A stretch of DNA of 63,657 bases, counting the filler, from Octopus bimaculoides (taxonomy: Eukaryota), in assembly GCF_001194135.2 (NCBI RefSeq). It is 7 parts of 7 records of this genome, joined end to end, with 100 filler letters (N's around TTAATTAATTAA, not from the genome) between each part and the next. Parts side by side here need not be neighbours in the genome. Positions count along the whole stretch, not along the records: positions 41,537 to 47,543 come from NW_026412513.1; 6 more parts are not named here. One strand, written 5' to 3'. How positions within the stretch are numbered: the first letter of the stretch is position 1; each line of letters opens with the position of its first letter. This document shows positions 1 through 63,657 of the stretch, piece by piece. Below the pieces are notes generated by a model. The model did not search any database, was not told the origin of the DNA, and saw only the letters and a program-made list of their open reading frames with translations. Position numbers and translations under genes: made by a program.

Positions 1-35
<35 letters not shown>

Positions 36-2124
36 AAAGAAATGCACACACACATACATATATATACACGTAAATAATCCAAATTTAGAGAATACGCTTG
101 TATATATGTAAATATATACATGCATATACATGTAAGAGTCTAAGCTAATACATTCATGTATATTTATATACATATATACATCAATATGTATACAAATGCG
201 CATACGCCTGTGTGTGTATATATGCATATAATGCATACACATGCACACATGTATACCTGCATAAGGATGCATGTGTATATATTGACGCGCGCACACACAG
301 ATTGATGTATGGGTGCGTCTGAGTGTATGTCTGTTTGAGTGTATATATATAAACATGCACTTCGTGTCCTTCTACGTATAGAATGTTAAATTATATATAT
401 GTGATCGATATATGGATGGTTTTCATCCAACAATACACTTCAAATCTAAACAGTCTGATGCTCACGATATATAATTTACCTTCGCATTTCTTGTATCATC
501 TTTCTTTCACTTGTTTCAGTCAATGGACTACGGCCATGGAGGAGCACCGGATTGAGGAAAATGTGGGAAGCTTCACGAATTTGCGTGCAACCTTTTTGCT
601 TCGTGTTCAATACCATCGCACGGCTAGTTTTGTGCGCCAGCACTTACCAAACTGGTTACAAATCAAGGGATCATAAATTTATGCACAGGCGAAAATGACA
701 TTTTCCTGGTTAGTTCTGGAACAGATTATAAAAATAATTACAATCCCACGCGGTTAATTCATATTTTTCGAATAGCTTGCCCGTTGTACCATTCGATAAT
801 CACAGAAATATATAAGCAGATATATTTATAAATAAACATGGTACAACAATTATTTCAAATGCACGAAGATGAGGCAAGAAAACAATGCATATACAATACA
901 CCTAGACTTAGCCAAACACCCTAACTATCAGGCGACGTGCTGATATGTAAGTAGGCTGCGCAAGTAGGATGAATTCAGAATATGCAATATGAACGGCTTC
1001 AAAATGGCAACCTTATCGATACATAAGGTACGTATGTTCCTTAAACACCAAGAGCTGTTGTTTTTGCGTTCCGGAAAAATTCCTTAAATGTTAGAAAAAA
1101 ACAGGTTATACTTCAAAGCTAGACGAAACGAAATCGTCAAGAAACCAGTTTATACCACACATATTTTATATATGTGGTGATGGTAATGCCTATAATATTA
1201 AAATGATTCTATTGCGTAATTTGAATTTATTCAACTTGTGCAGCACCTTTACTTATCAGTATATAGCTTTTACAATATCTGTATATACTTCACACGAGTG
1301 ATTTTGGTTTTGCCTCGGAAGTACTTGACTGCGCGGTATCGAGTTCGATTCTGGGGTGATATCTTTTCGTTTAGCTGTATACAGTACTTTTATTAACACT
1401 AAAACCAGGAATTAATGTTTCTTCCCGGACGTTAAACTGCAATTCCTGGCGTTTAAAGGACACACGTACATCAAATATATGCTATCGTTAATATGAATGT
1501 ACATACATACATCATACGAACATAAATATAGTTATATATGTATATGCGTGTATGTGTGTGCGTGTGGGCGTGTGTGTTTACGTGTGTGTGCGCGAACAAG
1601 GAGAGACAGAGAGAGTAACAGACACAGAGAGTGCCATGCAGAATGAGAAAAACTGAGAGTAATGTTGTGGCGTGGGAGAGAGTGTAGTTTAGAAGTAATA
1701 CTGCTGCTGATACTGATGATGATGATGATAATGATGCGCTGGTTTTTCTTTTTGTTGTTGAATGTTCTTTTTGCCTCATTTATATATTGATTAACACGCA
1801 AAATCGTCTGCTTTCTCAAAATATTGCCAAAAATGAATTGAAGCGGAAAAACGTCTTGTTTATTACAAAAACAACATCAACAACAACAGCAACTTTTAAG
1901 ATCAGCTAACCCATACACGACAGCCATTACAACAACAACAACAACAACTACTACTACTACTACTACTACTGCTGCTGCTGTTACTTTATCAATAACCAAC
2001 CATAACAACAACAACAACAAAATCATCGATAAGAATAAAAAAAATTATTCAAGCACAACACAGGAAAACCAATAGAGAACGAAAATTATGACTAGAAAAA
2101 AATAGCAAGAAAATAATATATACT

Positions 2125-2375
2125 CGTGGGACTCCGTCGGTTGCGACGAGGAGGGTTCCAGTTGATCCGATCAGCGGAACAACCTGCTCGTGAAATTAAC
2201 GGGCAAGTGGCTGAGCACTCCACAGACACTTAATATAGTTCTCAGGGAGACTCAGCGTGACACAGAGTCTGACAAGGCTGGCCCTTTGAAATACAGGTAC
2301 AGCAGAAACACGAAGAAAGAGTGAGAGAAAGTTGTGGTGGAAGAGTACAGCAGGGTTTGCCACCCCAGCCCCACC
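2125..2375 (-). mobile_element. SINE body (3' part), headless copy
   Basis: Similar to 36545-36835 (GGTTCCAGTTGATCCGATC...TCAGCGTGACAC...GCCCTTTGAAATAC) and to part of 56150-56445, both of which end in a tRNA-like head on the - strand. Confidence 0.6.
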
Positions 2376-2489
2376 AAGAGCCCACAGTGAGCGTAAAACT
2401 CCGCCAAGCCAACACACCGTCCTCTCAACGATTAGCCAGAGATGATTTTTAAAATGAAAATATCTGAAATAAAGTGGAATACTAAAAAT

Positions 2490-2690
2490 GAACCCGACCG
2501 CTCTCAAAAAATAATCCAGAATCCTTGTCTGCAACCGGATCGTTCCCAAAATCTAATCAGTTCGTGCCAGTCATAAGGCCAAACATCTCTGAAAGTTTCA
2601 TCCGAATCCATCCAGTGGTTCTTGAGATATCTTGTCCACGGTCAAACAAGCACAACTGAAACAATACATGCTTCCTCATCATGTGATGAA
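2490..2690. mobile_element. Non-autonomous repeat fragment, possibly Helentron/DINE-like
   Basis: AAGTTTCATCCGAATCCATCCAGTGGTTCTTGAGATATC followed by a CAAA/GACA-type repeat and a short terminal hairpin (CTTCCTCATCATGTGATGAAG). Family assignment is by pattern recognition only. Confidence 0.35.
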
Positions 2691-2949
2691 GGTATTGTAC
2701 TATGACTGATATTATTAGGAGAGAAAATATTTTCCTTATATATTTATGATACTTGGATGCAAGACATTTGGCTGGTGATTCTCTGGAAACTGAGATTTAA
2801 TCTCATTGTTACTATTGTTCTTCCTAAAGTTCGTTTTTCCTTGTTTACTTTTCTTAATTCTTCGTAGCATTCAAGTCTTTCCTGTGTCATCAGTTTCTTT
2901 CGGCTAGTTTCCACGCTTTCCTGGGCACAGTTCTGGTATTACTCCGTGG

Positions 2950-3560
2950 CCATCGGGGGAATTATCAAAACTTGCAAGTCTACTTCGTGTCTGTTTTGTC
3001 CATTTTACCGTACTGCGACATAAAGGTTACTTCTAACCATCAATCACTCCGCGTTGTCTGCTAAGTCTTTTACAGAGTTTACCAACAATTTCAACTTGTA
3101 CTTTGGTTGTATCTTCAGTTTTAAACATAGAGAAGATAATGAAATAAATGGGGCTTTTTTCTTTTACAATTCAGATAATTTTACTGATATGTCTGGGAAG
3201 TTTGCTGTTTTCTTTGCTGCAAAGAGGAATGTAAACGGCTTTTATATTTTCGTACACAGATAGATGTAATTTTTCTCTTCAATGCGGGTTATTGCATCGT
3301 TCTTATCCAAATCTCCATTAATATCAAACAAGTATTATATTTCAATAAGGAATATAGAGAAAATTTGAAATCCGTATTTGTAGATGTTTCATTGTGTGTA
3401 TCATGGTCCGAATTGTATATATTTGGAGAGAATTAAATCGCATGAACAACGGTTCAAATTGAATAAAATCCCAAGAATATTTCTTTTATCTTGTAGGCAG
3501 AACATTCGATAGAAATTAAAATATATTTCTATTTGATAGAAATAGGGCGTGAATATCATT
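2950..3560 (-). pseudogene. Very degenerate reverse-transcriptase-like relic, possibly Penelope-like
   Basis: Minus-strand remnant AATTCTCTCC-AAATATACAATTC-GGACCATG resembles the PLE RT motif NSLHPNIQFTM after indels. Many stops. Confidence 0.25.
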
Positions 3561-4061
3561 CCAAACCAAAATTCTTTATGCGCGTAAAGTAGGCCAGCAG
3601 TTCTCTTATCAGCGGAAGCAGTTAAAAAAGATTAATAGCTACTTCCAATAAATTTCGGTTAACAGCGGTCAGAGAGCGGATTTAATTCTGAAGAAGGCAC
3701 CAAAAAGGACAAATATAAAACGTGATAGTAAAAGTAGTTTAGAATATTCTGCCTTAGCAACGGAAAAAGAAATGAATAAAAGAGGGAGAAAATTTCCAAT
3801 TTTATCCAAATTAAATTACTGTCATTTGATTTCATTCTCTCGGTGGACGTACGCATATAAGACTGTATATACTCTGTTACTGTACAACAGCTACATATAA
3901 ACAAAAATTTTTTACTTAATATGTAATTAGTTTTGGAATATATTTTCAAGATATTGTTTCTGGCGTCTGATGATTGCTTGAATTTTAACTGGGTATGAAA
4001 CTTAATTTACCGATGTATAAATTTTAACGCTCTTTATATAATACAAGTCTAACAAAAGTTC

Positions 4062-4097
<36 letters not shown>

Positions 4098-4217
4098 TTA
4101 TACATCTGTAATTATATCACTGTGTTTTTATAGATTAAGTTTAAGTAAACTACGTAGTTGACATATAAACAGGAGAAATATAAGTATTTTTCTGTAGAAT
4201 GAAAAAAAAAAGATCAT

Positions 4218-4258
4218 CCTTACTCGATTTTCGAAGCTTATTGTATTCTCATCAGAGG
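4218..4258 (-). ncRNA. Minimal type-I hammerhead ribozyme-like motif
   Basis: Minus strand reads CCT-CTGATGA-GAA(TACAATAAGC)TTC-GAAA-A-TCGA-GTA-AGG: intact core, 3-bp stems I and II, palindromic loop III, GUA triplet. C15.2 is A. Confidence 0.55.
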
Positions 4259-4476
4259 TGTCTGCAATACCTTACCAATCCGAGAGAGAAAAGTTGTCAA
4301 TCTGTTTCTATATACAACAAATCCAGTATCCTGAGAGAAGTGAAGCTAGTAAAATAGCATATTATAAGTGGTTAAGACTTCGTTTATTAACAATGGCTGG
4401 CCTGTCAACCGGGAGCTTAGTCCACAAAGTATCAAGGTACGACACATGTAAACCAACGTGCATGCATAAGCATGTA

Positions 4477-4690
4477 CGATGAGGTGCTGGAAAGTTTCTG
4501 ACTTTAAGCGTGTCGTGGAATGCCTGGTTGGAGGCCCAATCTTCTCAGTTCTTTTACAGGGCTTAGAAAACTGAAGGGTCGCTGCAATAACTGTGTGAAT
4601 CTGGCAGAGTAATATGCTGAATAAAATCGTAATTAAATGATACGCCTGTATTTTGTCACCCAAAGCCGGGATCTTTCTCGCGTCCTCTCG
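4477..4690 (+). mobile_element. Mariner-derived MITE (internally deleted)
   Basis: TA on both sides. Degenerate TIRs CGATGAGGTGCTGGAAAGTTTCTGACTTT / AAAGCCGGGATCTTTCTCGCGTCCTCTCG. Interior encodes GLEN..GRCNNCVNL..*YAE*, resembling the mariner transposase C-terminus (W.KC..L.G.YVE*). Confidence 0.7.
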
Positions 4691-4830
4691 TATATGTAAA
4701 AGACACTGATTGGTTATATAACATTTTCTAAATAAATGGCTTACCTTTTACCTCTTACTTGTTCACACGAACACGCATACACACACACACACACACGTGT
4801 CCACCAATTTATCACTTCAGCCATAGAATA

Positions 4831-4894
<64 letters not shown>

Positions 4895-4938
4895 GTCTGT
4901 CTGTCTGTCTATTTGTGTGTGTGTGCGTGTTTGTGATG

Positions 4939-4969
<31 letters not shown>

Positions 4970-5131
4970 ATGTATGCGTGTTTGTGTTTGTATCCGTGTA
5001 ATATCCTTGTTCTTGTTACCATAACCGCGATCCGCATTTTTTTTTTATAAAGTCGAACAATCGTTTCTTGACGTAGTCTCGCAAAAGAACGAAAAGTACA
5101 ACTGAGATAGAATGAGTGCAAGATATGTCGA

Positions 5132-5512
<381 letters not shown>

Positions 5513-5646
5513 AACTTCAAAAAAAATAATAAGTGAAAAGAGAAATGAATAGGAAACTAGATGGGTAGGTTTGTGGCGTGTTAGGCAACGGATGTGGGTA
5601 TTCCTCGTTGTTATTGCTCGGTATTCAAATTCTGGCAAACAGTCTT

Positions 5647-5871
5647 TTAGATATTGGCACTTGGCACTGCAGAAAATGTCCGTTGCCTTCCGTTAGGAGA
5701 TTTTTCTGTCAGACAGGAGGCTGTCAGGGAACGGCTAGGAGAGGATGTGAGAACGGTCGCTGCAAAAGACTGGAGACCAGCGATGGGAAGACAATATAAG
5801 TGATCAGGTTTTGGCGTAAGATTTCTTGTTGAGGAGTGAGGTAGTGAGTGTGGACCTGGGAGGGTGTTCGT
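5647..5871 (-). CDS. Candidate terminal exon of an unknown minus-strand gene
   Basis: Strong polypyrimidine acceptor (TTCTTTTCCACTCTTCCTTCTCCAG) followed by a non-repetitive island open for 74 codons (TNTLPGP...SPNGRQRTFSAVPSANI*). No homology recognised. Confidence 0.3.
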   Translation of the reverse strand, partial: TNTLPGPHSLPHSSTRNLTPKPDHLYCLPIAGLQSFAATVLTSSPSRSLTASCLTEKSPNGRQRTFSAVPSANI

Positions 5872-6121
5872 CTGGAGAAGGAAGAGTGGAAAAGAATGAG
5901 TAAATTAGTACGAAAGAATGACGGAGAATGCATGTCAAGATGCGTATGCGTGCGTATGTATGTGTGTGTGTGTATTTGTGAGTTTGTGCGTATTAATGTA
6001 TATGTGTGACTTTGTAAGTGTTTGTATGCATGTGTAAGTGGATATCGATGTTTTACGGTGCTTCTTTATGTGTCAGCGTATAAGAAGGAGTACAACAGCG
6101 AGGAAGACAAAGAGACAGAAA

Positions 6122-6157
<36 letters not shown>

Positions 6158-6605
6158 NNNNNNNNNNNNNNNNNNNNNNNNNNNNNNNNNNNNNNNNNNN
6201 NNNNNNNNNNNNNNNNNNNNNNNNNNNNNNNNNNNNNNNNNNNNNNNNNNNNNNNNNNNNNNNNNNNNNNNNNNNNNNNNNNNNNNNNNNNNNNNNNNNN
6301 NNNNNNNNNNNNNNNNNNNNNNNNNNNNNNNNNNNNNNNNNNNNNNNNNNNNNNNNNNNNNNNNNNNNNNNNNNNNNNNNNNNNNNNNNNNNNNNNNNNN
6401 NNNNNNNNNNNNNNNNNNNNNNNNNNNNNNNNNNNNNNNNNNNNNNNNNNNNNNNNNNNNNNNNNNNNNNNNNNNNNNNNNNNNNNNNNNNNNNNNNNNN
6501 NNNNNNNNNNNNNNNNNNNNNNNNNNNNNNNNNNNNNNNNNNNNNNNNNNNNNNNNNNNNNNNNNNNNNNNNNNNNNNNNNNNNNNNNNNNNNNNNNNNN
6601 NNNNN

Positions 6606-6658
<53 letters not shown>

Positions 6659-6659
<1 letters not shown>

Positions 6660-6815
6660 GACGGGCTTCTTTCAGTTTCCGTCTCATAATACACTCATAA
6701 GGCTTTGGTCGGCCCGAGGCTATAGTAGAAAGTACTTGGCCAAGGTGCCACGCAGTGGGACTGAACCCAGAACCGTGTGGTTGATATGCAAGCTACTTGC
6801 CACACAGTCACTCTT
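6659..6815 (-). mobile_element. Abundant tRNA-derived SINE family A (OK/Twitch-like), 5' half
   Basis: Reverse complement matches the head of the full copy at 30099-30490 (GTGGCTGTGTGGTAAGTAGC...GGGTTCAGTCCCACTGCGTGGCACCTTGG). Confidence 0.85.
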
Positions 6816-6824
6816 ATATATACC

Positions 6825-7322
6825 ACCACCACCACCACCGAAAACATCGTCTTTATTAACCTCATTCTCAATGCGATGGTCATCACCCATGTCATCAACG
6901 CCATTGAGCACATCGTCATCGCTGTTATCGTCACCACAATCGTAACCATCGCCCCCCCCCACCAGCGCTTGCTTCGTCAACAACATAATAAGAATCATCG
7001 TTATCATGATCTTTGACCTACTCTCAGTCAACTTGTTTCCTTAAAACAACAACATCATCATCATCATCGTCATCATCATCATCGTCATTGTTACGGTGAG
7101 GACGATAACGATGAATGATGATTGGGTTTAGGACGATGATAAAGATCATTCTCATCATCCGCACTCTCCCCCCCCCCACGTACTCACAAGCATCATCATC
7201 ATCCATACCATTAACATCATCGCAACCTTTATCCATCATTATCGTCATCATCTTCATCATCATCATCGTCACCACCGTCGTCATCATCGTCATCATCACC
7301 ATCACTATCATCGTCGTCGTCG

Positions 7323-7363
<41 letters not shown>

Positions 7364-7384
7364 GTCATCGTCATCATCATCATT
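6825..7384. repeat. (CAC)n/(CAT)n/(CGT)n low-complexity block
   Basis: Directly visible triplet mosaic. Confidence 0.9.
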
Positions 7385-8797
7385 TATATATATATATTTA
7401 TTATTTTCCCCTTGGTATTAACAAAGCTATATATATATATATATATATANNNNNNNNNNNNNNNNNNNNNNNNNNNNNNNNNNNNNNNNNNNNNNNNNNN
7501 NNNNNNNNNNNNNNNNNNNNNNNNNNNNNNNNNNNNNNNNNNNNNNNNNNNNNNNNNNNNNNNNNNNNNNNNNNNNNNNNNNNNNNNNNNNNNNNNNNNN
7601 NNNNNNNNNNNNNNNNNNNNNNNNNNNNNNNNNNNNNNNNNNNNNNNNNNNNNNNNNNNNNNNNNNNNNNNNNNNNNNNNNNNNNNNNNNNNNNNNNNNN
7701 NNNNNNNNNNNNNNNNNNNNNNNNNNNNNNNNNNNNNNNNNNNNNNNNNNNNNNNNNNNNNNNNNNNNNNNNNNNNNNNNNNNNNNNNNNNNNNNNNNNN
7801 NNNNNNNNNNNNNNNNNNNNNNNNNNNNNNNNNNNNNNNNNNNNNNNNNNNNNNNNNNNNNNNNNNNNNNNNNNNNNNNNNNNNNNNNNNNNNNNNNNNN
7901 NNNNNNNNNNNNNNNNNNNNNNNNNNNNNNNNNNNNNNNNNNNNNNNNNNNNNNNNNNNNNNNNNNNNNNNNNNNNNNACTGTAATATTTGACATAATTA
8001 TGCCCCTATAAAGGTTTTTCGGAAACATCAAATGTAAGTATCAGGCATAAAATTAACGAGGTTGATTTGGTCGTGTAGGAATTTCAATTCAGTGCTCCAA
8101 CATGGTCGTATCAAAAAAGAATATAAGAATAAAAGACACCGTCTTATATTAAGTCGAATGACTTGGGAAACAATTTAACTTTTATTAATTAATTATTAAT
8201 AGATTTGATTAAGATTTGGCTTTAAAAATTAACAAGGATATACGGATGGATATATTGTATATGTTTGTCTGTCTGCTTGTCTTTCTGTCTATCTGTATGT
8301 ATGTATATATATGTATGTATATATGTATGTATGTATGCGTATATGTACGAATGAATGCACATGTAAGATATAGAATTTTATAGTCGCAATAAAATAATGG
8401 TAAAATCACGTGTGATGCTTCAATAGAATTGATGTCGCTATTGTTGTTAATGTTTGTATAGTCTACATTATGAACAGTATTAATAACAACATCAATTCTA
8501 TGCGTATCAGTATTACACATGATATTGTCTTTATTCACATCATTTCATTTGCATAATTGCTAATAATGATGTTAATAATGACCATAATGATGGTGGTGGT
8601 GGTGGTGGTGGTGACAATGATCGATATGTTTGATGATGCTGGTGATGGTATTGGTGTTAGTGATGATGATGATGGTGATGAAGACGATGACGATAATGAT
8701 TTTGGGAATGGATGCGTAAATGTATCGTCTTATTCTCACATTATTGTATATAACATGCAAAAAAAGAACTGCAGTAACCACACAAATATTCATGCAA

Positions 8798-8829
<32 letters not shown>

Positions 8830-10400
8830 ACACACACATACATATTAAATGTAATATATATATATACCTATATATACATACGCAGTTATATNNNNNNNNN
8901 NNNNNNNNNNNNNNNNNNNNNNNNNNNNNNNNNNNNNNNNNNNNNNNNNNNNNNNNNNNNNNNNNNNNNNNNNNNNNNNNNNNNNNNNNNNNNNNNNNNN
9001 NNNNNNNNNNNNNNNNNNNNNNNNNNNNNNNNNNNNNNNNNNNNNNNNNNNNNNNNNNNNNNATATATATATATATATATATAAACATATATATATATAT
9101 ATACGTACATACATATATATATATACATACATATACATACATATATATATAAGCATGCATGCATACACATTGTACAGATGCAAGACAGGGTTCGGACAAA
9201 CAAGGACAGACAAACGGATTAAGTCGATTATATCGACCCCAGTGCGTAATTGGTACGTACAGATTTAGTCCCGTTAGCGACCAATCTGTTTCCTTGTTTT
9301 TATTACCAAAAATCTTTTTTTCATACAATTTCATTAGTGTTGCCAATACACGTCAGAGAGTAGGTGTAATATTTGGAAGACACTCCAGTCTTGATGACTC
9401 AAAAAAAAAAAAAATACAGGTGATGGAGAAATATGATGGATTATTTTTCTGGTCCTATAAAAAACAAGGACTATGGCCGCTGATGGGTTAATGAAAAGAA
9501 AGTAATCAAAATTTTGGATAATTATTTATTGAGCATCTCCATCTCGTTTCAGAGATTCATCACAAATGATTTCTTTACAGAAAATTTATGCTCTTTATAT
9601 ATATGTGAGTTAATTGAAGGAATCTGGAGTTGATTGGGGAAAAGAAAGTTTTCTTTTTGTTATATACGTGTATGTAAGTATGTGTGCGTATTGAATTTTT
9701 AGAAGATGGGTTACAGTGGGAAAATACACACGCAAACATGCACACACATACACACAAACACTCACACATACGGAATTTGTACTTAGAGCATAAAGACGGA
9801 CGAAATGCCGCTCCGTATTTTGCTCGACGTATTAAATATTCTGCCAGCTCAGCTCACCACCATTATCGCAGTATATAAAGCATGCTAAAGTGTCGCTTTA
9901 ACGCCGCTACCGCCCGATGCCATTCTATGTACCAGTAATAAAAATACTGGATGTATTTCATAGGTAGCATGTAGCGTAAAACACAATACAATCAGTCATC
10001 AATATAGACGGATATATTAGGATTATGATAAGCTTGTAGCAGTTGCCTATTCAGAATACGCAATATATCAAAACCAATCAAGTAGACATGGATCCAGTAT
10101 TTCTGAGCAAAAGTCGTTGTACTCTGATAGAAAAATCTTAGAATATATTCTTGCAGAAATTAATGGTCGAAGATGGAACAAAGATTGAATATGTTCGAAT
10201 CGAAATAATACGAGAGACGTCGATGTGTATAGATCACAAATTTCAGGCATTAATAGTAATGCTGTGGACTAATAATAAAAGTGATATGATGGGAATCATG
10301 ACAGCCAATCATATTTTGATTCGCAATATTGGACACTTTGACAATTGGAAGAAATCGCAGACTATAACAACTAAATGCAACATATTATTACACCACTCTG

Positions 10401-10431
<31 letters not shown>

Positions 10432-10455
10432 GACACAGACACAGACACACACACA

Positions 10456-10492
<37 letters not shown>

Positions 10493-11755
10493 ATATAAAT
10501 TTGTATATAGATAGTTTCGTAGTTGGATGGATAGATATAGGTGTGTGTGCGTATATATATATATATATATATGTACGTATGTGGCTGTTTATGTTCATTC
10601 AGACACACGAGTGTATGTGCAAACAGAAAGAATGGTATTCTATTACTGCAAAATCCATATATNNNNNNNNNNNNNNNNNNNNNNNNNNNNNNNNNNNNNN
10701 NNNNNNNNNNNNNNNNNNNNNNNNNNNNNNNNNNNNNNNNNNNNNNNNNNNNNNNNNNNNNNNNNNNNNNNNNNNNNNNNNNNNNNNNNNNNNNNNNNNN
10801 NNNNNNNNNNNNNNNNNNNNNNNNNNNNNNNNNNNNNNNNNNNNNNNNNNNNNNNNNNNNNNNNNNNNNNNNNNNNNNNNNNNNNNNNNNNNNNNNNNNN
10901 NNNNNNNNNNNNNNNNNNNNNNNNNNNNNNNNNNNNNNNNNNNNNNNNNNNNNNNNNNNNNNNNNNNNNNNNNNNNNNNNNNNNNNNNNNNNNNNNNNNN
11001 NNNNNNNNNNNNNNNNNNNNNNNNNNNNNNNNNNNNNNNNNNNNNNNNNNNNNNNNNNNNNNNNNNNNNNNNNNNNNNNNNNNNNNNNNNNNNNNNNNNN
11101 NNNNNNNNNNNNNNNNNNNNNNNNNNNNNNNNNNNNNNNNNNNNNNNNNNNNNNNNNNNNNNNNNNNNNNNNNNNNNNNNNNTCGATACACTACAATTTT
11201 ATTACTTTCTGCCATTGATTGTGTGTGTTTCTTTGTTTGTTGTTGTTGCTGTTGTTTTTTATACATGATTATGCAGTTTTCAGTTGCAAAAATCGAATCG
11301 GACAAAAGAATGAACCATACAGGAAAGAAACCTGAAGCCCCGTATCCATTCTAACGTTAATGTAACAGAAACACGTTTGACTCATGCAACGAAATCTGTG
11401 TGTAGTCTGAGACCATTTCATTATTATTTTTTTCGTTCTGATTTTCGCTTTTTTTCCGTTTTCTTTTTTGGTTGTGTTTCTTTTTTTTTTTTTTTCGTTG
11501 TTTGAATAAGACAAACATCGTTTTTCAATACTGGTCAAACAGAAATATAGTAAATAAAATAAACAGCATTAATAAAAATAAATAACAAATTTAAAATATG
11601 AAAAAAACAACAACAACAACAAATTAAACATGTAAATAAATAAAAATTTAAATATCATAACATTACCGACACCAAGAAAAAAAAACAATAATGATAACGC
11701 ATATAATAACAGCAACAACAACAATTACAACAAAATACAACTACAACACCGACAC

Positions 11756-11756
<1 letters not shown>

Positions 11757-11798
<42 letters not shown>

Positions 11799-11913
11799 TA
11801 TTATTATTATTATTATTATTATTATTTCTTTTATTTGCCACAGAAGAATAAGATGGGGTTGGGGTGTACATTATAATAATAATAACCACTACAGCAACAG
11901 CAACAACCAGAAC

Positions 11914-12011
<98 letters not shown>

Positions 12012-12110
12012 GAAGAAGAAGAAGAAGAAGAAGATGATGATGATGATGATGATGATGAAGATGATGATGAAGAAGAAGCAGAAGAAGAAGAAGAAGAAGA
12101 AGAAGAAGAA

Positions 12111-12157
<47 letters not shown>

Positions 12158-12176
12158 AGAAGAAGAAGAAGAAGAA
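11757..12176. repeat. Compound triplet array (AAT)n-(TAT)n...(AAT)n-(AAG)n-(GAT)n-(GAA)n
   Basis: Directly visible. Confidence 0.95.
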
Positions 12177-12504
12177 TGATTATGACAATAACGATACTAA
12201 TAACAAGTAGAAATATTTTGTGTGTTTTGATTTGTTGTTTTTTGATATTTAAATTTATTATTTATTTATTGGTTTATTTATTTATCTTTCATAGTTTTCT
12301 AACTAAGCTTCTATCTAATCTAAAAATATGTTCTAGGCGTAGAAATTTTGTTCCGGATCAGATTTTACAGAATCACCTAATTTCCGTTCCACTAGAATAC
12401 ATCCGTTCACAGACTGAAAAAAGTTGTAGGTTCCCATGATGGTTTTATCTTTTCTTTTTCTTTTTTTTTACTCCATTGGAAGTGGTGTAAATGTATATAC
12501 GTTC

Positions 12505-12547
<43 letters not shown>

Positions 12548-12555
12548 TAATGTTA

Positions 12556-12590
<35 letters not shown>

Positions 12591-12861
12591 GTTGTTGTTA
12601 TTATTATTGTTATTGTTATTATTATTATTATTATTTGTTTATTTATTTATATGTATATTTTGCATTTCAAAATCAAAATATCTTTTATTTTGTAACTTTT
12701 TTTGTCATGTTTTATTCTTCAATATATATATGTTTCTTTCTTCGTATACCTCACTGACTGCGTTGAATAACTGTATACATGGGTCTCCGTTTTGTTAGCA
12801 TAAACACATATATTTGTGTATGTGTGCATGAATGTGCGTGTGTGTGTTCTTTTTCGTAGTT

Positions 12862-12903
<42 letters not shown>

Positions 12904-13184
12904 AGGTGTCATATGATGACATTCCATGTGCATGTATTTTCTTTGAAAAATGCACATATGCAAATCAGCAGAAATGCAAATTGGTAATAAATGACTACAT
13001 CTCGCAACAAGTTAGAAGAAATCATTTAAACTAGACGAAATTTTAAATCAATTGATTATATTTTAAATTATATCATTTAAATAAAATGAAAGAGTGAAAC
13101 AGAAGAAAACGAAAATAGAGAGACGTTTAAGCAGGTGATGGAGGTTCAGGAGGCAGTGGACCGTATGCCCCTGAACAAATATTG

Positions 13185-13246
<62 letters not shown>

Positions 13247-13358
13247 GATGATAATAGTAATAACGTTGATGATGCTGTTGCTCATGATGTTAAAAGTACA
13301 ACGATAACAACAACAGCAGCAACATCAACAACAACAACTGCTGCTGCTGCTGCTGCTG

Positions 13359-13453
<95 letters not shown>

Positions 13454-13585
13454 TGTCATATGTGTCCTAGGAATGATAGCAAAATGGGGCTGATTGCTAC
13501 CTAGCTCAGATACTAGGACACCCCAAAGGGAAGAAATTCTATAGATAGGGCTCACGGAAACTGCCCATATCCTACGTAAAATATA
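13454..13585 (+). mobile_element. 5'-truncated R4/Dong-like LINE 3' fragment
   Basis: Starts immediately after (TAA)n. Frameshifted translation LGMIAK-GADCYLAQILGHPK...GTAHILRKI matches the C-termini of the copies at 25075-27535. Confidence 0.6.
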
Positions 13586-13599
13586 TAGATAGGTTAATT

Positions 13600-13669
<70 letters not shown>

Positions 13670-29183: not shown

Positions 29184-29408
29184 GCGTCTGTGTGTGTGTG
29201 TATTGTTCACAGATACGTCTAGGGATTCTTATTCCTTTAAATAATAATGAGAGATCCTCCCCATAGACCATTTAGTAAATCCCGCCTTAGCCGAACATCA
29301 AGTAGGCGATTTGCATAATCTAACGCCTGCCATAAATCAACCACTTATTGCATTGGTACGTTTGCTAGAATTTACTTCGCAAAAGGTACCCAGGTTCTTC
29401 AGTTTCAG

Positions 29409-29486
29409 GATATGTGCTGCTGTCCTGCTCAAGTGTCGGATGTCATTTAAAGTGTTACGAATATCTTCCTTCCCGCCAGACTAAAA
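29409..29486 (+). CDS. Candidate 78-nt phase 1-1 internal exon
   Basis: TTCTTCAGTTTCAG| acceptor and AAA|GTAAGA donor. Only one frame is open through the exon (xYVLLSCSSVGCHLKCYEYLPSRQTK). Confidence 0.3.
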
Positions 29487-29567
29487 GTAAGACAATGTCA
29501 TTTACTATGTGAGACTTTTTTATGTTATGTTAAGTATATAACGGTCCCAGAAGTTTCAAGATGATTT

Positions 29568-29624
<57 letters not shown>

Positions 29625-30098
29625 NNNNNNNNNNNNNNNNNNNNNNNNNNNNNNNNNNNNNNNNNNNNTTAATTAATTAANNNNNNNNNNNNNNNNNNNN
29701 NNNNNNNNNNNNNNNNNNNNNNNNATACATGCATACATGAGTATGTATATATATGCCTAGGTACAGTGGTGTGGTTAAATGTTTGATAGCGGGTTCAGCC
29801 GAGCAGTCTGGCACCTAGGGCAACAATTTTGTACTCTAGTCCGTGCTGTCCAAATCGTTGTGAGTGGATGTCGCAGACAGAACCTGAGGGAAAGTGTGCG
29901 TGTGTGTGTGTGCGTGTTTGTGTGTGTCTGTGCCCGTGCGCATAGGTACGTGTGTCTCATAATCTTTTCATCTTCCCCTACCAACCGGTGTTGGTATATT
30001 TACGTCTGCGTAACGTCTCGGTTGGGCAAAAAAGATACTAAGCCTTTAAACAATAAATATGTAAAAGATAAATAACTTATATACACATGTATAGGAGT

Positions 30099-30490
30099 GG
30101 CGTAGGAGTGGCTGTGTGGTAAGTAGCTTGCTTACAAACCACATGGTCCCGGGTTCAGTCCCACTGCGTGGCATCTTGGGCAAGTGCCTTCTACTATAGC
30201 CGAGTGGATTTGGTAGACGGAAACTGAAAGAAGCCTGTCGTATATATGTATATATATATATATATGTATGTGTGTATGTGTTTTTATGTCTGTGTTTGTC
30301 CCCCCAACATCGCTTGACAACCGATGCTGGTGTGTTTACGTCCCCGTAACTTAGCGGTTCGGCAAAAGAGACCGAAAGAATAAGTACTAGGCTTCCAAAG
30401 AATAAGTCCTGGCGTCGATTTGCTCGACTAAAGGCGGTGCTCCAGCATGGCCACAGTCAAAAGACTGAAACAAGTAAAAGAGTAAAAGAG
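30099..30490 (+). mobile_element. Full-length tRNA-derived SINE family A with internal TA/TG microsatellite
   Basis: Head with Pol III-like boxes, internal (TA)n(TG)n, 3' part GGCGGTGCTCCAGCATGGCC..CAGTC..GACTGAAACAAGTAAAAGAGTAAAAGAG. About 10 homologous pieces in the window. Confidence 0.9.
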
Positions 30491-30505
30491 TATGTACATA
30501 CATAC

Positions 30506-30538
<33 letters not shown>

Positions 30539-30548
30539 CGTCTATATG

Positions 30549-30589
<41 letters not shown>

Positions 30590-31704
30590 TATGTATATAT
30601 ATTGCACACACTCAGACGCACACACACTTATTCATATGCGTCCGCGCAGTTAAACGAAGCAAATTGATAGAAGGATAAAAATTAACATTTAATATTTTAA
30701 TTAACTTATATTAATTTTTATAGAGAATAATTTTGTTGGGTCTTTTTTTTTTTGCATTTGATCGTTATATTTTAGAAATTAATTTTAGTTTTCATAATTC
30801 ATTTTCACAATTGGGAAAAATTATTAAATTTTTATGAGCAAAATTCTTAAATCACCTCCCCATATACTAACCTCCGAAGTAATTCTGCATGTGTGTGGGG
30901 TGTGTGTGTGTGTGTGTGTGTGTGTGTAGGAAATTATAGTGATAAAGGAATGAGACATTTTCATGAAGTTCATTATAATTTTTTATTCTTTTGTCATTTA
31001 AAATTTTTATTACTGCCCTATATTAACGCTCTGACCTGAAACACTCACATACACACATTCATTGATTTATTTATCTATTTATTCATTTATTTATTTTAAG
31101 TATTCTTTAACAATCACTCCCTAAATATACACGAGAAATCTTGCCTCATTAATCTATTGGTGAACTACTAGTAAGCATATGATACCACCATCATCTTACC
31201 ACACATATTAGCGAAGATATTCGTCTTAAATATATACGTCTTAAAACATACCAAAAATATACGTCTTAACACACTGAACCGCTTTATGTGACCTGAGGAG
31301 GTTTCCTCTGCACAATAGAGTGCATTCGATTCCATTACACCAACCCCACTCACTAGGGACCAGTGCAGAAGTAAGCCGAAGCGATCGTGGTTCTAAATAA
31401 AGCTTCAAGTACGCTCTGTCTTCCGTTTAATCATTTAGAATACGCAGAACGTGCACCGGGTAATTCTTTCTGTACAACCAGCAACAAAAGTACACTACCA
31501 CGGATGACGATAGGTAACCGCAAGTGGTGAACGTGCTCTGCAGGCACGCTTCAAGGGACATTCCCCTAACAAGGTTTGGATACTTAAAGTCTCCTACCTA
31601 AACTTTAATTTTAAATGCAATAATTTTAAACAAGCACGCACACACACGCACACATGCATGCGAGTGCACGCACACATGCGCACACACACACATGTTCATA
31701 TATA

Positions 31705-31867
31705 GACGCAGGCGTGGCTGAGTGGTAAGAAGCTTGGATTCCAAACACATTTTACCAGGATCAGTCCCACTGAGCGGCACCTTGGGCAATTATCTTCTCC
31801 TATATCCTCGGGCTGACCATAGCTTCGTGAGTGGATTTCTTAGACGGAAACTGAAAGTAGACCGTCG

Positions 31868-31907
<40 letters not shown>

Positions 31908-32267
31908 AAGTAAAGCAACAAAAATTCAATAGGTTACAACCTATTGAATTTTTGCTGCTTNNNNNNNNNNNNNNNNNNNNNNNNNNNNNNNNNNNNNNNN
32001 NNNNNNNNNNNNNNNNNNNNNNNNNNNNNNNNNNNNNNNNNNNNNNNNNNNNNNNNNNNNNNNNNNNNNNNNNNNNNNNNNNNNNNNNNNNNNNNNNNNN
32101 NNNNNNNNNNNNNNNNNNNNNNNNNNNNNNNNNNNNNNNNNNNNNNNNNNNNNNNNNNNNNNNNNNNNNNNNNNNNNNNNNNNNNNNNNNNNNNNNNNNN
32201 NNNNNNNNNNNNNNNNNNNNNNNNNNNNNNNNNNNNNNNNNNNNNNNNNNNNNNNNNNNNNNNNNNN

Positions 32268-32299
<32 letters not shown>

Positions 32300-32535
32300 G
32301 AATATATCTGTGCGTGTGTCTTTGTGTCTGTGCTTCTTGTTACCCCACACCGCTTGGCAAACGGCATTTGTGCGCTTGCGTATCCTTAACTTAGCGGTTC
32401 TGCAAAAAAGACCGATAGAATAAGTATCAGGCTTTAAACGAATATAAGTAGTGGCATCAATTCATTCGACTAAAAATTCAAGATCCCAGCATGGCCGCAG
32501 TCTATTGCTCGAAAAAAGTAGAAGATAAAAGATAA
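31705..32535 (+). mobile_element. SINE family A head (31705-31870) and tail (32300-32535) separated by a microsatellite, a hairpin and a gap
   Basis: Similar to 30099-30490. Confidence 0.7.
31913..31960. repeat. 48-bp near-perfect palindrome
   Basis: AAGCAACAAAAATTCAATAGG-TTACAA-CCTATTGAATTTTTGCTGCTT, 20/21 paired. Confidence 0.9.
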
Positions 32536-32897
32536 AATATATGTGTGTTTGTGTATAGATAGAGACAGACACACAGACAGACAGAGTTCTAAAACCGGGT
32601 TGTTAGAATCGCAACGCCTACGCGATATATTAGCACACACACACACACACAAACTCATATACATATACATTTGTGTGTGTAAACATACAATTATGTATGC
32701 GTGTGTATGCGTGTGTATATACGTAAGCAAATAAGATCACAATCAGTAGTTGTGATCAAGCTGACTCTAATTGCACATCGACACATTTAATAAGCAGAAA
32801 TTATCCTCACTCACTAGTTTAATGCTTTCCAACAAAACGGCTCATGCATCCGAAACTAGTCGAAATGTTCTTTGATTTGATCTGCAGAAACTGTTGT

Positions 32898-32946
<49 letters not shown>

Positions 32947-34257
32947 NNNNNNNNNNNNNNNNNNNNNNNNNNNNNNNNNNNNNNNNNNNNNNNNNNNNNN
33001 NNNNNNNNNNNNNNNNNNNNNNNNNNNNNNNNNNNNNNNNNNNNNNNNNNNNNNNNNNNNNNNNNNNNNNNNNNNNNNNNNNNNNNNNNNNNNNNNNNNN
33101 NNNNNNNNNNNNNNNNNNNNNNNNNNNNNNNNNNNNNNNNNNNNNNNNNNNNNNNNNNNNNNNNNNNNNNNNNNNNNNNNNNNNNNNNNNNNNNNNNNNN
33201 NNNNNNNNNNNNNNNNNNNNNNNNNNNNNNNNNNNNNNNNNNNNNNNNNNNNNNNNNNNNNNNNNNNNNNNNNNNNNNNNNNNNNNNNNNNNNNNNNNNN
33301 NNNNNNNNNNNNNNNNNNNNNNNNNNNNNNNNNNNNNNNNNNNNNNNNNNNNNNNNNNNNNNNNNNNNNNNNNNNNNNNNNNNNNNNNNNNNNNNNNNNN
33401 NNNNNNNNNNNNNNNNNNNNNNNNNNNNNNNNNNNNNNNNNNNNNNNNNNNNNNNNNNNNNNNNNNNNNNNNNNNNNNNNNNNNNNNNNNNNNNNNNNNN
33501 NNNNNNNNNNNNNNNNNNNNNNNNNNNNNNNNNNNNNNNNNNNNNNNNNNNNNNNNNNNNNNNNNNNNNNNNNNNNNNNNNNNNNNNNNNNNNNNNNNNN
33601 NNNNNNNNNNNNNNNNNNNNNNNNNNNNNNNNNNNNNNNNNNNNNNNNNNNNNNNNNNNNNNNNNNNNNNNNNNNNNNNNNNNNNNNNNNNNNNNNNNNN
33701 NNNNNNNNNNNNNNNNNNNNNNNNNNNTATTATTATAATTGAGTTTGTTGATTTGCAGAATCCTTTGAAGGTTGGAGAAATTGTATTGAATCACATCTGA
33801 TGCCTTGCGGCCTGAGTTCTCTCTTATGCAGCCGATATCTTCTCTTCCATTGACCATTTCCTCGTCAACGCAGTAGTGTGCCACTTTAGAGCAGACACAA
33901 TGTACTCGAGTTCACCTGAAAATTCTCAGTCCTAGATCTATGGAAGACAACATGTGTTTCAGTTGACAGTTCAGAAGTTGTAGAGATGAAATTAAAAAAA
34001 TGATTTGAGCTTCATTTGAACTCTCTGTGCCAACAAAGGGAAGACATATATTGCTTTATTTGTTCAAGTTTAAATACCTCGTGGTATTTGGTTCCGTTCT
34101 CAGCAAGGTCTGCGTCTAAATCCTGCCAATGTCAATGTAGTTCTTTAACCTTCCCTGTTCTATAAATACATTACTAGTGCCATTACTTGTACAATAACTG
34201 GTATAGTATCTTATCCCCCTCGTCCTGTATCTGTCTGTTTCTCTGTCTCTGTCTTTG

Positions 34258-34319
<62 letters not shown>

Positions 34320-34384
34320 NNNNNNNNNNNNNNNNNNNNNNNNNNNNNNNNNNNNNNNNNNNNNNNNNNNNNNNNNNNNNNNNN

Positions 34385-34419
<35 letters not shown>

Positions 34420-34678
34420 TACATATACATATGTGTAAGTATTTATGTATCTATACGTTAGCACCTCTGTCTCTTTGTCTCAAAGGTGTTTTGGTTTTCT
34501 GATTTCAATTTTATTTCCTGATGAAACGGTTTATACCTCATACTTAGCTTAGTTACGTAATTTTAAATAGTAATTAAGTAATTATGAGGATTATGATATT
34601 TGTATTTCGACCGTTGATACAGATGTAGAACTTGGAAGGAAATTACGAAACGTCAGAGAAGTTTTTGTTTCTGTACTG

Positions 34679-34728
<50 letters not shown>

Positions 34729-34779
34729 ATATATATACATATATATATGCATATATATATATGAATACATGTATATATA

Positions 34780-34882
<103 letters not shown>

Positions 34883-35534
34883 TATAGATATATATACACA
34901 TAGAGAGAGAGAGAGATGTATACATATATAAACAAGTGCGTATGTGCACGTGTGTATGTACGTATGTATGTGTATATCGCTCACAATCTTTTGTGAAAGA
35001 AAGCTTCATTGCATGGTTAGTTTGAGTTTATTGTATTACTGGTACATAATTTAAAGTCTCTCTATGGATAATGAGGAAATGCAAGTTTGACAATGGCACA
35101 AGAATGAAATCCGGAATCAATGGTGGTCCTCCAGCGTGACCAAAACCGAACAGCGAAGAACTGGCAAAATGGTTAGAATGTCAAACAAAATTTCTCTGGT
35201 ATTTAGAATTTTACGATTATCTACGTACTACCTTCACATCTGACCAATGTCAACTTCCTGTAAGCACGCCGAGCAAATGCTTAACGGCACTTCGTCGCTA
35301 TTGAAGCTCTAAGTTCAAATTCAACCGTGGTCGATTTTAGCTTTCATCCTTCGGGCTTGATAAAATAAATACCAAAATTGCTGTTCTTGTGTCAAAATTT
35401 GAAGCCCAACATAGGTAAATTATAATACTAGTTAAGTACTGCAGTCGGTGAAACTAATATTCATATAAAAAAATCTTATAGTTACTATACCAACTTGCCG
35501 GATAATGATGGTCTAGAGTTTCTTTCATGCTTTA

Positions 35535-35933
35535 ACTTGTTCCAGTACTTGACTGCGGTCATGATGGAGCACAACCTGACGTGTTTTTGTCGAACAATTC
35601 GACTCCAGGACTTATTTTTTTAAAGCCTAGGACTTATTCTATCGGTCTCTTTGCCGAACCGCTATATTACGGGGGCGTAAATATACCAACATCGGTGGTC
35701 AAACGATGATGAGGCCACAAACACACACATATAAATATATATTTATGTAAATATATGCGTGTGTGAGTGTATTTGTGTGTGCGTGTCCGACGAATGAGAA
35801 CCTGAAACTCCGAGTAACCAGCTTTGGTGATATTTTTGCTGTTTTTTAATAAAACATATTACCCTACATTTGGTTTTCGAGTACTATTTTTCCTCCTTGA
35901 TTCGCATTTATGTGATTACTCTGGTATACACAT

Positions 35934-35974
<41 letters not shown>

Positions 35975-35984
35975 NNNNNNNNNN

Positions 35985-36020
<36 letters not shown>

Positions 36021-36165
36021 CAACGGGCTTCTTTCAGTTTCCGTCTACCAAATCTACTCACAGGGTTTTTGTCGACCCGAAGCTATAGCAGAAGACACTT
36101 ACCCAAGGTGCTACGCAGTAAGACTGAACCCGGAACCATGTGCCTGGGAAGTAATCTTACCATCC
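35535..36165 (-). mobile_element. SINE family A tail (35535-35730) and head (36020-36165) with a nested LTR-like piece
   Basis: Similar to 30099-30490 on the - strand. Intervening 35780-35935 carries a hammerhead-like motif and AATAAA. Confidence 0.7.
35783..35820 (+). ncRNA. Eroded hammerhead-like motif (U4C)
   Basis: GTGT-CCGACGA-ATGAGAACCT-GAAAC-TCCGA-GTA-ACCA. Stems I and II only partly paired. Confidence 0.4.
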
Positions 36166-36544
36166 ACGCTTATTTACGAGTAAGAACTTCAAATTTCTGT
36201 AACCGCCAGACGAGTTAAATAGCAACTTCTACTGTACAGTATATTGGCGTTGCATCATTTATACTGATGTAGAAGTACTTGTATCCCATTTAGTTATTTC
36301 TTAATTTAAAGTGTGTTGGCGAAGTTACAGACTCCTACTTCGGAATAGTCAGTAGTCTTGAAAGGCTTTGGTACCAAATGTTCTGGTATTCATTTTATCG
36401 ATTCCCAAACGATGAAAAGCAAAGTCGTTCTCGACAGTTTCAACTCTACTAAGTCTGCTAAAAATCGGCTTTGACAATTCATATTACGAACAATGAAAAA
36501 CTCAAAATTCAATACTCAGCCCTTGTAGAATAATTTGTACGAAG

Positions 36545-36835
36545 GAGGTACCAGTTGATTTGATCAACGAAACAGACTCCTCGTAAAATTAATGTGTAAG
36601 TGACTGAGTATTCCACAAACACGAGCACTCATGACATAGTTCTCTCATGGAGATTCAGCGTGACACCGAATGGGACAAGAATAGCCCTTTGAAATACAAG
36701 AACTAACTATTTTCGGCAAATGACAGGACTGTAGCAATGCGAAAGAAAGTGTCTTGCTGACGGACAGAACGCGAGACTGAACACCCAACTCGTGAACTTA
36801 CTATCATGAGCCGAATGCCCTAACTACTAAGCAAC
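36545..36835 (-). mobile_element. tRNA-headed SINE, degenerate
   Basis: Minus-strand head CTTAGTAGTTAGGGCATTCGGCTCATGAT. Body similar to 2125-2375. Confidence 0.65.
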
Positions 36836-37021
36836 GTACCCCTGTAGACTATAAGTACAAAGAACTCTAGAGACTGAAACTATAAATTGTTGGCTATATA
36901 ATCAGTACATTAGGGTTACTTCGGTGCTATTCCTTGATAGTATATATATGGAAAGCTACATTGGTGTTTAGACACGCGTAAATAAATGGGAAGATTATGC
37001 TATATAGATATATTCTTTTAT

Positions 37022-37237
37022 TTCTTTTACCTGTTTCAGTAATTTGACTGCGGCCATGCTGGAGCACCGCTTTTAGACAAGAAAATCGACTGCGGGACTT
37101 GTTCTTTGTAAGCCTAGTACTTATTCTATCCGTCGGGTTTGGTTGAACGACTAAGTTACGGAGACGTAAACACACCAGGGTCGGTTGTTCAAGCGATGTT
37201 GGGGGAACAAACATAGACACACAAGCACACACACACA

Positions 37238-37289
<52 letters not shown>

Positions 37290-37420
37290 CGACGCGCTTC
37301 TTTCAGTTTCGGTATACCAAATCGACTCACAGGGCTTTGGTCGGCCCGAGGCTATAGTAGAAGACACTTGTCCAAGGTGCCACGCAGTGGGACTGAACCC
37401 GGAACCATGTACCTGCGCCT
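37022..37420 (-). mobile_element. Full-length SINE family A with internal (CA)n
   Basis: Reverse complement of the 30099-30490 pattern. Confidence 0.9.
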
Positions 37421-38114
37421 ATACATATATATACACAGACATACGCGCTCGCGCGCGTGTGTATGTGTGTGTGTATGTGTGTGTGTGTGTGTGTTTGTGT
37501 GTATGAATATATACACACATCAAGAACTGCGAAAAATTCAGGGAATTCATGCTTACACACATGTTCACGCTGATTACACATACATACATACGTACATACA
37601 TACATACATACATACATACGTATCTTTTATCTGCTATTTGCTTCAGTCATTAGACTGTGGCCATCCTGGAGCAGCGCCTCTTATAATTATGATCCAAGGA
37701 AACGAGCGTAGTACCTATAATTTTTTTTTATTGCTTTTATGTTGTGTAATAATTAAAACAGTTTTACTTTTAACTGAACGGTGTACCAATACTTCTTCTG
37801 GAGCACATACCTACTACCATGCGTATTACGCTTTTAAAAAAGGAGTGGTCATAGGGACTTTGAAGTTCTGGATTATTCTTAGGTCCCTTATTTTCTGTGT
37901 ATCAGATGGTCTGTAAGCAGTTGCTTTGTGTAAGTCCGGAGAAGTGTCACATGCTACTACGGAGTTATATGAAACTGTTGCATATATCTTAAGATGGTCT
38001 GTATGATTATATATATGTAATACATCAGTAGGTATTTACATATGTATAAATGTGTATATATGTATCACATATCATACACACAAATACATACATGTATACA
38101 TATATACATATATA

Positions 38115-38337
38115 TATATTATTCAAAAGAATTCCAACTCTGTTTTTTATGGGTTTTTTATATTCTTATAAAATTAATGTGGGATATAGAATATGGAATA
38201 TATAGTATATATAGTAAAATGAAATGAAGTAATGAATGTCTTATATATTCCATATTCTTTCTATATCCCACATTAATTCTATAAGAATATAAATAAAACA
38301 TTAAAAACGCGGAGTTGCAAGTCTTTTGAATAATATA
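38115..38337. repeat. ~220-bp AT-rich palindromic element (arms ~90 bp) in a TA-rich tract
   Basis: 38115-38204 vs the reverse complement of 38242-38337, e.g. ATATTCTTATA(A/G)AATTAATGTGGGATATAG and AATATGGAATATATA match. Confidence 0.85.
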
Positions 38338-39360
38338 TTCCTCTATACACTATCATACAAACCCCTTTTTTTATTTTCATATATATNNNNNNNNNNNNNN
38401 NNNNNNNNNNNNNNNNNNNNNNNNNNNNNNNNNNNNNNNNNNNNNNNNNNNNNNNNNNNNNNNNNNNNNNNNNNNNNNNNNNNNNNNNNNNNNNNNNNNN
38501 NNNNNNNNNNNNNNNNNNNNNNNNNNNNNNNNNNNNNNNNNNNNNNNNNNNNNNNNNNNNNNNNNNNNNNNNNNNNNNNNNNNNNNNNNNNNNNNNNNNN
38601 NNNNNNNNNNNNNNNNNNNNNNNNNNNNNNNNNNNNNNNNNNNNNNNNNNNNNNNNNNNNNNNNNNNNNNNNNNNNNNNNNNNNNNNNNNNNNNNNNNNN
38701 NNNNNNNNNNNNNNNNNNNNNNNNNNNNNNNNNNNNNNNNNNNNNNNNNNNNNNNNNNNNNNNNNNNNNNNNNNNNNNNNNNNNNNNNNNNNNNNNNNNN
38801 NNNNNNNNNNNNNNNNNNNNNNNNNNNNNNNNNNNNNNNNNNNNNNNNNNNNNNNNNNNNNNNNNNNNNNNNNNNNNNNNNNNNNNNNNNNNNNNNNNNN
38901 NNNNNNNNNNNNNNNNNNNNNNNNNNNNNNNNNNNNNNNNNNNNNNNNNNNNNNNNNNNNNNNNNNNNNNNNNNNNNNNNNNNNNNNNNNNNNNNNNNNN
39001 NNNNNNNNNNNNNNNNNNNNNNNNNNNNNNNNNNNNNNNNNNNNNNNNNNNNNNNNNNNNNNNNNNNNNNNNNNNNNNNNNNNNNNNNNNNNNNNNNNNN
39101 NNNNNNNNNNNNNNNNNNNNNNNNNNNNNNNNNNNNNNNNNNNNNNNNNNNNNNNNNNNNNNNNNNNNNNNNNNNNNNNNNNNNNNNNNNNNNNNNNNNN
39201 NNNNNNNNNNNNNNNNNNNNNNNNNNNNNNNNNNNNNNNNNNNNNNNNNNNNNNNNNNNNNNNNNNNNNNNNNNNNNNNNNNNNNNNNNNNNNNNNNNNN
39301 NNNNNNNNNNNNNNNNNNNNNNNNNNNNNNNNNNNNNNNNNNNNNNNNNNNNNNNNNNNN

Positions 39361-39438
<78 letters not shown>

Positions 39439-39719
39439 GTGTGTGTGTGTGTGTGTGTACATAAGTATGCTTATATGCATATGTGTGCGTTTGTGCGCGT
39501 GTAACTATCTACAGATGAAGAAATAATTAAATACATGTATTTATACATTGAGTTATATTTCTCCTTTTCTGATGAACATACCTATGTATATATATACCTA
39601 TCTACCTATCTATACATACGTAATACATACATACACACGTATACACATATATGTGTGTGTGTGTGTGTGTGTGTGCGCGTGTACATATGCATACATATAT
39701 ATATATAGTATATTGTATT

Positions 39720-39764
<45 letters not shown>

Positions 39765-40729
39765 TACAAATATTTTGCGATTTGCTATTGAATTCGAAAC
39801 TAACGCTTATACACCTGGTTGTATTTCCATTCAATGGTAATTGAATCTGACTGCTCTCAGATAGTTCTATAGTCTATTAGGCAAAACTCAGTACAGGCCA
39901 TGCTGGGGCATTTCAGAAATAGTATTTCTGTTTTGTTTTTTTTTTGTTTTTTTTTGCCGATATCTAATTATGGTTTTTTTTCTCAAGTTTAAAAAATACA
40001 GTTTAACTACGACCATAAGAACTGTTGCATTACGCGAACAACAGCAACTTTCAGATCAATTGTCCAGAACGCCTTATATAACCCGCTCTTGTTGAAAAGC
40101 AGAAACACAAAGAACCTCCGCGGTCGCTAGACCTGTTTGCTGCTACCTTACATACTAGAATATTAATAAACGTGTATCATTTATACTAATGTACAGGGGT
40201 TTGTAATTCATTTAATTAATTAAAAACATTTAATATTTAGAATGTGCTGACAATCTCTACTGCGGAAAAATCTGTAACCCGTTAAGGTTTGGTGCCAAAG
40301 GCTCGGAAACTCTGATATTGTACGTGTGATATTTATAAGTCTCACTTCCCTTATGCTGGCATTGGCTTGAAAATATATTTTTGAGTGTAGCATGTATATT
40401 CTTAATATAGAAATCTTCGCAATGTATTATTATTGTTATTTACTGTGTCGCGAGTGATAATATTCTTTCCGAATACCCATGTATGTTGGTGAAAGAAAAA
40501 TGTCATTTTTTTATTTGCCTGGAGGGAAATGTCAATAGGAAAATATTTAACTACTAACCAAAACATATATTCATATATACTCAAATTTATATACATAGTA
40601 ATCAAATTTGGAAAATTCCTAAGAGAATAGAAAACTAAACGAACATAAACAAGGAAATATAATATGTCAGTAAATACAAGAGGCAACTCACATCAACTTA
40701 CTTTGATATCTGGATCCTAAAATACCGAC

Positions 40730-40760
<31 letters not shown>

Positions 40761-40846
40761 TACATATGAACGTTTAAATTTGTCATGTCCCTCTCATGTA
40801 TGCCCCTGTGGCTACTAAAAGAAATTATTGTTGTTGCAGTTGTTGC

Positions 40847-40892
<46 letters not shown>

Positions 40893-41038
40893 GTTATTAT
40901 TATTATTATTATTCATTATCATCATTATTATTATTATTTATTATATATACGTGTGAACATGATAAAATGATACCTCTTAACAAAAGTTTGAAGATAAAAT
41001 TATATACCGAGATGAATGTATGTATAATATATTTACCG

Positions 41039-41094
<56 letters not shown>

Positions 41095-41536
41095 GTCTGT
41101 CTGTCTGTCTGTCTGTCTGTATGTAAGTATGTATATGGATAGATAGATAGATAATAGATAGATATTAGATAGATAGATAGATAGATGGATAGATAGATAG
41201 ATACTATTAATAAAATAGATGAAATGAGTAAAATATTTTCTTAGGTAAGATAATACATATATCTAGATACATGTGTAGATATATAAAAAAATAACAAAAA
41301 AAATACCATGGTAAAAGTTTTAATTTTTCATTCCCTTCGAAATTGCTATTAAATGTGGTTTTGATCGTTTTGACTGCTTCTTCTAGCGTGTAAAACTACC
41401 AGTTAAATGTAGTTTCTTTTGTGTTTAAATGTACAANNNNNNNNNNNNNNNNNNNNNNNNNNNNNNNNNNNNNNNNNNNNTTAATTAATTAANNNNNNNN
41501 NNNNNNNNNNNNNNNNNNNNNNNNNNNNNNNNNNNN

Positions 41537-44500
41537 ATACCATCAGCAACAACGTCAATACCATCGGCAACAACATCAATACCATCAGCAACAGCGTCAG
41601 TACCATCGGCAACAACATCAATACCATCGGCAACAACATCATTCCCAACAGCAACAACATCAATACCATCAGCAACAACATCAATACCATCAGCAACAAC
41701 GTCAATACCATCAGCAACAACATCAATACCATCGGCAACAACGTCAATACCATCAGCAACAACATCAATACCATCAGCAACAACGTCAATACCATCGGCA
41801 ACAACATCAATACCATCAGCAACAACGTCAGTACCATCGGCAGCAACATCAATACCATCGGCAACAACATCAATACCATCAGCAGCAACGTCAATACCAT
41901 CCGCCACACCGTCAATACCATCAGCAACAACATCAATACCATCAGCAACAACATCAATACCATCAGCAACAACATCAATACCATCAGCAACAACGTCAGT
42001 ACCATCGGCAACAACATCAATACCACCGGCAACAACATCATTCCCAACAGCAACAACATCAATACCATCAGCAACAACATCAATACCATCAGCAACAACG
42101 TCAATACCATCGGCAACAACATCAATACCATCGGCAACAACGTCAATATCATCGGCAACAACATCAATACCATCAGCAACAACGTCAATACCATCGGCAA
42201 CAACATCAATACCATCGGCAACAACATCATTCCCAACAGCAACAACATCAATACCATCAACAACAACGTCAATACCATCAGCAACTACATCAATACCATC
42301 AGCAACTACATCAATACCATCAGCAACTACATCAATACCATCAGCAACTACATCAATACCATCAGCAACTACATCAATACCATCTGCAACAACGTCAATG
42401 CCATCACCAACAACATCAATACCATCCGCAACAACATCAGTACCATCGGCAACAACATCAATACCATCAGCAACAACGTCAATACCATCCACCATGGCAT
42501 CAGTACCATCCGTCACAACTTCACTACCTTCTGCTGCATCAACATCACCATCAACAACAATTTTGTTAGCATCCACAATGACATCTATACCATCTACAAT
42601 TTCTGCAACATCATTAGCAACTACATCAATACTATTCGCAAGGACATCAGTTACATCTGTAAAGTCATCTTCACCATCAATACCATTTGCAACGACAGCA
42701 ATACCATCAGCAACAACATTAATACCATCTGCAACGACACCGATAACATCTACAATGACATCAATACCATCCACAACAACATCAATACCAACAGTATCTC
42801 TGTCCAAACCATCAGCTACAACATCAACACCGTCTGCACCAACACCCCTGTCGTTAGCAACAACAACAATACCATCAGCCACAGCATCAGTACCAACATC
42901 AATAGCAACCAGTACCTATGTGCAAGCAGTGACAACAGCGCCTCCACAGCCCATACCTACTGCCACAAGTCCCAAAGCAACAACAATGAAGCCATTTCAA
43001 GCCAGCACTACGTCAATACCTGCAAAAAAAACGTTAATTTTATCGACCACATCAATTGGGACATCTTCAACATCCTTAGTAAAAACAACACCACCAATCG
43101 CAACTGAAACAACAACATCTGTACCAAAACCACAATTAACATCGAAAAGCACAAGCACTCCAACAAGAACATCAATATCTACATCAACTACGCTGTTACC
43201 AATAACTACTTCAATGCCAGCAACTGCGACATTAATATCAGCAGCACCATCATTATTACCTATTACAACAACAGCCGCATTGTCGGGCAAAAAAACTTTA
43301 ATACCAACAACAACAACATCGACACCAACCACTACATCACTGCAATCATCAATAACTGCAACATCGACTGCAATATCAGCCACAAGTGCAATACCTACGG
43401 TAGCACAATCATATCAATCAACAGCATCATCACTACCTTCCACATCGTTCATCCCAACCACATCCATGCATGCTTTAACTTCAATACCAGCAAGGGATGT
43501 TACAATAACGACTGCAGTGCCATCGATACCTACAGCAACAAGAACACCAATAAGAACAACATCAACAACAACCTCACCAACATCCATACCGGCTTCAACT
43601 GCGAGAATGGAGCGTCCATCTTCAAAAGGAGGCACACCAGCAACTCGCATTGGCATCACGTCTTGTAAGGAAAAGCCAGGAGGAAAGAAACAATATACAC
43701 CAACTTCGATATCGGCAACAAGATCAATGCCAACACCTGCCACAACATCAATGCCAACAACAGTGAAAATCATATCAATACCAGCAACAACATCACAGCA
43801 AACAATGACATCAATCCCAATGATAATCCGATCAATACTAACAACAACATCAACACCAACAACAACATCACTAATACAAACAACAACACAATCAACATCA
43901 TCACTGCCAACAACAACATCAACACCCACAACAACATCAACACCCACAACATCAATACCCACAACATCTAAACCCACAACATCTATACCCACAACATCAA
44001 CACCCACAAAAACATCAACACCCACAACAACATCAATACCCACAACAACATCAATCCCCACAACAACATCAATCCCCACAATAACATCAATACCCAAAAC
44101 AACATCAACACCCACAACAACATCAACACCCACAACAACATCAATACCCACAACAACATCAATACCCACAACAACATCAATACACACAACAACATCAATA
44201 CCCACAACATCTATACCAACAACAACATCAATACCCACAGCAACAGCAACACCCACAACAACATCAACACCCACAACAACATCAATACCCACAACAACAT
44301 CAATACCCACAACAACATCAATACCCACAACAACATCAACACCCACAACAACATCAATACCNNNNNNNNNNNNNNNNNNNNNNNNNNNNNNNNNNNNNNN
44401 NNNNNNNNNNNNNNNNNNNNNNNNNNNNNNNNNNNNNNNNNNNNNNNNNNNNNNNNNNNNNNNNNNNNNNNNNNNNNNNNNNNNNNNNNNNNNNNNNNNN

Positions 44501-47500
44501 NNNNNNNNNNNNNNNNNNNNNNNNNNNNNNNNNNNNNNNNNNNNNNNNNNNNNNNNNNNNNNNNNNNNNNNNNNNNNNNNNNNNNNNNNNNNNNNNNNNN
44601 NNNNNNNNNNNNNNNNNNNNNNNNNNNNNNNNNNNNNNNNNNNNNNNNNNNNNNNNNNNNNNNNNNNNNNNNNNNNNNNNNNNNNNNNNNNNNNNNNNNN
44701 NNNNNNNNNNNNNNNNNNNNNNNNNNNNNNNNNNNNNNNNNNNNNNNNNNNNNNNNNNNNNNNNNNNNNNNNNNNNNNNNNNNNNNNNNNNNNNNNNNNN
44801 NNNNNNNNNNNCAACAACATCGATACCCACAACATCATCAATACCCACAACAACATCAATACACACAACAACATCAATACCCACAACATCTATACCAACA
44901 ACACCATCAATACCCACAACAACATCAATACCCACAACAACATCAACAACCACAACAACATCAATACCCACAACAACATCAATACCCACAACAAGAGCAA
45001 CACCCACAACAACATCAATACCCACAATAACATCAATACCCACAGCAACAGCAACACCCACAACAACATCAATACCCACAACAACATCAATACCCACAAC
45101 AACATCAACACCCACAACAACATCAATACCCACAACAACATATATACCCACAACAACATATATACCCACAACAACATCAACGCCCACAACAACATCAATA
45201 CCCACAACATCTATACCCACAACAACATCAACAACCACAACAACATCAATACCCACAACAACATCAATACCCACAACAACATCAATACCCACAACAACAT
45301 CTATACCAACAACAACATCAATATCCACAACAACATCAATACCCACAGNNNNNNNNNNNNNNNNNNNNNNNTATACCCACAACAACATCAACACCCACAA
45401 CAACATTAATACCCACAACAACATCAATACCCACAACATCAACACCCACAACAACATCAATACCAACAACAACATCAATACCAACAACAACATCTATACC
45501 AACAACAACATCAATATCCACAACAACATCAATACCCACAACAACATCAACAACCACAACAACATCAATACCCACAACAACATCAATACCCACAACAACA
45601 TCAATACCCACAACAACATCTATACCAACAACAACATCAATATCCACAACAACATCAATACCCACAGCAACATCAATACCTACAACAACATCAATACCCA
45701 CAACAACAAAAATACCCACAACAACATCAATACCCACAACAACATCAATACCCACAACAACATCAATACCCACAACAACATCAATACCCACAGCAACAAC
45801 AATACCCACAACAACATCAATACACACAACAACATCAACACCAACAACATCCATTCCCACAACAACATCCATTCCCACAACAACATCAATACCCACAACA
45901 ACATCAATACCCACAACAACATCAACACTCACAACATCAATACCAACAACAACACCCACAACAACATCAATCCCCACAACAACATCAATACCCACAACAA
46001 CATCTATACCCACAACAACATCAATACCCAAAACATCAATACCCACAACATCAACACCCACAACATCAGTACCCAAAACATCAACACCCACAACAACATC
46101 AATACCCACAACAACATCTATACCCACAACAACATCTATACCCACAACAACATCAATACCCACAACAACATCTATGCCCACAACAACATCAATACCCACA
46201 ACAACATCAATACCCACAACAACATCAACACCCACAACAACATCGNNNNNNNNNNNNNNNNNNNNNNNNNNNNNNNNNNNNNNNNNNNNNNNNNNNNNNN
46301 NNNNNNNNNNNNNNNNNNNNNACAACACCCACAACAACATCAATCCCCACAACAACATCAATACCCACAACAACATCTATACCCACAACAACATCAATAC
46401 CCAAAACATCAATACCCACAACATCAACACCCACAACATCAGTACCCAAAACATCAACACCCACAACAACATCAATACCCACAACAACATCTATACCCAC
46501 AACAACATCTATACCCACAACAACATCAATACCCACAACAACATCTATGCCCACAACAACATCTATACCCACAACAACATCAATACCCACAACAACATCA
46601 ATACCCACAACAACATCAACACCCACAACAACATCGATTCCCACAACAACATTAATACCCACAACAACATCAACACCCACAACATCAGTACCCAAAACAT
46701 CAACACCCACAACAACATCAATACCCACAACAACATCAATACCCACAACAACATCAATACCCACAACAACATCTATACCCACAACAACATCAGTACCCAC
46801 AACAACATCAACACCCACAACAACATCATTACCAACAACAACATCAATACCCACAACAACATCAATACCAACAACAACATCAATACCAACAACAACATCA
46901 ATACCCACAACATCTATAACCACAACAACATCAATACCAAAAACATCAATACCCACAACAGCATCAATACCCACAACAACATCTATACCCACAACATCAA
47001 TACCCACAACAACATCTATACCCACAACAACATCAATACCAACAACATCAATACCCACAACAACATCAACACCCACAACAACCTCAATACCCACGACAAC
47101 ATCAACACTCACAACAACATCTATACCCACAACAACATCAATACCCACAACAACATCAATACCCACAACATCAATACCCACAACAACATCAATACCAACA
47201 ACAACATCTATACCCATAACAACATCAATACCAACAACAACATCAATACCCACAACAACATCAATACCCACAACGACATCAATACCCACAACAACATCAA
47301 CACCCACAACAACCTCAATACTCACGACAACATCAACACCCACAACAACATCAATGCCCACAACAACAACACCCACAAAAACATCAACACCCACAACATC
47401 AATACCCACAACAACATCTATACCCACAGCAACATCAATACCAACAACATCAATACCCACAACAACATCAACACCCACAACAACCTCAATACCCACCACA

Positions 47501-47543
47501 ACATCAATACTCACAACAACATCTATACCCACAACAACATCTA
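41537..47543 (+). CDS. Mucin-type Thr/Ser/Pro/Ile-rich (PTS) region, partial (both ends in gaps)
   Basis: One + frame is open from 41537 to the gap at 44362 (~940 codons), including ~1.4 kb of non-tandem sequence, whereas the mirror - frame is interrupted by stops. 21-bp (TTSIPSA) then 18/15-bp (TTTSIP/TTSIP) units with indels only in multiples of 3. The same T-rich reading continues in contigs 44812-45347, 45372-46245 and 46322-47543. Confidence 0.7.
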
Positions 47544-47671
47544 NNNNNNNNNNNNNNNNNNNNNNNNNNNNNNNNNNNNNNNNNNNNTTAATTAATTAAN
47601 NNNNNNNNNNNNNNNNNNNNNNNNNNNNNNNNNNNNNNNNNNNGTTAATAATTGTTTATTATTAACAGCAA

Positions 47672-48677
47672 ATTAATCATCATCCTTTACAGCCGTTTCA
47701 ATCAATACTCAGTAAATATTAAGCAAATATTAAATTTATATGGCTTGAGCATAATATCTTGAAAGGGAAAAATATACCCTTGGATGTTTTATATGTGTTT
47801 GTATATATATTCAGCTGACTGAATATATATATATATATATTTCTAATGTATATATATGTGTACAATATATATCTATGTGTGCGAATACACTTGATTAATA
47901 TGAGTTGTAGTATGCACACATTGTCACATGTGGAGTGTGCGTACTTTGAAAAAATTCATTGTAACATATGCATACGGTTATGCATTGAGACAGGCGTCTC
48001 ACCACTTCACTCTCTAAATATATTTGGAGTCTAAAAGATGATTGTTTTAACAATCATAACAGCTTTGAGTCCATTATAGAACCCGTGTTTTCTTCAACTA
48101 ATTGCAGCAGAAGCTATGATTTCTGTCACTCAGATAACAGAATATTGCCACATTTTGTAATTTTAACAAAAGAAAAAAAAAGAAAGAAACAGAAAAGGTT
48201 AGTAATAGTGAATTCGTGTGGACACTTTCGTCAATATTTCATTGAGCATTTTCCAACTACCGTTGACATAAAATAGTTTATTTTCTACAAAATGGATTTG
48301 CCATACGATGAAAAATGATGAATAGAAAGGAAACACCAATTCCTTCGTCAACAATACTTCATTAATAATATCCCTTTTCATTGCTTAATTGCGTTTTATA
48401 CATTTATTGCATATGATATTGAAGATATGAGGTTTTGCACGTGTATAGGGGAATGTATCACATATTTTGTGCACGACAATTAAATAAAAATAAAACAATT
48501 TTATGATAACCAGTTAAATCGACAACTAATCATAATTACAGCTGTTTCAATTAATACTCAGTAAATATTAAGTAAATATTAAATTTATATGGCCTGAGCA
48601 TAATATCTTGAAATGGAAAAAAATATACCTTTGGACGTTTTATATGTTTTTATGGAGTCATTATAGCAGACTGAATA
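47672..48677. repeat. Pair of ~155-bp direct repeats, period 849 bp
   Basis: 47672-47826 and 48526-48677 share TTACAGC(C/T)GTTTCAAT(C/T)AATACTCAGTAAATATTAAG...GAGCATAATATCTTGAAA...GACTGAATAT. Confidence 0.85.
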
Positions 48678-49187
48678 TGTACGTATGTATATATATATAT
48701 ATGTGTGTGTATATGTGTGTATAATCATAATATAATTCAGTTCTATATTTATGAGATGAGGAATTATGTACATTATTTTACATTATTTACATTTGAATAT
48801 ATATGTATATGTAAATATATTTATATATTGTGTATGTTCCGAAAGTATCCTAATGCAATCCTTATTGTCCTCTGAAATACCTGACTAATTTCCTTATAAG
48901 GTATTTAAAATATAGAAGTATATTTTTATATATGTTTTGTAATTTTAATGTTATTTTAGAAATGAAGCAATTGTTGGTTAATATGTTGATTAATATGTTG
49001 ATTAATTAATTAATTAATTAATTTGTATCCATTAGAACTCTCCGTTTTCTAACTCAATAAAAATGTCTGATATCTTACGATATTCTATATTATCCATTCA
49101 TTGAAGGGTTATCTCTTCAAAATTTAATATATTAAATCAGTGTATCTTGGATAAATATCTCTATAAGAGTTTTGAATATCCTCATTA

Positions 49188-49570
49188 GCGCAGTCTGTGT
49201 AGTAAGAAGTTTGCTTCCCGACCAAGTGTCTCCGGGTTTAGTCCTACTGCGTGGCACCTTGGGAAAGTGTCTTCCACTGCAGCTCGAGCCAATCAAAAGC
49301 TTGTGAGTGGAATTTGGTAGACGGAAACTGTATATGAATACCTGCGTGTGTGTCTTTTCGTCTGCATTTGTACTCCACCGCCACTTGACAACCGGTGCTG
49401 GTGTGTTTACGTATCCGTAACTTATCGGTTCGGCAAAAACATTTGATAGAACAGGTACCAAACTTTAAAAAGAAGTACTAGTTTCGTTTTCTTCGACTAA
49501 AATTCTTGAAGACGGTGCTCCAGCATGGCCACAACTTTGAGCTGAAACTAAAAAAAAAATGTAAAAGATA
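49188..49570 (+). mobile_element. Full-length degenerate SINE family A
   Basis: Similar to 30099-30490. Confidence 0.85.
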
Positions 49571-49586
49571 AAACAGGTAATAGATA

Positions 49587-49622
<36 letters not shown>

Positions 49623-50738
49623 ACACGCACACACGCGCGCGGGAAGACATATATGGTGAATATGAAATAATAACTGCGAGACCAGACGATAATTCTTTCT
49701 CAGAATGGTGAAACTGGAAGCAAACAAAGCTATAAATAATTACTTGTGAATATTGGGTTAAAATCTCTTTGGATAGAAAAAAATTCGAACCCGCACGTGN
49801 NNNNNNNNNNNNNNNNNNNNNNNNNNNNNNNNNNNNNNNNNNNNNNNNNNNNNNNNNNNNNNNNNNNNNNNNNNNNNNNNNNNNNNNNNNNNNNNNNNNN
49901 NNNNNNNNNNNNNNNNNNNNNNNNNNNNNNNNNNNNNNNNNNNNNNNNNNNNNNNNNNNNNNNNNNNNNNNNNNNNNNNNNNNNNNNNNNNNNNNNNNNN
50001 NNNNNNNNNNNNNNNNNNNNNNNNNNNNNNNNNNNNNNNNNNNNNNNNNNNNNNNNNNNNNNNNNNNNNNNNNNNNNNNNNNNNNNNNNNNNNNNNNNNN
50101 NNNNNNNNNNNNNNNNNNNNNNNNNNNNNNNNNNNNNNNNNNNNNNNNNNNNNNNNNNNNNNNNNNNNNNNNNNNNNNNNNNNNNNNNNNNNNNNNNNNN
50201 NNNNNNNNNNNNNNNNNNNNNNNNNNNNNNNNNNNNNNNNNNNNNNNNNNNNNNNNNNNNNNNNNNNNNNNNNNNNNNNNNNNNNNNNNNNNNNNNNNNN
50301 NNNNNNNNNNNNNNNNNNNNNNNNNNNNNNNNNNNNNNNNNNNNNNNNNNNNNNNNNNNNNNNNNNNNNNNNNNNNNNNNNNNNNNNNNNNNNNNNNNNN
50401 NNNNNNNNNNNNNNNNNNNNNNNNNNNNNNNNNNNNNNNNNNNNNNNNNNNNNNNNNNNNNNNNNNNNNNNNNNNNNNNNNNNNNNNNNNNNNNNNNNNN
50501 NNNNNNNNNNNNNNNNNNNNNNNNNNNNNNNNNNNNNNNNNNNNNNNNNNNNNNNNNNNNNNNNNNNNNNNNNNNNNNNNNNNNNNNNNNNNNNNNNNNN
50601 NNNNNNNNNNNNNNNNNNNNNNNNNNNNNNNNNNNNNNNNNNNNNNNNNNNNNNNNNNNNNNNNNNNNNNNNNNNNNNNNNNNNNNNNNNNNNNNNNNNN
50701 NNNNNNNNNNNNNNNNNNNNNNNNNNNNNNNNNNNNNN

Positions 50739-50900
50739 CGACGCTGGTGTGTTTATGTCCCTGTCAATTAGCGGATCGGCAAAAGAGGCCGATAGAATAA
50801 GTACTAGGCTTACAAAGAATAAGTTCCGGGGTTGATTTGCTCGACTAAAGGCGGTGCTCCAGCATGGCCGCAGTCAAGTGACTGAAACAAGTAAAAAAAA
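50739..50900 (+). mobile_element. SINE family A 3' half
   Basis: Near-identical to 30320-30480. Confidence 0.85.
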
Positions 50901-51087
50901 AAAATTATTTAGACGTCAACAACATACAACTTTCGTTGGTAACGATCCAGAAGAGCAGTGCTCAATACAAACATTGGCTGAATTTGTTTATTTAAGCGAG
51001 ACCCACAGTCTGTTATTCTAGAGTTTCCACAGCAAGTCTCTTCTTACCGGGGTAAGTCAGATTTGGCTTGTTTTTATTCTAGACACA

Positions 51088-51148
51088 GATCCACTGATGC
51101 AGCCTGAACCATTCTGAAGAAATAGCTGCAGGAAATAGCTGTAGAATC
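51088..51148 (+). ncRNA. Eroded hammerhead-like motif (A9C, internal duplication)
   Basis: GATCCA-CTGATGC-AGCCTGAACCATTCTGAA-GAAAT-AGCT-GCAG/GAAAT-AGCT-GTA-GAATC. Confidence 0.4.
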
Positions 51149-51243
51149 TCCAGAGTGATAAGACACAGGATCGGCTTAAAGAAACCACAAATACATATTT
51201 GTGTTATATGTGTGTGTATGCGTAGGTTTTGTGTTTATCCATA

Positions 51244-51322
<79 letters not shown>

Positions 51323-52047
51323 ATTATGTATATATACACAAACATACGTTCGTACAATACACAAATACACACACACACACACAGACACACACACAAACAC
51401 ATACACATATGAGTATATGTGTAGAAATATATACACATACACACATAAACACATCAGAGTATAATAATGAAACAATTATTAAGGGTTGGGAAGGAGGTAT
51501 TAGATAAACCAAATATAAAAGAAGTAACCTAACCCCCTTAACTCCGTAACCCCCTGAACCGCCAAACCCACCATCGCCTCTTCCTTCATCACTTCAACAC
51601 CTCACCCAAACTAGAGATATGAAGGGGTGGGTGGTAGTCTGTTTGTTTATTAGGATGACGTATGACTTAGCAACCAGTGTTAGAGCAAGGACAGCACTCC
51701 ATCATATCTGCCACAACTTTCAATAGTTCAATTGAACAATTAAACAATAACTATAGAACTAGTGTTTTCAGTCTTGTTGTTGTTGTTGCTGTTGTTGTTA
51801 TTATTGTTGTTGTTGTTATTGTTTAGTTGCCGGCTAGACATGATCCAGCAGACCTTATGAATAAATGTATTTCATCTGTGACCATCACGTTGTTTTACTT
51901 TTCCTATGTGCAAGGAGTACAGGGCTGTATTATCCGATATCTTTTGTTTTTGTTTTAGTAAAGCGCCGAATGTAATTCGAGAGATTTCCCTGTTAATTCT
52001 AGTTGCCTCTAACAATACAGTTACCCGTATTACTATCAGAACTAAGT

Positions 52048-52240
52048 TGGCGATCTGCCAGAATCGTTAGCACACCGGAAAAAAACAAAACAAACGCTTA
52101 GCAGCATTTCGTGCGTCTCTACGTTCGGAGGTCAAATTCTACCGAGGTTGACTTTGTCTTTCATCCTTTCGAGGTCGATAAGATAAGTACCGATCGAACA
52201 ATCAACTTGCTGGCCTTGTACCAATATTTGAAGCCATTAT
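52048..52240 (+). mobile_element. SINE family B
   Basis: Similar to 28728-28945. Confidence 0.8.
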
Positions 52241-52303
52241 ATTAGATAAACTTGTAAACTGCGGTCGAAATAATCCGATATGAAATACTAAGTCCGAAAA
52301 AAT

Positions 52304-52498
52304 AAACAGAACACCAATTGGAGTTTTACCTTATATTTTGATATTTCGGGGATATGATCTCTTCTTCAGGATATGTGGGAAAATGTCACATTTGAGCAAC
52401 GCCTTACTCCATCCCTTAATTCTCCACATGTCCTGAAGAAGGGCTCATAACCCCGAAATATCGAAATATAAGGTAAAACTTCAGCTGTTGCTCTGTTT
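52304..52498. repeat. Inverted repeat, 77-bp arms (~84% identical), 41-bp spacer; each arm carries CTGAAGA...CCCC-GAAA
   Basis: 52304-52380 is the reverse complement of 52422-52498 with about 12 mismatches. Confidence 0.9.
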
Positions 52499-52654
52499 TC
52501 TTTTATGTTGTTTACTGTGTATTTCTTCTCGCACTGTTCGGCCTTATTATATAAGTCTCTCTAATGCAATATCGCACAATACTTCACCATAACTAATATG
52601 TATTCTGTATTTGAGTATCATAACTAAAAATAACAACACGGCTAACTTAGTTAA

Positions 52655-52880
52655 GGCAGCGAGTTAGCAGAATCATTAACACGTCGGACAAAACGTATAA
52701 CAGCATTTTCCCCGGCTCTTTACACTCTTTACGTTTTTATCGTTCTGCGTTCAAATCCTGCTGAAGTTAACTTTACTTTTCATCCCTACGGGTTCGATGA
52801 AATACAGTATCAATCAAGTACTAGGATCGATATAATCCACGTATTTTCCCCTACTGAAAACTGTTGGCCTTGATCCTAGG
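52655..52880 (+). mobile_element. SINE family B, degenerate
   Basis: Similar to 28728-28945. Confidence 0.75.
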
Positions 52881-53277
52881 AATGAATCGGCATCACTTTC
52901 AGGGGGAAATATTGTGCTATCGATCACTTATTTGCCATGGAAAGCGGGTGATCAGCCTTATAAGCCAAAAACCTCGAGAAAAAGAAAATGACCAGTTAAC
53001 ACAACATCAGCCACTTTTGGTAACAGTTGAACAGCGGAGAACGAGGCCAAAAGCTTGTGCAAACAATTATAACACAGTCCTATGCATCGTGTCGTAAAGC
53101 AGAACTTTAAGAATTAAATATAATACTTGCAGTGTAATACACACTAATACTTCTAACATTAAAGTATAATATTATGCGCAACGTAAGTAAATGAGTAAAT
53201 CCATTTCATGTGAACGGTAAAATAATACTGGAGGCGAGTTAGTTTCTATAATATAAATAAAACAACCAACGCCTATG

Positions 53278-53285
53278 TGACGTCA
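53278..53285. promoter_or_regulatory. Full palindromic CRE (TGACGTCA)
   Basis: GTGACGTCAC at 53277-53286. Function unsupported; could be chance. Confidence 0.2.
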
Positions 53286-53555
53286 CTAGACTGAATACTA
53301 TACCAGCTGGACACATTAGTTGCATATTATTGTAGGTAATTGATAGTGTTTTGACATTATTTGAAATGAATTGCTGAAATTTAAACAACCAAGGCTGTGT
53401 TGTTTAATATAATCAAGAGAGTATCAATCCTGTGGTCATTCAGGTGGCTGTTAAATGACTATTGGGACATTAGACTCTCAGCTCTAAATGTGCTTTTTCC
53501 AACGGCCTTTATTCATTCTTTTTATTTTTCCAGCCATCTTTTCTCTTGAATTTAT

Positions 53556-53591
53556 TTCTCTGATGAAAAGCATGCATTCGAAACGTCAAGG
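53556..53591 (+). ncRNA. Ultra-minimal hammerhead-like motif, intact core
   Basis: TTCT-CTGATGA-AAAGCATGCATTC-GAAAC-GTC-AAGG. Stem III is only the palindrome ACGT; stems I and II eroded. Confidence 0.55.
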
Positions 53592-54159
53592 TTCTTTCCT
53601 CTTATTTTTAGGCATTAAACTTAACATTTGTTAAAATTTTCCTCTCCAGTCTATTCTTTTTGTGCTCATTGCCTAACCCTGACACACTTAACAGCCTTAA
53701 ATACGTTGCATATGTTGCTCTTGGGTCAAATTATATTAAAACATGATAAAAAAACGTGCGACCGTTTTGTGAAAAACATCCACATGTTGAGCCAAGCCAA
53801 ACTCTTGTAAACTATTATGGATTGTTGCCGAGCAGACCTGTGTAGCAAATAACACCACAAACCTACATCTTAAAGGATTTTTTTGTAGAATGGGATTCTT
53901 ATATACCCACGGTCAGCGAAACAGATGCTCTATTACAAAACTGCCACACAAATATTGTACAAATACCACTTAAATATTACTCAGATATCACAAAGTTGTT
54001 ATGCTGATGTTATACGAAACTAATTATCTAATTATCTAAGTCAAGTCATCTGTGCTACACAATGCATTAAATAATTAATGTCATGAACTAAATCCTTATT
54101 AGTTTCTGTTATAAGCAGCTGTTATAACGAGGTTTATTTCGCTTTATTACTCTTTACTC

Positions 54160-54400
54160 TCTCTTTTACCTGTTTCAGTCATTTGACTGCGGCCATGCTG
54201 GAGCACCGCCTTTAGTCGAGCAAATCGACCCCAGGACTTATTCTTTGCAAGCCTAGTACTTATTCTAGCGGTCTCTTTTGCCGAACCGCTAAGTTACGGG
54301 GACGTAAACACACCAGCATCAGTTGTCAAGCGATGTTGGGGGGACAAACACAGATATACAAACACACACACAAACACACACACACACACACACACACACA
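54160..54400 (-). mobile_element. SINE family A 3' half running into (CA)n and a gap
   Basis: Near-identical reverse complement of 30290-30480. Confidence 0.9.
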
Positions 54401-54939
54401 NNNNNNNNNNNNNNNNNNNNNNNNNNNNNNNNNNNNNNNNNNNNNNNNNNNNNNNNNNNNNNNNNNNNNNNNNNNNNNNNNNNNNNNNNNNNNNNNNNNN
54501 NNNNNNNNNNNNNNNNNNNNNNNNNNNNNNNNNNNNNNNNNNNNNNNNNNNNNNNNNNNNNNNNNNNNNNNNNNNNNNNNNNNNNNNNNNNNNNNNNNNN
54601 NNNNNNNNNNNNNNNNNNNNNNNNNNNNNNNNNNNNNNNNNNNNNNNNNNNNNNNNNNNNNNNNNNNNNNNNNNNNNNNNNNNNNNNNNNNNNNNNNNNN
54701 NNNNNNNNNNNNNNNNNNNNNNNNNNGTGCAACAATTTCTAAATATCTGTGTAACAATACATTCGATATTACTGTATCTTGTGAGAACATTCAATAATAG
54801 AAAATATATTAATGAGGAGCTACAAAATATGAATTTCTAATTTGTTTTTGTATTTTTGGTTTGCAAGATTCTTGATATGAACTCGTGAGTTGAAACACAT
54901 ATTATTGTATCTCGGGAGGTTCATTGCGCCAATAACAAA

Positions 54940-54991
<52 letters not shown>

Positions 54992-55194
54992 GGTTTTGTT
55001 TGACTTCTTTAGTTTTTTATTTGACTCACCATTTAACCATATTAACTAATCTATTGTTTGATTAATCGTTGGATCATTCAATCAACTAGGTTTGTCAAAG
55101 TCCTTTCGTTTTCTAGAAAGTAGTGCTCAAGCTGGGGCATTGTTTCCTAGGGGGGGATCAATCTAAATTTTCTATAATAATTTCGTCTGGTTTC

Positions 55195-55860
55195 AAAGTT
55201 TTGCACAAGGTCAGCGAATTCAGTGGGGTGGGAGAGTGAGTCAATTACCTCGACCCAGTGTTCAATTAGTACTTATTTTATCGATAGCGATAGGATGGAA
55301 GGCAAAGTTGGCCTCGGTGACATTTGAACACTGAATGTAAAGACGGACTAAATGCCGCTGAGCATTTTGCCCGGCGTGCTAACGATTCTGCCAGATCGCC
55401 AACCGCCTTATGCTTCATAGAATTAAAATTGAATTAAAATAGAATTAACTAAATAAATAAAAATAAAATAGAATTAATTAAAACTTTTGGCACAAGGCCA
55501 GCAAGTTCGAGAGGGATAAGTCGATTACATCGACCCCAGTGTTCAGTTGGTACTTATTTTATCGTCTCCGAAAGGATGAAAGGCAAAGTCGACCGCGGCG
55601 GAATTTGAACCCCAGAACGTAAAGACAAACGAAATGCTATTAAGCATTTTGCCCAGCGTGCAAAAAATTCTGCCAACTCACCGCCTTATGCTTAATGATA
55701 ATATTAAGCGGATCTAACACTCGAGTGGTTCTTTAGTCTAATGGTCCCGGAAATACAAAAAAAAAAATCGAAGCTGATCCCGATAGGGCACGAACTCAGA
55801 ACGGAAAATTTTGGAACCAAATACAGCAAAGTATTTTGCCCGACGCTCAACTGATTCTGT
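55195..55860 (-). mobile_element. Cluster of three SINE family B copies
   Basis: 55195-55410, 55492-55690 and a decayed 55750-55860 copy match the reverse complement of 28728-28945. Confidence 0.75.
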
Positions 55861-55879
55861 CTGTTTATTGCCTATTATA

Positions 55880-56016
55880 GATGTTTTCGATCTAGTTTGG
55901 ATTCTTTGCCATCAAATTTGAATTCTTCGCCATCAAAATCGAATTCTTTGCAATCAAATTTAATAGCAATGAATTCAAATTTGATGGCAAAGAATCCAAA
56001 CTAGATCGAAAACATC
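55880..56016. mobile_element. 137-bp MITE with perfect 46-bp TIRs and 21-bp sub-repeats
   Basis: 55880-55925 is the exact reverse complement of 55971-56016. Unit G(A/G)ATTCTTTGCCATCAAATTT occurs 3x on the left and 1x inverted on the right. Confidence 0.85.
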
Positions 56017-56149
56017 CATATATTAACAGGGACTTCCAAATGGTTGATTGACCAGCTACAAATAGCAGTCAATTTTCACCTAGAATACAACTTACTACTA
56101 CTTTTAAAAATGTACTTGCCGGATTACGTGATCCTGGGTTCAAAGTGTT

Positions 56150-56445
56150 GTGGTTTCTTCCTTCTCGAGCCATGCCTGGCTCATAAGGGCTGTTTTCTCG
56201 GTCCCATTGGCGTATAGGTTCTCCACCTGGATGGAACGCCGGTCCGTCAAAGGTGAGCTGTTAGATGCAGGAGGAAAGAGTGAAAGAAAGTTATGGCAAA
56301 AGAGTCAGCAGAAGTTCACCATTACCTTCTGCCAGAGCCACGTGGAGCTTAGGTGTTTCGCTCATAAACACACACATCACCCGTTCTGAGATACGAACCC
56401 GCGATCCCGTGACCGCGAGTCCGCTGCTCTAACCACTAGGCCATG
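56150..56445 (-). mobile_element. tRNA(Arg)-like-headed SINE
   Basis: Minus strand TGGCCTAGTGGTTAGAGCAGCGGACTCGCGGTCACGGGATCGCGGGTTCGTATC (A and B boxes) followed by a SINE body. Confidence 0.8.
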
Positions 56446-56989
56446 TTCCTCTGCAGGTTCAAAGTAAGTAAGAAAAAATAGGGTTGTCTCGGTTGACATG
56501 AGTTTGATCATTGGTTTCTTAGATTAGATCTGACCTAGGGCTAAACAGCCACAGTCACAGCAATAACAACGTTATTTTATTAAACTCAGATGGGGAAAAA
56601 AAAGCAGAGTGGAGCTTTGTGGTGTCTTTACAGAGAACGTAGAGGGACCAAGTTATACATCATTAAGTAATGTGTGTGTGTGTGTGTGTGTGTAAGCGGA
56701 TGCGTGTGTATGTGCATATATTTGTGTATTGTGTATTTTTGTATGTAAGTGGTTGTACGATAGTGTGCGTGTGTATGCGTGCGTAAGTGTATGTTTGTGC
56801 AGATGTGTGTGAGTGTGCGTGTACGCTTATATGTGTATATACATATGTGTGTGTGTGTGTGTATTTGTGTATGTGAATGCTCGTACGATACTTTGCGTGT
56901 GTATGCGGATGTGTATTTGTATATGGGTGTTCGCGCAGGTGTGGACGCGTGTATGCATGTAAGTATATAGATGTGCGTGTGTGTGATGT

Positions 56990-57020
<31 letters not shown>

Positions 57021-57070
57021 TATGTGTATGTGACAATATGTCTGAAATTTCTGCGGCATCAAGTTACCTT

Positions 57071-57114
<44 letters not shown>

Positions 57115-59078
57115 AATGCAAACACACTCACACATACACACATACAAACGAACACAAACACACTCAGAGGCGCACACACACACACACATACGCACACATA
57201 CATACACAAGCACAAATACACACACAAATAGATACACGCATACACATACAAATACAAATACACACACACAAACACAAATACACACACACAAGTACACACG
57301 CACATACACATACAAATACAAATAGACACAGACACACACAAACATACGTAGTTCCGCTTACTCTAGTTAGAGCCTCGTTTCCAGACAGCACCAACCATTT
57401 CCCATCACCTTCCCGCCATTATACAACCATTTATGACAAAAGCCATTGTGTGGCACACATCACGTGGTGCTATGCAATTTGCTCGGCGCATTCTTTCGCA
57501 TCGTTTGATGTGGAATAATTACTTGCCCCTTATCTAGAATGTCCAGGACCCAAGAGAGATAAAATTGTATATTTATTTCAGAGGGAAATGGGAAAACGCT
57601 AAAAAAAAAAGAAGGTTCCAGTTTAATCGATTCTTTGNNNNNNNNNNNNNNNNNNNNNNNNNNNNNNNNNNNNNNNNNNNNNNNNNNNNNNNNNNNNNNN
57701 NNNNNNNNNNNNNNNNNNNNNNNNNNNNNNNNNNNNNNNNNNNNNNNNNNNNNNNNNNNNNNNNNNNNNNNNNNNNNNNNNNNNNNNNNNNNNNNNNNNN
57801 NNNNNNNNNNNNNNNNNNNNNNNNNNNNNNNNNNNNNNNNNNNNNNNNNNNNNNNNNNNNNNNNNNNNNNNNNNNNNNNNNNNNNNNNNNNNNNNNNNNN
57901 NNNNNNNNNNNNNNNNNNNNNNNNNNNNNNNNNNNNNNNNNNNNNNNNNNNNNNNNNNNNNNNNNNNNNNNNNNNNNNNNNNNNNNNNNNNNNNNNNNNN
58001 NNNNNNNNNNNNNNNNNNNNNNNNNNNNNNNNNNNNNNNNNNNNNNNNNNNNNNNNNNNNNNNNNNNNNNNNNNNNNNNNNNNNNNNNNNNNNNNNNNNN
58101 NNNNNNNNNNNNNNNNNNNNNNNNNNNNNNNNNNNNNNNNNNNNNNNNNNNNNNNNNNNNNNNNNNNNNNNNNNNNNNNNNNNNNNNNNNNNNNNNNNNN
58201 NNNNNNNNNNNNNNNNNNNNNNNNNNNNNNNNNNNNNNNNNNNNNNNNNNNNNNNNNNNNNNNNNNNNNNNNNNNNNNNNNNNNNNNNNNNNNNNNNNNN
58301 NNNNNNNNNNNNNNNNNNNNNNNNNNNNNNNNNNNNNNNNNNNNNNNNNNNNNNNNNNNNNNNNNNNNNNNNNNNNNNNNNNNNNNNNNNNNNNNNNNNN
58401 NNNNNNNNNNNNNNNNNNNNNNNNNNNNNNNNNNNNNNNNNNNNNNNNNNNNNNNNNNNNNNNNNNNNNNNNNNNNNNNNNNNNNNNNNNNNNNNNNCAC
58501 ACACACATACACGCATATACTCTCCTACGCTCGGTACACTCGGCGTGAAGTTATATAGTGTATAGCTGACGAAAACAAACTTTTTGTAACGATATATTAT
58601 ATGGCTTATACGTGCGTCAGTGCCCGCGTGGTTATGTGTCAATGCGTTTATATGTATGTATGTATATATATGTATATATATATATATATCTGTGTGCATG
58701 GGGTGTGTTGGAGAGGAAAATGAGGGGAGAGAGAAGATACTGTCCAATCTATGAACGGACAACAACGGTAAAAAAGTACTCAAAACTGGACGTCGAGCAA
58801 TAGATAAGTAAATTAAGCAAACGCTGAATAAATTCGGGAATGCTCTTTTCTACAGTTCTATCTTGTTATGGGATTAGCGTATTGAACTATCTGTGCATCA
58901 TCACATACAAACATGCATGCATACGTATAATGATATATATATGCATGTATATATAGAGAGTGGTGTATATATGTATAAATATATAGATATAATGATGTGT
59001 GTGCGCGCGCGCGCGTGTGATTGATCGCTAGCCACTAAACCTTTTATTTATTTTCTCTCTCTGTTTATTTCTGTGTTC

Positions 59079-59114
59079 CTTTCTGTCGAAGAGCGTAGGC
59101 TCGAAACGTAAAAG
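59079..59114 (+). ncRNA. Ultra-minimal hammerhead-like motif (A6U)
   Basis: CTTT-CTGTCGA-A-GAGC(GTAG)GCTC-GAAAC-GTA-AAAG: perfect 4-bp stems I and II, ACGT-only stem III. Confidence 0.55.
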
Positions 59115-59689
59115 ACTTTCTCACTTCCCCAGCGTTAAACTAATACACCTGTTTGTTGTTTACACACACGTTTTCGTCTCTTGTTTTGTTTTGTTTTTTT
59201 TTTGTAAATTCCAACTATANNNNNNNNNNNNNNNNNNNNNNNNNNNNNNNNNNNNNNNNNNNNNNNNNNNNNNNNNNNNNNNNNNNNNNNNNNNNNNNNN
59301 NNNNNNNNNNNNNNNNNNNNNNNNNNNNNNNNNNNNNNNNNNNNNNNNNNNNNNNNNNNNNNNNNNNNNNNNNNNNNNNNNNNNNNNNNNNNNNNNNNNN
59401 NNNNNTATATATATATATATATATATACGCAAATATATTTAAATAGATAGATAGACAAATATGATCTCTCACACACAGTAATATTGGTGTTCATTTTCTC
59501 AGAAACGTCAAGTTATGGGGACGTAAACAACTCAACGCCGGTTGCCAAACGATGGTTGGGGTGGGGAGGAAACAAACGCAGTCACAAAGCCACATACTCA
59601 CACACGCACGTACGCACACACACACACACACGCATACACACACGCATAAACGTGCACATACACGCAAAACAGACATATTAGCAAATTAA

Positions 59690-59905
59690 CTTTTAGACTG
59701 CAGCCATTCTATCAGTTACTTTGCCGATCCGCAAGTTTACGGAGACGTAAACACACCAGCACCGGGTGTCAAGCGGTGTTGGGCGACAAACACACGCATG
59801 CACCCCGCCATACGCACACACATACACGCATATACGATGAGCTTCCTTCAGTTTCCTCCTACCAAATCCACTCACAACTGAGAAGGCCTTGGCTGGCTCG
59901 AGGTT
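59690..59905 (-). mobile_element. SINE family A, degenerate
   Basis: Similar to 37022-37420. Confidence 0.7.
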
Positions 59906-59994
59906 TATAGTTGAAGACGATACGCAGTGAAATGTGACAGACAGTAGAACGATGGACACCCCAAATCAAGACATTCCATAAAATCATAAGTCTG

Positions 59995-60392
59995 AAGTTA
60001 TCGGGAAGGGGTCTAGTTGATTACATCGACCCCACTGGTACTTAGTTTATCGACCCCAAGAGGATGAAAAGCAAAGTCGACTTCGACGGAATTTGAACTC
60101 AGAACGTAGCGCTGGGCGAAATACTGCGAAGCATTTCGTGCAACGTGCTAACGATTTTTATTTCTTTATTGCCCACAAGGGGCTAAACATAGAGGAGACA
60201 AACGAGGACAGACAAAGGGATTATGTCGATTACATCGACCCCACTGCGTAACTGGTACTTAATATATCAACCCCGAAAGGATGAAAAGCAAAATCGACCT
60301 CGGCGGAATTTGAGCTCAGAACGTAACGGCAGACGAAATACCGCTAAGCAATTTGCCCGGCATGCTAACGTCTCTGCTAGCTCGCCGCCTTA
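59995..60392 (-). mobile_element. Two tandem SINE family B copies
   Basis: 59995-60150 and 60215-60392 match the reverse complement of 28728-28945. Confidence 0.85.
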
Positions 60393-60782
60393 TTCCAGAA
60401 AAATCATAATAAATGAATAAAAAACCTGTTGATCAATACGGTTGGAATGTATTATGATCGAACAGCAACAAGAACAACAAAACAACAACAACAACAATAA
60501 TAGCAACAATAACAACAAAGAAATACAAGAAAAGATTTGACAGACAGTGCAACAGATACTTTACGGATAAAAAAATTAAAAAAAACGAAACAAATAAAAC
60601 AGAGGATGTATTCGAAAACAAATAGATCAGAGAACAAAGNNNNNNNNNNNNNNNNNNNNNNNNNNNNNNNNNNNNNNNNNNNNTTAATTAATTAANNNNN
60701 NNNNNNNNNNNNNNNNNNNNNNNNNNNNNNNNNNNNNNNTATGTATGATTGTAATTGGTTGGTTGCATATTTGTTCGTTTGT

Positions 60783-60926
60783 CTACTTGTCTGTTTGTCT
60801 CCTATGTACTAGAAAACCAGTCGACCAATTATGCTCAAACTTGGTATGTTCCTTAAACCTAGGATTAGGTTTTGCACAAACTTGAATCCTGTCCATGACC
60901 ATGGGGTCAAATTTTTGGCCTCCAGG

Positions 60927-60927
<1 letters not shown>
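60783..60927 (-). mobile_element. Non-autonomous repeat fragment, possibly Helentron/DINE-like
   Basis: Minus strand CCAAGTTTGAGCATAATTGGTCGACTGGTTTTC...GACAAACAGACAAGTAGACAAAC. Same architecture as 2490-2690. Confidence 0.3.
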
Positions 60928-60999
<72 letters not shown>

Positions 61000-61133
61000 G
61001 CAAGCAGGCAGGCAGGCAGGCAGGCAGACGGACAAGCAGAAAGACAGAGACATGTGGACGGATGGACGGATGGATGGGTGGATGGGTGTGCGGATGAGAG
61101 AGTAGGTGGATGGACAGAGAGACAGACAGACAC

Positions 61134-61198
<65 letters not shown>

Positions 61199-61728
61199 GG
61201 TACCTGTGATATTGGAGGGTGAGCATGGTGAATAATCATGGAACGAGAGTAGGCGAAGAGAGATTATTTCTGTCAGAGAAGTGCGCGTTTGCTGATTGGT
61301 TAATTTTGGCCATACGTTGGCGGAATTAATTGTAGGAGATGTTGTATGTTAGGCTATGTATGTTTGTATGGAACTGGACGTATAAGAATGGAAATTATGT
61401 GAGAGAGGCTGACGGCAGTGGTATCGATTCAGGCATTCATCACAGAATGCTGTAATTGTATGCCAATGTGGTGCTGTCACCATAAAATGGTGTGATATCG
61501 ATATAGTAAGGTGAAGGGGATAATGACTTAACAGCAAAATGGAATGTCGATTGTATTAATGTTGGAAGGGAGCAAAAACATTTTTTAAGTATAACCAAGT
61601 TTTATTTTGTGCTTTGTTAATTATCGTTCTTAATTATATCATTACCACTGTTGCTGAGAGGTTAGTTTTGAAGAACTACCAAACAGCTTTCACGTCAGAC
61701 TTTAAATATGACGATCGTACTTTTTAAA

Positions 61729-62496
61729 CCCTTTTGATACCAAACCGCCCGAGACTGCCTTTGTTTCTGTGATACAAACTTCCTGTTGTAAAGTAATTTA
61801 AATTAGAACCTTCCATCAAAATTTCATGTTACTTTATGTTTCAAACACCAGCTTAATAATTACAAAGTTATTTCACTAAATTCCTCATTAATTTCAAAAT
61901 TAAGTGAAACAAAGCCTGCGTGCTCCGTAACTGACCTGAGATCGCCCCGAGTTCTATGATAAAATCTTGCTGTTTTAAAGTGATATCGATTTAAAATTTC
62001 TTCCATGAAAATTTCATGTTAATTTATGTCTCAAACATAAGCTTAATAATAAAATTGTAAAGCGAGCAGCCACACCAAAGTGGCAGATAAATATTACTAC
62101 TAGTTTAACCCCAGGTGGATTCTCCACCAGCTGGTTTTCAGAGTAGCTACCCGCTTTATTGTTTAGTATACGTTACTACTCTATCTCTTCTTAAGATTTT
62201 ATAAATAACAAAATTATTTTACTAAATTCACTATTTTCAAAAGTAATTGAAAGAAAGCTAGTGTTGTATGACTATAACCTGACACTTACCCCTGGTGCGA
62301 TACATATATACAAATATACAAACTTTCTGTTTTAAAGTGATATAAATTAAAGCCTATCAAAATTTCATATTGTGTTCCAAACGACAACTTAATAATGACA
62401 ATTCTATTTTATGAATTTTACTAAATTCTTCATTATCTTCAAACTTATTTGGAACAAAAACAGTGTATCTCAGAAGAAATATGGTAAAAAAAAGGG
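61729..62496 (+). mobile_element. piggyBac-type MITE with tandemly amplified ~200-250-bp interior
   Basis: Termini CCCTTTTGATACC / GGTAAAAAAAAGGG, flanked by TTTAAA and TTAA. Interior unit (AAAATTTCATGTTAATTTATG...CTTAATAAT...ACTAAATTC) occurs three times, plus a fourth partial copy at 62501-62640. Confidence 0.7.
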
Positions 62497-62872
62497 TTAA
62501 GTTTATCTAAATTAAAACCTATCACAATTTCATGTTAATTTGCTAATCTCATGTTAATAATGACGAAATTATTTAACTAAATTCTTAATTATTATCAATA
62601 CTCATAGAAACAAAAAGAAATTTGAATTTCAACAAAAGTATGGAAACGAAAGAGTTTAAAATGTCTCGATGCTTTTTTTCTGTCTCTGTCTATGTGAGTG
62701 TGTGTGTGCGTATACGTGTGTGTGTGTCTCTGTCTCTCTCTTCCCTCTCTCTCTTTCCCTCTCCCTCTCTCTCCCTCTCTCTCTCTCTCTCTCTTCTTTG
62801 TTCTCTTCCTTTTTATTATTTAATTTTGTTTTATTTTATATTTCTTTTTGACATGGTTGCCGTTTGGAGCAG

Positions 62873-63286
62873 GATGACAAAAGCACCTTGGACAAACCAC
62901 AAGATGTGCAACGCCGTTACAGCCTGGTACCACCAACGTCTGCCGTTCCAGGCATCAGCTTGACAACCGAAGACAACAGCTGCGGAACCAGTCCCGACTA
63001 CTCACGTCGACCAAGTGCCCATAGCTTGGGAACCTTTAATCTACCCGTAAGTGCTGCTTTTGATCGGTTAACCGGAGGCAGTTTGTATCGGCGCTCCAGC
63101 GCCCACAGCCTGGGGGTGCTGCCAATTGGCCTGAGCGGGCACACAGAGTGGGGTAGCAATTCCAGCCGACGTTCGAGCTCGCATAGTTTGGGTATGTACT
63201 CCCTGAGCTATTTCGGTGAAGATGGCTGGAGTAGACAAAGTTCTCGGAGGACAAGCGCCCATAGTCTTGGACCGGTGATCATGCCC
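62873..63286 (+). CDS. Internal coding exon (phase 0-0, 138 aa) with four RRxS(A/S)HSLG modules; protein unidentified
   Basis: Long polypyrimidine tract, GAGCAG| acceptor, CCC|GTAAGT donor at 63287, open frame. The motif amino acids are conserved while their codons are synonymously diverged. Confidence 0.8.
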
Positions 63287-63657
63287 GTAAGTTCATACAG
63301 AAATAATAGTCCAATGTGAAACAAAAAAAACACCCCTGCTGTGATTACTGTGATCTCTGGATGTTGTCAATATCGGCACCCACCCGTGCGACTACCCGCC
63401 CACCACCCTTTTTCTCTTGACTTATACACGTTTGCCCTCTCAGCTCCACGCCAAATCAATCAAAAGACAGACATACCACAAAGTTTAATCGTAGTTTGCA
63501 TACACATACATGCACATACGCATACACACACTTAGAGAAACCTGCAGACATATTATATATATGCATATATATATATATATACTCACGTACACACATGTAT
63601 GCACATGCTTGTATACAAATATATATATGCATGTATGTATGTATGTACATATATATA

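Follow-up and report, generated by a model that had tools for sequence, protein, structure and literature searches.

The question raised by this locus is whether a long run of Thr- and Ser-rich tandem repeats in an octopus genome encodes a protein and, if it does, whether that protein should be called a mucin. The piece occupies positions 41537-47543 of the window (i.e. the whole stretch of DNA that was analysed, 63,657 nucleotides in length) and derives from scaffold NW_026412513.1 of Octopus bimaculoides (GCF_001194135.2). Both of its edges fall within repeat arrays; it is an internal fragment, with neither start nor end. An earlier note had read it as a giant, Ile-rich and probably un-annotated mucin-type exon of about 2000 codons, with a gradient of repeat units.

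The positions and units given in that note agree with the arrays delineated by TRF and with the translation (Table 1). For the 21-nt array, TRF reports 45.4 copies over 41537-42489 (89 % matches, 0 % indels); its + strand frame reads IPSATTS, with 27 exact SATTSIP units, and synonymous ACG/TCG variants give it a 42-nt dimer sub-period. Periods of 42 and 63 nt can be followed as far as 42902 at 80 % matches. The 18-nt arrays (43831-44361 and 44812-47541) comprise ~186 copies at 84 % matches, corresponding to about 190 TTTSIP/TTSIP units (116 of 18-nt TTTSIP and 27 of 15-nt TTSIP), and the difference between the two lengths is one ACA lost or gained within (ACA)3. A 14-nt core, ACAACATCAATACC (encoding TTSIP), is common to the 21-nt and the 18/15-nt arrays, while in the non-repetitive core relic (S/T)IP motifs are enriched, with 10 occurrences of the IP dipeptide where 3.3 would be expected (p=2e-4). 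The idea of a repeat gradient holds insofar as the units are related, but the arrangement is better seen as two arrays with a shared 14-nt TTSIP core, one on each side of an older, decayed PTS stretch. The island within this stretch carries the sole Cys of the piece and matched no Pfam family.

Table 1. Features of the piece, in window coordinates
Feature	Position	Strand	Remarks
21-nt array (7-aa IPSATTS / SATTSIP)	41537..42490	+	TRF; 45 in-register copies; left edge cuts array
Decaying 21-nt repeats	42491..42904	+	still T/S/P/A-rich; PTS 63 %
Non-repetitive PTS core, 309 codons	42905..43831	+	T 27, S 16, P 12, A 10, I 9 %
Basic, Gly-containing non-PTS island (ARMERPSSKGGTPATRIGITSCKEKPGGKKQYTP)	43601..43702	+	translation
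18/15-nt array (TTTSIP / TTSIP), start	43832..44361	+	in frame with all upstream sequence
Assembly gap 1	44362..44811	.	450 N
18/15-nt array, block 2	44812..45348	+	PTS frame from 44814, 178 codons
Assembly gap 2	45349..45371	.	23 N
18/15-nt array, block 3	45372..46245	+	PTS frame from 45373, 291 codons; last 297 nt (45949-46245) recur past gap 3
Assembly gap 3	46246..46321	.	76 N; probably unmerged contig overlap or false duplication
18/15-nt array, block 4	46322..47543	+	PTS frame from 46322, 407 codons; right edge cuts array

Within the arrays several frames are open on both strands, and openness there proves nothing: a non-coding minisatellite, with unit lengths (21, 18 and 15 nt) that are multiples of three and stop-free by chance, would look the same, and neither a homologue nor an annotated protein was found to argue otherwise. 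It is the 1.3-kb non-repetitive part (42491-43831) that makes such a minisatellite very unlikely. Its 447 codons contain 0 stops, compared to a mean of 14.4 after dinucleotide shuffling (0 of 2000 shuffles being stop-free) and a mean of 9.6, with a minimum of 2, after shuffling that preserves codon position, and only one of the six frames is open. The 3-periodicity of this part is strong, 296 of the 447 codons having C as their second base. In the 21-nt array the variants are distributed 18:0:43 over the three codon positions, i.e. position 2 is invariant, although variants are passed on when units duplicate and in part lie at CpG sites, so that these counts are not independent events. The variant codons there are synonymous in 36 cases and non-synonymous in 19 (crude pN/pS 0.25), with a crude pN/pS of 0.55 for the 18-nt units.

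The length variants had been put forward as preserving the frame, and indeed each of the 189 spacings that separate the 194 anchors is divisible by 3, i.e. 0 non-triplet indels despite 11-16 % substitution divergence, which counts against a minisatellite as well. As strong evidence for selection they were nevertheless dropped, since ACA slippage accounts for the 15- versus 18-nt variation with or without selection.

The strand is decided by the stops. In the + frame, 176 single-base changes could produce a stop and none is present, whereas the antisense frame, with 44 such possibilities, has three; a stop-prone frame is thus stop-free and a comparatively stop-proof one is not, which neither a minisatellite nor coding on the minus strand would lead one to expect. 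The latter, which is highly improbable, would imply a protein of DGIDVVA and GIDVVV repeats, rich in Val, Asp, Gly and Ile and perhaps divided among several exons. The antisense frame (GIDVVAD) is open through all arrays, and it has its third codon position in common with the + frame, so that it accounts just as well for the surplus of variants at third positions; third-position variability was therefore discarded as evidence on strand. The three antisense stops (43416, 42999 and 42918) lie in the core, despite there being 4x fewer ways to gain them. Nominal antisense Pfam matches to T7SS_ESX_EspC and DUF7470 are partial (~20 of 100 profile positions for EspC and 37 of 58 for DUF7470), no stretch of the EspC match passes by itself, and a second antisense block has no Pfam match; both were rejected as typical repeat or low-complexity artefacts. 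PTS domains are ubiquitous, whereas we know of no counterpart for a protein with 27 % Val and 15 % Asp. The two strands are told apart solely by stops and biological plausibility.

Because of the stop-free core, the third-position variants and the antisense stops, the sequence is + strand coding, as the earlier note had claimed, and under selection for an open frame; the PTS frame is also open in every block after the first. The support is statistical and comes from within the sequence, because no homologue was found. Word-indexed protein searches with the core, block 1 and block 4, as well as an exhaustive phmmer search of 1.84 billion representatives with the core, returned low-complexity matches only, of short coverage and with E values of 5e-12 at best. 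In a collection of 5.8 billion proteins, NCBI animal proteins included, there was no annotated protein containing the sequence and no near-identical one, in line with the suggestion that the exon is un-annotated. Pfam gave no family for the + frame of block 1 and the core, and Rfam returned nothing. Exact DNA searches of metagenome and prokaryote-genome collections (a unique 40-mer of the core and both repeat consensi) gave 0 matches, while literature searches gave a single irrelevant match for the repeat peptide units and nothing specific on cephalopod mucin repeats. One protein, P0006, has a SATQSIP heptad sharing 6 of 7 residues with SATTSIP, but the domain after it resembles leucine-rich repeats and is unrelated; the heptad was judged convergent.

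As to what is encoded, tandem-repeat PTS exons are present in all animals, with dozens of genes per animal genome, and mucin domains classically have more than 40 % S+T. The 1,817 sequenced codons comprise T 40.9, S 19.1, P 14.6, I 11.7 and A 5.6 % (S+T 60.0 %, P+T+S 75 %), and are almost without charged, Cys or aromatic residues; even in the lowest sub-region S+T is at least 43 % and P at least 11.7 %. Published PTS searches have used thresholds of 20-25 % S+T, 5 % P and at least 4 repeats (PMC2515642), and the composition lies far over the first two, while the third compares with 45 copies of the 21-nt unit and about 190 of the 18- or 15-nt one. It is therefore likely that the fragment is a PTS mucin-type domain, an internal piece of a large + strand exon of at least ~1,700 residues. 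The mucin claim thus stands on composition, tandem-repeat architecture and + strand coding, but a family-level name does not follow from composition alone, given that PTS prediction without VWD or SEA domains yields false positives for mucin (Lang et al., PMC1552070). Since the piece begins and ends inside arrays, whether it belongs with gel-forming, membrane-tethered, chitin-binding or CUB-linked proteins depends on flanking exons outside the piece. That no signal-peptide, vWD, SEA or CK exon is visible, as the earlier note remarked, follows from these cut edges and says nothing about the gene.

It is possible, if clearly less probable, that the repeats form the stalk or spacer of another protein (a CUB, cadherin/SEA, chitin-binding, egg-coat, adhesive, or protist or fungal surface glycoprotein) rather than a mucus-forming mucin. 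The weak matches point that way, being PTS tails or regions of proteins with other domains: P0001, from a marine metatranscriptome, carries CUB domains, P0008 is a crinoid 'mucin-5AC-like' protein with SEA and cadherin domains, and P0011 a Folsomia 'mucin-5AC' with a chitin-binding domain, 'mucin-5AC-like' being a name that NCBI gives to some of them. At 30-41 % identity over 12-20 % of the query (E 1e-11 to 3e-4), these matches reflect compositional similarity and not demonstrable homology. All three resemble the fragment in composition, and P0001 also in its (T/S)SIP-type motifs and in the 10.9 % Ile of its PTS region, but long arrays of TTTSIP or SATTSIP are absent from all of them. Moreover, mucins are a functional and not an evolutionary group, and unrelated genes acquire PTS repeats time and again (PMC9417175). 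On the other hand, at least 1,700 residues with 75 % P+T+S is the scale of true mucin domains and not of typical stalks, and the stalk reading differs from that of a mucin-type domain solely in the flanking domains, which lie outside the piece. The Ile content had been called unusually high, which is true in comparison with classical vertebrate mucin repeats, but it is not unique, as the PTS regions of two of the weak matches have 10.9 % and 11.2 %.

How far the exon extends is a different matter. Block 1 (41537-44361; 2,825 nt) is gap-free and constitutes one open, uninterrupted frame of 941 codons; beyond it lie three gaps of estimated length. The flanks of gap 3 match at 294 of 297 positions (99.0 %; 45949-46245 versus 46322-46618), with both copies adjoining the gap, and this pair is unique in 3.7 kb, the runner-up 297-nt pair within the array having 92.9 % identity. 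Because of this near-identity, gap 3 probably is no true gap but marks two contigs whose overlap was left unmerged, or a false duplication, so that ~99 of the 1,817 codons were probably counted twice and ~1,718 are left. Over 229 nt, the two sides of gap 1 have 94.8 % identity (rank 3 among 2.5 million window pairs), while the comparison of the gap 2 flanks revealed no unusual overlap. The figure of about 2000 codons, which depends on all three estimated gap lengths, one of them resembling a false duplication, is therefore not supported.

These observations make it fairly probable that the four blocks do not make up a single contiguous exon in the layout shown, i.e. that copies have been collapsed, duplicated or mis-joined during assembly. 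Central mucin exons are notoriously mis-assembled with short reads (PMC6269512, PMC1552070), and, with the gaps taken at their nominal lengths, all three interrupt the PTS frame (codon position 1 falling at window coordinate mod 3 = 2, 0, 1 and 2 for blocks 1, 2, 3 and 4), although this mismatch says little because the gap lengths are estimates. Scaffolding could also have put together contigs of paralogous or allelic arrays. Nevertheless, one type of repeat unit on one strand runs across all blocks, and block 1 by itself holds both array types and the non-repetitive core. An assembly artefact thus touches the claims on length and continuity and not the nature of the element, and the main conclusion is independent of the gaps.

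Taking the fragment as a PTS mucin-type domain, it can be compared to several known systems. With the vertebrate gel-forming mucins (MUC2, MUC5AC, MUC5B and MUC6) it shares short Thr/Ser/Pro tandem units in what is probably one very large exon, a near lack of charged and aromatic residues, higher-order repeat structure, and gaps in short-read assemblies (PMC6269512, PMC9712336, PMC1552070); mucin PTS domains are typically a single large exon (PMC1552070, PMC6269512). It differs from them in having units of 5-7 aa (compared to 23 aa in MUC2 and 169 aa in MUC6) and ~12 % Ile, regularly spaced as Ile-Pro, and there is no sequence homology; the vWD, C8, TIL, CysD and CK domains are theirs, while the fragment has no flanks that could show any. 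The Drosophila Muc/Mur set and the peritrophin-type intestinal mucins are defined by S+T, Pro and at least 4 repeats, values that are exceeded here by a wide margin (PMC2515642), and they are often orphans in which any conserved domain is lacking or the only ones are chitin-binding. The at least 1,700 residues found here would fall at the upper end of the lengths in this group of invertebrate mucins, which, unlike the present internal fragment, consists of complete gene models with expression data. Finally, in the 'mucinised' proteins of Pajic et al. (2022, PMC9417175), exonic PTS repeats and copy-number change give rise to a mucin-like domain, much as the two related arrays here seem to have grown from a shared TTSIP seed inside an older PTS region. 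Those are mammalian loci with known non-mucin ancestors, whereas no ancestor or orthologue is known for this one.

By analogy with mucin biology, the arrays would expand and contract through replication slippage and unequal exchange, as VNTRs do, on either side of the older decayed stretch with its (S/T)IP relics; that selection keeps the frame open is seen in the sequence itself. The product would be routed to the secretory pathway and its ~1,000 Ser/Thr residues densely O-glycosylated. A Pro three residues past the third Thr of the unit is a favoured GalNAc-transferase context, and disorder would be expected of a PTS domain. Together with the glycans, the Pro-containing backbone of beta-branched Thr and Ile may form an extended, protease-resistant and hydrated bottle-brush of several hundred nm that would function in mucus, a coat or an adhesive. 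The Ile-Pro pair is strictly periodic, so that a backbone that could otherwise be fully glycosylated has one hydrophobic residue per 5-7 positions. A further proposal, which we regard as doubtful, is that of a lineage-specific, un-annotated giant secreted glycoprotein in which the periodic Ile-Pro gives amphipathic or adhesive properties unlike those of classical mucins, with arrays recently grown from one TTSIP seed; if true, it could be e.g. an adhesive, egg-coat or sucker secretion.

PTS tandem-repeat exons are of a known kind and there is nothing conceptually new in this one; regularly spaced Ile in PTS repeats is also known from other database proteins. The value of the finding is mostly practical: a large coding exon has apparently been missed by gene predictors, probably through repeat masking and gaps, and a scaffold gap has been flagged as the likely site of a false duplication. 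If the source animal is studied for mucus, adhesive or egg-coat proteins, the locus would be a candidate for such work.

The piece at 41537-47543 comprises four sequenced blocks with runs of 450, 23 and 76 N between them (gaps 1, 2 and 3), and Tandem Repeats Finder and translation place its arrays and their + strand peptide units where the earlier note had read them. On the + strand the 21-nt array translates as IPSATTS (with 27 exact SATTSIP units), its decay extending to ~42902, while 18-nt units read TTTSIP (n=116) and 15-nt units TTSIP (n=27).

Sequenced blocks, repeat arrays and the non-PTS island of the piece (PTS, Pro/Thr/Ser-rich)
Feature	Coordinates	Strand	Details
Block 1	41537-44361	+	sequenced
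Block 2	44812-45348	+	sequenced
Block 3	45372-46245	+	sequenced
Block 4	46322-47543	+	sequenced
21-nt array	41537-42489	+	Tandem Repeats Finder: 45.4 copies, 89 % matches, no indels
18-nt arrays	43831-44361 and 44812-47541	+	Tandem Repeats Finder: ~186 copies, 84 % matches, 4-5 % indels
Basic, Gly-containing, non-PTS island (ARMERPSSKGGTPATRIGITSCKEKPGGKKQYTP)	43601-43702	+	34 residues; holds the piece's only Cys

Open frames inside the arrays are no test of coding, since the repeat unit itself lacks a stop (several frames are open, on both strands). The robust coding evidence is the missing stops in the non-repetitive 42491-43831 (447 codons), where the + strand frame of the repeats (the PTS frame) has 0 stops, versus 27 and 2 in the other + strand frames and 62, 3 and 21 on the minus strand. 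Shuffling this stretch with its dinucleotides preserved gave 14.4 stops per frame on average and a stop-free frame in 0 of 2000 shuffles, and shuffles preserving codon-position composition still gave 9.6 stops (minimum 2). The stretch is also periodic, with C at codon position 2 in 296 of the 447 codons. Within 45 perfectly registered 21-nt units, variants at codon positions 1, 2 and 3 stand at 18:0:43, and the variant codons comprise 36 synonymous (the two commonest, ACG and TCG, being CpG sites) and 19 non-synonymous ones (crude pN/pS 0.25), although duplication passes variants from unit to unit, so that they are not independent events. For the 18-nt units the crude pN/pS is 0.55, the chief replacement being Ile/Thr (ATA/ACA). 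All 189 anchor spacings (194 anchors) are multiples of three, i.e. there are no frame-breaking indels, which upholds the claim that length variants preserve the frame, but the 15-nt and 18-nt units differ by a single ACA within (ACA)3, a change that slippage makes whether or not selection acts.

The codon-position bias of the variants cannot separate the strands, because the antisense frame (DGIDVVA / GIDVVV) has the same third codon position as the sense frame. The antisense frame has only 44 single-base routes to a stop, with zero in the repeat consensus, yet three stops are present within the core, the non-repetitive stretch between the arrays (at 43416, 42999 and 42918), whereas the sense frame has 176 such routes and no stop. 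We conclude that the maintained frame is the + strand PTS frame. Pfam matches on the antisense translation, to EspC (~20 of 100 positions, without any stretch passing on its own) and DUF7470 (37 of 58), cover their profiles partially and were rejected as low-complexity artefacts.

Once aligned to a common start, the 21-nt and 18-nt consensus units have their first 14 nt in common, ACAACATCAATACC (TTSIP), followed by TCAGCA (Ser-Ala) in the former versus ACA (Thr) in the latter; the 15-nt unit contains nothing beyond this shared TTSIP. Relics of the motif are overrepresented in the non-repetitive core, with 10 IP dipeptides versus 3.3 expected (p=2e-4) and four [ST][ST]IP versus 0.6 expected. 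Therefore, what had been described as a repeat-evolution gradient does involve related arrays, but is really two of them, expanded from a common TTSIP seed and flanking an older decayed PTS stretch. Within the 21-nt array (41537-42490), synonymous CpG variants alone (ACG in one unit, TCG in its neighbour) create a 42-nt dimer sub-period, five consecutive ACT-variant units (42272-42376) are identical, and a V..I..F-P-T block recurs 399 nt apart, all features typical of unequal exchange. The recurrence of the FPTATTS variant at 41642, 42041 and 42230 (spacings of 399 and 189 nt) indicates segmental duplication within the array. In the 18-nt array, a 157-nt pair 402 nt apart (46985-47141 and 47387-47543, the second copy running up to the piece's right edge) is 96.8 % identical, tentatively suggesting a ~400-nt higher-order repeat.

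If the gaps have their nominal lengths, the PTS frame is lost across all three (codon position 1 in blocks 1, 2, 3 and 4 falls at coordinate mod 3 = 2, 0, 1 and 2), which is uninformative because these lengths are estimates. Filling by more in-register repeat would bring 3/3 closures into frame, gap 2 for example closing as ...ACA G[CAACAACATC]T ATA CCC. The flanks of gap 3 (45949-46245 and 46322-46618, both adjoining it) are identical at 294 of 297 nt (99.0 %; mismatches at 46191/46564, 46229/46602 and 46245/46618), versus 92.9 % for the next-best 297-nt pair in the whole 3.7-kb array. This looks like the signature of unmerged overlapping contig ends, or of an assembly break at an almost perfect higher-order repeat; a false duplication made by scaffolding is probable, and with the copies merged the frame is continuous and the array 373 nt shorter than drawn. 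At gap 1, the 229 nt on each side (44133-44361 and 44812-45040) have 94.8 % identity, ranking third of 2.5 million window pairs in the array, and may be allelic copies or a higher-order repeat where the assembler broke, while flank comparison found nothing special at gap 2. The earlier note's ~2000 codons are thus weakened by the probable duplication: 1,817 PTS codons are sequenced, or ~1,718 without it. The true array could nevertheless exceed the sequenced total, because short-read assemblies collapse arrays of this type (PMC6269512).

Over all blocks the translation is T 40.9, S 19.1, P 14.6, I 11.7 and A 5.6 %, with charged residues below 2.5 % everywhere but the core (9 %); it has a single Cys and lacks both Trp and N-glycosylation sequons. 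Its S+T, P and repeat content is far above the mucin-mining thresholds (S+T at least 20-25 %, P at least 5 %, at least 4 repeats; PMC2515642), and the piece would fit the rule that PTS domains are normally one large exon (PMC1552070). The + translation has no Pfam domain, and the island no family match. A 5.8-billion-protein collection, which includes NCBI animal proteomes, and an exhaustive search of 1.84 billion representatives gave only short, compositional matches to PTS regions, namely those of unnamed metagenome proteins, of P0001 (CUB-domain protein, marine metatranscriptome), of P0008 (crinoid 'mucin-5AC-like' protein that also has SEA and cadherin domains) and of P0011 (springtail 'mucin-5AC' that bears a chitin-binding domain). 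Since almost every word of the query would recur in a gene model that contained the blocks, the locus is, as suspected, un-annotated in that larger collection. Exact DNA patterns from the piece occurred 0 times in metagenome and prokaryote collections. The high Ile is real but not unique, being 10.9 % in the PTS region of P0001 and 11.2 % in that of P0006, although both were picked by likeness to the query, so that ~11 % exists elsewhere with no frequency implied. P0006 (JGI metagenome, 514 aa) carries at residues 13-140 a SATQSIP heptad array, sharing six of seven residues with SATTSIP, followed by a leucine-rich-repeat-like domain; as an unrelated protein it was rejected as a homologue and judged convergent.

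The giant Ile-rich mucin-type exon of the earlier note is real and, its length apart, mostly correctly read: the piece, from a gapped assembly, covers an interior part of a mucin-type PTS VNTR exon and is nothing out of the ordinary. Membership of a specific mucin family would be decided by flanks that lie beyond the piece. Mucins are a functional, not an evolutionary, group, and new PTS arrays arise often (PMC9417175).

A long + strand frame with PTS tandem repeats has been selectively maintained. Following established mucin biology, its product would be routed through the secretory pathway and its ~1,090 Ser/Thr residues densely GalNAc-type O-glycosylated, the Pro at +3 of the third Thr in TTTSIP being a favoured GalNAc-transferase context. 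The result would be a rod several hundred nm long, extended, hydrated and resistant to proteases, with array length polymorphism expected via slippage and unequal exchange. More speculatively, the regular Ile-Pro pair may add stiffness, since Ile is beta-branched, or weak hydrophobic contacts.

What the first reader, a model, noticed from the sequence alone, without database searches (positions are those of the whole stretch)
62873..63286. Unrecognised protein segment with four evenly spaced S-R-R-x-S-(A/S)-H-S-L-G phospho-modules
Seen: SRRPSAHSLG, YRRSSAHSLG, SRRSSSHSLG and SRRTSAHSLG at spacings of 28, 26 and 26 aa, plus RRYS. Codons differ synonymously (e.g. CGT CGA / CGG CGC / CGA CGT / CGG AGG) while residues are kept, indicating protein-level selection. 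Established: RRxS is the PKA consensus, pS-x-x-S primes CK1, and S-x-x-x-pS primes GSK3. This triple arrangement drives multisite switches in Ci/Gli, and PKA-primed CK1 clusters occur in Drosophila Smoothened. Inference: a disordered multisite cAMP-controlled switch or degron in a protein I cannot name; the invariant HSLG may be a docking motif.
Basis: partly seen in the sequence, partly recalled or inferred. Interest (0 to 1): 0.8.

Follow-up and report, generated by a model that had tools for sequence, protein, structure and literature searches.

The report
Spliced phospho-motif array in octopus pseudokinase
The segment is a real, strongly conserved exon in the disordered tail of the octopus SCYL2-like pseudokinase (the fly gene is "black match"), and a second conserved splice site inside it probably lets the protein carry one or four copies of a kinase-target motif.

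Summary
Window 62873-63286 is one internal exon of 138 codons from Octopus bimaculoides chromosome CM046623.1. It holds four [SY]RRxS[AS]HSLG modules spaced 28, 26 and 26 aa apart, plus RRYS.

The protein can now be named. The exon is in NCBI model LOC106871153, which is a fragment. The full-length Octopus vulgaris orthologue and about 200 protostome relatives are SCY1-like pseudokinases: a dead kinase domain, HEAT repeats and a tail ending in MQLFSGK. NCBI calls them "SCY1-like protein 2", or "SCY1-like protein bma" in some arthropods.

Against a second cephalopod, synonymous sites are saturated (pS 0.77) while pN is 0.10. The module consensus across Lophotrochozoa is [DE][RK][PS]-RRPSTHS[LV]G.

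New here: a GTAAGT inside the exon (63047) is kept in two cephalopods, a mussel and a gastropod. It is used as the splice donor in the O. vulgaris, Mytilus, Mercenaria and Dreissena models. Modules 2-4 therefore form an in-frame optional cassette of 80 aa.

A basic-residue-directed kinase site with a primed CK1 site fits the sequence. AlphaFold2 gives pLDDT 48, which fits a disordered tail.

Interest is moderate.

The parts
62727..62872 (+). Pyrimidine-rich end of the intron ((TC)n, then T-rich) and the 3' splice acceptor ...ggagcag| with AG at 62871-62872
   Evidence: Sequence; TRF rows 62727-62794 and 62816-62848; acceptor context. The same ...cag|GA(T/C)GA(A/C)AA junction is present in the second cephalopod, Mytilus and Gigantopelta.
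62873..63046 (+). Part of the exon shared by the long and short gene models: 58 codons, DDKSTLDKPQDVQRRYSLVPP...SRRPSAHSLGTFNLP
   Evidence: Translation. 98% identical to aa 668-726 of the full-length O. vulgaris SCY1-like protein P0039, whose model ends the exon here. pN/pS 0.105.
62912..62923 (+). RRYS site inside the conserved RR[YH]SL[VI]PP block
   Evidence: R14, S17, L18, P20 and P21 are invariant in the 12-sequence tail alignment.
63002..63031 (+). Module 1, SRRPSAHSLG (present in both the long and the short models)
63047..63052 (+). Internal alternative 5' splice donor GTAAGT; in the long form it is read as Val-Ser
   Evidence: O. vulgaris model P0039 joins ...TFNLP directly to EMERRGS. 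The same GTAAGT follows module 1 in L003, Mytilus L002:79775 and Gigantopelta L005:82593. V59 and S60 are at least 90% conserved.
63047..63286 (+). Optional in-frame cassette, 240 nt = 80 aa, carrying modules 2-4
   Evidence: Included in O. bimaculoides model P0001. The homologous 82 aa are present in Mytilus edulis isoform X1 and absent from X3. pN/pS 0.16.
63086..63115 (+). Module 2, YRRSSAHSLG
63164..63193 (+). Module 3, SRRSSSHSLG
63242..63271 (+). Module 4, SRRTSAHSLG, followed by GPVIMP (GP[LV]VVP in most relatives)
63287..63292 (+). Distal 5' splice donor GTAAGT. Its 9-mer CCC|GTAAGT is identical to that of the internal donor
   Evidence: P0001 continues with EMERRGS..., encoded about 43.7 kb downstream (L001:62924).

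Best explanation
The segment is an internal coding exon of the Octopus bimaculoides orthologue of the protostome SCYL2-like pseudokinase. NCBI names this family "SCY1-like protein 2", or "SCY1-like protein bma" in some arthropods. The Drosophila gene black match (bma) was named from a nociception screen.

The exon encodes part of the disordered C-terminal tail that follows the dead kinase domain and the HEAT repeats. The tail is built from repeats of one short linear motif, R-R-x-S-x-x-S-[LV]-G. Its lophotrochozoan consensus is [DE][RK][PS]RRPSTHS[LV]G followed by hydrophobic-hydrophobic-Pro. Variants of the motif recur up to the C-terminus (ERRGSRGSI..., QRRSSFQSIG, MQLFSGK).

Two equally strong, in-frame GTAAGT donors lie 240 nt apart. 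Choosing between them gives a tail with one module (short form) or four (long form).

Inferred mechanism, not shown: a basic-residue-directed kinase (PKA, PKG, AGC or CaMK class) phosphorylates the first serine. That primes CK1 on the serine at +3. The number of phosphorylated modules, set by splicing, then grades or sharpens how the tail binds a partner or changes the protein's trafficking role.

Shown: exon identity, protein family, purifying selection, motif conservation, low AlphaFold2 confidence consistent with disorder, conservation of both donors, and gene models that use each donor. Inferred: that both splice forms occur in octopus itself, that phosphorylation happens at all, which kinases act, and the consequence.
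For: The piece is 100% identical over 2918 nt to O. bimaculoides CM046623.1, and the exon is in NCBI model LOC106871153.

A phmmer search of 1.8 billion representatives finds the tail only at the C-terminus of Pkinase-plus-HEAT/Arm proteins. Named relatives are SCY1-like protein 2 or bma across molluscs, nemerteans, a brachiopod, annelids and arthropods. The source of the name bma is bioRxiv 10.1101/053413. PMC13637896 gives SCYL2 as its human orthologue.

Full-length O. vulgaris P0039 is 98% identical over the shared part of the exon. It carries HRN and GLG where active kinases have HRD and DFG; the Asn is invariant in 16 aligned members.

Selection: pS 0.77, pN 0.10, modules pN/pS 0.064. Similarity to the second cephalopod stops within 5 nt of the exon ends.

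Motif counts from 90 distinct modules are.

Splicing: the internal GTAAGT is present in 4 of 4 lineages examined, and the cassettes are 240, 240, 246 and 225 nt, all in frame. Mytilus X1 and X3 differ by exactly the cassette. Short-form models exist for O. vulgaris, Mytilus, Mercenaria and Dreissena. Long-form models exist for O. bimaculoides, M. edulis X1, Ruditapes, Gigantopelta, Babylonia and Biomphalaria.

AlphaFold2 gives pLDDT 48, pTM 0.12 and no secondary structure.
Against: No phosphorylation data for any member were seen. I inspected no RNA-seq reads, so use of both donors in octopus rests on two gene models from two species plus conservation.

The O. bimaculoides kinase and HEAT exons are not in the DNA I could fetch: none lie within 18.8 kb upstream. 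Linkage in this species is therefore inferred from O. vulgaris.

Thr, Ala or Ser at +1 and Pro at -1 are not the optimal PKA context (general knowledge). The near-invariance of H/Q at +2, [LV] at +4 and G at +5 could reflect a binding motif that needs no phosphate.

The AlphaFold2 alignment was shallow (12 rows), so low confidence is weak evidence for disorder.

I did not resolve whether the family is the strict orthologue of vertebrate SCYL2/CVAK104 or a protostome paralogue.
Confidence: 0.62

Rival explanations
1. One reading: a cAMP/PKA-CK1-GSK3 triple-kinase switch or phosphodegron of the Ci/Gli or Smoothened type.
For: RRxS with S at +3 is conserved. Three of the four octopus modules also have S at -4, which is GSK3 spacing from S0. 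The tail gives low AlphaFold2 confidence, consistent with disorder, and the modules are multivalent.
Against: S at -4 occurs in only 25/90 modules family-wide; Pro is commonest there. Position +6 is P, I, V or E in the six commonest residues listed, so there is no CK1 run. The modules do not contain DSGxxS. R/K at -5 in 49/90 modules fits Akt, RSK or S6K as well as PKA. Nothing here links the protein to cAMP or to regulated degradation.
Confidence: 0.12
2. Multivalent 14-3-3 clamp: the phosphorylated RRxpS modules, about 26 aa apart, bind 14-3-3 dimers at two sites each. Splicing sets how many dimers can bind. This is one specific downstream reading of the best explanation.
For: The sites are basic-residue-directed and repeated at 26-28 aa in a flexible tail. 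That spacing can span a 14-3-3 dimer (general knowledge).
Against: The defining Pro at +2 of mode I and II motifs is absent; +2 is H (57/90) or Q (25/90). No binding data exist.
Confidence: 0.2
3. Phosphorylation-independent repeat: the roughly 26-aa unit (RRPSTHS[LV]G, then hydrophobic-hydrophobic-Pro, then xxFGE) is a peptide ligand repeated to increase avidity. Its target could be the protein's own HEAT domain or a coat or trafficking partner. The serines would be contact residues.
For: Conservation extends well beyond the phosphoacceptors: H/Q at +2, [LV] at +4, G at +5 in 90/90, and ILPISMFGEGGE-type linkers nearly identical across gastropods and bivalves. Octopus units 2 and 3 align with each other over 26 aa.
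Against: The invariant Arg-Arg at -3/-2 with an invariant Ser is the signature of a kinase site. Simpler RRxS sites persist in arthropod bma tails that lack the rest of the module. AlphaFold2 predicts no fold.
Confidence: 0.18
4. Not a real coding feature: a chance ORF or low-complexity repeat in an intron.
For: The surrounding piece is repeat-rich intron. The NCBI model for this locus is a fragment whose first exon looks doubtful.
Against: Splice sites are canonical. There are 138 aligned codons with pN/pS 0.13 against a cephalopod whose synonymous sites are saturated, and similarity ends at the exon borders. Orthologous exons occur in the same position of full-length proteins in several phyla.
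Confidence: 0.01

Closest known systems
SCY1-like pseudokinase 2 (SCYL2/CVAK104) family; Drosophila black match (bma)
   Same: The orthologues have an N-terminal kinase-like domain lacking the catalytic Asp residues (HRN, GLG), HEAT/Arm repeats and a long low-complexity C-terminal tail. NCBI names them SCY1-like protein 2 or bma. A 2026 paper gives SCYL2 as the human orthologue of bma.
   Different: The RRPSTHS[LV]G array and the ...MQLFSGK end were found only in protostome members. The full array occurs only in lophotrochozoans; arthropod bma tails keep simpler RRxS sites. No deuterostome appeared among the 120 listed hits. I did not resolve strict orthology versus a protostome paralogue of SCYL2. 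The clathrin/AP2-binding tail described for vertebrate CVAK104 (general knowledge) was not compared.
PKA-primed CK1 phospho-clusters of Drosophila Smoothened and Ci/Gli
   Same: Repeated RRxS followed by Ser at +3 in a disordered C-terminal region. Several clusters per protein.
   Different: Each module has only one primed position and no further S at +6. The GSK3-spaced Ser is not conserved. There is no Slimb/beta-TrCP-type degron. The S[LV]G and hydrophobic-hydrophobic-Pro extension has no counterpart. The protein family is unrelated.
Kemptide-type PKA site (LRRASLG)
   Same: Arg-Arg, then Ser, then Leu-Gly. The tail's last motif, QRR[AS]SFQ[AS][LI]G, and the modules share RR..S..LG. This resemblance comes from general knowledge and is a lead only.
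   Different: In the modules three residues (T-H-S) sit between the first Ser and Leu-Gly, so Leu-Gly follows the second, primed serine.
Alternative 5' splice-site exon extensions that change the number of linear motifs in a disordered region
   Same: Two in-frame donors in one exon. The extension adds three copies of a linear motif without touching folded domains.
   Different: Both donors, and the exact GTAAGT hexamer, are kept across classes of molluscs whose synonymous sites are saturated. That is unusually deep conservation for a competing donor pair.

Membership tests
SCY1-like (SCYL2-like / bma) pseudokinase | The exon is homologous to the C-terminal tail of family members | tested here: met
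   phmmer E-values from 1e-67 down to 1e-10 to tails attached to Pkinase-plus-HEAT proteins. 98% identity to O. vulgaris P0039 aa 668-726. Aligns to the same position in Mytilus, Gigantopelta, Babylonia and Biomphalaria.
SCY1-like (SCYL2-like / bma) pseudokinase | N-terminal kinase-like domain lacking catalytic residues | tested here: met
   Tested on orthologues only. Pkinase E-values run from 1e-15 to 1e-26. P0039 reads LHRNISPQS and AGLGF where HRDLKPxN and DFG would be; the Asn is invariant in 16 members. The O. bimaculoides exons for this domain are outside the DNA available.
SCY1-like (SCYL2-like / bma) pseudokinase | HEAT/armadillo repeats after the kinase-like domain | tested here: inconclusive
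   All Pfam hits are below the gathering score: HEAT E=0.0085 (P0004), Arm E=1.6e-5 (P0023), HEAT_EF3_N E=1e-5 (Lingula). No structure was predicted for this region.
SCY1-like (SCYL2-like / bma) pseudokinase | Strict orthology to vertebrate SCYL2/CVAK104 (clathrin/AP2-binding tail) | not tested
   Rests on NCBI names and on PMC13637896. No vertebrate sequence was retrieved for a tree.
PKA-CK1-GSK3 phospho-switch or degron (Ci/Gli, Smo type) | RRxS site directed by basic residues | tested here: met
   R at -3 in 90/90, R/K at -2 in 90/90, S0 in 90/90.
PKA-CK1-GSK3 phospho-switch or degron (Ci/Gli, Smo type) | CK1 site(s) primed at +3, continuing at +6 | tested here: inconclusive
   S at +3 in 82/90, but +6 is P, I, V or E in the six commonest residues listed, not S. 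One primed site fits; a run does not.
PKA-CK1-GSK3 phospho-switch or degron (Ci/Gli, Smo type) | GSK3 site four residues N-terminal to a primed Ser | tested here: not met
   S at -4 in 3 of 4 octopus modules but only 25/90 family-wide; Pro in 37/90.
PKA-CK1-GSK3 phospho-switch or degron (Ci/Gli, Smo type) | DSGxxS-like beta-TrCP/Slimb degron created by the phosphates | tested here: not met
   The modules read S-[TA]-[HQ]-S-[LV]-G, with no D/pS-S-G-x-x-S arrangement.
PKA-CK1-GSK3 phospho-switch or degron (Ci/Gli, Smo type) | Actual phosphorylation and cAMP dependence | not testable with these tools
   No phosphoproteomic resource was available. None of the motif strings searched occurs in a relevant paper in the searchable library.
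14-3-3 mode I/II binding motif | R-[S/x]-x-pS-x-P (Pro at +2) | tested here: not met
   +2 is H in 57/90 and Q in 25/90; Pro is not among the residues listed at +2. Non-canonical binding is not excluded.
Alternative 5' splice-site exon | Two in-frame consensus donors in one exon | tested here: met
   CCC|GTAAGT at 63047 and 63287, 240 nt apart. The same arrangement is in L003, Mytilus and Gigantopelta.
Alternative 5' splice-site exon | Both products represented by transcripts or gene models | tested here: met
   Mytilus edulis X1 versus X3 within one species. O. bimaculoides long versus O. vulgaris short. Gene models only; I inspected no reads.

The most novel reading that the evidence does not exclude
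Choice between the two donors is a deeply conserved (mollusc-wide) way to set the number of a family-specific phospho-motif, one or four copies, on the tail of the bma/SCYL2-like pseudokinase. The long, multiply phosphorylated form would act as a switch-like regulator of membrane-protein trafficking in excitable cells. That would link second-messenger kinases to the nociception and heart-rate phenotypes reported for fly bma.
Probability: 0.15. Interest if true: 0.55.

Novelty: new variant of a known kind. Interest (0 to 1): 0.38.

Why it matters
SCYL pseudokinases matter for neuronal survival and trafficking. In humans SCYL2 is linked to arthrogryposis (PMC11988787). Fly bma came out of nociception and heart-rate screens. 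How their tails are regulated is largely unknown. This exon gives a concrete, testable handle on that. It carries a family-specific linear motif that is much more conserved than its surroundings, repeated at a fixed spacing. Its copy number appears to be switched by a donor pair kept across molluscan classes. It also corrects the annotation: LOC106871153 "uncharacterized protein" is the 3' fragment of the octopus SCYL2-like gene. The result is useful but not surprising in kind, because phospho-motif clusters in disordered tails and motif-changing splice variants are both common.

Tried and rejected
- Pfam on the 224-aa model gave no family. A PDB sequence search gave only a chance hit at E=0.5.
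- Literature searches for HSLG, the motif strings, CG34356 and CG1951 found nothing on this tail. The published nociception paper (PMC5333372) is not held; I used its preprint, which does not give the CG number for bma.
- O. vulgaris P0039 is not in the contig index, and the Babylonia gene is too long to fetch.
- A Jukes-Cantor dS could not be computed because pS exceeds 0.75, so raw proportions are reported.
- Some phmmer hits matched only the doubtful first exon of the NCBI model or its low-complexity parts, not the modules. These were HYR-repeat and other repeat proteins (P0016, P0021, P0022, P0026).
- Rfam miRNA matches at 63543-63656 are far below gathering scores and lie on TA/CA repeats, so I treat them as chance.
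- I considered and dropped these motifs because the sequences do not fit: calcineurin LxVP (PLVVP in relatives but PVIMP in octopus), gamma-ear or AP2-ear motifs in FGE[DG], the LATS HxRxxS motif, and the beta-TrCP degron.
- The first impression that the N-terminal hydrophobic stretch of P0001 marks a membrane protein was dropped. That exon has an inverted near-copy 1 kb away and no counterpart in O. vulgaris.

Full report
**1. What is at the coordinates**

The usable piece (60740-63657) is AT-rich eukaryotic DNA. It holds a compound (GATA)n/(GGCA)n microsatellite, degenerate 165-200-bp AT-rich repeats and a (TG)n(TC)n run. GC rises from about 0.25-0.3 to 0.52-0.58 only over 62840-63240.

That GC-rich stretch contains one long ORF. 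The ORF is bounded by ...ggagcag| (AG at 62871-62872) after a long pyrimidine tract, and by |gtaagt at 63287.

The four modules SRRPSAHSLG, YRRSSAHSLG, SRRSSSHSLG and SRRTSAHSLG start at aa 44, 72, 98 and 124, so the spacings are 28, 26 and 26. RRYS is at aa 14. Between modules, 8-9 of 10 residues match but only 2-4 of 10 third codon positions do.

None of 200,000 shuffles of the 138 residues reached four RRxSxxS. Only 10 had two or more HSLG, against four observed.

**2. Whose exon it is**

The piece is 100% identical to Octopus bimaculoides chromosome CM046623.1. The exon is part of NCBI model LOC106871153, an "uncharacterized protein" of 224 aa spread over 61 kb. Pfam and PDB sequence searches on that model return nothing.

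A full-sensitivity phmmer search of 1.84 billion representatives found 26 hits. The long ones (677-778 aa) carry the same tail at the C-terminus of proteins with a Pkinase domain and weak HEAT/Arm matches.

Searching with these proteins recovered named relatives. They are "SCY1-like protein 2" in bivalves, gastropods, a chiton, nemerteans and Lingula. A profile search added about 200 protostome members, including Drosophila, several of them named "SCY1-like protein bma".

- bma stands for black match. It was named in a larval thermal-nociception RNAi screen for its hypersensitive phenotype (bioRxiv 10.1101/053413).
- A 2026 paper reports a heart-rate phenotype for bma and gives SCYL2 as its human orthologue (PMC13637896).

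The Octopus vulgaris model P0039 (768 aa) is full length. It is 98% identical to the window exon over aa 668-726. Its kinase-like domain reads LHRNISPQS and AGLGF where active kinases have HRDLKPxN and DFG. The Asn is invariant in 16 aligned members. This is the pseudokinase signature of the SCY1-like family.

The O. bimaculoides model is therefore a 3' fragment:

- None of P0039 aa 1-667 maps within the 18.8 kb upstream that I could fetch.
- The model's hydrophobic first exon has an inverted 47%-identical near-copy 1 kb away and matches only repeat proteins elsewhere.

I did not resolve whether this protostome family is the strict orthologue of vertebrate SCYL2/CVAK104 or a paralogue. No deuterostome appeared among the 120 listed hits.

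**3. Selection**

A Logan contig from a second cephalopod of unknown species (L003) has the same 138 codons. Against it:

- pS = 0.77, which is saturated. A Jukes-Cantor correction fails.
- pN = 0.10, so pN/pS = 0.13 for the whole exon.
- By part, pN/pS is 0.105 for the first 58 codons, 0.16 for the last 80 and 0.064 for the four modules alone.
- Nucleotide similarity between the two contigs stops within 5 nt of the exon borders.

**4. The motif**

I took 90 distinct modules from 27 lophotrochozoan proteins. The consensus is [DE]-[RK]-[PS]-R-R-P-S-T-H-S-[LV]-G-[PIV]-[FL].

| Position relative to first Ser | Residue counts (of 90) |
|---|---|
| -5 | R/K 49 |
| -4 | P 37, S 25 |
| -3 | R 90 |
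| -2 | R/K 90 |
| 0 | S 90 |
| +2 | H 57, Q 25 |
| +3 | S 82 |
| +4 | L/V 84 |
| +5 | G 90 |
| +6 | P, I, V or E among the six commonest residues listed; S not among them |

The repeat unit is longer than ten residues. In gastropods and bivalves, units 2 and 3 read RRPSTHSVGILPISMFGEGGE and RRPSTHSLGVFPxxCFGE. Octopus units 2 and 3 align with each other over 26 aa, which explains the even spacing.

Weaker copies of the same theme continue to the C-terminus: ERRGSRGSI, QRRSSFQSIG, then MQLFSGK. One also sits upstream (RRNHSLLSLG). The RR[YH]SL[VI]PP site at the start of the exon is invariant.

Arthropod bma tails keep simpler sites (RRLSDN, RRHSSIGPQERRGS) but not the full module. Annelids, nemerteans and Lingula have one or two modules. 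The four-fold array is therefore a molluscan elaboration of an older RRxS-rich tail.

AlphaFold2 on a 12-row alignment of the tail gives pLDDT 48, pTM 0.12 and no secondary structure. That fits disorder, though the alignment is shallow. None of the motif strings searched turns up in a relevant paper in the searchable library.

**5. A second, internal splice donor**

The O. vulgaris model joins ...HSLGTFNLP directly to EMERRGS. That junction corresponds to a GTAAGT at window 63047, which the O. bimaculoides model reads through as Val-Ser.

- The two donors share the same 9-mer, CCC|GTAAGT.
- They lie 240 nt (80 codons) apart, in frame.
- Modules 2-4 sit between them.

The arrangement recurs in every lineage I could check:

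| Lineage | Internal donor | Distal donor | Cassette |
|---|---|---|---|
| Second cephalopod (L003) | TTGCCC\|gtaagt | GTGCCC\|gtaagt | 240 nt |
| Mytilus edulis (L002) | TTTCCA\|gtaagt at 79775 | ACGCCC\|gtaagt at 80021 | 246 nt |
| Gigantopelta aegis (L005) | CTCTCA\|gtaagt at 82593 | GTTCCT\|gtaagt at 82818 | 225 nt |

With uniform codon choice, a Val-Ser pair is spelled GTAAGT 1 time in 24. Three further lineages with saturated synonymous sites all keeping it has a chance of about 7e-5. This is my rough estimate.

Within one species, Mytilus edulis isoforms X1 (886 aa) and X3 (804 aa) differ by exactly this 82-aa cassette. Across species, the gene models divide as follows:

- Short form: O. 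vulgaris, three Mytilus species, Mercenaria and Dreissena.
- Long form: O. bimaculoides, M. edulis X1, Ruditapes, Gigantopelta, Babylonia and Biomphalaria.

I inspected no reads, so use of both donors in octopus itself is inferred. In the nemertean Lineus, isoforms differ by a different tail cassette that also carries a KRRHSS site.

**6. Mechanism**

Shown:

- A conserved linear-motif array in the tail of a SCYL2-like pseudokinase, with low AlphaFold2 confidence consistent with disorder.
- Both donors are conserved, and gene models exist that use each one.

Inferred:

- Donor choice gives one or four module copies in a single species such as octopus.
- The first Ser is phosphorylated by a basic-residue-directed kinase.
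- That phosphate primes CK1 on the Ser at +3 (the pS-x-x-S rule, established knowledge).
- The number of phosphorylated modules tunes partner binding or the trafficking role of the protein.

The kinase cannot be named from sequence alone. RRxS fits PKA or PKG. RxRRxS, present in about half of the non-octopus modules, fits Akt, RSK, S6K or SGK. The hydrophobic residue at +4 fits the CaMK and AMPK classes.

A 14-3-3 reading is possible but lacks the Pro at +2. A phosphorylation-independent ligand repeat remains a serious rival, because conservation extends beyond the serines.

**7. Verdict**

This is a real exon that can now be named. It is a lophotrochozoan variant of a known kind of feature, with a deeply conserved splice switch added. 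Interest is moderate.

Noticed in passing
window 60927-61198: Compound microsatellite in the intron: (GATA)n, then (GGCA)n, (GGAT)n-like and (GACA)n, then (GATA)n again, about 270 nt. It produces the long spurious minus-strand ORFs in the ORF list.
   Followed up: partly
window 61770-62620: Degenerate AT-rich direct repeats with spacings of about 156-357 nt (families D2-D5, 61-90% identity). This looks like a decayed tandem or satellite-like intronic repeat. I did not identify it.
   Followed up: no
window 62693-62850: (TG)n then (TC)n then a T-rich run lie directly upstream of the acceptor, giving an unusually long pyrimidine tract of about 150 nt before the exon.
   Followed up: no
window 63047 and 63287: The two competing donors have the identical 9-mer CCC|GTAAGT in O. 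bimaculoides, and again in the second cephalopod (L003). Their intrinsic strength is therefore equal, and the choice would have to depend on other elements.
   Followed up: partly
window 63543-63656: Sub-threshold Rfam miRNA matches (mir-297, mir-466 and others; 26-39 bits against gathering scores of 76-101) on both strands of TA/CA low-complexity sequence. I treat them as chance.
   Followed up: yes
L001:10001-10132 and L001:10970-11071 (minus strand): The first exon of NCBI model LOC106871153 (MVVFT...DVLISS) has an inverted 47%-identical copy 1 kb away and matches only repeat proteins elsewhere. It is probably a spurious or repeat-derived 5' exon. The real kinase and HEAT exons lie more than 18.8 kb upstream of the window exon.
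   Followed up: partly
P0044, P0047, P0048 (Lineus longissimus isoforms X3, X8, X10): These nemertean isoforms differ by a 54-62-aa tail cassette upstream of the modules. That cassette carries its own KRRHSS site. Splicing may therefore adjust the number of basic-residue-directed kinase sites in the tail in another phylum, using a different exon.
   Followed up: partly
P0004 and P0045 (Babylonia areolata): Two different "SCY1-like protein 2" proteins with the full module array come from one gastropod. They lie on different contigs, which suggests a lineage-specific duplication.
   Followed up: no

What the first reader, a model, noticed from the sequence alone, without database searches (positions are those of the whole stretch)
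63041..63319. Two identical in-frame CCC|GTAAGT donors could switch the protein between one and four phospho-modules
Seen: consensus donors at 63047 (after module 1, HSLG-TFNLP|V) and 63287 (after module 4, HSLG-PVIMP|V). They sit at the same offset from the motif, are both phase 0 and are 240 nt apart. Read-through gives a third outcome, a stop at 63317-63319 (VSSYRNNSPM*). The acceptor is also a NAGNAG (GAG/CAG, +/-Gln). Inference: alternative 5' splice choice tunes phosphosite number, and the donor was duplicated together with the repeat unit.
Basis: partly seen in the sequence, partly recalled or inferred. Interest (0 to 1): 0.7.

Follow-up and report, generated by a model that had tools for sequence, protein, structure and literature searches.

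The report
Conserved internal splice donor in octopus SCYL2
An exon in the tail of the octopus trafficking protein SCYL2 carries two identical in-frame splice donors; the inner one is preserved letter for letter across molluscs, so it is very probably a real alternative splice site that removes three of four repeated kinase-target motifs, though this has not been seen in octopus RNA.

Summary
CCC|GTAAGT occurs at 63047 and 63287, both phase 0 and 240 nt apart. The exon holds four RRxSxHSLG modules, a GAG/CAG acceptor and a read-through TGA. It lies in the C-terminal tail of Octopus bimaculoides SCYL2 (RefSeq LOC106871153 is a fragment model). The octopus and Argonauta models use the distal donor.

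Comparative data give the inner donor strong indirect support. It reads GTAAGT in 9 of 9 long-form contigs (8 lineages, three mollusc classes). Of 35 invariant degenerate amino-acid columns, only its two codons are identical in all lineages. Gene models in zebra mussel and a land snail splice from it. Oysters and annelids have only the one-module layout. The 240-nt stretch between the donors is itself under coding constraint.

The best reading is an ancient alternative 5' splice site giving one- or four-module tails. Unproven: use of the inner donor in octopus, any regulation, and phosphorylation. Three further RRxS sites are constitutive, so "one versus four" overstates the switch. It is a new instance of a known mechanism, of moderate interest.

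The parts
62727..62794 (+). (TC)n polypyrimidine tract in the upstream intron, about 80-145 nt before the acceptor. It may be part of an extended pyrimidine tract or a regulator-binding region (not tested).
   Evidence: TRF; sequence.
62867..62872 (+). Tandem NAGNAG acceptor GAG|CAG. The RefSeq octopus model uses the CAG (exon starts at 62873, DDKST...). The Argonauta model carries an extra Gln, consistent with use of the GAG (exon would start at 62870).
   Evidence: AAG|CAG in the second cephalopod (L002/L008); a plain YAG in all six non-cephalopod molluscs.
62873..63046 (+). Common exon body, present in both predicted isoforms. It encodes DDKSTLDKPQDVQRRYSLVPP...RRPSAHSLGTFNLP and contains RRYS (62912-62923) and module 1 (63005-63031).
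   Evidence: The model P0001 maps here. dN 0.10 against saturated dS versus the second cephalopod.
63044..63052 (+). Proximal (inner) 5' splice site CCC|GTAAGT, GT at 63047-48, phase 0. It corresponds in position to the only donor of oysters.
   Evidence: GTAAGT in 9 of 9 long-form contigs. Its two codons are the only ones of 35 invariant columns that are identical in all lineages. It lies in the longest identical run between the two cephalopods, 63044-63060. Used in the Dreissena P0020 and Bradybaena P0076 models.
63047..63286 (+). Alternative 240-nt (80-codon) extension encoding modules 2-4 (RRSSAHSLG 63089-63115, RRSSSHSLG 63167-63193, RRTSAHSLG 63245-63271). Exon if the distal donor is used; intron if the proximal donor is used.
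   Evidence: Continuous ORF. dN 0.12 versus dS about 2 against the second cephalopod. Modules conserved across mollusc classes. Included in the octopus and Argonauta models.
63284..63292 (+). Distal (outer) 5' splice site CCC|GTAAGT, GT at 63287-88, phase 0. It is the donor used by the annotated octopus and Argonauta models and joins to EMERRGS... about 43.6 kb downstream.
   Evidence: GTAAGT in 7, GTGAGT in 1 and GTAAGA in 1 of the 9 long-form contigs. Similarity to the second cephalopod ends just after it.
63287..63319 (+). Read-through frame VSSYRNNSPM, ending at TGA 63317-63319. Intronic and not conserved as protein.
   Evidence: Read-through peptides differ in every lineage. No AATAAA or ATTAAA up to 63657.

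Best explanation
The exon (62873-63286) belongs to the disordered C-terminal tail of the octopus orthologue of SCYL2/CVAK104. In mammals the C-terminal region of this clathrin-coat-associated pseudokinase binds clathrin and AP complexes.

The exon has two 5' splice sites with the same nine bases (CCC|GTAAGT), both in phase 0 and both compatible with the phase-0 acceptor of the next exon.
- Splicing from the outer site (63287) gives a tail with four R-R-x-S-x-H-S-L-G modules.
- Splicing from the inner site (63047) removes 80 codons and leaves module 1 only. That layout is collinear with the oyster and annelid proteins.

Origin (inferred): the inner site looks like the older exon end. The extension, with its own copy of module end plus donor, arose by tandem duplication before the mollusc classes split. 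The old donor has since been kept under nucleotide-level selection because it is still used.

Shown: the sequence anatomy, the gene identity, coding constraint on the extension, letter-for-letter conservation of the inner donor, and annotated use of either donor in other molluscs.

Inferred: that octopus itself uses both donors, that the choice is regulated, and that the modules are sites for basophilic kinases, so that splicing sets their number.
For: Gene identity:
- The exon translation is 100% identical over its full length to XP_014772948.1. The 858-aa Argonauta protein in the same cluster carries a Pkinase domain (E 1.1e-25) and this tail.
- Relatives are named SCY1-like protein 2 by RefSeq.

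Anatomy:
- Sequence features.
- The downstream exon has a phase-0 acceptor ...GGTCAG|GAGATG.

Conservation of the inner donor:
- It reads GTAAGT in Octopus, two contigs of a second cephalopod, two gastropod-type contigs, a Mytilus-type and a Ruditapes-type bivalve, and two unplaced molluscs.
- Of 35 invariant degenerate columns across 8 lineages, only GTA and AGT at this site are identical in all. The other 33 show 2-6 codons.
- Exon codon usage gives P about 2e-6 for 5 independent lineages and 8e-9 for 7.
- The longest identical run between the two cephalopods, 17 nt, is centred on it, although synonymous sites are saturated.

Use of each donor:
- Dreissena KAH3782679.1 (SLGPFSFS|DSENRRGS) and Bradybaena BsWGS_19332 (SLGPFS|DMDRRSS) splice from the inner donor. 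Both annotation pipelines used RNA-seq.
- Octopus, Argonauta, Babylonia, Ruditapes, Aplysia, Physella and Elysia models use the outer donor.
- Oysters have only module 1 followed by a donor (CAT|GTAAGC). The annelids Ridgeia (cluster) and Dimorphilus have a single module followed directly by the downstream sequence.

Coding extension: dN 0.12 versus dS about 2, and modules 2-4 are conserved across classes.
Against: - No octopus or other cephalopod transcript with the 63046-to-next-exon junction was found. The protein collection holds only distal-donor models for cephalopods.
- The two inner-donor models come from automatic pipelines. BRAKER3 also used mollusc protein hints, which could favour the short junction.
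- There are no conserved intronic blocks next to the exon between the two cephalopods, and no distinctive RNA structure at either donor. Nothing therefore points to a regulatory mechanism.
- The two annelid ORFs look as if they have no intron at this position (DNA not checked), so 'ancestral exon end' holds within molluscs at best.
- Phosphorylation is not tested.
Confidence: 0.68

Rival explanations
1. The long exon is constitutive in octopus. The inner GTAAGT is conserved as a U1 snRNP binding site that is not itself cleaved, for instance as an exonic element that helps define this exon next to a 43.6-kb intron. The short gene models in other molluscs are then prediction artefacts.
For: All cephalopod models use the distal donor. 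The inner-donor models come from automatic pipelines, one of them with protein hints. No intronic conservation or RNA structure suggests regulated choice.
Against: Oysters really end the exon at the corresponding position, and annelid proteins are collinear with the short form, so the short product is a viable protein. By general knowledge, a perfect GTAAGT identical in its nine bases to the outer site would be expected to compete for splicing. Two independent annotations in different classes chose it.
Confidence: 0.2
2. Coincidence. Val-Ser after module 1 is conserved for protein reasons, and the codons GTA AGT are shared by chance or codon bias. The inner GT has no RNA-level function.
For: Val-Ser is conserved at the protein level in all long forms. 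Ser codons in this exon are mostly AGY.
Against: None of the 33 other invariant degenerate columns keeps one codon in all lineages, yet both of these do. GTA is only 16% of the other Val codons, and AGT is 44% of AGY. Joint chance is 2e-6 or less. Residues just before the site vary in identity and number (PFS, SFSAY, YSFP, PLVVP, TFNLP), while the six bases never change.
Confidence: 0.03
3. The short form is the real or major product. The 240-nt stretch is mostly intron that happens to stay open, so the four-module models reflect partial intron retention.
For: The short layout is the only one in oysters and annelids. Dreissena RefSeq XP_052224776.1 reads through even the distal donor, which shows that unspliced RNA influences models at this locus.
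Against: The stretch is under clear purifying selection as protein: dN 0.12 versus dS about 2 between cephalopods. RRPSTHSVGILPISMFGEGGEKPRRPSTHSLG is almost invariant across gastropods and bivalves. Similarity between cephalopods stops only after the distal donor.
Confidence: 0.07

Closest known systems
Alternative 5' splice-site selection between competing consensus donors in one exon (textbook cases: BCL2L1 Bcl-xL/xS, adenovirus E1A; named from general knowledge)
   Same: Two GT donors in one exon share a single downstream acceptor, and the choice adds or removes an in-frame protein segment. Both sites are conserved.
   Different: The two sites here have identical nine-base cores, so intrinsic strength cannot decide between them. 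They appear to derive from a duplication of module plus donor. Use of both in one species is not yet demonstrated for octopus.
Origin of alternative splicing by tandem duplication (the tandem exon duplication model, from general knowledge)
   Same: A duplicated coding unit with its splice signal creates alternative isoforms. Module number is evolutionarily fluid here: 1 in oysters, 4 in cephalopods, 5 or more in heterobranch snails. An oyster-type ORF shows a recent triplication of exon end plus donor.
   Different: What was duplicated is the 3' end of an exon with its donor, not a whole exon. The outcome is nested 5' splice sites rather than mutually exclusive exons. The duplication is too old for DNA-level proof (41 nt at 71% identity).
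SCYL2 / CVAK104 (SCY1-like pseudokinase 2)
   Same: The full-length Argonauta orthologue has the N-terminal kinase-like domain followed by a long helical region and a tail. Relatives are named SCY1-like protein 2. In mammals the C-terminal segment binds clathrin and AP complexes (PMC4774220).
   Different: The repeated RRxSxHSLG tail modules and this splice architecture are not described for SCYL2 in the papers searched. Whether vertebrate SCYL2 has a homologous motif was not tested.
NAGNAG tandem acceptors
   Same: GAGCAG lies at the intron end. The two candidate acceptors are 3 nt apart and would add or remove one Gln.
   Different: The upstream GAG is, by general knowledge, the least-used acceptor type. 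The motif is present only in the cephalopods sampled (GAGCAG, AAGCAG), and dual use rests on two gene models that differ by one Gln.

Membership tests
SCYL2 (SCY1-like protein 2) orthologue | N-terminal protein-kinase-like domain in the same polypeptide as this tail | tested here: met
   Argonauta hians GAB1610733.1 (P0002, 858 aa) contains this exon's sequence at 97-99% identity and matches Pfam Pkinase at E 1.1e-25, residues 60-314. This was tested on the orthologue, because the octopus N-terminal exons lie outside the piece and outside locus L001.
SCYL2 (SCY1-like protein 2) orthologue | Orthology to proteins that curated pipelines name SCYL2 | tested here: met
   Relatives with the same tail are named SCY1-like protein 2 in Dreissena, Babylonia, Crassostrea virginica, Elysia marginata and Octopus sinensis, and SCYL2 in Mytilus coruscus.
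SCYL2 (SCY1-like protein 2) orthologue | Degenerate catalytic residues (pseudokinase) and central HEAT repeats | not tested
   Not examined; not needed for the finding.
Alternative 5' splice site | Two donor-consensus sites in one exon, both frame-compatible with the downstream exon | tested here: met
   CCC|GTAAGT at 63047 and 63287, both phase 0. The next exon starts in phase 0 after ...GGTCAG.
Alternative 5' splice site | Both sites conserved beyond what the coding sequence requires | tested here: met
   Inner site: GTAAGT in 9 of 9 contigs, and the only synonymously invariant codons in the exon. Outer site: GTAAGT, GTGAGT or GTAAGA in 9 of 9.
Alternative 5' splice site | Transcripts with each junction in the same species | tested here: inconclusive
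   Dreissena has one model spliced at the inner donor and one containing the long exon, but the latter reads through the outer donor. For octopus, only a distal-donor model exists in the collections searched.
NAGNAG tandem acceptor | NAGNAG motif at the intron-exon boundary, with both AGs used | tested here: inconclusive
   The motif is present (62867-72) and is also present as AAGCAG in the second cephalopod. The octopus model starts at D, while the Argonauta model has Q before it. There is no transcript evidence, and the motif is absent outside cephalopods.
Basophilic-kinase phosphorylation site (R-R-x-S/T) | Arg at -3 and -2 relative to Ser, in a disordered region | tested here: met
   RRPS, RRSS, RRSS, RRTS and RRYS in the exon. 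These positions are invariant across molluscs. No Pfam domain matches the exon translation; disorder itself was not computed.
Basophilic-kinase phosphorylation site (R-R-x-S/T) | Actual phosphorylation | not testable with these tools
   Needs phosphoproteomics or kinase assays.
14-3-3 mode I binding motif (R-S-x-pS-x-P) | Pro at +2 from the phospho-Ser | tested here: not met
   The +2 position is His (or Gln in module 1 of some species) in every module. Binding is not excluded, but the canonical motif is absent.

The most novel reading that the evidence does not exclude
A splice switch that predates the divergence of the mollusc classes. The original exon-ending donor of the SCYL2 tail exon has been kept, base for base, inside an exon extended by duplication. 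Cells could then choose between a minimal tail (one module, as in oysters and annelids) and an expanded tail (three extra basophilic-kinase modules). That would set, at the RNA level, how strongly kinase signalling can act on a clathrin-adaptor-associated pseudokinase, with octopus using it in a tissue-regulated way.
Probability: 0.45. Interest if true: 0.55.

Novelty: new member of a known kind. Interest (0 to 1): 0.48.

Why it matters
If both donors are used, this would be an unusually old alternative 5' splice site whose signal can be read directly from codon-level conservation. It would also show how tandem duplication of an exon end together with its donor creates nested splice sites.

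It would give SCYL2, whose molecular role in neurons is still unclear, a tunable tail with a variable number of putative kinase sites.

Two practical points follow. The RefSeq octopus record LOC106871153 is a fragment of SCYL2 and should be merged with it. Several mollusc gene models at this locus are misjoined or read through the donors.

Tried and rejected
- Pfam on the exon translation: no family.
- TRF on the exon: no array, because the copies are too diverged.
- RNA folding around both donors in two cephalopods: z-scores +0.5 to +0.9, so no occluding structure.
- Rfam on the piece: nothing.
- Conserved intronic elements between octopus and the second cephalopod: only low-complexity matches, E 0.13 or higher.
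- Fetching the Argonauta locus: the gene range is too long, so no DNA was returned.
- Fetching the Dreissena P0020 locus: not on record.
- JGI metagenome scans for more lineages, spliced contigs, or the oyster-type triplication: the first alignment was unusable and two scans found nothing.
- Cephalopod short-isoform proteins: none found. The Octopus sinensis SCYL2 record is a partial that ends before this exon.
- My first guess that the one-module sequences P0025 and P0026 were vertebrate was wrong. They are annelid, and no claim about vertebrate SCYL2 is made.
- Exitron reading rejected: the 240-nt stretch has no internal acceptor.
- Read-through as a conserved third protein product rejected: the peptides differ in every lineage, and there is no canonical poly(A) signal in the piece.

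Full report
**1. What is in the sequence**

The piece (window 60740-63657) is mostly intron, with microsatellites and AT-rich repeats, plus one open exon-like stretch.

- The intron ends ...TTTG GAG CAG|GAT at 62867-72.
- From 62873 the frame reads DDKSTLDKPQDVQRRYSLVPP...RRPSAHSLGTFNLP|VSAAFDRLTGGSLYRRSSAHSLG...RRSSSHSLG...RRTSAHSLGPVIMP|VSSYRNNSPM*.
- CCC|GTAAGT occurs with its GT at 63047 and at 63287. Both are phase 0, they are 240 nt apart, and each lies five codons after an HSLG. The stop is TGA at 63317-19.
- The repeat finder recovers four 27-nt copies spaced 84/78/78 nt. It also finds a 41-nt module-plus-donor pair, 71% identical, spaced 240 nt.
- These are the only GTAAGT on the + strand of the piece. 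Only 1.3% of synonymous-codon shuffles of the exon give two or more.

**2. Which gene**

- The exon translation is 100% identical over its full length to XP_014772948.1, 'uncharacterized protein LOC106871153' of Octopus bimaculoides. The piece maps to chromosome CM046623.1.
- That 224-aa model uses the CAG acceptor and the distal donor (…PVIMP|EMERRGS…). The next exon lies about 43.6 kb downstream, with a phase-0 acceptor ...GGTCAG|GAGATG. A last small exon encodes MQLFSGK*.
- The model's first exon has no counterpart in relatives and has a degenerate inverted copy nearby. It is probably spurious.
- The same 90% cluster contains an 858-aa Argonauta hians protein. It has a Pkinase-type domain (E 1.1e-25), a long helical region, and this tail at its C-terminus. 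Relatives in Dreissena, Babylonia, Crassostrea, Elysia and Octopus sinensis are named SCY1-like protein 2.

The exon therefore belongs to the tail of octopus SCYL2/CVAK104. In mammals the C-terminal segment of this pseudokinase binds clathrin and AP complexes (PMC4774220).

**3. Comparative evidence**

An exhaustive HMMER search and a profile search returned about 60 relatives. Many are ORFs read straight off genomic contigs. These run through the splice sites and so reveal them.

In all long-form sequences, 'VS' follows module 1, and 'VS' (once 'VR') follows the last module.

I fetched the DNA for the following:
- two contigs of a second cephalopod lineage (L002, L008; 76-77% amino-acid identity to octopus, and near-identical to each other; that it is a cephalopod is inferred from this similarity);
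- a land-snail-type and a caenogastropod-type gastropod (L004, L009);
- a Mytilus-type and a Ruditapes-type bivalve (L005, L006);
- two unplaced molluscs (L007, L010);
- an oyster (L011).

Results:
- The inner site is GTAAGT in all nine long-form contigs. The outer site is GTAAGT in seven, GTGAGT in one and GTAAGA in one.
- Across 8 lineages there are 35 columns with an invariant, degenerate amino acid. Only two keep the same codon in all lineages, and they are the GTA and AGT of the inner donor. All the others show 2-6 different codons.
- With the exon's own codon usage (GTA is 16% of other Val codons; AGT is 44% of AGY), the chance is about 2e-6 for five independent lineages and 8e-9 for seven.
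- Between octopus and the second cephalopod, synonymous sites are saturated (pS 0.70-0.86). Even so, the longest identical run in the exon is the 17 nt CCCGTAAGTGCTGCTTT at 63044-63060.

The inner GTAAGT is therefore under selection as nucleotides, not only as Val-Ser.

**4. The 240-nt stretch between the donors is real coding sequence**

- dN is 0.12 against dS of about 2 between the two cephalopods.
- Modules 2-4 are strongly conserved across classes. RRPSTHSVGILPISMFGEGGEKPRRPSTHSLG is nearly invariant in gastropods and bivalves.
- Similarity between the cephalopods collapses just after the outer GTAAGT.

**5. Which donor is used**

- Outer donor: Octopus, Argonauta, Babylonia, Ruditapes, Aplysia, Physella and Elysia models.
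- Inner donor: Dreissena polymorpha KAH3782679.1 (…SLGPFSFS|DSENRRGSRGS…) and Bradybaena similaris BsWGS_19332 (…SLGPFS|DMDRRSSRGS…).
- Both of those annotations used RNA-seq: Funannotate/EVM with Trinity and GMAP evidence (PMC9210306), and BRAKER3 with 88 Gb of RNA-seq plus mollusc proteins (PMC12042801). This is supportive but not proof, because protein hints could favour the short junction.
- Dreissena's RefSeq model keeps the long exon and reads through the outer donor to a stop.
- Oysters have only module 1 followed by a donor (CAT|GTAAGC) and then the downstream exon.
- Annelid proteins (a Ridgeia cluster-mate and Dimorphilus) have one module, RR[SA]STQS[VM]GP[VI]VVP, followed directly by EPGRRDS. 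I first took these for vertebrate sequences; that was wrong.

The short layout is therefore a viable, naturally occurring protein.

**6. Mechanism proposed**

Both sites have the same nine-base core, and both are in unstructured RNA. Intrinsic strength cannot decide between them, so context must. By general knowledge of competing equal 5' splice sites, the site nearer the intron, here the outer one, is usually favoured. That fits the long form being the one mostly annotated.

- The outer donor gives four modules.
- The inner donor removes 80 codons in frame and leaves module 1.
- RRYS (62912-23) and two RRxS sites in the next exon (RRGS, RRSS) are constitutive. The switch is therefore about 4 versus 7 basophilic sites, not 1 versus 4.

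The modules fit the R-R-x-S consensus of basophilic kinases. They do not fit the canonical 14-3-3 mode I motif, because His rather than Pro is at +2. Phosphorylation is inferred only.

**7. Origin**

The last module and its donor resemble module 1 and its donor.
- The offset from the motif is the same.
- One lineage has SLGPLVVP|VS at one position and SLGPLVIP|VS at the other.

Module number also varies: 1 in oysters, 4 in cephalopods, 5 or more in heterobranch snails. An oyster-type ORF shows QNMGHYNH|VS three times in tandem, which is a fresh duplication of exon end plus donor.

The inner copy looks like the older exon end.

Two annelid ORFs appear to have no intron at this position (DNA not checked). 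The age of the intron beyond molluscs is therefore open.

**8. Side claims**

- NAGNAG: present in octopus (GAGCAG) and in the second cephalopod (AAGCAG), and absent in the six other molluscs. The Argonauta model has an extra Gln that the octopus model lacks. Dual use is possible but unproven, and GAG is a weak acceptor type.
- Read-through: the peptide is not conserved, and no AATAAA or ATTAAA follows within the piece. It is more likely an unproductive intron-retention product than a third isoform.

**9. What failed**

- No cephalopod short-isoform protein was found.
- There are no conserved intronic elements, no RNA structure signal and no Rfam hit.
- The Argonauta and Dreissena loci could not be retrieved.
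- The metagenome scans were empty.

**10. Verdict**

The feature is real. It is a new instance of a known mechanism: alternative 5' splice sites created by duplication. The indirect support is unusually strong, resting on deep nucleotide-level conservation of the exon-internal donor. Direct RNA evidence in octopus is missing.

Confidence that the inner donor is functional at the RNA level is about 0.9. Confidence in the overall explanation, that it is used as an alternative splice site and in octopus too, is about 0.68. Interest is moderate.

Noticed in passing
L001 10001-10132 and 10970-11071 (O. bimaculoides CM046623.1); window exon 62873-63286: RefSeq XP_014772948.1 (LOC106871153, 'uncharacterized') is a C-terminal fragment of SCYL2. 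Its first exon has no counterpart in the full-length Argonauta protein and has a 47%-identical inverted copy about 1 kb away, so it is probably spurious. The Octopus sinensis SCYL2 record (P0079) is also partial and ends in Gly/Ser-rich junk before this exon.
   Followed up: partly
protein P0046 (JGI, oyster-type genomic ORF): The exon end plus donor read-through is repeated three times in tandem (HQNMGHYNHVS, HQNMGHYNHVS, HQNIGHYNHVS). This is a recent duplication of exon end with its splice donor, the same kind of event proposed for the octopus exon. The DNA could not be retrieved.
   Followed up: partly
proteins P0059-P0061 (Mytilus coruscus SCYL2 models): These models read through the distal donor into a very long VTCNIDR-type minisatellite and rejoin the true downstream exon (EFDRRGSKNS). 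This looks like an annotation artefact that inflates the protein to about 1400 aa.
   Followed up: no
protein P0052 (Dreissena polymorpha RefSeq XP_052224776.1): This model ends by reading through the distal donor (…YWMN|VSPWMSPDPDSYPPP*), while the GenBank model of the same gene splices at the inner donor. Unspliced or intron-terminated RNA may be common at this locus.
   Followed up: no
proteins P0050 and P0051 (annelid-type genomic ORFs): …SLGPVVVP-EPGRR… is contiguous between what look like an acceptor read-through and a donor read-through. That suggests there is no intron at this position in those annelids. Not checked at the DNA level.
   Followed up: no
window 62727-62794: A (TC)n tract of about 68 nt sits 80-145 nt upstream of the acceptor and is followed by T-rich sequence. 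It is an unusually long CU-rich region that could bind pyrimidine-tract proteins.
   Followed up: no
window 60927-61198 and 61770-62620: A (GATA)n microsatellite is interrupted by (CAGG)n and GGATG-type repeats. There are also four degenerate copies of an AT-rich element of about 150-350 nt in the upstream intron. No Rfam match anywhere in the piece.
   Followed up: partly
window 63044-63060: The 8 nt after the inner donor (GCTGCTTT, two Ala codons plus TT) are also identical between the two cephalopods despite saturated synonymous sites. GUGCUGCUU contains two YGCY motifs. Other molluscs do not share this.
   Followed up: no
L001 63029-63037: The donor of the next exon (…GESV|) is also GTT|GTAAGT, so three consecutive phase-0 GTAAGT donors serve the tail of this gene.
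   Followed up: no
loci L004 and proteins P0012, P0038, P0078: Heterobranch gastropods carry extra, shorter modules (RRPSMAGILPVSP, sometimes duplicated) between module 1 and the conserved core. The alternative region there would hold five or more sites.
   Followed up: no
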